Source: Chthoniobacterales bacterium (lineage in GTDB: Bacteria; Verrucomicrobiota; Verrucomicrobiia; Chthoniobacterales; UBA10450). From it: 26,292 nt of DNA. Shown here piece after piece: positions 1-26,292 of this stretch. The notes below the pieces were generated by a model. The model had not been told where the DNA came from. It made no database searches and worked only from the letters and a program-made list of their open reading frames with translations. Position 1 is the first letter of the stretch; each line of letters begins with the position of its first letter. The position numbers and the translations under genes were made by a program. The stretch lies in NCBI GenBank assembly GCA_035459405.1, contig DATHXZ010000271.1, positions 1-26,292 of the forward strand, read 5' to 3'.

Positions 1-669
1 TCCGGCCAAGTCGTGGCGTTCGATCATCGCAAGGACCATGCGAATGACATCATGCATGTGAATCCAGCTCACGAATTGCCGTCCGCTGCCCGCTGCGCCG
101 CCCAGAAATGCTTTCGTGAGTCGTTCGAGCACCAAGAGCGCGCCGCCGCCAGGGCCGAGCACGATCCCAATTCGCAGTATCACTTTGCGCGTGGCGGGAA
201 ATGCGAACGCATCAATCGCGCCTTCCCACTGCTGGCAAACCTCCGCCATGAAATCACCGCCGCCGGGCGTGCTTTCATCAACGACGTTCTCGCCCGAACT
301 GCGGTAGTAGCCGATTCCACTTGCCTGCACGAGGACGGGCGGTGGTGTCGTAATGCCTGCAATCGCGTTAGCTAAGGTGCGGGTAGAATCGACCCGTGAA
401 TCGAGAATTTCGCTGCGATTCCGCTCCGTGAACCGGCAGTTGATGCTGCGGCCAGCAAGGTTGATGACCGCAGTAGCGCCGTCGAGCTCGCGCGCCCAGG
501 CCCCGACCGTTTTGCCGTTCCAATTCACATACCGGCTGTCGCCGCGGGTCTCGTTTTCTCCGCGCGTGAGCACGACGACTTCGAAATTCCTGCGCGAGAG
601 AAATCGCGAAAGCGCGTGGCCGATGAAACCGCTGCCTCCGGCGATGACGATGCGCGGCTTGTCCTCCAT
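1..669 (-). CDS. TIGR01777/YfcH-like NAD-dependent epimerase-family oxidoreductase, partial (runs off the left edge, so absent from the ORF track)
   Basis: Manual translation from ATG at 669: MEDKPRIVIAGGSGFIGHAL (Rossmann GxxGxxG)...DGATAVINLAGRSINCRFT...SRVDSTRTL...VLVQASGIGYY...GDFMAEVCQQWE...ILRIGIVLGPGGGAL...GSGRQFVSWIH. The frame is open to base 1. Confidence 0.85.
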   Translation of the reverse strand, partial: MEDKPRIVIAGGSGFIGHALSRFLSRRNFEVVVLTRGENETRGDSRYVNWNGKTVGAWARELDGATAVINLAGRSINCRFTERNRSEILDSRVDSTRTLANAIAGITTPPPVLVQASGIGYYRSSGENVVDESTPGGGDFMAEVCQQWEGAIDAFAFPATRKVILRIGIVLGPGGGALLVLERLTKAFLGGAAGSGRQFVSWIHMHDVIRMVLAMIERHDLAG

Positions 670-820
670 CGCCAAAGCTCGTCGAACCGGTGCCGTTTTC
701 CACCAGGATGCCGCAGCTGCGCGCGAGCCACTCTGCCGCTGTATCTGCTTTGAGACAGAAACAGATCGTGGTGCGATCGTGGAGCGGCTGGTATAGCGAA
801 ACCCGAAGTTCGACGATGCG

Positions 821-1225
821 ATGACTCAGCGGACGACCAGAGTATCTGGAGCATTCATCGGTGCCGTGTGGGTTTTCCACGGGTTGTACTCCAAACTGCT
901 CAACGGTTTCCCGCGCCATCGCGAAATCGTGGCGCGGGTCGTCGGAGAGGAATTAGCAACACCGGTCACGAAGTTGGTAGGCGCGGGCGAAGTTTTGCTC
1001 GGCCTGTGGACCTGGTCAGGCCGCGCACGCAAACCGTGCGCCGCCGCGCAAAGCGCAGCGCTGGTGAGCATGAACGCTCTGGAGATATCGCGTGCAAACG
1101 ATCTGCTTGTCTCAGGCCGCGGCATGTTGATCCTGAACGCGCTTCTGCTCGCGATGACGTGGCGTTGGGCTGCGTTCGATCGGTCGAGCGCTGAGACGAC
1201 TACCAGTCATCGCGGGCGCGGTTAG
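821..1225 (+). CDS. DoxX-like (DoxX_3-type) membrane protein
   Basis: 134 aa with several hydrophobic segments and the motifs AVWVFHGLYSKLL, GAGEVLLGLW and MNALE, which I recognise from DoxX-like proteins. Confidence 0.7.
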   Translation: MTQRTTRVSGAFIGAVWVFHGLYSKLLNGFPRHREIVARVVGEELATPVTKLVGAGEVLLGLWTWSGRARKPCAAAQSAALVSMNALEISRANDLLVSGRGMLILNALLLAMTWRWAAFDRSSAETTTSHRGRG

Positions 1226-2214
1226 AAATCAACTCCAGCCGACCATTGAAGAGAGTGCTGCGTAAGGCCGACGGAAGTGTGCGAGTATTCGCCAGCGCCC
1301 AAACCGCTTTCGCCGACATGCTGCGTCGTCGGCAACGCCCACCGCCAGCCAAGGCGGTGTGATACGGCCGGTCCGGTAACCGGCGCCTAAGGAAACCTTG
1401 TGCTCGAAGATGGCCGCATTGAGCGGGTTCACCGTAGATGAAGGAACGGCGCTGCCGGCGTAGCTGTAACCGGCGTGGAGCGCGAAATGCTCGGTCGCGC
1501 GAACTCGATCCCGGCTCGCGGCACAAACTGATCGCGCCAGCGCAGCGGCACGACATCTCTCATGCTGGTGGAGCCGACAACGCTGTTGATCGCTGGATTG
1601 CTTCCGTTCGACAGATCTATTACGAGCTCGTCGAAGGCATCACTCCAATCAGTCCAATCGATTCCGCCGACCAAACGTAGTCGCAACGCCTGCCACTCGG
1701 CGGCCGCGGAGACGGTCTGCGGAATTGTGGTTCGGACTTCCACGTCGTAGCGGAACGTCGGATCGACGAGCGCGAACCCGCCGGCCAAAACTTGCAGTTG
1801 TGCAGCGGCATTCCGGGAAGCGTGTCCGTTGGCGTGGACGACAGTCGGAGGCCGATATGCCAGGCCGATGGTGAATTTTGTGGCGAGCCGGAATTGCGCG
1901 CCGAAATCGGGCCGCACCAAAGCCATCGGACCTCCAGATGGAGCAAGGTTTTGAAACCAGCGAGCACGGCCTGACTTTGAAAAACATAAGGCCGCTTTCA
2001 GGCGATCTTCGATGTAGACAACGCCGGCGCTGGCGCCGAGGGAGAACCGGCGGGAGACCTGGACGGCGGCACCCGTACTTGTGCGTAACGCGAGAATGCG
2101 CGAGCGCTGGGTTTGTTCGCCGTAAGTAGTCGTGCCGCCGAGACCGCCGGGCACATCACGATATGGCCAATCGAGCTCGGCCATGAAATCGGGCAGAAAC
2201 CAAGTCCCGACGGC
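1222..2214 (-). pseudogene. FadL/OmpP1-like outer-membrane beta-barrel transporter remnant, 5'-truncated with about 6 single-base frameshifts
   Basis: Beta-strand-like segments spread over three frames join into ...LKA|PYVFQSQAVLAGFKTLLHLE|...FTIGLAYRPP...RWRDQFVPRAGIEFA|TEHFALHAGYSYAGSAVPSSTVNPLNAAIFEHKVSLGAGY...|...SLQWSAGVDF-stop, ending in the terminal Phe typical of OMPs. There is no signal peptide or N-terminal part, and an in-frame stop lies just upstream at 2215-2217. Confidence 0.7.
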
Positions 2215-2264
2215 TTAAAAAAATTGAGCTCGTGTTTCATTTTGAAACAGCTCAGGATCGGGGA

Positions 2265-2861
2265 ATGAAAACCCCCCTCATAATCGTGGCGTCATTTCTG
2301 ATCGTCGGCTCCAGCTTTGCTGGGTTGCCAACCTCGGTGAAAGGCCGCCGCATCACGGAAGTCAATCTCATCCCCCAACGGGTGCTGAAAAAATCCATTA
2401 GCGAGAAGTTCTACAAGAGCCTCATGGTCTCGCCGATCGACGGGTGGGTGGTGGCGAGCGGGAAGCTCTCCGGCACTGACGTGTTTGGAGAGAGAATCGT
2501 GCGCTCCGATCTCGACGGCAGGTTCAACAACGCTGCCCTGCAGGTGCTTCGCGACATTAAGATGATGGGCGACTACAAACTCGACAGCCAGATCAAGACC
2601 AGCACGGTCCTCCTCCACATGCTTGTTTACGAGATCGCGGATGGCACCATGGTGCTCTACTTCGCTACGCTCGGAGATGCGGGCAGTGATCAGGACGATT
2701 ACTTCGGCGCTGCCAAACTTGCCGTGCTGAAAAAGGACGGCACCTGGACGGAGATCAAGACGGCGGATTCCGGCAAAGGACTTTACGTGCGAGGCGCCGG
2801 GCTCCGAAGCAATGGGCAAGCTGCGCTAAAGCTGGAGACGTTCAATCCCCTTCGCCCCTGA
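2265..2861 (+). CDS. Secreted hypothetical protein (198 aa), possibly with a degenerate TonB-C-like segment
   Basis: ATG at 2265 gives MKTPLIIVASFLIVGSSFA-G, a classic signal peptide. The ORF is long and clean with coding-like codon usage. Confidence 0.75.
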   Translation: MKTPLIIVASFLIVGSSFAGLPTSVKGRRITEVNLIPQRVLKKSISEKFYKSLMVSPIDGWVVASGKLSGTDVFGERIVRSDLDGRFNNAALQVLRDIKMMGDYKLDSQIKTSTVLLHMLVYEIADGTMVLYFATLGDAGSDQDDYFGAAKLAVLKKDGTWTEIKTADSGKGLYVRGAGLRSNGQAALKLETFNPLRP

Positions 2862-3001
2862 CCGGAGTTCGGCCCGATCGCCCGCTGCGCTGCACGGCGC
2901 TCGCATTGCTAAACGCACCCGCAATGACGCTCGACAAACGTCGGGCTAACCCGAACATCGCGCACGTTCGCATTCCGGGAACAAAACGCACGGAAATTCT
3001 G

Positions 3002-3029
3002 TTGCGGGGGCTGCTTTCATTCCTATAGT
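3002..3029 (+). promoter_or_regulatory. Putative sigma70 promoter of the rpsL superoperon
   Basis: TTGCGG (3002-3007), 16-nt spacer, TATAGT (3024-3029), about 95 nt upstream of the rpsL ATG. Confidence 0.6.
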
Positions 3030-3062
3030 GCCGCTCCCCGCAGCAGGTGCGTGAGGCAAGTG

Positions 3063-3120
3063 GACGCGCCCGGTGCGTCTTTTTTGTCGCCCGATTCCAG
3101 TGGAACGGGCGGCTTTTATT
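3063..3120 (+). promoter_or_regulatory. rpsL 5' leader with two tandem hairpins, each followed by a T tract (attenuator-like)
   Basis: GACGCGC-CCG-GTGCGTC followed by TTTTTT (3063-3085), then GTCGCCCG-A-TTCC-AGT-GGAA-CGGGCGGC followed by TTTTATTT (3086-3121). Confidence 0.5.
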
Positions 3121-3124
3121 TAAA

Positions 3125-3535
3125 ATGCCAACGATCAATCAGCTCATTCGCAAAGGACGAAAGAAGATTTCGGTGAAGTCAAAATCACCGGCTCTGAAGA
3201 ATTGTCCGCAGCGACGCGGTGTGTGCACGCAGGTGATGACGCGCACGCCGAAGAAGCCGAACTCTGCGCTGCGCAAAGTGGCGAAGGTGCGGTTGACGAA
3301 CGGGCAGGAAATCATAGCCTACATACCCGGCGAAGGGCACAATCTGCAGGAGCACTCGATCGTGCTCGTGCGCGGGGGTCGCGTGAAGGATTTGCCCGGT
3401 GTGCGTTATCACATCGTGCGCGGGACACTCGACAGCCTCGGGGTTGATGGGCGCCGCCGGAGCCGTTCGAAATACGGCGCGAAACGCCCGAAAGCTGGTG
3501 CTGAGGCAGCGGCGGCGGGCAAGAAGAAGAAATAA
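3125..3535 (+). CDS. rpsL: 30S ribosomal protein S12
   Basis: [12 protein letters not shown]...CPQRRGVC...[11 protein letters not shown]...[11 protein letters not shown]. The true start is ATG 3125, not the ORF-track start at 3047. Confidence 0.99.
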
Positions 3536-3571
3536 ATTTCAGCTCTCTAGAAGTACGGAAACGGAAATCAC

Positions 3572-4045
3572 ATGTCTCGTCGGCGGAAGGTTTACAAAAA
3601 GGAGGAGAAGGTCGACTCGCGCTACGGCAGCGTCGCAGTCGCGCGGCTGATCTCTACCGTGATGAAGCGGGGGAAGAAATCCCTCGCGGAGCGCATCGTC
3701 TACACTGCGATCGACAAGTCGCGTGAAGGCTCGGATGCGGTCGATCCTCTTGAAGTTGTAAACAAAGCGCTCGAGAACGTCCGTCCCCGTCTCGAAGTAA
3801 AGTCACGCCGCGTCGGTGGCGCGACGTATCAGGTGCCGATGGAAGTGACACCGGCACGTCAGGTTTCGCTCGCGATGCGTTGGATTGTGACCTACGCGGA
3901 CAATCGCCGCGGTCAGCCGATGGCTGATGCGCTCGCGGCTGAGCTCAAAGACGCCGCCGCCGGTCAGGGCAACGCGATCAAGAAGCGCGACGACACTCAC
4001 AAGATGGCGCAAGCGAACCGCGCCTTTGCACATTTCCGCTGGTAA
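3572..4045 (+). CDS. rpsG: 30S ribosomal protein S7
   Basis: MSRRRK...GKKSLAERIVY...RRVGGATYQVP...HKMAQANRAFAHFRW. Confidence 0.99.
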   Translation: MSRRRKVYKKEEKVDSRYGSVAVARLISTVMKRGKKSLAERIVYTAIDKSREGSDAVDPLEVVNKALENVRPRLEVKSRRVGGATYQVPMEVTPARQVSLAMRWIVTYADNRRGQPMADALAAELKDAAAGQGNAIKKRDDTHKMAQANRAFAHFRW

Positions 4046-4049
4046 TAAA

Positions 4050-6227
4050 ATGGCTACTGCGACTCTAGATAAACCCGCCGCCTCGACGAATCCGAATTCG
4101 CCGAAGCGCAAGTTCCCGCTCGAGAAGACGCGGAACATCGGGATCGCTGCGCACATCGACGCCGGGAAAACGACGCTGACCGAGCGGATTCTTTTCTATA
4201 CCGGCATGATCCACAAGATCGGTGAGGTGCACGAAGGCACCACCGTCACCGACTGGATGGAGCAGGAGCGCGAGCGTGGCATCACGATCACCTCGGCGGC
4301 GACAACCTGCGCGTGGAAACAGCGCAAGGAAGAGGGTGTCTACAAGATGTTCGAAGACGTGAACATGCGCGTGAACATCATCGACACGCCTGGCCACGTA
4401 GATTTCACGGCGGAGGTCGAGCGTTCGCTCCGCGTCCTCGACGGCGCGATTGCGGTGTTCGACGCGGTCGCCGGTGTGCAGCCGCAATCCGAGACCGTCT
4501 GGCGTCAGGCGAACAAATATAAGGTCCCGCGCATCGCGTTCATCAACAAGATGGATCGCGTCGGCGCCGACTTCGACAACGCGATCAAGACGATGCACGA
4601 CAAGTTGGCCGCGAATGCGTGGCCAATCCTGATCCCGCTCGGCAAGGAAGATTATCTAAAGGGGCAGCTCGACGTCGTGAACCGAAAGGCGGTTCTCTAT
4701 TCAGATAACGACGTCATGGGTTCGACCTACGAGGTGACGGAAGTGCCGGCGGAGCACACGAATCTCGTCGAGCAAGCTTACCAGACGCTCGTCGAGCAGA
4801 TCTCGAACATCGACGACGAAGTGGCGGAAGCGGTACTCGAAGAGAGCGTAGTGACGCCGCAGATGCTGAAAGCGGGCATCCGTCGTCAGACCATCGCGAA
4901 CAAGTTTGTGCCGGTTGTCGGCGGCAGCGCGTTCAAGAACAAGGGCGTGCAGTATCTCGTCGACTCGGTCATCGATTACCTGCCTGGTCCCCTTGATATT
5001 CCGCCGGCGCGCGGTCAGGATCCGGATTCCGGCGCGCCGATGGAAGCGCCCACGGACGATAACGGCACCTTCTGCTCGCTTGCGTTCAAGCTCTGGAGCG
5101 ATCCGTTCGTTGGAAAGCTCGTGTTCTTCCGCGTTTACAGCGGCACACTTTCGAAGGGCGACACCGTTTACAATCCGCGCACGAACAAGCGCGAGCGCAT
5201 CTCGCGTTTGATCCAGATTCAGGCCGACAAGCGCGAAGACATTGAGACCTGCTACGCGGGTGACATCGCGGCGATCGTCGGTATCAAGAACATCACGACG
5301 GGCGACACGCTGTGCGACGAGGATCACGCGATCCTGCTCGAGCCGCCGTCGTTCCCTGAGCCGGTTATCTCGATGGCGATCGAGCCGAAGACGAAGCAGG
5401 ATCAGGAGAAGATGGCGACTGCACTGCAGCGTCTCGCCGAAGAAGATCCGACGTTCCGCGTCTTCACGCACGAAGACACCGGCCAGACGATCATCGCCGG
5501 CATGGGTGAGCTCCACCTCGAGATCATCCGCGATCGCATGCTGCGCGAGTTCAAGGTCGACGCGAACTCTGGCAAGCCGCAGATCGCGTATCGCGAGACC
5601 ATCACCGCCCCGGCTGGCGGTGAAGGCAAGCTGATCAAGCAATCAGGTGGTCGCGGTCAGTACGGCCACGTCATCATCAAGGTGCAGCCTAACGAGCGCG
5701 GCAAAGGCATCACGGTCGAGAACAAGGTGGTCGGCGGAAACATCCCGAAAGACTACATTCCCGCATGTAAGAAGGGCATCGAAGAGGCGATGCTCAACGG
5801 TGTCGTCGGCGGCTACCAGGTGATCGACGCCCACGTGGACATTACCGACGGTTCGTACCACGACGTCGACTCGAACGAAATGGCGTTCAAGCTCGCTGCC
5901 ATCTTTGCGGTGAAGGACGCGTTTAAGAAGGCGAAGCCGATCCTGCTCGAGCCGATCATGAAGGTCGAAAATTCGACACCGGAAGAGTTCCAGGGCGACA
6001 TCATCGGCGACTTGAATCGCCGCCGCGCAAAGATCAACAGCATCGAATCGCGCGGCAATCTCACGGTCGTGAATGCCGAAGTTCCGCTCGCGGAAATGTT
6101 CGGTTACGCGACTGCGATTCGCTCGCTCTCGAAAGGCCGCTCGAGCTATTCGATGGAGCCATCGCACTTTGAGCAGGTTCCCGGCAATTTGCTGCCGGCG
6201 ATCCTCGACCAAAAGGAGACGAAGTAG
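4050..6227 (+). CDS. fusA: Elongation factor G
   Basis: [56 protein letters not shown]. Start at ATG 4050 just after the rpsG stop. Confidence 0.99.
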
Positions 6228-6228
6228 T

Positions 6229-6540
<312 letters not shown>

Positions 6541-6578
6541 CGCAGCCCGCACTACACCCCTTTTGCAAGCCCACGCAC

Positions 6579-7289
6579 ATGAGCATCGGACTTTTAGGAC
6601 AGAAAATCGGCATGACCAGCGTCTACGACGCGGCGGGCAAGCTGCGTCCGGTGACCGTGATCGCCGCCGGCGATAACGTTCTGGTCAACCGGCTTACGGC
6701 CGAGAACAACGGCTACTCCGCGGTTCAGGTCGGATACGGCACGCAGAAAGAGTCGCGCTTGAACAACGCGGCGCTCGGCCAGTTCAAGAAGGCCGGCGTC
6801 GAGCCGAAAAAATTCGTGCGCGAGTTTCGACTCGGTGCCGACGCGCCGGAAGGCGAGATCAACCTGAACGTGACGCAGTTCGCACCGGGCGATTTCGTCG
6901 ACGTGATCGGACGCTCGAAGGGTAAAGGTTTCCAGGGCGTCATGAAGAAGCACAACTTCGCTGGCCAGGGCGCAGCGCACGGCTCGAAGACGCATCGTCG
7001 TAACGGCGCCATCGGCAACCGTTCCACACCAGGTCGTGTCTGGAAGAACATGGGCATGCCGGGCCACATGGGTGACGAACGTGTGACAGTGCAGAATCTG
7101 CAGGTGATGCAGGTGCGCGAGGCGGAAAAGGTGATTTTGGTCAGCGGCGCGGTGCCGGGCGCGAACGGCAGCTACGTTGTCGTTAGGCCGGCGATCAAGA
7201 ACCCCGGCAGGCTCGTGGCCGAGCACGCCGCGCATCGTGCAGCCGACCAGGCTGAGCAAGCGAAGAAGCCGGCAGTGAAAATTCGATAA
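6579..7289 (+). CDS. rplC: 50S ribosomal protein L3
   Basis: GLLGQKIGMT...SKGKGFQGVMKKHNF...GSKTHRRNGAIG...MPGHMG. Confidence 0.99.
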   Translation: MSIGLLGQKIGMTSVYDAAGKLRPVTVIAAGDNVLVNRLTAENNGYSAVQVGYGTQKESRLNNAALGQFKKAGVEPKKFVREFRLGADAPEGEINLNVTQFAPGDFVDVIGRSKGKGFQGVMKKHNFAGQGAAHGSKTHRRNGAIGNRSTPGRVWKNMGMPGHMGDERVTVQNLQVMQVREAEKVILVSGAVPGANGSYVVVRPAIKNPGRLVAEHAAHRAADQAEQAKKPAVKIR

Positions 7290-7292
7290 GCT

Positions 7293-7937
7293 ATGGCCGC
7301 AACGATTCTCACAGCAGACGCAGCGCGGAGCGCGAACATCGCACTGATTGAAGGCGGTCGCGGAACGCAGGCGGTGCACGACGTCGTCGTCGCGATGCGC
7401 GCCGCGCGTCGTTCTGGTTCGGCGAACACGAAGACAAAGGCCGAAGTCGCGCTTTCGGGTGCGAAGCCGTGGCGTCAGAAGGGCACTGGCCGCGCACGTG
7501 CGGGTTACAAGAGCTCGCCGATCTGGCGTGGCGGCGGTGTCGTGTTCGGCCCGAAGCCGCGCGACTACAGCAAGAAAGTTTCGAAGACGGTAAGGCGTCT
7601 CGCCTTTCAGAAAGCGCTGACGGAGCGCATCAACGCCGGCGACGTGCTGACGATCGATTCGTTCAACGTGCCGGAGCTGAAGACGAAGTCCTTCCTCACC
7701 CTTCTGCGCCAGCTGACGGATGCGAAGAAGGTGCTGCTGATTTCAGATTCGTTCGACGAGAACACCTACAAGGCGGCGCGCAACGTGAAGCCGGTGCTTC
7801 TCACCACGGCAGCCGACGTGAACACGGAGCAGCTGCTCGCGTTCAACAAGATTTTGGTCACGAGCCGCGCGCTCGGAATGCTGGCAAGCCGCACGCGTTC
7901 GCGCGAAGCCGCCGAGAGCAACGGAGGTGCGCAGTGA
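7293..7937 (+). CDS. rplD: 50S ribosomal protein L4
   Basis: KPWRQKGTGRARAG...WRGGGVVFGPKPRDY. Confidence 0.99.
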   Translation: MAATILTADAARSANIALIEGGRGTQAVHDVVVAMRAARRSGSANTKTKAEVALSGAKPWRQKGTGRARAGYKSSPIWRGGGVVFGPKPRDYSKKVSKTVRRLAFQKALTERINAGDVLTIDSFNVPELKTKSFLTLLRQLTDAKKVLLISDSFDENTYKAARNVKPVLLTTAADVNTEQLLAFNKILVTSRALGMLASRTRSREAAESNGGAQ

Positions 7938-8221
7938 TGAAAGACATTTTCGACATCATCCAAACGGCGTCGCTGACGGAGAAGGCTTCGCTGCTCAGCG
8001 AGAAGCAGAACAAGTACGTGTTCCGCGTCGCGCCGCGCGCCAACAAGATCCAGATCAAGGAAGCCGTTGAGAAGCTGTTCAACAAGACCGTCGTCGCAGT
8101 GAACACTGCGAATTATGCCGGCAAGAAGAAGCGCGAGCGTCGCGCGGATTTCGGCCGCAAACCGCATTGGAAGAAGGCCATCGTGACGCTGAAGGAAGGC
8201 GACAAGATCGACCTCGTTTAA
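7937..8221 (+). CDS. rplW: 50S ribosomal protein L23
   Basis: LTEKA...[24 protein letters not shown]...WKKAIVTL. The ATG overlaps the rplD TGA and has a GGAGGTG SD upstream. Confidence 0.98.
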
Positions 8222-8228
8222 TTTCGTT

Positions 8229-9086
8229 ATGGCAATCCGAGCATACCGCCCACTCACGCCGACTCTGCGCTTCAAGACGCTCCCGACTTTCGCGGAGATC
8301 ACGAAGTCTGGAAAGTCGCGCCCACACAAGAGCCTCACTGAGGTCAAGAAGCGCAGCGGCGGCCGCAACAACAACGGCCGGCTCACGTCGCGCCACATTG
8401 GCGGCGGTCACAAGCAGAAGTACCGCAAGATCGACTTCAAGCGCCGCAAGCATGGTGTCGCCGCGGAAGTGGTCGGCGTCGAATACGATCCGAATCGCTC
8501 CGCGCGTATCGCGCTGATCCGTTACGCCGATGGCGAGATGAGCTACATCATCGCGCCCGATGGTCTGAAGGCTGGCGCGCGGGTGATGTCGGGCGCCACT
8601 GCGCCGCCGGAGATCGGCAACTCGCTGCCGCTTAGCGCGATCCCGCTCGGCTCCAACATTCACAACATCGAGATCGCTCCGGGTCGCGGCGGACAGATCG
8701 CGCGTAGCGCGGGTCAGCAGGCGACGTTGAGCAACCGCGAAGCTGGTTACGCGCTGGTGAAATTGCCGTCCGGTGAAATCCGTCGCATTCATGACAGCTG
8801 CAGCGCGACGCTTGGCCAGGTCAGCAACGTCGATCACATGAACGTCGTCAGCGCGAAGGCGGGGCGCACACGCTGGCAGGGCCGCCGCCCGCACGTCCGC
8901 GGCATGGTGATGAACCCAATCGATCACCCGAACGGCGGCGGTCAGGGTAAATCGAAGGGCGGCGGTGGACGCCAGCACCTGACGAGCCCGTGGGGTCAGC
9001 CGGCGAAAGGTTTCAAGACGCGGTCGAAACACAAGCCGAGCGATCGATTCATCATGCAGGACCGGCGCGTGAGCCGGAAAAAGTAA
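8229..9086 (+). CDS. rplB: 50S ribosomal protein L2
   Basis: [19 protein letters not shown]...[12 protein letters not shown]...[16 protein letters not shown]. Confidence 0.99.
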
Positions 9087-9092
9087 TTTGAT

Positions 9093-9371
9093 ATGAGCAG
9101 ATCGCTGAAAAAAGGACCGTTCGTAGAGCCGCATCTTCTCGAGAAGATCGACAAGATGAATTCGTCCGGCGTGAAGAAGCCGATTAAGACCTGGTCGCGC
9201 CGGTCGATGGTCACGCCCGATTTCGTTGGCCACACCTTCATGGTGCACAACGGCAAAATTTTTACCTCAGTGTTCGTGACCGAGAATATGGTCGGTCATA
9301 AGCTCGGCGAATTTTCGCCGACGCGGATATTTAAGAAGCACGGTTCGCACACCGCCAAGGTGACGAAGTAG
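9093..9371 (+). CDS. rpsS: 30S ribosomal protein S19
   Basis: [11 protein letters not shown]...IKTWSRRS...VHNGK...[13 protein letters not shown]. Confidence 0.99.
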
Positions 9372-9375
9372 TGAT

Positions 9376-10224
9376 GTGAATCTCCGGTTTTCGATTGCCG
9401 ATTCTCGATTGGGCGGACTGCTGAGCCTGCAGACGAAAATCGTCATTCGAAATTCGGCGATTGTTGTATGTGCTGTGTTGCTCGCCCGAGAGGCGGCGGC
9501 ACAAGGGAATAGTTCTTTGTCAGAATCCAAAATCGAGGCCGCGGAAACGAGAGTGACTGCGGACGCGCTGTTTTCGCAGACCGAAGAACTGCGGCGGCAG
9601 CTCGCTGCACAACGCGAATCGGTTAAGACGCTGACGGAAAGTCTGGCGGCGTCGAATGCCGAGGCGGAGTTGTTTCGCCGGAAGTATTCGGACCTGCAGT
9701 TGCGCATGGAAGCGCTCGGGCTCGAGGCTGCGAACAAGGACAAGGCCAAGCTTGAGCAGCGGTTATTGAGCGCGGTGAGCGACCTGCAGTTGCTGCAGAA
9801 AGAGCGCGAGCAATATCGCGACCAGATGCTGCGGCTGACGGAAGCGATGTTGCAGTTGCTGCAAACCTCGACCGGCGGCGATGCGAAGGCGCGGGCGGAA
9901 GTGGAAGCGCAGGTGCGTAGCATGAACGCGCTCGTCTCGAAGGCAGCGGAAGTGCCGGCAGCGGCGCCAACGTTGATGGACGGCAGTGTGATCAGCGTGA
10001 AGGACGAATGGTCGCTGGTCGTGGGCAATCTCGGCGAGAAGCAGGGCCTGAAGATCGGGATGCCGTTGCGCGTGATCCGCGGCGACAAGCTGGTCGCGAC
10101 GTTGCGAGTCGTGGATGTGCGACAAAAGATCTGCGGTGCGGTGATTCAGGATTCTGGGAAAGAGAAGATAAAGGTCGGCGATCGCCTCCAGGCGGATGTC
10201 CGGCGGGATGTGAGTTTGAAATAG
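9376..10224 (+). CDS. Non-ribosomal exported protein: signal peptide, long coiled coil and C-terminal FlgT_C-like beta domain
   Basis: 282-aa ORF filling the rpsS-rplV gap. It has a hydrophobic stretch ending in AAA-QG and heptad-rich residues ~50-190. The C-terminal GSVISV...LVVGNLGEKQGLKIGMPLRVIRG...LRVVDV...IKVGDRL pattern is what I associate with FlgT C-terminal-like domains. The start is uncertain (GTG 9376 or TTG 9409). Confidence 0.8.
   Translation: MNLRFSIADSRLGGLLSLQTKIVIRNSAIVVCAVLLAREAAAQGNSSLSESKIEAAETRVTADALFSQTEELRRQLAAQRESVKTLTESLAASNAEAELFRRKYSDLQLRMEALGLEAANKDKAKLEQRLLSAVSDLQLLQKEREQYRDQMLRLTEAMLQLLQTSTGGDAKARAEVEAQVRSMNALVSKAAEVPAAAPTLMDGSVISVKDEWSLVVGNLGEKQGLKIGMPLRVIRGDKLVATLRVVDVRQKICGAVIQDSGKEKIKVGDRLQADVRRDVSLK
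9390..9458. repeat. Degenerate inverted heptamer arrays (NNCGATT x3 ... AWTCGNN x3)
   Basis: TTCGATT GCCGATT CTCGATT (9390-9410) and AATCGTC ATTCGAA ATTCGGC (9438-9458). Confidence 0.5.
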
Positions 10225-10225
10225 T

Positions 10226-10274
10226 TGTAGCCGCTTGCCTGTGGCAAGCGCGCGCCCACAGGGCGACAGCTACA
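10226..10274. repeat. GTAG-family REP-like inverted palindrome pair
   Basis: TGTAGC-CGCTTGC-CTGTG-GCAAGCG...CCCACAGGGCGACA-GCTACA. Terminal TGTAGC/GCTACA inverted repeat with an internal perfect 7-bp hairpin. Confidence 0.7.
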
Positions 10275-10293
10275 GGTGAGGTTTAGAAACAAA

Positions 10294-10812
10294 ATGGAAG
10301 TTCGATCGATATACAGGTACGCGAAGATTTCCGCCTTCAAGGTGCGCGAAGTCACGCGCGAGATTCAGGGTCTGCCGGTTTCGGCAGCGCTCGACATTGT
10401 CGCGTTCAGCCCCAAAAAGGCGGCGGGATTGATCAACAAGACGCTGAAGAGCGCGGTGGCGAACGCGGAGAACAACGCGAACCTGAAGGTCGACACGCTC
10501 GTCGTGAAAGAGGCGACCTGCGGCGAAGGACCGACGATGAAGCGGATGATGACGCGCGCGCGCGGAAGCGGCAGCCGCATCCTGAAACGCAGCAGCCACA
10601 TCCGGATCATTTTGTCCGACGAGATCGAGATCAAGACACGCGACAAGAACAAGAGCGGCGCGAAGAAATCGGGTGCTAAGAAGCGCAGCGCCGGTGCGAA
10701 GGCGGCGAAGAGCCAGTCGAAGCCGCAGCAGACGGAGACCGCGCCGGCAGCAGCACCGGACGCGGCGGCGCCTGATCCGAACCTGACCAGTCGCACGGAC
10801 GTTAACGAATAA
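10294..10812 (+). CDS. rplV: 50S ribosomal protein L22 with ~60-aa C-terminal low-complexity tail
   Basis: [13 protein letters not shown]...[11 protein letters not shown]...[20 protein letters not shown]. Start at ATG 10294. Confidence 0.99.
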
Positions 10813-10816
10813 TTTT

Positions 10817-11494
10817 ATGGGACAGAAAGTTAATCCAATTGGGTTTCGTCTCGGTGTGAACCGCGACTGGCGTTCGCGCTGGTACGCGAACGAACAGGAG
10901 ATGCCTGGCTTCCTTCACAGCGATCTGGAGATCCGCAACTACGTGAAGAAGAAGCTGCAGTTCGCGGCCGTCTCGAAGATCGTGATCGAGCGCGCGTGGA
11001 ACAGCATCCGCGTCACCATTTTCACCGCTCGTCCCGGCATCGTGATCGGCCGCAAGGGCGCTGAGATCGAGAAGATGACGGAGGAGATCTCGAAGATGGC
11101 GCAGGGCAAGCAGATCAAGATCGACATCCAGGAGATCAAGACGCCTGAGCTCGACGCGCAGCTTGTGGCCGAGAACGTTGCGCTGCAGATCGAGCGTCGT
11201 ATCGCTTACCGCCGCGCGATGAAGAAAGCCGTGCAGGTGGCGATGGATTTCGGCGCGCAGGGGATTCGTTTGCGCAGCTCCGGTCGATTGAACGGCGCGG
11301 AAATTTCGCGCTCCGAGTGGTATCGCGAGGGAAAGGTGCCGCTGCACACACTCCGCACGCCGATCGATTACGGTTTCGCGGAAGCGAACACGGTTTACGG
11401 CAAGATCGGTGTGAAGTGCTGGCTTTGTAAGAAAGAAGAAGCGCCGGCTGAACAGCCTGCGACTCCGCCGCCGCCCGCTGCGGCCGCAGTCTAG
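10817..11494 (+). CDS. rpsC: 30S ribosomal protein S3
   Basis: [13 protein letters not shown]...[11 protein letters not shown]...[13 protein letters not shown]...PLHTLR. Confidence 0.99.
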
Positions 11495-11531
11495 TCTGAG
11501 ACTAACGAGAAAATTTTAAGGAGATACTGCC

Positions 11532-11957
11532 ATGCCATTGATGCCAAAACGCGTGAAGTACCGGAAGACCCAGCGGGGCAGCCGCAAGGGGACGGCTTCA
11601 CGTAATCTCCGGATCGATTTCGGCGAGTTTGGGCTGCAGACGCTCGAGCGCGCCTGGATCACGAACACGCAGATCGAAGCGGCGCGTGTGGCGTTGACAC
11701 GCAACATGAAGCGCAAAGGGAAACTGTGGATCCGGATTTTTCCCGACAAGTCAGTGACCTCGCGTCCACCAGAAACCCGAATGGGTAAGGGCAAAGGCCA
11801 GCCGGAATACTGGGTCGCAACGGTCCGCCCGGGCAACATTTTGTTCGAACTCGATGGTGTCACCGAATCGGTCGCACGCGAGTCGCTGCGCCTGGCCGCT
11901 AACAAGCTACCCGTCCGCACGAAGTTCCTCACGCGACACCACGTCGCTGCCGCTTAA
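11532..11957 (+). CDS. rplP: 50S ribosomal protein L16
   Basis: [14 protein letters not shown]...QIEAARVA...WIRIFPDK...RMGKGKG. Confidence 0.99.
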
Positions 11958-11963
11958 CGCGAT

Positions 11964-12167
11964 ATGAAATTCAAAGAAATCAGCGAGATGAGCTCGGAAG
12001 AGCTCCAAACGAAGCGCCGCGATATTCGGCAGGAGAGCCTGCACCTGCGGTTGCAACAGCAAAGCGGGCAGCTCGAACAGCCGAGCCGGTTGCGTCTCTT
12101 GCGCCGCCAAGTGGCGCAGATCGAGACGGTGCTCTCCCAGCGCTCCGCGAAGACGGAGGCGAAGTAA
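11964..12167 (+). CDS. rpmC: 50S ribosomal protein L29
   Basis: Position after rplP; LRLQQQSGQLEQPSRLRLLRRQVAQIETVL. Confidence 0.97.
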   Translation: MKFKEISEMSSEELQTKRRDIRQESLHLRLQQQSGQLEQPSRLRLLRRQVAQIETVLSQRSAKTEAK

Positions 12168-12170
12168 TTT

Positions 12171-12479
12171 ATGGCCGAAGCAACTGAACAACAGACCGGC
12201 GAGACGGCCGCAATGACGGAACACGCGGATGACAAGCGCGCCAGCCGCAAGATGCAGACTGGCGAGGTGATCTCGAGCGGCATGGACAAGACAATCGTGG
12301 TACGCACCGTGACACGTGTGCCGCACCAGCGGTTCGGCAAGATCGTCAAGCAGATGAAGAAATTCTATGCGCATGACGAGGAGAACCAGGCGAAGACCGG
12401 CGACACGGTCCGCATCATGGAGACGCGGCCGCTGAGCAAGTTGAAGCGTTGGCGGCTCGTTGAAGTCGTCGCGAAGTAG
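12171..12479 (+). CDS. rpsQ: 30S ribosomal protein S17 (~20-aa N-terminal extension)
   Basis: [14 protein letters not shown]...[33 protein letters not shown]. Confidence 0.98.
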
Positions 12480-12496
12480 AGGCGCGGAGAAATTTT

Positions 12497-12865
12497 ATGG
12501 TCCAGATCAGATCCAGACTCGACGTGGCGGATAACAGCGGCGCGCGCATGGCCACGATGATCGGTGTCATCGGTCAGGGCACGAGCCAGACGGCCGGGAT
12601 CGGCGATGTCATCACCGCGAACGTGAAAGAAGCGGCGGCCAATGGCACGGTTAAGAAGGGCGAAGTCGTGCGAGCGGTTCTCGTGCGCACGCGGCAGCCG
12701 ATCAAGCGAGATGACGGCTCCGTTTTGCGCTTCGATAACAACGCGATTGTCATCATCGACAAAGATTTGAACCCGCGCGGCACCCGCATCTTCGGGCCTG
12801 TCGCGCGTGAGTTGCGCGAGCGCAATTTCATGAAAATTGTCTCGCTCGCTCCGGAAGTTTTATGA
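12497..12865 (+). CDS. rplN: 50S ribosomal protein L14
   Basis: VADNSGAR...FDNNAIVII...[13 protein letters not shown]...SLAPEVL. Confidence 0.99.
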
Positions 12866-13215
12866 ACCGAATCAAGCTGCACGTCCGCAAGGGCGACCAG
12901 GTGGAAGTGATTGCCGGGAACCACAAAGGTTCGACGGGCAAAGTGCTCGAGGTAATTGCTCGCAAGGAGCGCGTACTGATCGAGGGCGTGCGCATGATCA
13001 AAAAGCACATGCGGAAGTCGCAGGACAATCCGCAGGGCTCGATCGCAGAGCGTGAGGGTCCGATTCACATTTCGAATGTGAAGGTGGTCGAACGCGGCGA
13101 ACGCGCGCAAGAGAAGAAGAACGGCAAGAAGGCAGCGAAGGGCAAAGCCGACGCGCCGAAAGCTGCTGCGCAGAAAGCAGCGCCCAAGCGCAAGAGCGCG
13201 AAGGAAGAGGCGTAA
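12862..13215 (+). CDS. rplX: 50S ribosomal protein L24
   Basis: [22 protein letters not shown]...[11 protein letters not shown]; Lys/Ala-rich C terminus. Confidence 0.98.
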
Positions 13216-13218
13216 GCG

Positions 13219-13797
13219 ATGAACAACGAATTCTACACGCACTACAAAGAGCACGTCATCCCGGCGCTGCAGAAGCAGCACGGCTACAAGAACGTGAACC
13301 AGATCCCGAAGGTCGAGAAGGTGGTCATCAACACCTGCGTCGGCTCACAGGCAGACGTGAAGCAGGCGTTGGAAGACGCGAAGGCTGAGCTGGCGCTGAT
13401 CAGCGGTCAGAAGCCAGCCGAAACACGCGCGAAGAAGAGCATCGCGAATTTCAAGCTGCGCGGCGACCAGGCGATCGGCGCGAAAGTGACGCTGCGCGGG
13501 CAGCACATGTACGAATTCCTGGAGCGGCTGATTAAGACCGGACTGCCTCGCATTCGCGACTTTCGTGGCGTTTCGCCGAAGGCATTTGACGGCAATGGCA
13601 ACTACACGCTGGGCGTGACGGACCAGTCTGTCTTCCCCGAGGTCGAGCTCGACAAAATCAAGCGCAACATCGGTTTTGATGTTACCATCGTGACCTCCGC
13701 GCAAACGAACGAAGAGGCCAAATCGCTCCTGAGCGAAATGGGAATGCCGTTCAGCGACCGCGCGAAGAAGCCGCAGGCGACCACGACCGCGGCCTAA
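13219..13797 (+). CDS. rplE: 50S ribosomal protein L5
   Basis: ISGQKP...SIANFKLR...GAKVTLRG...LPRIRDFRG...FDGNGNYTLG. Confidence 0.99.
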   Translation: MNNEFYTHYKEHVIPALQKQHGYKNVNQIPKVEKVVINTCVGSQADVKQALEDAKAELALISGQKPAETRAKKSIANFKLRGDQAIGAKVTLRGQHMYEFLERLIKTGLPRIRDFRGVSPKAFDGNGNYTLGVTDQSVFPEVELDKIKRNIGFDVTIVTSAQTNEEAKSLLSEMGMPFSDRAKKPQATTTAA

Positions 13798-13801
13798 CGA
13801 C

Positions 13802-14200
13802 ATGAGCACTGTTACCGATCCTATTGCCGACCTTCTCGCCCGCGTGCGCAATGCCGCGTCCGCGGGGAAGCACGAGATGTTTGTTCCTTACTCGAAGATC
13901 AAGAGCGAGATCGTCCGCATCTTGAAGGACGAGGGCTACATCACCGATTACGAGCTGGATAACACCGGAGCGCATCCACGGATTAAGATCACGAATAAGA
14001 TCGCGAATCGCTCGAGTGCGATCACGGGCTTGAAGCGCGTGAGCCGTCCGGGGTTGCGCCGTTATGTTGGCGCGCAGGAGATCCCGCGGGTGCTTGGCGG
14101 GATGGGCGTTGCAATTCTTTCCACACCGCGCGGCGTTCTTTCGGGACGCGAAGCGAAGAAGCAAAACGTTGGAGGCGAGCTGCTGGCTTACGTCTGGTAA
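13802..14200 (+). CDS. rpsH: 30S ribosomal protein S8
   Basis: TDPIADLLARVRNA...RVSRPGLRRY...ILSTPRGV...GGELLAYVW. Confidence 0.99.
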   Translation: MSTVTDPIADLLARVRNAASAGKHEMFVPYSKIKSEIVRILKDEGYITDYELDNTGAHPRIKITNKIANRSSAITGLKRVSRPGLRRYVGAQEIPRVLGGMGVAILSTPRGVLSGREAKKQNVGGELLAYVW

Positions 14201-14218
14201 GCAGGCTCTGGATTTTTC

Positions 14219-14758
14219 ATGTCACGAATTGGAAATAAAGCCGTCGACATCCCGAGTGGGGTGCAGGTGAACATTGGCAACACCGGCGCTGTGGCGGTGG
14301 AGGGACCGAAAGGCAAGCTGAACTGGCAGTTACCACGCGAGATCAAGGCGAGTGTCGCAGACAATCGCATCTCACTCGTTCGCGGTGCGGAGACCCGCAG
14401 CGTGAAGGCCCTGCACGGCCTCGCGCGCAGTTTGGTCAACAACATGGTTCAGGGCGTCAGCGTCGGCTTTACCAAGGACCTCATTATCGAAGGCGTCGGC
14501 TTCAAGGCGGCGGTGCAAGGGAGCGTGCTGAACCTTTCGTTAGGCTTCTCGCATCCCGTGCTGCATCCGATTCCAGAGGGCATCAAGATTGCAGTGACGG
14601 AAAACACGAAGATTAGCATTATTGGTATCGACAAGCACCTTGTCGGTCAGGTTGCTGCCGACATCCGGCGCTATTACCCGCCGGAGCCTTACAAAGGCAA
14701 GGGCGTGCGCTACGCGGGTGAAGTGATCCGACGCAAGGAAGGCAAGACGGTTCAGTAG
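14219..14758 (+). CDS. rplF: 50S ribosomal protein L6
   Basis: MSRIGNK...GPKGKL...LGFSHP...PPEPYKGKGVRY. Confidence 0.99.
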   Translation: MSRIGNKAVDIPSGVQVNIGNTGAVAVEGPKGKLNWQLPREIKASVADNRISLVRGAETRSVKALHGLARSLVNNMVQGVSVGFTKDLIIEGVGFKAAVQGSVLNLSLGFSHPVLHPIPEGIKIAVTENTKISIIGIDKHLVGQVAADIRRYYPPEPYKGKGVRYAGEVIRRKEGKTVQ

Positions 14759-14759
14759 T

Positions 14760-15116
14760 ATGAAGGCCGATCGCAAACAGATCAGGGACCGCATTCACAA
14801 GCGGATTCGGAAGCGCGTCAGCGGGACCGCAGAGCGTCCGCGTCTCGCCGTGCATTTTTCAGGCAAGCACGTTTACGCGCAGGTCATCGATGACACCGTC
14901 GGCAAGACTCTCGCGGCAGCTGGGACGACCGAAGAGGGCCTCGTCAGCAAGCCCGGCGCGAACGTCGCCTCGGCGGTAACCGTTGGTCGCGCGGTCGCCG
15001 AGCGGCTACTGGCGAAGAACGTCGACAAAGTCGTGTTTGATCGCGGCGGCACGCAGTATCACGGAAAAGTGAAAGCCTTGGCCGACGCGGCGCGCGAAGG
15101 CGGACTCAAGTTTTAG
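14760..15116 (+). CDS. rplR: 50S ribosomal protein L18
   Basis: GTAERPRLAV...YAQVIDD...VVFDRGG..YHGKVKALADAAREGGLKF. Confidence 0.99.
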   Translation: MKADRKQIRDRIHKRIRKRVSGTAERPRLAVHFSGKHVYAQVIDDTVGKTLAAAGTTEEGLVSKPGANVASAVTVGRAVAERLLAKNVDKVVFDRGGTQYHGKVKALADAAREGGLKF

Positions 15117-15125
15117 AAAGAGATC

Positions 15126-15692
15126 ATGGCACAACCAGGTGGCGGCGGACGACGTCAGGAACGTCAAACAGACAGGAGCTCAGCAGCGCGCGGAGACACA
15201 ACCGAGAAGGTCGTGTTCATCAATCGTTGCGCGAAGGTCGTGAAGGGCGGCCGCCGTTTCAGCTTCAGCGCGCTAATCGTCGCGGGAGATCACGACGGCA
15301 AGGTCGGCGTCGGATTCGGCAAGGCGAACGAAGTCGCGGAAGCGATTCGCAAGGCGTCGGAAGCAGCACGGAAGGGCATGGAGCCAGTGTCGTTGCACGA
15401 GAACACCATCCCGCACGAGACGATTGGTGAGTTCGGCGGCGGTCGCGTTTTGCTGCGGCCCGCGTCGCCAGGAACCGGCGTCATCGCTGGTGGCGGGGTG
15501 CGTGCAGTCGTCGAGGCGGCCGGCATCAAAGACGTGTTGGCGAAATCGCTCGGCTCGAGCAATCACGCGAACGTCGTGAAGGCGACGATCGAAGCGTTGC
15601 GCGGTCTGCGACGCAAAGATGAGATTTTCAAAGCGCGTGGAATTCGCCCGGCGATGACGACGACCGCGGAAGGAAAGGCTGACGGACAATGA
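15126..15692 (+). CDS. rpsE: 30S ribosomal protein S5
   Basis: [19 protein letters not shown]...GFGKANEV...[12 protein letters not shown]. Confidence 0.99.
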
Positions 15693-16279
15693 TGCGTCTC
15701 CACAATCTCCGGCCGCGTCCCGGTTCGAAGCATCGCGTGAAGCGACTTGGAATCGGCGAAAGCTCCGGTCACGGTAAGACATCGGGCAAAGGCCACAAAG
15801 GCCAGAAAGCCCGCGCAGGCGGAAGCATCCGTCTCGGGTTCGAAGGTGGCCAGATGCCGCTCATCCGCCGTTTGCCGAAGCGCGGCTTCAACAACGCTGC
15901 CTTTCACAAGAACTGGGCTGTCGTGAACCTCGACGCGCTGAACGCGTTCGAAGCCGGCACGACCGTAAACGAACAGCTGCTGCGCGAATCGAAGCTGATC
16001 CGCGGCAACTTTCACGGCGTCAAGATTCTCGGCGATGGTGAGCTGAAGCACGGCCTTACGGTTGAGGCTGACAAAGTGAGCGCCTCTGCCCGACAGAAGA
16101 TCGAAAGCGCCGGTGGGACTGTGACCTTGCGCGAACCGCGCGCTCCGCAGGCCGCACGTTCGGGCGCGAGCGAAACGGGAGACGCAAGCCCTTTCGCTGC
16201 TCCGGCTGGAAAGAAATCTTCGGCAAAGAAGAGCTCCGCTAAAAGCGGCGCGAAGAAGAAGTCGGCAGACAACAGCTAG
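15689..16279 (+). CDS. rplO: 50S ribosomal protein L15 with ~50-aa C-terminal tail
   Basis: [14 protein letters not shown]...[17 protein letters not shown]...KILGDGEL. Start at 15689 or 15692, overlapping the rpsE stop. Confidence 0.99.
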
Positions 16280-16305
16280 CGTCCGCGCTAACGAAGTCCT
16301 AGTCG

Positions 16306-17808
16306 ATGGTTTCGGCGTTTCTCAACACCGTCAAAATTCCGGAGCTGCGGCGCCGGATTCTTTTCACGCTGGCAGTCATCGTGATCGTGCGCCTAGGCGC
16401 GGCGATCACGACGCCTGGAGTCAACGCAGCGGTATTGCAGGAGTGGTTCCGCGACGCGATGAACAACGAGGCCGGCGGGGGAGTCGCGACCCTGTTCAAT
16501 CTGTTCAGCGGCGGCGCGCTCGAGAATTGCGCCATCTTCTCGCTTGGCATCATGCCGTACATCAGCGCGTCGATCATGCTGCAGCTGCTGACAGCGGTGA
16601 TCCCGAAGCTCGGACGTCTCGCGAAGGAAGATGGCGGCCGTCAGAAGATCATGCAGATCACGCGCTACGCGACGCTGGCTTTGTGCCTGGTGCAAGGTTG
16701 GCTGCTGGCGGTGTCACTGCAGAACCCGGCTTCGAACCCGATGCTCGGTGGCATTACCGATACGATCAACCGGCTCGGCATTCCACTCGTAGCAGATCAA
16801 GGCTGGACCTTCCGCTTTATCACCGTGATCTCACTCACGGCGGGCACGCTCTTCCTGATGTGGCTGGGCGATCAGATCACCGAGCGCGGCATAGGCAACG
16901 GCATCTCTGTCATCATTACGGTCGGCATCGTCGCGCAGCTGCCTGCGGCGTTGGCGCAAGCATGGAAGACGTTCGTTCCAACTGCTGCTGGTGGAAGCGG
17001 GCAGGTCAGTCCGGCAATCCTCGTATTGATGATCGGCTTCCTGTTCGTGGTAATCGCGGCGGTGATCGCCGTCACCCAGGGCGTACGAAAAATCACCGTG
17101 CAGTACGCGAAGCGTGTTGTCGGCCGCAAGATGTACGGCGGTCAGACGCAGTACATGCCGCTGAAAGTGAACTACGCGGGCGTCATGCCGATCATCTTCG
17201 CGTGGGCGCTGCTTCTTTTCCCGACAACAATCGTGTCGATGGCCTTTCAGAATAGCCGCACGGCGCGTGGCATCGCAGATGCGCTGTCGAATGGCTGGCC
17301 GCACTATCTCGTGCTGGCGCTGATGATTTTCTTCTTTAGCTACTTCTGGGTCGCGACGCAATTTCAGCCGGCGCAAATTGCGGACGATCTGAAAAAGCAC
17401 GGCGGCTACATCCCGGGCGTGCGACCTGGAAAGTCGACCTCTGACTTCCTCGATTACACAATGACGCGCCTGACGTTTGCCGGCGCGATCTTCCTCACAT
17501 TGATCGCCGTGCTACCCAGCTTGCTGAGCCAAGGCCTGAATGTGCCGACGATCACAGCGCAGTTCTTCGGCGGAACGAGCCTTCTGATCATTGTGGGCGT
17601 GATCCTCGACACGATGCGGCAGGTCGAAACGCACCTGATCCAGCGTCACTACGACGGATTCCTGCGCAAGGGCCGGATCCGCGGGCGGTTCGATCGCGCA
17701 TCGTACAACCGCGGCGAAGCTGCACCTCAGACGACGCTGATGTGGCTTTACGTCGGCATTGCGGTTCTGGTAATCGGCGGTGTGGCGATCTTCGTTTACC
17801 AACGCTAA
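16306..17808 (+). CDS. secY: Preprotein translocase subunit SecY with an extra C-terminal hydrophobic segment
   Basis: IFSLGIMPYISASI...MWLGDQITERGIGNGIS...PLKVNYAGVMPIIFA...GGYIPGVRPG...GGTSLLIIVGV. Confidence 0.99.
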   Translation: MVSAFLNTVKIPELRRRILFTLAVIVIVRLGAAITTPGVNAAVLQEWFRDAMNNEAGGGVATLFNLFSGGALENCAIFSLGIMPYISASIMLQLLTAVIPKLGRLAKEDGGRQKIMQITRYATLALCLVQGWLLAVSLQNPASNPMLGGITDTINRLGIPLVADQGWTFRFITVISLTAGTLFLMWLGDQITERGIGNGISVIITVGIVAQLPAALAQAWKTFVPTAAGGSGQVSPAILVLMIGFLFVVIAAVIAVTQGVRKITVQYAKRVVGRKMYGGQTQYMPLKVNYAGVMPIIFAWALLLFPTTIVSMAFQNSRTARGIADALSNGWPHYLVLALMIFFFSYFWVATQFQPAQIADDLKKHGGYIPGVRPGKSTSDFLDYTMTRLTFAGAIFLTLIAVLPSLLSQGLNVPTITAQFFGGTSLLIIVGVILDTMRQVETHLIQRHYDGFLRKGRIRGRFDRASYNRGEAAPQTTLMWLYVGIAVLVIGGVAIFVYQR

Positions 17809-18462
17809 GTGAAACGGCGGCTCGTTCTCCTCGGCGCACCGGGTTCCGGAAAAGGAACGCAGGCGGAGATGATCACCCGCCACTTCCACATCCCGGTCAC
17901 ATCGTCCGGCGCGATTCTGCGCCGAGAGATGGAGGTCGGAACGCTCCTCGGGCTCGAGGTCGCCGAGACCACAAAACATGGCGAGCTTGTTCCCGACAAG
18001 ATCATCATCGAGCTCATCGAGGATTATGTGCGCCTGCACGGCGCGCATGGCTTCGTTTTCGACGGGTTCCCGCGCACCATTCCGCAGGCCGAAGCGTTGC
18101 AAGGTGTGTTGCAGCGGCATCGCACGCCGCTTGATCTCGCGATCTGGCTCGACGTTTCCGCCGAGACGATCAGCGAGCGTATCTCGCACCGTCTCCAGTG
18201 TCAGTCCTGCGGGTTCACCACGGCAGAAAGCGCGGCGGGGTTCTCTGAGCGTGCGATTTGCCCATATTGCGACGGGCCGCTCGTCCGGCGAACGGACGAT
18301 GATGCTTCTGTCCTGCAAACGCGGCTTTCGGAGTTCAATCGAAAGACGCAGCCGCTGGCCGATTTCTACGATAAGGCCGGCACCTTGCGAAAGATCGACG
18401 GGAACCGCGATCGGGAAGCCGTATTCGCCGACATCTCACGTCTGATCGAGCAGGCGGCATGA
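17809..18462 (+). CDS. adk: Adenylate kinase with Zn-binding (4-Cys) LID
   Basis: P-loop GAPGSGKGTQA, DGFPRT, CQSC...CPYC, RRTDD. The GTG start directly follows the secY TAA. Confidence 0.97.
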   Translation: MKRRLVLLGAPGSGKGTQAEMITRHFHIPVTSSGAILRREMEVGTLLGLEVAETTKHGELVPDKIIIELIEDYVRLHGAHGFVFDGFPRTIPQAEALQGVLQRHRTPLDLAIWLDVSAETISERISHRLQCQSCGFTTAESAAGFSERAICPYCDGPLVRRTDDDASVLQTRLSEFNRKTQPLADFYDKAGTLRKIDGNRDREAVFADISRLIEQAA

Positions 18463-19235
18463 TTCCGATCAAGAGCGGGAAAGAAATCGACAAGATGCGG
18501 CTCGCGTGCCGCACGGCGAGCGAGATTCTCGAGCGCGTAAGCGATCTCGTGCGGCCGGGCATCACCACGAAGGAGGTCGACCAGGCCGCCGCGGACCTGA
18601 TGCAGGAAGCCGGCGTGAAGAGCGCGTTTCTTGGCTATCGCCTGGGCCATCGGGTGTTCCCGGGTAACATCTGCATCTCGCTGAATGACGAGATCGTTCA
18701 CGGCATCGGAAGTCAGCGGCGGATCCAATACGGCGACATCGTGAAGCTGGATATCGGCGTCATTCGTGACGGCTGGGTCGGGGATACTGCGTCGACTGTG
18801 CCAGTGGGAATGATCGACGACCGCACCGAGCAGTTGCTACGCACGACCGAAAATGCTCTGCGCGTGGCCATCGAGACAGCGTCCGAAGGGGTGCGACTCG
18901 GGGACGTTTGCGCAGCGATCGAGGCTGAAGCGGTTGCGAACCGTTTTGCCGTTGTCCGGGAGTTTGTTGGTCATGGCGTCGGACGCAAGCTGCACGAAGA
19001 ACCGCAGATCCCGAATTACGGGAAGCGTGGGAGCGGCCCGAAGTTGAAGGCCGGGATGACTCTCGCGATCGAGCCGATGATCAATGCCGGGACGGCGGCC
19101 GTCCGGCTGCTCGATGATGGCTGGACGGTTTGCACCGCCGACGGAATGCGTTCGGCACATTTTGAGCACACAGTCCTGATCACCAGGGATCAGCCGGAAA
19201 TCCTCACCGGTCGCGGCAAGCCGCAGCTGAAGTAG
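18459..19235 (+). CDS. map: Methionine aminopeptidase type I
   Basis: Metal-ligand motifs DIG...GDTA, GHGVG..LHEEP, EPM and FEHT. Confidence 0.98.
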   Translation: MIPIKSGKEIDKMRLACRTASEILERVSDLVRPGITTKEVDQAAADLMQEAGVKSAFLGYRLGHRVFPGNICISLNDEIVHGIGSQRRIQYGDIVKLDIGVIRDGWVGDTASTVPVGMIDDRTEQLLRTTENALRVAIETASEGVRLGDVCAAIEAEAVANRFAVVREFVGHGVGRKLHEEPQIPNYGKRGSGPKLKAGMTLAIEPMINAGTAAVRLLDDGWTVCTADGMRSAHFEHTVLITRDQPEILTGRGKPQLK

Positions 19236-19264
19236 TCAGCTTCGTAATCGCGTCTATTCCTGTC

Positions 19265-19292
19265 TTGCGGCACCAGAAAGTTATGTTACAGG
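19265..19292 (+). promoter_or_regulatory. Putative promoter for rpmJ-rpsM-rpsK-rpsD
   Basis: TTGCGG (19265-19270), 16-nt spacer, TG-T-TACAGG. Same -35 hexamer and spacing as the rpsL promoter, but the -10 is weak. Confidence 0.4.
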
Positions 19293-19295
19293 TTT

Positions 19296-19390
19296 CGCCC
19301 TACGATTTGTCGGAGGGGCGGATTACCTGCCCACGAGAGTGACAGACGCGGAGCTGATCTCCGCGTTTTTCGTCTGCAAATCAGCTGGTT
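19296..19390 (+). promoter_or_regulatory. Structured rpmJ leader (two hairpins, T tract, loop complementary to the translation-initiation region)
   Basis: Hairpin at 19296-19320. AGACGCGGAG-CTGAT-CTCCGCGTTT (19344-19368). AGCTGAT (19352-19358) is complementary to ATCAGCT (19380-19386). Confidence 0.5.
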
Positions 19391-19504
19391 ATGAAAGTTC
19401 GACCCTCAGTTAAGAGACTTTGTGAAGCGTGCAAGATCGTGAAGCGCAAGAACGTCGTGCGCGTGATCTGCAAAAATCCCCGCCATAAGCAGCGCCAGGG
19501 GTAG
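19391..19504 (+). CDS. rpmJ: 50S ribosomal protein L36 (Zn-ribbon type); too short for the ORF track
   Basis: Manual translation [37 protein letters not shown]-stop. Confidence 0.99.
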
Positions 19505-19513
19505 GAGACATTT

Positions 19514-19909
19514 ATGCCACGTTTACTCGGAGTTGAAATTCCTGCGGAGAAGCGCATCGAGGCGTCGCTCACGTATATCTACGGCATCGGTCCCACGACG
19601 GCTAAGCGCATCCTCGACCAGACAAACATTGATCCGAATCTGCGCGCGCGGAACCTGACGCCGCAGCAGTTGAACGACATCATTCACGCGATCACCGACA
19701 ATAAGATCGTGATCGAGGGCGATCTTCGTCGTGAACTGCAGAGCAATCTCAAGCGCCTCCAGGCGATCAATTCGTATCGCGGGATCCGGCATCGTCGCGG
19801 CCTGCCCGTGCGTGGTCAGCGCACCTCAACGAACGCGCGCACGCGCAAGGGACCGCGCAAGACGGTTGGCGTGATCCGCAACAAGGACGCGAAAGCCGGC
19901 AAAACCTAA
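19514..19909 (+). CDS. rpsM: 30S ribosomal protein S13
   Basis: LTYIYGIG...EGDLRR...[26 protein letters not shown]; AGGAG SD upstream. Confidence 0.99.
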
Positions 19910-19935
19910 AACATTCCGTAGCACTCACGTAGATC

Positions 19936-20631
19936 ATGGCAGATTCAGAAGAGAACAAGCCGGCGAAGACCGGCGGTAAGAAGTCACCAGCTGCGAAGCC
20001 CGGTCAGCCGGAACAGTATCCGGCAGGGAGCTCTAAGGGCGACTCTGCTCCGCCGGCGCCAGTCGCAGCGCCGGCCGCACCGGAACAGACCGGGAATGCA
20101 GCCGCCTCCGCAACCGCAGCAGCTCCAGGCGGCACGGCGGAGCCCGGCACCAAGGCGCCAGCAAAGAAGGCCAAAGGCAAAAAGGACGAAGCTGCGGCCA
20201 CTGCCGAAGCACCGAAAGAGAATCTCTCGCTCGACCCGAACGCGGTCGAGCCAGTCAAAATCATCAAGGCAAAGGGGAGTAAGAACGTTCATTCTGGCGT
20301 CGCTCACATCCTTTCCACGTTCAACAACACGATCGTCACGATCACAGACCTGAACGGCAACGTGATCGGCTGGTCGAGCGCGGGTAAAGTCGGCTTCAAA
20401 GGCTCGCGCAAAAGCACGGCATACGCCGCGCAGATGGTCGCGCAGGACGCTTCTCGTCAGGCGATGGGACACGGCCTCAAGGAAGTCGAAGTGCTCGTGC
20501 GCGGACCAGGTGCCGGTCGCGAATCAGCAGTTCGCGCGTTGCAGGCAATCGGGCTCGATCTGACGGTCATCCGCGACGTCACGCCGGTTCCCCACAACGG
20601 CTGCCGGCCGCCAAAGCAGCGCCGCGTTTGA
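19936..20631 (+). CDS. rpsK: 30S ribosomal protein S11 with ~105-aa N-terminal low-complexity extension
   Basis: Core [12 protein letters not shown]...[14 protein letters not shown]...GPGAGRESA...[18 protein letters not shown]. Confidence 0.99.
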
Positions 20632-20636
20632 TGCGG

Positions 20637-20671
20637 AACATCGAACACCCAACACCCAACATCGAACACTG
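20637..20671. repeat. Five tandem heptamers (AACAYYN) between rpsK and rpsD
   Basis: AACATCG AACACCC AACACCC AACATCG AACACTG. Confidence 0.85.
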
Positions 20672-20680
20672 AAATCTTAG

Positions 20681-21292
20681 ATGGGCAGATACACCGGACC
20701 GAAAACCAAAGTCGCGCGTCGCTATGGCGTCCCGCTCTTTGGGCCATCGAAATCTCTCGAGCGCAAAAACTACCCGCCAGGCATGCACGGCCCGAAAGGC
20801 TCGCGTCGCAAGCAGTCGGACTATGCCGTCGCGCTCGGCGAGAAACAGAAATTGCGCTACCAGTACGGTCTGCTCGAGAAGCAGTTTCGCCGCATTTTCC
20901 AGACCGCTCTCCGTCGCCGCGGCGTCACGGGCGAAACGCTCCTGCAGCTGCTCGAGACACGCTTGGACAACGTGGTTTTCCGGCTCGGCCTAGCGAACAC
21001 GCGCAGTGCCGCTCGTCAGCTTGTTTCGCACGGCCATGTCGCCGTGAACGGCCGCGGCGTGAACATCGCCTCGTACAACGTGAAAGCAGGCGACACCGTT
21101 TCGATCAAGAACAAGCCGAAGTCACGTCAGCTTGCGGCGCGCAATCTCGAGCTCACGCAAATCGCTCCTGTTCCGGACTGGCTTATCGCCGACCGCGACG
21201 CGCTCAGCGGAAAGGTTACCCGCGTTCCTGTTCGCGACGAGATGCAGCCGATGGTCAACGAGCAGTTGATCGTCGAGCTCTACTCACGCTAG
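20681..21292 (+). CDS. rpsD: 30S ribosomal protein S4 (no Zn-binding Cys)
   Basis: MGRYTGPK...PPGMHG...EKQKLRYQYG...ETRLDNVVFRLG...ARQLVSHGH...QLIVELYSR. Confidence 0.99.
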   Translation: MGRYTGPKTKVARRYGVPLFGPSKSLERKNYPPGMHGPKGSRRKQSDYAVALGEKQKLRYQYGLLEKQFRRIFQTALRRRGVTGETLLQLLETRLDNVVFRLGLANTRSAARQLVSHGHVAVNGRGVNIASYNVKAGDTVSIKNKPKSRQLAARNLELTQIAPVPDWLIADRDALSGKVTRVPVRDEMQPMVNEQLIVELYSR

Positions 21293-21304
21293 TGCGAAGA
21301 CGCC

Positions 21305-21381
21305 TGTAGCGGCGGTCTGTGGCCGCCGATGACGGGTTGTGTATGTGTGGCGTGTTCGCCGGACATAGACCGCGGGCTACA
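21305..21381. repeat. GTAG-family REP-like inverted pair between convergent genes
   Basis: TGTAGC-GGCGGTC-TGT-GGCCGCC ... CATAGACCGCGG-GCTACA. The right arm is a near reverse complement of the left arm. Confidence 0.7.
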
Positions 21382-21382
21382 G

Positions 21383-21610
21383 CTACGCCTCGAGATATTC
21401 GAGCGCCTTTGTGTAGCTGCGCCGTTGAAGAAAGTGTCGGAGTTGTGGGTCTAATCGCGGTGCGAGGCGCTGCTCGATCGCTTCGAGCCGACCGGACACC
21501 TCCTGTAGCCGCACCATGTGCCGATCGGGATCTCGGCGGCTTTCTTCATCAGCGATGACGGTCAGGCGCTCACGGAGCGCACTCGCAAGCTCTCCCAGCT
21601 CTTCGTCCAT
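21383..21610 (-). CDS. Small helical hypothetical protein (75 aa)
   Basis: MDEELGELASALRERLTVIADEESRRDPDRHMVRLQEVS...LRHFLQRRSYTKALEYLEA. The longer track ORF overlaps the divergent regulator gene, so ATG 21610 is preferred. Confidence 0.65.
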   Translation of the reverse strand: MDEELGELASALRERLTVIADEESRRDPDRHMVRLQEVSGRLEAIEQRLAPRLDPQLRHFLQRRSYTKALEYLEA

Positions 21611-21656
21611 CGGAAAAGCTTGAAACGCCCGGCGCTTTTGCGCAAGCGTCGAAGCC

Positions 21657-22079
21657 GTGGCTGGCGCAGACGCACTTAAACGAATCCTCGTCGTCGATGA
21701 CGATGTAACGCTGATGCGCGTCACGCGCGAGGCGCTTACGTCGCTCCTGCGGTGCGAAGTCGACACGTCACCGAAGCCCGAATACGGATTCGAGCTGATG
21801 CTGAAACGCAGCTACGACCTGCTGATCTTCGACTTCTCGATGCCGATGATCGACGGTGCGATGCTGTTCCTGCTGATCGGCAAAGTTTACACTAATGCGC
21901 AACCGCCGCGGGCGGTCCCGCCGTTGTTGTTGATCTCCGGCAGAGGAGATGAAGAACGCGCGCAGGAACTCCTGCGCGAGCCGGGAGTGAGTGGGTTGAT
22001 CCCGAAGCCATTCACGATCAACCGCCTTATCGAGCGGGTGAAGGAATGCGTGCCTGGGATTGAGAGTGTCGGCGCGTAG
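21657..22079 (+). CDS. Single-domain response regulator (CheY-like receiver)
   Basis: RILVVDDD, phosphoacceptor LLIFD-FSMP, ISG and the PKPF lysine motif; no output domain. Confidence 0.9.
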   Translation: MAGADALKRILVVDDDVTLMRVTREALTSLLRCEVDTSPKPEYGFELMLKRSYDLLIFDFSMPMIDGAMLFLLIGKVYTNAQPPRAVPPLLLISGRGDEERAQELLREPGVSGLIPKPFTINRLIERVKECVPGIESVGA

Positions 22080-22085
22080 GCGGCT

Positions 22086-22448
22086 CTACGAACGTCCCTG
22101 CCGAGCCTCGTCCAGCAGTTGCTGGCGAGCGTCGAGCCAGTCTTTCGCGGGATCGCCTTGCAACGCAAGCTGCACCCGCCGCTCCGCGATGAAGTAAGCG
22201 CGCAGACGGATATCTGCGTCTGAAGGTTCGGCCGGTTCGCTCACCTGAGTGCGCCGCTTGCCAGCGCTCTTTTTCGAAGCCGCAGTGGCTGATCTCTTTT
22301 TAGCAGCAGGCTTCTTTGCTGCTGGCGCTTTCGCCGAACGTGTCCGCTTTTTCGCCGGGGCAGCGGTGTTCTCGGTCGGTTCCGTAGTGCCATTGGTGGT
22401 CACAGGAGCGTCGTCGTTCGCTGGTTGTTTCTTCGAAGTCTTAGGCAC
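22086..22448 (-). CDS. DUF2934-like domain protein with a basic histone-H1-like N-terminal region
   Basis: C-terminal IRLRAYFIAERR...DPAKDWLDARQQL pattern; N-terminal AKKPAAKK-type repeats. Confidence 0.75.
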   Translation of the reverse strand: MPKTSKKQPANDDAPVTTNGTTEPTENTAAPAKKRTRSAKAPAAKKPAAKKRSATAASKKSAGKRRTQVSEPAEPSDADIRLRAYFIAERRVQLALQGDPAKDWLDARQQLLDEARQGRS

Positions 22449-22451
22449 AGG

Positions 22452-22460
22452 TGGTATGAT
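22452..22460 (+). promoter_or_regulatory. Extended -10 element, probably for the downstream membrane-protein gene
   Basis: TG-G-TATGAT about 100 nt upstream of ATG 22562. Confidence 0.4.
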
Positions 22461-22561
22461 GATGGGTTCGAGAACACAATTACTAGTGGCGCGAAGGTTT
22501 GCAAGCGGATTTTCCCAAACCAGTTGCCTGTGCTGTGCCGCGTCGGATACCGTTGCTGCGC

Positions 22562-22984
22562 ATGCGGCACTTCGTCTTCCGCTGGGTGGTCACCACGATC
22601 GCAGTCATGGTTGCCTCGGCGTTCCTGCCGGGCATGCGCTACGACAGCATAGGTTCGCTCGTTGCGGCGGCGCTGCTTCTCGGAATCCTCAATGCCTTCG
22701 TGCGCCCGCTGCTGCTCATCCTGAGTGCGCCGCTCATCCTCCTGACACTTGGCTTCTTCATTCTGATCGTGAATGGCTTCATGTTGCTCGTGGTGCCGAA
22801 CTTCGTTCCTGGCTTTCATGTCGACGGCTTCTGGAGCGCATTTTGGGGCGCGATTGTGATCGGCATTATCAGCTGGATGCTCAGCGCGTTCTTCCGCGGC
22901 AGCGATGGCCGCGTGCATGTGCTGACGCATCACACAGACATCAAGCAAGTGCAGGGTCGGGTGATCGATCCCGGCTCGCGGTAG
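22562..22984 (+). CDS. Phage_holin_4_2 / YvlD-family membrane protein
   Basis: AALLLGILNAFVRPLLLILSAPLILLTLGFFILIVNG...GFHVDGFWSAFWGAIVI signature. Start at ATG 22562. Confidence 0.9.
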   Translation: MRHFVFRWVVTTIAVMVASAFLPGMRYDSIGSLVAAALLLGILNAFVRPLLLILSAPLILLTLGFFILIVNGFMLLVVPNFVPGFHVDGFWSAFWGAIVIGIISWMLSAFFRGSDGRVHVLTHHTDIKQVQGRVIDPGSR

Positions 22985-23118
22985 CTCTCACGTTTCGCTT
23001 TCGCGCGCAGCGGGGAATTCGCGATCGCACCGCTGCTGCGGCAGGTGGCGACGTGTGGAAGCGGCGCGGTCGCAACTCATCGGCTACCTGTGCCGCGGGT
23101 CTGTGAATTTCACACTGT

Positions 23119-23142
23119 AGAGCCGTCTTCGCGGTCTTTTTT
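23119..23142 (+). terminator. Possible intrinsic terminator (or single GTAG-tagged palindrome)
   Basis: AGA(G)CCG-TCTTCG-CGGTCT followed by a T tract; the stem is short and bulged. Confidence 0.35.
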
Positions 23143-23201
23143 CGGGGTTGGTCTGCTTCGTGCTTTAGACACGTCCGCAGTCATCAATCTCCCATAAAAA
23201 T

Positions 23202-24983
23202 ATGTCTACTCGCCTTAACCAATTCCTCTGCGGAGCGGCGGCGTTGCTCTTCGCGACGTCAGTCTCTCACGCGCAGCTCAGTTCCCCTGCGCCTGCGCCG
23301 CTCTCCAGTCCGTCGACCTTGCTGCAACCAGCAACTGCTTCGACCACGACTGCAACCACGACGCTTCCAGCAACCGCTCCGAGCAGCAAACCCGCCAGCA
23401 GCTCTTCGATGATGCTGGTCCAGGCTGCGACGGTGCCGGCAGCATCGCCTGCTCCTGGTGCCACTGGGACCACGACCACGACAGCGACGACCACCACTCC
23501 CGGCGGTGAACTCGATCCGGTGGCGGAAAGCGGCGGTGTGGGCGTGCGCGAGTTTCAAGGCGACGACGTGGGCCAGGTGCTGCGCCTCCTCGCGCGCCAA
23601 GCGAAGATCAACATGGTGGTGAGCGACCAGATTCCGCCAGCCACGACCGTCACGATGCGCCTCGAAGATGTCACTGCACTGCAGGCGATCGCGATCATCG
23701 TGAAAGCCAAAGGGCTCTTCATGGATCAGATCGACAACGTCTACTACATCAAGACCGCAGCCGAGCGCACCGCTGAGCCGACGGAAAGCGATAGCTATCA
23801 ATTCAGCTACAGCCGCGCGAAAGACATCGCTCCGCTGATCGCCTCGCAGCTCGCGAGCAAGGACGCGCCGCAGGTCGATGACCGCACGAACACGATGTTC
23901 TACCGTGAGACCCGCAGTAACATCGACGCGATTCGCAAGATGCTCGTGCAGATCGACAAGCCCACCAAGCAGGTCATGATCGAGGCGCGCCTGGTTGAGG
24001 TGAACGCAAATCCGAAACAGACCTACGGCATCAACTGGGCGGGTGTGACTGGCGGCAAGTCGGTCGGATATTCCGGCACCAACAGCCTGCGCGACCCTGC
24101 CGGCCAGCTGATCCCGAATGACTTCACCGCCGGTAATGCAGCCAATCCGAACCTGCTCGGTAACTTCGCAAAGCTCGCGGCCGGCCAGTTTGCGATCCTA
24201 ACCGTGCCGCAGATGAACATCACGCTCGACGCGCTGAATCAGGACACCGACGCCGAGTTCCTCGCGAACCCGCGCATCGTCACGGCCGACAACCAGCAGG
24301 CGAAGATCGAGATCATCCGCAACCAGCCGGTCCCGCAGCTCAATTTCAACGAGCAAACCGCCACCGCAGTGTTCGGCGGATTCGAGGACAAAAAGTTCGG
24401 CAACACGCTCGTGGTTAAGCCGCTCGTGAACAAAGACAACTTCATCACGCTGGCGGTGAAGCCGGAGATCAGCAACAAGGTTGGCGACCAGGATTTCTTC
24501 CCGCCGAACTCCGACCAGCCGGTGAAGAGCCCGATCATCGATACCCGCACGCTCGAGTCGACCGTGCTGATCAGGAGCGGTGACACGCTCGCGATCGGTG
24601 GTTTGCTCCAGGATGAAATCACGAAGACGCGCACCAAGGTGCCGATTGTGGGCGACGTTCCTGTGCTTGGCTACCTCTTCCAACACCGCAGCAATGCCCG
24701 CGTGAAGCGCAATCTCCTCGTGTTTGTGACGCCTTCGATCATCGATCAGAGCTACGGCACCGGCCTCGAAGATCAGGTCAGCGGATTGCACCATAGCGGT
24801 GAAGAATATGCCGACCCGAACGGCTGGCGGAATAATGCGAAGGGCGCTGTTCGCGTCGTGCCTACTTCAAACCGTCAGCGCGCAGCCGATTATCCGAAGC
24901 CGGGAACGCCGCCGGCGCCTGCGAAGACAGCGTCCTCCAGGCGTATGCGCTTCATGAGCGACGCGAAGGATCGCGACTTCTAG
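23202..24983 (+). CDS. Outer-membrane secretin (PilQ/GspD family)
   Basis: Signal peptide (VSHA-Q), Pro/Thr/Ala linker and N0/STN-like segment. QVDDRTNT...IDKPTKQVMIEARLVEV, LANPRIVTADNQQAKI, VLIRSGDTLAIGGLL, KVPIVGDVPVLGYLF and LLVFVTPSII follow. Confidence 0.95.
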   Translation: MSTRLNQFLCGAAALLFATSVSHAQLSSPAPAPLSSPSTLLQPATASTTTATTTLPATAPSSKPASSSSMMLVQAATVPAASPAPGATGTTTTTATTTTPGGELDPVAESGGVGVREFQGDDVGQVLRLLARQAKINMVVSDQIPPATTVTMRLEDVTALQAIAIIVKAKGLFMDQIDNVYYIKTAAERTAEPTESDSYQFSYSRAKDIAPLIASQLASKDAPQVDDRTNTMFYRETRSNIDAIRKMLVQIDKPTKQVMIEARLVEVNANPKQTYGINWAGVTGGKSVGYSGTNSLRDPAGQLIPNDFTAGNAANPNLLGNFAKLAAGQFAILTVPQMNITLDALNQDTDAEFLANPRIVTADNQQAKIEIIRNQPVPQLNFNEQTATAVFGGFEDKKFGNTLVVKPLVNKDNFITLAVKPEISNKVGDQDFFPPNSDQPVKSPIIDTRTLESTVLIRSGDTLAIGGLLQDEITKTRTKVPIVGDVPVLGYLFQHRSNARVKRNLLVFVTPSIIDQSYGTGLEDQVSGLHHSGEEYADPNGWRNNAKGAVRVVPTSNRQRAADYPKPGTPPAPAKTASSRRMRFMSDAKDRDF

Positions 24984-25004
24984 GGACCAGACAGATGTGG
25001 GGTT

Positions 25005-25041
25005 GAGAGGGGGCGGGTGCTCGAGAGAGGCCCGCCCTCTT
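25005..25041. terminator. Strong GC hairpin with a GAGA tetraloop between the convergent secretin and sigma genes
   Basis: GAGA(GG)GGGCGGGT(G)CTC-GAGA-GAG-GCCCGCCCTCTT; U tracts are weak on both strands. Confidence 0.5.
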
Positions 25042-25104
25042 GGTTTCAATCGGAGCGTCATCTCACACCTCGCGCGGTTCGCGCCCGATTACGACCGCGT
25101 CGGT

Positions 25105-25710
25105 TCAGCTGGCAAGATATGCCTTCAATCGCTCGCGAAGCTCAGTGCGGGCGCGGAACAACAGGCTCTTCACAGCCGGGACCGATTGATCCAGCACGTC
25201 GGCGATCTCTTCGTAACTGAGTTCCTCGTAACGACGCAGCACCACAGCCATCCTTTGGCTTTCCGGTAGCTCGCCGATCGCCGCCTCGATCGCGCTTTGA
25301 AGCTCACCTTCGAGGAGCGACGCGTCGGGGGTCTGGCCACGTTCGTCCTTCAGCTGCATCTCCTCTCCCTCGGGTTCCGTCTGAAGCGGCGTGAGCGCGT
25401 GACGTTTTCGGCGGCGCATTTCGTTGAACACCAGATTGCGGGTGATCTTGAGGAGCCACGTCGTGAACTTCGCGCGGGGCTCGTATCGCTTGGCGCTTTT
25501 CCAAACTCTCACGAACACCTGCTGCGCCACGTCCTCAACGTCCGCGTTGCTGCCAAGCATCCGTCCGACAGTTCCGGCGACAAGCGTTTGGTGGCGCCCG
25601 ACCAGCTGCTCGAATGCCGCCATGTCGCCCCCGCTCACCAAGTGCATCAACCGCACGTCCTCAGCGTCGCCTTCGGCAACTCCCGCTGAAGGTGGATCTT
25701 GGCGGGACAT
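25105..25710 (-). CDS. ECF-family RNA polymerase sigma-70 factor
   Basis: AFEQLV.RHQ, ADVEDVAQQVFVRVW, KFTTWLLKITRN, LPESQRMAVVLRRYEELSYEEIADVL...VKSLLFRARTELR. Confidence 0.95.
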   Translation of the reverse strand: MSRQDPPSAGVAEGDAEDVRLMHLVSGGDMAAFEQLVGRHQTLVAGTVGRMLGSNADVEDVAQQVFVRVWKSAKRYEPRAKFTTWLLKITRNLVFNEMRRRKRHALTPLQTEPEGEEMQLKDERGQTPDASLLEGELQSAIEAAIGELPESQRMAVVLRRYEELSYEEIADVLDQSVPAVKSLLFRARTELRERLKAYLAS

Positions 25711-25791
25711 CGCTCGGTTGGACGCAGTGGAGGCGTTGAATATTTAGCGGGAACGCCCGTCGCCTGATAATTCGGTCGCGGCTCGTGTATG

Positions 25792-25820
25792 ATACGTCCG
25801 CAGCGGTGCTTTTTGTTGCA
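25792..25820 (-). promoter_or_regulatory. Possible ECF-type (autoregulatory) promoter
   Basis: Minus strand TGCAAC-AAAAA...-CGTAT with an 18-nt spacer, 1-2 nt longer than the typical AAC/CGT spacing. Confidence 0.3.
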
Positions 25821-25871
25821 ACCGGAAGAGCGCGTGTGCATCATAGCTGCTCAATTTTCCGCACTTTGTTG

Positions 25872-26292
25872 ATGAACTTTTCTCTCATTCCGGGCGAACT
25901 TCGAGCAATCGCCGAGAAGGTGGATGCTGGTGTGCGCATCAGCGAACCTGACGCTCTCGCCTTGTACTCGAGCCGTGATCTCAACGCGCTTGGCATCATG
26001 GCCAGCGTGGTGCGCGAGCGGAAGAACGGCAATTTCGCGACCTACATCCACAATCGCTACATCAACTACTCGAACCTTTGCATCCTCTCGTGCCAGTTCT
26101 GCGCGTTCGCCGCACGGAAGCGCGATGCTCATGCCTTCGAGCTCTCGGTCGACGAAATCGTCAGCACGGTGCAAGACGCTCTGCGGCTCGGGATTACCGA
26201 GGTGCACATGGTCGGCGGTCTGCACCCGAGTCTGAAAAAGGACTGGTATCTGACGCTGCTCCGCCGTGTCCGTGCGCTGAACCCTGATCTGG
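25872..26292 (+). CDS. mqnE: Aminofutalosine synthase MqnE-like radical SAM enzyme, partial (runs off the right edge)
   Basis: Manual translation MNFSLIPGEL...NRYINYSNLCILSCQFCAF (CxxxCxxC)...GITEVHMVGGLHP..L...WYL. The CofH/MqnC/MqnE family is certain; the MqnE subtype is likely. Confidence 0.8.
   Translation, partial: MNFSLIPGELRAIAEKVDAGVRISEPDALALYSSRDLNALGIMASVVRERKNGNFATYIHNRYINYSNLCILSCQFCAFAARKRDAHAFELSVDEIVSTVQDALRLGITEVHMVGGLHPSLKKDWYLTLLRRVRALNPDL

Follow-up and report, generated by a model that had tools for sequence, protein, structure and literature searches.

The region upstream of rpsL in a soil Chthoniobacterales genome is, as judged from conservation and covariation, a real, conserved and lineage-specific leader RNA, carrying an element that resembles an intrinsic terminator. 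It would most likely act as a factor-dependent transcription attenuator. A similar-looking stretch before rpmJ, further along the same gene cluster, turns out to be a relic of infA followed by the old terminator of that gene; sequence comparison therefore indicates that the two leaders are not one family, and that their likeness is one of general design (promoter, hairpin, T-run) and not of common descent.

Locus and gene order

The window, i.e. the whole stretch of 26,292 nucleotides analysed here, is contig C271 of a metagenome-assembled genome (G000; 3.1 Mb, 62% GC, 82% complete) of a soil member of the Chthoniobacterales (Verrucomicrobiota). Pfam matches and the ORF map define a packed series of genes, rpsL-rpsG-fusA-rpsJ-rplC-rplD and onward to secY-adk-map, with map ending at 19235; after a gap of 155 nt, a downstream unit, rpmJ-rpsM-rpsK-rpsD, ends at 21292. 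This order makes the two transcription units assumed in a first-pass annotation of the sequence reasonable. A 209-codon ORF (2232-2861), located 5' of the rpsL promoter, gave no Pfam match. On the 3' side of rpsD (21293-22079), rpoA and rplQ are absent, the next recognisable gene encodes a response-regulator receiver domain (21657-22079), and the 'alpha' unit of the window is reduced to the rpmJ-rpsD series. The features discussed below are collected in Table 1.

Table 1. Features of the rpsL leader, of the rpmJ junction and of the genes that they precede, in window coordinates
Feature	Position	Strand	Basis and remarks
rpsL-unit promoter: -35-like hexamer 3002-3007, 16-nt spacer, -10 TATAGT 3024-3029	3002..3029	+	sequence
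GC-rich discriminator and initial transcribed region, CTCCCCGCA	3030..3042	+	invariant in genus; putative transcription start
Terminator hairpin, long register 3039-3077 (outer CGCA/TGCG and inner 7-bp stem, -18.9 kcal/mol)	3039..3079	+	fold
Terminator hairpin, short register, 7 bp	3063-3079	+	fold
U6 tract of the rpsL-leader terminator	3080..3085	+	sequence; 39 nt 5' of ATG
Second hairpin (P3), 12 pairs, one bulge	3086..3113	+	fold; 5' arm GTCGCC adjoins the U tract; GTCGC 3086-3090
U/A-rich unstructured tail to start codon, no clear Shine-Dalgarno	3114..3124	+	sequence, fold
rpsL (S12), first gene of the str-S10-spc unit	3125..3535	+	Pfam, ORF map
rplD, same packed unit as rpsL	7293-7937		Pfam, ORF map
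infA 3'-end relic, ancestral stop TGA 19340-19342	19238..19342	+	translation ends ..KVMLQVSPYDLSEGRIT..*
Promoter-like site: -35-like 19265-19270, TG 19284-19285, TACAGG 19287-19292	19265..19292	+	sequence; putative promoter
Hairpin H1, 6 bp, in former infA coding sequence	19316..19332	+	fold
Hairpin H2, 8 bp, loop CTGAT, and T5	19346..19370	+	stem 19346-19353/19359-19366, T5 19366-19370, CGTC 19371-19374
rpmJ (L36), first gene of rpmJ-rpsM-rpsK-rpsD	19391..19504	+	Pfam

Structure of the rpsL leader

The rpsL leader is about 90 nt long, its terminator hairpin starting almost at the 5' end, and an A/T-rich stretch lies directly 5' of its promoter. By RNA folding, the two registers of the hairpin both end at the U6 tract, and a generic terminator scan called 3062-3080 as terminator-like. 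The second 12-bp hairpin reported in the first-pass annotation is present, with one bulge among its 12 pairs; the base of its stem is invariant in the genus and the apex varies, with compensating changes. The T tract that was said to end 4 nt before the start codon, TTTTATTT at 3114-3121, directly follows this hairpin and actually ends 3 nt before the ATG at 3125.

Conservation and covariation

Sequences upstream of rpsL were collected from 19 members of the genus, from 15 further genera of the family and from 64 genomes spread over the other 15 families of the order, families being designated f1, f2 and so on; four unpublished genomes (G001, G009, G161 and G177) contributed to no alignment, model or count. 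Within the genus, conservation runs from just 5' of the -35 to the ATG. Across the order the same series of parts recurs: CTTGCN, 17 nt, TAnnnT, the TCCCGC motif, one or two hairpins, T5-T8, GTC with a C-rich P3 arm, an A/U-rich tail and the ATG. The CTTGCN-N17-TAnnnT promoter was found in most families. A hairpin of -6 kcal/mol or below, abutting a run of at least five T residues, occurs no more than 110 nt from the rpsL ATG in 65 of the 98 genomes, against 7 of 98 in a control zone located 150-280 nt upstream; when weaker hairpins are admitted, 74 of the 98 are positive within the last 110 nt. The element is found in about 11 of the 16 families, with stem sequences unrelated from one family to another, and the T-run (T5-T8) mostly stands 34-47 nt from the ATG. 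It was not found in f3, f4, f14 and f15, and f2 yielded one doubtful case only; with five families lacking it, the element must be dispensable.

Two layouts can be distinguished. In layout A (f1, f5, f7, f8), there is a single long terminator stem, whose outer strand is formed by the conserved 5' CCGC; in layout B (f9, f10, f11, f13, f16), the terminator stem is short and is preceded by a separate small 5' hairpin. In f1, f5 and f7, a small hairpin near the 5' end is in competition with the long stem for its 5' arm; in all five layout B families, the 5' hairpin is independent of the terminator. An antiterminator conserved across families was not found and, since hairpin and terminator are independent in half of the families, a classical switch is unsupported.

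Trained on genus members only, the covariance model R1 recognises leaders of other families with E-values down to 1e-29; a broader model (R2) was also used. In an alignment of 49 leaders, 87.2% of the cells form standard pairs, compared to 72.2% after shuffling and 36-45% when partners are slid, all 22 pairs show changes on both sides (9-16 when slid), the cells with double changes are 121 (21-49 when slid), and none of 500 shuffles reached the observed pairing values, these pair statistics being inflated because the alignment (A6) was fitted to the model and contains related sequences. The terminator hairpin corresponds to helices 1 and 2 of this analysis. Helix 3, the P3 hairpin, is 89.6% paired, with double changes in 8 of 8 pairs across the order. 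G-U pairs are frequent, which argues for RNA pairing and not for a DNA palindrome. A plain MAFFT alignment followed by RNAalifold, family-wide, aligned the variable hairpins poorly and recovered the structure in part; model-based alignment was needed.

The R2 model gives one significant match per genome in the five genomes scanned and, under stricter filters, no match in about 120 genomes from other orders of the class. A generic genome-wide repeat was considered and rejected because of this single significant copy. Among the Rfam 15 covariance models, none matched the window at gathering thresholds; no r-protein leader came near its threshold at rpsL, and the best sub-threshold match reached 25 bits, against a gathering value of 112, for an unrelated small RNA. 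At the rpmJ junction there were no Rfam 15 matches at all, the S4 leader included. Rfam holds two rpsL leader families, rpsL_psuedo and rpsL_ricks, which reportedly go back to the 2010 work of Naville and Gautheret. Conservation across the order, covariation and the lack of an Rfam match together bear out the first-pass view of the rpsL leader as lineage-specific and endowed with a terminator-like element.

An rRNA-type promoter

The -10 and the following bases of the rpsL promoter match the 16S rRNA promoter of relatives, and the rrn leaders of four relatives share with the rpsL leader the -10 box, the TCCCGC after it and the 5' hairpin. Three tandem rRNA-type promoters, about 120 nt apart, lie on the minus strand of contig C565 of G000 (about 2230-2560); each has TTGACG, 17 nt, TAnnnT, then TCCCGC and a small hairpin, and they are probably the leader of an unassembled rRNA or tRNA operon. 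As the 5' hairpin and the CCCGC motif are also found at rRNA-type promoters, their conservation belongs to the promoter and not to the leader. On this comparison a promoter class accounts for the first dozen conserved bases together with the small 5' hairpin; we infer this class to be probably that of growth-rate-controlled promoters. Specific to the r-protein leader are its terminator, U run and second hairpin.

A boxA with Nus antitermination was also considered for the leader, and rejected: the boxA of the lineage (GATCTTTGACAGTG, from the rrn leaders of four relatives) is absent from it. The U-rich tail of the rpsL leader shares CTTTG alone with the rrn boxA in some genera, and nothing in other families.

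The rpmJ junction

The gap between map and rpmJ contains the remains of infA. At this locus the gene has lost its N-terminal two thirds, the remaining frame ends in the IF-1 C-terminal motif, and 19263-19373 is 84% identical, at the DNA level, to the 3' third of intact infA and the downstream hairpin of sister genera. Of 20 other genera in the family, 14 have an intact infA of 72 codons at this place, with map and rpmJ on either side. Two full-length infA genes are found elsewhere in G000 (C478:10714-10899, minus strand; C489:262-453, plus strand).

The promoter-like site of the relic has a -10 without the customary final T; where infA is intact, the site coincides with the codons for LPGDKVMLE. 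At invariant residues of the intact genes, synonymous-site conservation is 0.85 at codons 45-63 and 0.74 in the N-terminal part. The gene has decayed independently in the genus of the window, in two more genera of its family and in f5, f8 and f12, and the same segment is kept in all of them. Its retention through independent decays, together with the synonymous conservation, points to an internal promoter of the rpmJ unit. The arms of hairpin H1 change together among relatives, in intact infA and in relics alike; in the intact genes (L222-L241, GRITFR codons), pairing is kept through compensating changes, both synonymous and non-synonymous.

A hairpin with a T-run is found just 5' of rpmJ in 35 of 41 family members and, where infA is intact, it starts within a few nucleotides of the infA stop. 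It also occurs in f5, f7 and f8, with other stem sequences; in f10, f13 and f16 infA abuts rpmJ, with no terminator between the two. By its position in these relatives, H2 with its T5 is an ancestral terminator-like element of the infA-rpmJ boundary, older than the loss of infA. A pseudoknot between loop and downstream sequence, over the rpmJ start, was rejected: the pairing exists in the window and is not kept in most genus members. The junction offers a case of how a decaying gene may be partly kept as carrier of a promoter and a terminator for its neighbours, and a warning that a promoter-hairpin-T-run series is not always one RNA family.

Genome-wide occurrence of similar elements

A composite promoter pattern drawn from the two leaders matches nothing but these two sites, whether the window is searched, where shuffles predict 0, or the whole 3.1-Mb assembly; the pattern reversed, as a control, matches three times in the genome. 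It was rejected as evidence: it had been defined after the fact, from its own two sites, and the control matches as well. Terminator-like sites of the genome, counted on both strands, amount to 158 hairpins with T5, 36 with at least T6 and about 13 with a stem of at least 7 pairs; such sites being rare, the presence of two of them in the only two sizeable gaps of the 17-kb r-protein cluster is not due to chance. A GTC after the T-run was examined as a possible genome-wide terminator signature and rejected, since GT is common after strong terminators and GTC is not enriched.

A genome-wide search for a promoter-like site followed by a terminator and an ORF gave six sites, of which those before rpsL and nusA are convincing. 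The latter lies on contig C294 of G000, at about 9330-9436 (locus L252, about 1030-1137), before a gene with a NusA N-terminal domain, and consists of a promoter-like site, an 8-bp hairpin and T5, then CGTCTGC. It is not recognised by the rpsL-leader model and, from its sequence, looks like a classical autoregulatory nusA leader terminator.

Proposed mechanism

In the reading that we favour, and hold to be rather more probable than the others taken together, the rpsL terminator attenuates transcription of the str-S10-spc unit under the control of a protein, and the rpmJ junction is a place of partial termination and restart. The transcription start, the termination and the regulator of the rpsL leader are those that we infer from the elements described. 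A strong rRNA-type promoter, suggested by the A/T-rich upstream stretch, the -10 and the discriminator shared with 16S rRNA promoters, would start the leader of about 90 nt. The first 45 nt or so would fold into the GC-rich hairpin that, with the U6, would make an intrinsic terminator about 40 nt before the S12 start codon; the second conserved hairpin and an open, U/A-rich landing region for the ribosome would follow. Part of the polymerases would stop at the U tract, and the fraction reading through would set the transcription of the str-S10-spc unit, about 30 genes. With no antiterminator conserved in all families, control by a trans-acting protein is most likely; such a protein may change the efficiency of termination, much as L4 does with NusA at the E. 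coli S10 leader, and the candidates are NusA itself and three r-proteins encoded in the unit, L4, S7 and S12.

At the other junction, infA formerly stood between map and rpmJ, its first two thirds having been lost in the genus of the window. The remaining third, with its embedded promoter-like site and its own hairpin and T5, would end part of the upstream transcripts, and the junction probably restarts transcription for rpmJ-rpsM-rpsK-rpsD.

Two metatranscriptome contigs, from one study and a close relative, bridge 3044/3055 into rpsL, and speak at most of read-through, not of termination. The four RNA runs consist of contigs, and most of the cover is due to the conserved rpsL coding sequence of other organisms; contig cover stops at 3008 on the upstream side, and its lack beyond that point is uninformative.

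Alternative explanations

The hairpin and U tract might instead be a constitutive 5' element of the mRNA: a stabilising stem-loop, a U-rich strand cut by an RNase so as to leave the second hairpin as a protective 5' end, or a fixed 'governor' that lowers the output of a very strong promoter. The hairpin does begin few nucleotides from the putative transcription start, a similar 5' hairpin is present on transcripts from rRNA-type promoters, and the missing conserved antiterminator fits as well. RNase E-type sites, moreover, usually look like a U tract between two stable stems, and the rpsL tract resembles one by analogy. Yet a perfect U6-U8 abutting a GC stem, kept across families with unrelated sequences, is not needed for stability; such sites are rare elsewhere in the genome, and distant phyla, too, have premature terminators ahead of rpsL (PMC2965389). 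We hold a constitutive element to be unlikely on balance. A far weaker case can be made for an independent small RNA gene of about 50 nt, comprising the stretch from promoter to terminator, with rpsL transcribed by read-through or from elsewhere. The stretch is indeed bounded by promoter-like and terminator-like sites, and weak sub-threshold small-RNA matches in cmscan are what stretches of this kind tend to give; but it always stands at a fixed distance before rpsL (or rplD in f9) and never elsewhere in the genome, the second hairpin fills the space where the next promoter could lie before the ATG, and the RNA contigs bridge the terminator into rpsL, which is weak evidence. Such a gene appears very improbable.

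The first-pass annotation had proposed that both leaders form one lineage-specific attenuator or r-protein-responsive family, which would coordinate the two operons; the common binder could be one r-protein or another factor, e.g. NusA. Its motifs were confirmed at their positions in both leaders, and the general order of parts is alike at rpsL and rpmJ. Further likenesses exist: in f5, f7 and f8 both junctions carry a hairpin, T7 and GTC with a pyrimidine-rich stretch; the rpsL model gives 21 bits to the rpmJ junction of one f8 genome (G140), its sole such match, with most of the score coming from the U run and the GUC after it; the rpsL-type leader is used twice in f9; and the 12 letters that follow the nusA terminator, TTTTTCGTCTGC, recur at rpmJ, the seven after the T-run (CGTCTGC) included. 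The common family nevertheless fails on several points. Neither R1 nor R2 matches 19265-19390, the rpmJ junctions of 13 genus members or those of 20 other family members; the rpmJ junction derives from infA, and its hairpin already stood behind the intact gene; the shared GACGCG/YGCGT letters occur in no more than three close genomes, that of the window included, and the rpsL hairpin is a different one in most genus members; f10, f13 and f16, which have two-hairpin rpsL leaders, lack a terminator between infA and rpmJ; and the GTC after the T-run is not a rule of the genome, GT being common there, so that the likeness is partly generic. What stands of the proposal is a leader heading more than one r-protein unit, in f9, where it is copied before rplD; for rpsL and rpmJ of the window's genome it does not hold, and a single family for the two appears distinctly more doubtful than a constitutive element.

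Comparison with known systems

Premature terminators before rpsL are among the most widespread attenuators, and have been described as a 'multiform' leader whose structures have nothing in common and whose ligand is unproven, S7 having been suggested (Naville and Gautheret 2010, PMC2965389). Earlier predictions of rpsL leaders are those of Merino and Yanofsky (2005), as cited in PMC2965389. If read as an attenuator, the leader described here falls into this class, and is most likely its Chthoniobacterales-specific form. As in the class, a Rho-independent terminator would stand between the promoter and the rpsL start codon, at the head of the str operon: the leader lies directly 5' of rpsL and 3' of a promoter-like site, recognised by its similarity to rrn promoters, and has a GC-rich hairpin and T6 39 nt before the ATG. 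Conservation within a lineage, with nothing shared between phyla, is a further common trait. The present leader differs in belonging to a new lineage with no Rfam match, in being very short (about 90 nt) with its terminator hairpin at the very 5' end, in having a conserved second hairpin after the U tract and no antiterminator common to all families, and in that it would gate a fused str-S10-spc unit and is duplicated before rplD in one family. A later survey of 20 new r-protein leaders reported none for S12 and none for Verrucomicrobia (PMC7247131).

Three other systems invite comparison. The E. coli S10 leader is subject to L4- and NusA-dependent attenuation at hairpin HE and the U tract that follows. 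There, too, a terminator hairpin lies tens of nucleotides before the first start codon of an operon containing rplD, an upstream helper hairpin is present, and an antiterminator is not needed if a protein tunes termination; here, rplD belongs to the rpsL unit, and in one genus of f9 (g36) the leader lies directly before it. The two leaders share no sequence or model similarity, however; the first gene is rpsL here and rpsJ there, and the f9 splits tie the terminator to rplD inconsistently. The rpmJ junction may be set beside the spc-alpha junction of E. coli and B. subtilis; the leader of the E. coli alpha operon is a pseudoknot bound by S4. Common to both is a boundary between a secY unit and a rpsM-rpsK-rpsD unit that encodes S4, with partial termination and a fresh promoter, both of them predicted for the window; the boundary of the window differs in being built from a decayed infA, in giving no Rfam match to the S4 leader and in having no rpoA and rplQ after rpsD. 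Finally, terminators in the leader of the nusA operon (rimP-nusA-infB) are autoregulated by NusA, and the only other clear promoter-terminator-gene arrangement of the genome precedes nusA. The nusA leader heads a different gene, and the rpsL-leader model does not recognise it. The rpsL and nusA elements of the genome fit the two most widespread attenuators of the PMC2965389 survey, which also covers the rimP leader.

The kind of element is already known, and the gain is an incremental one. With its length of about 90 nt, the Chthoniobacterales rpsL leader is compact; it covaries strongly and has well-defined structural variants, and these features, together with the copy before rplD in f9, make binding and termination assays with few candidate proteins straightforward. 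To our knowledge, little has been described of the control of r-protein operons outside Proteobacteria and Firmicutes.

The split S10 operon of family f9

A natural experiment is provided by f9, in which the S10 operon is split and the leader copied before rplD. In five genomes of this family (G061, G073, G084, G093 and G109), rpsL-rpsG-fusA, rpsJ-rplC and rplD-rplW-rplB onward are found at separate loci, rplC and rplD lying on different long contigs in all five. The rplD unit has its own promoter, 5' hairpin, terminator, U7 and second hairpin, and its leader scores 27-30 bits with R2 in genus g36 and 18.8 bits in g44. The three genera are not alike: in g36, the leader stands directly before rplD, and that of rpsL has no U run (8.5 bits); g44 has the full leader at both the rpsL and the rplD units; g41 has the terminator leader at rpsL alone. 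An argument for L4 as the ligand, drawn from these splits, was rejected since the three genera disagree, and the splits, having no single direction, do not indicate any one ligand.

That the leader was copied at an operon break marks it as a portable module, which fits control, at the level of transcription, of whatever follows downstream. An extension of this idea would see the terminator, the U run and the GUC/C-rich hairpin as a portable operator recognised by a single trans-acting factor, be it NusA or an r-protein such as L4, and gating rpsL everywhere, the rplD unit in f9 and, in degenerate form, the infA/rpmJ junction in f1, f5, f7 and f8. We regard this as speculative and rather improbable; if true, ribosome synthesis would be under an attenuation regulon run by one factor, through a ligand-RNA pair so far undescribed.

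Between the copied leader and rplD, the f9 genomes contain a small upstream ORF of about 25 codons (L255:366-443, and likewise in L257, L259 and L256), which ends 2-10 nt before the rplD ATG. Its position is kept in five genomes and its sequence poorly; it could be a coupling frame or a relic.

Follow-up and report, generated by a model that had tools for sequence, protein, structure and literature searches.

A conserved, predicted eleventh transmembrane helix at the C terminus of SecY in a class of the Verrucomicrobiota

The secY gene and its C-terminal extension

The window, that is, the whole 26,292-nucleotide stretch of DNA analysed here, comes from a metagenome-assembled genome (MAG) of a Chthoniobacterales bacterium that is 82% complete and spread over 699 contigs. 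Its secY gene has the placement expected in the spc operon, between rplO (encoding ribosomal protein L15, 15689-16279) and adk, with the GTG start codon of adk at 17809 abutting the TAA stop codon of secY (Table 1). The gene order 3' of secY is adk, map (18459-19235), rpsM, rpsK, rpsD, a response regulator, an ORF of unknown identity and a secretin, and the secY-adk order is the same in lineages with and without the C-terminal helix described below. A single SecY match was found in the genome of the window and in nearly all of the 200 phylum genomes searched, identifying this gene as the housekeeping copy and not a SecY2-type paralogue.

Ribosomal protein S11 (19936-20631, + strand; 231 aa) matches the Pfam S11 domain only in residues 121-230, which are preceded by an N-terminal extension of ~120 aa rich in P, A, E, and K, and L15 (+ strand; 196 aa) has a Lys/Ala/Ser-rich C-terminal tail beyond its Pfam domain (residues 78-146). 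There is no rpoA-rplQ after rpsD (20681-21292), which is followed instead by the response regulator, a stand-alone receiver protein (21657-22079), the 285-aa ORF without a Pfam match (22249-23106), the secretin (23202-24983), an ECF sigma factor (25105-25710, - strand), and the start of a radical-SAM gene.

Canonical SecY has 10 transmembrane (TM) helices and a cytoplasmic C terminus, an architecture that, to our knowledge, is treated as universal for SecY/Sec61alpha, which is among the most conserved of membrane proteins. The secY product in the window is clearly a member of this family, with a match to PF00344 over residues 77-437 only (E-value, 6.7e-107; 357.8 bits against a cut-off of 32.2); a scan of the whole protein against Pfam at E ≤ 0.1 returned only SecY and a sub-threshold MSP1a match in the core, with no family matched by the C-terminal extension. 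A single-chain AlphaFold2 (AF2) model built from an alignment of 123 sequences (mean pLDDT, 86; pTM, 0.81) has the SecY fold, including the two five-helix halves, the plug, and the C4/C5 loops, and its best Foldseek match in the PDB is Thermus thermophilus 5AWW_Y (E-value, 8.5e-28; TM-score by target, 0.88; ~40% identity), a resting-state SecY. All of the matches in the PDB are SecY/Sec61alpha chains with 10 TM helices, aligned over ~440-520 columns, and none of them covers the additional helix; among the solved SecY sequences matched at E ≤ 1e-20, the alignment stops at query residue 462 or earlier in 16 of 16.

Compared to canonical SecY (T. thermophilus 5AWW/2ZJS, E. coli 5GAE/6R7L, and T. 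maritima 3DIN), residues 1-461 of this protein are those of an ordinary SecY, with the same basic HYDGFLRKGRIRGR end and the same rplO-adk position, to which are added a 16-residue linker, an eleventh helix (TM11) predicted to place the C terminus in the periplasm, and ~10 residues in the loop between TM3 and TM4. SecYs from other classes and phyla stop 6-22 residues past the HYDGF motif. The original prediction, made from the DNA alone, had placed a 39-residue extension past the usual basic end (17689-17808) and a hydrophobic helix within it (17737-17799), and both sets of coordinates proved exact when the frame and translation were checked. The hydrophobic 21-mer has a best 19-residue Kyte-Doolittle mean of 2.47, is modelled by AF2 as a helix over residues 475-499 (pLDDT in 10-residue blocks of 73/88/79), and is conserved in 57 of 57 SecYs from the class. 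In the same model, the TM10 helix is long, reaching residue 455, and residues 457-470 are disordered (pLDDT <50). The protein consequently departs from the pattern of 10 TM helices with a cytoplasmic C terminus through an eleventh helix that follows the cytoplasmic tail, which is a variation within the SecY family and no ground for exclusion from it. With high confidence, the 39-residue extension provides SecY with an eleventh TM helix, the conservation of which sets the whole class apart.

Table 1. Positions of secY, its parts, and the adjoining adk gene in the window
Feature	Positions	Strand	Residues	Remarks
secY coding sequence	16306..17808	+	500 aa	Stop codon TAA included; from the ORF list and translation
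Enlarged periplasmic TM3-TM4 loop	16723..16803	+	140-166	Short AF2 helix at 150-157; from length comparison and alignment
Basic C-terminal (C6) motif HYDGFLRKGRIRGR	17647..17688	+	448-461	Usual SecY end
Extension FDRASYNRGEAAPQTT-LMWLYVGIAVLVIGGVAIFVY-QR	17689-17805	+	462-500	Stop codon TAA at 17806-17808
Linker	17689..17736	+	462-477	16 residues; semi-conserved G-D/E-A-A motif at 470-473
Predicted TM11 LMWLYVGIAVLVIGGVAIFVY	17737..17799	+	478-498	Hydrophobic 21-mer; AF2 helix at 475-499
G492 codon	17779..17781	+	492	Nearly invariant TM11 glycine; L488 one turn before, W/F496 one turn after
Predicted periplasmic end QR and stop codon TAA	17800..17808	+		Two residues; adjoins adk GTG at 17809
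adk (adenylate kinase)	17809..18462	+		PF00406, E-value 3e-42; conserved downstream neighbour of secY

The enlarged loop had also been noticed in the original prediction, and a comparison of loop lengths bears this out, with a median of 49 residues between Q130 and G180 in the SecYs that have TM11 (51-52 in the group to which the window belongs) compared to 39 in those that do not. Conserved core positions specific to the TM11-bearing clade are limited to five, L147, Y290, Y334, T442, and Q446, which do not cluster or mark out a surface. L147 is part of the enlarged TM3-TM4 loop; TM7, a lateral-gate helix, has Y290 at its cytoplasmic start; TM8 has Y334 at its periplasmic start; and the cytoplasmic helix that follows TM10 carries T442 and Q446. 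It is speculation that the enlarged loop might contact the periplasmic end of TM11.

Distribution and origin of the eleventh helix

All 57 distinct SecYs inspected from the class of the window end in a tail of 45-60 aa that contains a single hydrophobic 19-mer (Kyte-Doolittle mean, 1.56-3.2); the set is made up of 34 sequences read from genomes of the class (tail in 34/34), including two single-contig reduced genomes of 0.9 Mb from the same order, and 23 tail-bearing loci taken from named MAGs. The named MAGs with the tail belong to the Chthoniobacterales, the Verrucomicrobiales (Prosthecobacter, Akkermansiaceae, and Akkermansia), the Opitutales (Lacunisphaera and Opitutaceae), and the Puniceicoccales, and Methylacidiphilum-like lineages are also among the carriers. 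The closest database proteins share 84-98% identity with the query, are 499-504 aa long, and cover it completely; they derive from many independent metagenome contigs, several of them named Chthoniobacterales, and at this level of identity the same tail recurs in hundreds of independent assemblies. In a search of 200 genomes from the phylum, the SecY open frames from the class of the window were ~493-660 aa long and most aligned to query residue ~489-500, while those from other classes aligned to ~460-466, with most frames ~450-480 aa long.

Outside of the class, the tail was not found in any of the 16 SecYs read from other classes, which end ~10 residues past HYDGF, nor in the SecY loci read from the Kiritimatiellia, Victivallales, Lentisphaeria, Tichowtungia, Omnitrophota, Planctomycetia, and many other phyla; it was also absent from four MAGs loosely labelled Verrucomicrobia/Verrucomicrobiia. 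Within the PVC group, for which the original prediction had proposed a survey, TM11 is thus a feature of the class of the window, with none in the sister classes inspected or in the Planctomycetia. Of the representatives of SecY clusters at 50% identity, 127 could be anchored, and 120 of these had tails of <25 residues; a TM tail occurred in only four clusters; this survey covered the nearest 150 of 17,092 SecY clusters (E ≤ 0.001), such that independent gains elsewhere in the family are possible. A full-text literature search gave no description of a SecY with 11 TM helices, so that the helix does not appear to have been characterised already. One locus of a Puniceicoccales MAG (JAISSQ010000011.1) has a putative SecY frame of ~710 aa in which the match to SecY extends to query residue 499; the frame ends in a long K/P/A/E-rich low-complexity region and a His-rich terminus (...HAGHDHSAHDHANHAH).

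A phylogenetic tree was built on the SecY core, with the columns of the tail left out. The sequences with TM11 fall into two clades, both strongly supported, one composed of the Chthoniobacterales and four further families (f8, f10, f12, and f13) and the other of seven families (f5-f7, f9, f11, f14, and f15). A group of tail-less sequences joins the first of these with weak support (SH-aLRT, 82), so that two changes are required on the free tree. When all 48 TM11 rows were constrained to a single clade, the likelihood was above that of the free search (+22 lnL; p-AU = 0.68) and, because the constrained tree has the higher likelihood, a single origin is not rejected by the core phylogeny. A single origin also agrees with the class assignment. 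In the simplest reading of these sequence data, TM11 would have arisen once, at the base of the clade that corresponds to the class Verrucomicrobiae, and would have been kept since.

The tails of the two clades have distinct motifs, LVWLY..I..LVIAG and FWTAWRPLL....LF.LG..SWF, the latter being four residues longer. They are taken as homologous because they share the G-D/E-A-A linker motif, L488, G492, and an aromatic residue at position 496. G492 is a glycine in 55 of the 57 distinct tails and an alanine in two, and the next best conserved positions of TM11 (L481, W/Y482, L/I485, L488, and W/F496) lie with it on one face of the helix; the 100-degree periodicity of conservation along TM11 exceeds that of 99% of permutations (p ~0.01). 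Against close relatives, dN for TM11 is 0.15-0.27, compared to 0.11 for the core, with synonymous sites saturated. Where dN/dS could be computed for the tail it is ~0.17-0.20, a rough value given that dS is saturated in most comparisons. These counts suggest that the tail is under purifying selection, and its retention in the 0.9-Mb reduced genomes points the same way. The extension is a real part of SecY and has probably been kept by selection, and TM11 provides a clean molecular marker for the clade.

Topology and possible roles of the eleventh helix

In SecY, TM10 ends in the cytoplasm. Among the 57 tails, the stretch between HYDGF and TM11 contains a mean of 6.4 K/R residues and TM11 is followed by only 0-11 residues (mean, 4.2). 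Due to the cytoplasmic end of TM10, the basic stretch before TM11, and the few residues after it, TM11, if it spans the membrane, must do so in the N-in/C-out orientation. This orientation, as the original prediction had it, is well grounded and would leave two residues of the protein from the window in the periplasm. Only two codons separate the hydrophobic segment from the stop codon, and the segment is therefore still inside the ribosome at termination, leaving it only afterwards. The closeness of TM11 to the stop codon suggests that the last helix of SecY would be inserted post-translationally, in the manner of a tail anchor, and raises the question of how a helix that emerges only after termination is inserted.

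The best explanation of the extension, to which we assign a probability of roughly 60%, is that it constitutes a selected flexible linker and an N-in/C-out TM helix of single origin that acts as a built-in accessory helix of the translocon; that TM11 works in this capacity is held with moderate confidence. The conserved face (L481/W482, L485, L488, G492, and W/F496) would pack on another translocon helix, belonging to SecY, SecE, or SecG, and this packing would close the otherwise free C6 tail, where SecA and the ribosome make contact in E. coli, into a membrane-tethered loop. The site at which TM11 might pack was also sought with a second structural model and by covariation. The ESM Atlas model of a related verrucomicrobial SecY of 502 aa superposes on the AF2 model over residues 1-460 only, due to which the two predictors have no visible agreement on the position of TM11. 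APC-corrected mutual information, computed for TM11 against the core on 173 sequences (Neff ~38), returned scattered top pairs that are topologically inconsistent and, because the cytoplasmic end of TM11 was paired with periplasmic loops, these are treated as phylogenetic noise.

The most serious alternative, though a good deal less probable than a built-in helix, is that the conserved face is an intermolecular interface and TM11 serves to dock or recruit another membrane protein, which could be YidC, SecDF, a lineage-specific factor, or, through dimerisation, a second SecYEG. A single conserved face with a nearly invariant glycine suits contacts between proteins no less than contacts within one, the linker, which is long and disordered, would allow the helix to reach outward, and the small number of clade-specific core positions and the limit of the AF2/ESM superposition at residue 460 are both in keeping with this reading. 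Against it, no candidate partner was found, the presence of SecG, SecE, and YajC not following that of TM11, and pLDDT values of up to 88 for a block of the helix in a single-chain AF2 model give a weak hint of packing in cis.

It is improbable that TM11 is instead a regulatory pseudo-substrate, which would sit, while tethered to the idle channel, in its lateral gate or signal-sequence site and be displaced by substrates, in a manner comparable to RAMP4 at the Sec61 gate. A helix resembling a tail anchor, in the orientation of a signal anchor and on a flexible linker of 16-19 residues, would be suited to such a role, and the clade-specific Y290 is at the start of a lateral-gate helix, but the strict conservation of one glycine and one face suggests that the packing partner is fixed, not transient. 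Among solved structures the model matched the resting-state 5AWW best, a comparison that is silent on TM11.

It is tentatively proposed that TM11 could be a functionally required and clade-defining element of the translocon, either as a regulator of the gate or tail in cis or as an anchor for an undescribed partner. The SecY of a soil verrucomicrobium has 11 helices in place of 10, and the class of Akkermansia shares the additional one, which, in the predicted topology, puts the C terminus of SecY on the periplasmic side and leaves the C6 tail tethered. If TM11 were required, the cytoplasmic docking face would be built differently in members of the class, the SecYEG of the whole class, including that of gut Akkermansia, would be unlike every solved translocon, and SecY would need tail-anchor-type post-translational insertion of its own last helix.

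Translocon subunits in the phylum

Small peripheral subunits of the translocon offer the nearest parallels to TM11. Sec61beta and its archaeal counterpart Sec-beta, which bind to the N-terminal half of the channel (TM1/TM4), and TM2 of SecG are N-in/C-out helices. TM11 is likewise a single helix predicted to be N-in/C-out with almost no external tail and may plausibly lie at the periphery of the channel too, but it is covalently part of SecY, has no sequence match to these proteins, and occurs alongside a separately encoded SecG. A second parallel is provided by TM1-2 of E. coli SecE, which are non-essential extra helices; these and TM11 are both lineage-specific TM additions to a universal core, while TM11 is on the C terminus of SecY, is class-wide, and is kept in reduced genomes of 0.9 Mb.

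The original prediction read TM11 as a possibly fused accessory subunit and had raised the presence or absence of secG as a check. The genome of the window does encode SecG, as a 176-aa ORF with both TM helices (68.6 bits; contig C84 of the genome, G000:C84), and SecG was found in 198 of 201 phylum genomes (63/65 from the class), SecE (PF00584) in 195 of 201 (64/65 from the class, with members of the same family and order as the window included), and YajC in all 201. The pattern of presence of the three subunits does not track TM11, and the free-standing secG and secE genes are not what fusion or replacement of either subunit would leave behind. In the Pfam scan (E ≤ 0.1), the extension matched neither the SecG profile (PF03840) nor the Sec-beta profile. 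Further, no small TM ORF was found between secY and adk at 14 loci from sister classes, at most of which the start of adk is within ~26 nt of the secY stop codon or overlaps the end of secY; an origin of TM11 through gene fusion was rejected on this basis.

It is therefore very unlikely that TM11 is the former TM2 of SecG, Sec-beta, or a helix of SecE, joined to SecY in replacement of a lost gene. The predicted N-in/C-out orientation and minimal external tail, which TM11 has in common with Sec61beta and TM2 of SecG, would fit such a history, but the subunits are retained, the extension matches no family, and there is no intervening small ORF from which it could have been drawn. The topology put forward in the original prediction thus stands while the fused subunit does not, and TM11 has been added to a SecYEG-YajC set that is complete and in which no subunit has been replaced. 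No link was seen between TM11 and an exported protein of the same operon, which the original prediction had suggested as a partner that might dock there. The remaining explanation, that the extension is a read-through product of a sequencing error or stop-codon loss in a MAG, or else a neutral tail without function, draws on the incompleteness and fragmentation of the MAG that contains the window and has a negligible probability, as it is refuted by the class-wide distribution of the tail, which is present in all class SecYs inspected, close relatives included, in hundreds of independent assemblies, and in complete single-contig genomes, and the neutral form of it is countered by the conservation of G492 and its helical face and by the retention of the tail in the 0.9-Mb reduced genomes.

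In the MAG of the window itself (82% complete, 699 contigs), secE was not found and neither was the essential gene nusG adjacent to it. Because the neighbouring nusG is also missing, the gap is ascribed to the assembly; the secE-nusG locus appears to be unassembled, and a loss of secE from this genome was rejected.

The SecG of this genome (L001, 1483-2013) consists of the two-TM core followed by a Pro/Ala-rich tail of ~100 aa, and genomes of the phylum commonly have open frames of 150-200 aa around SecG. SecE differs between the two TM11 clades, with a weak Pfam match in the Chthoniobacterales and the families grouped with them (f8, f10, f12, and f13; E-values, 1e-4 to 1e-6) and a stronger one in the other clade (1e-13 to 1e-16). 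In some of the genomes with weak matches, the SecE match is split in two by what looks like a short insert near WPWESKEKGIRRYKEL (L145, 1486-1704, - strand; L146, 1483-1791, - strand), and the SecE of the Methylacidiphilum-like family f10 has an extra N-terminal TM helix.
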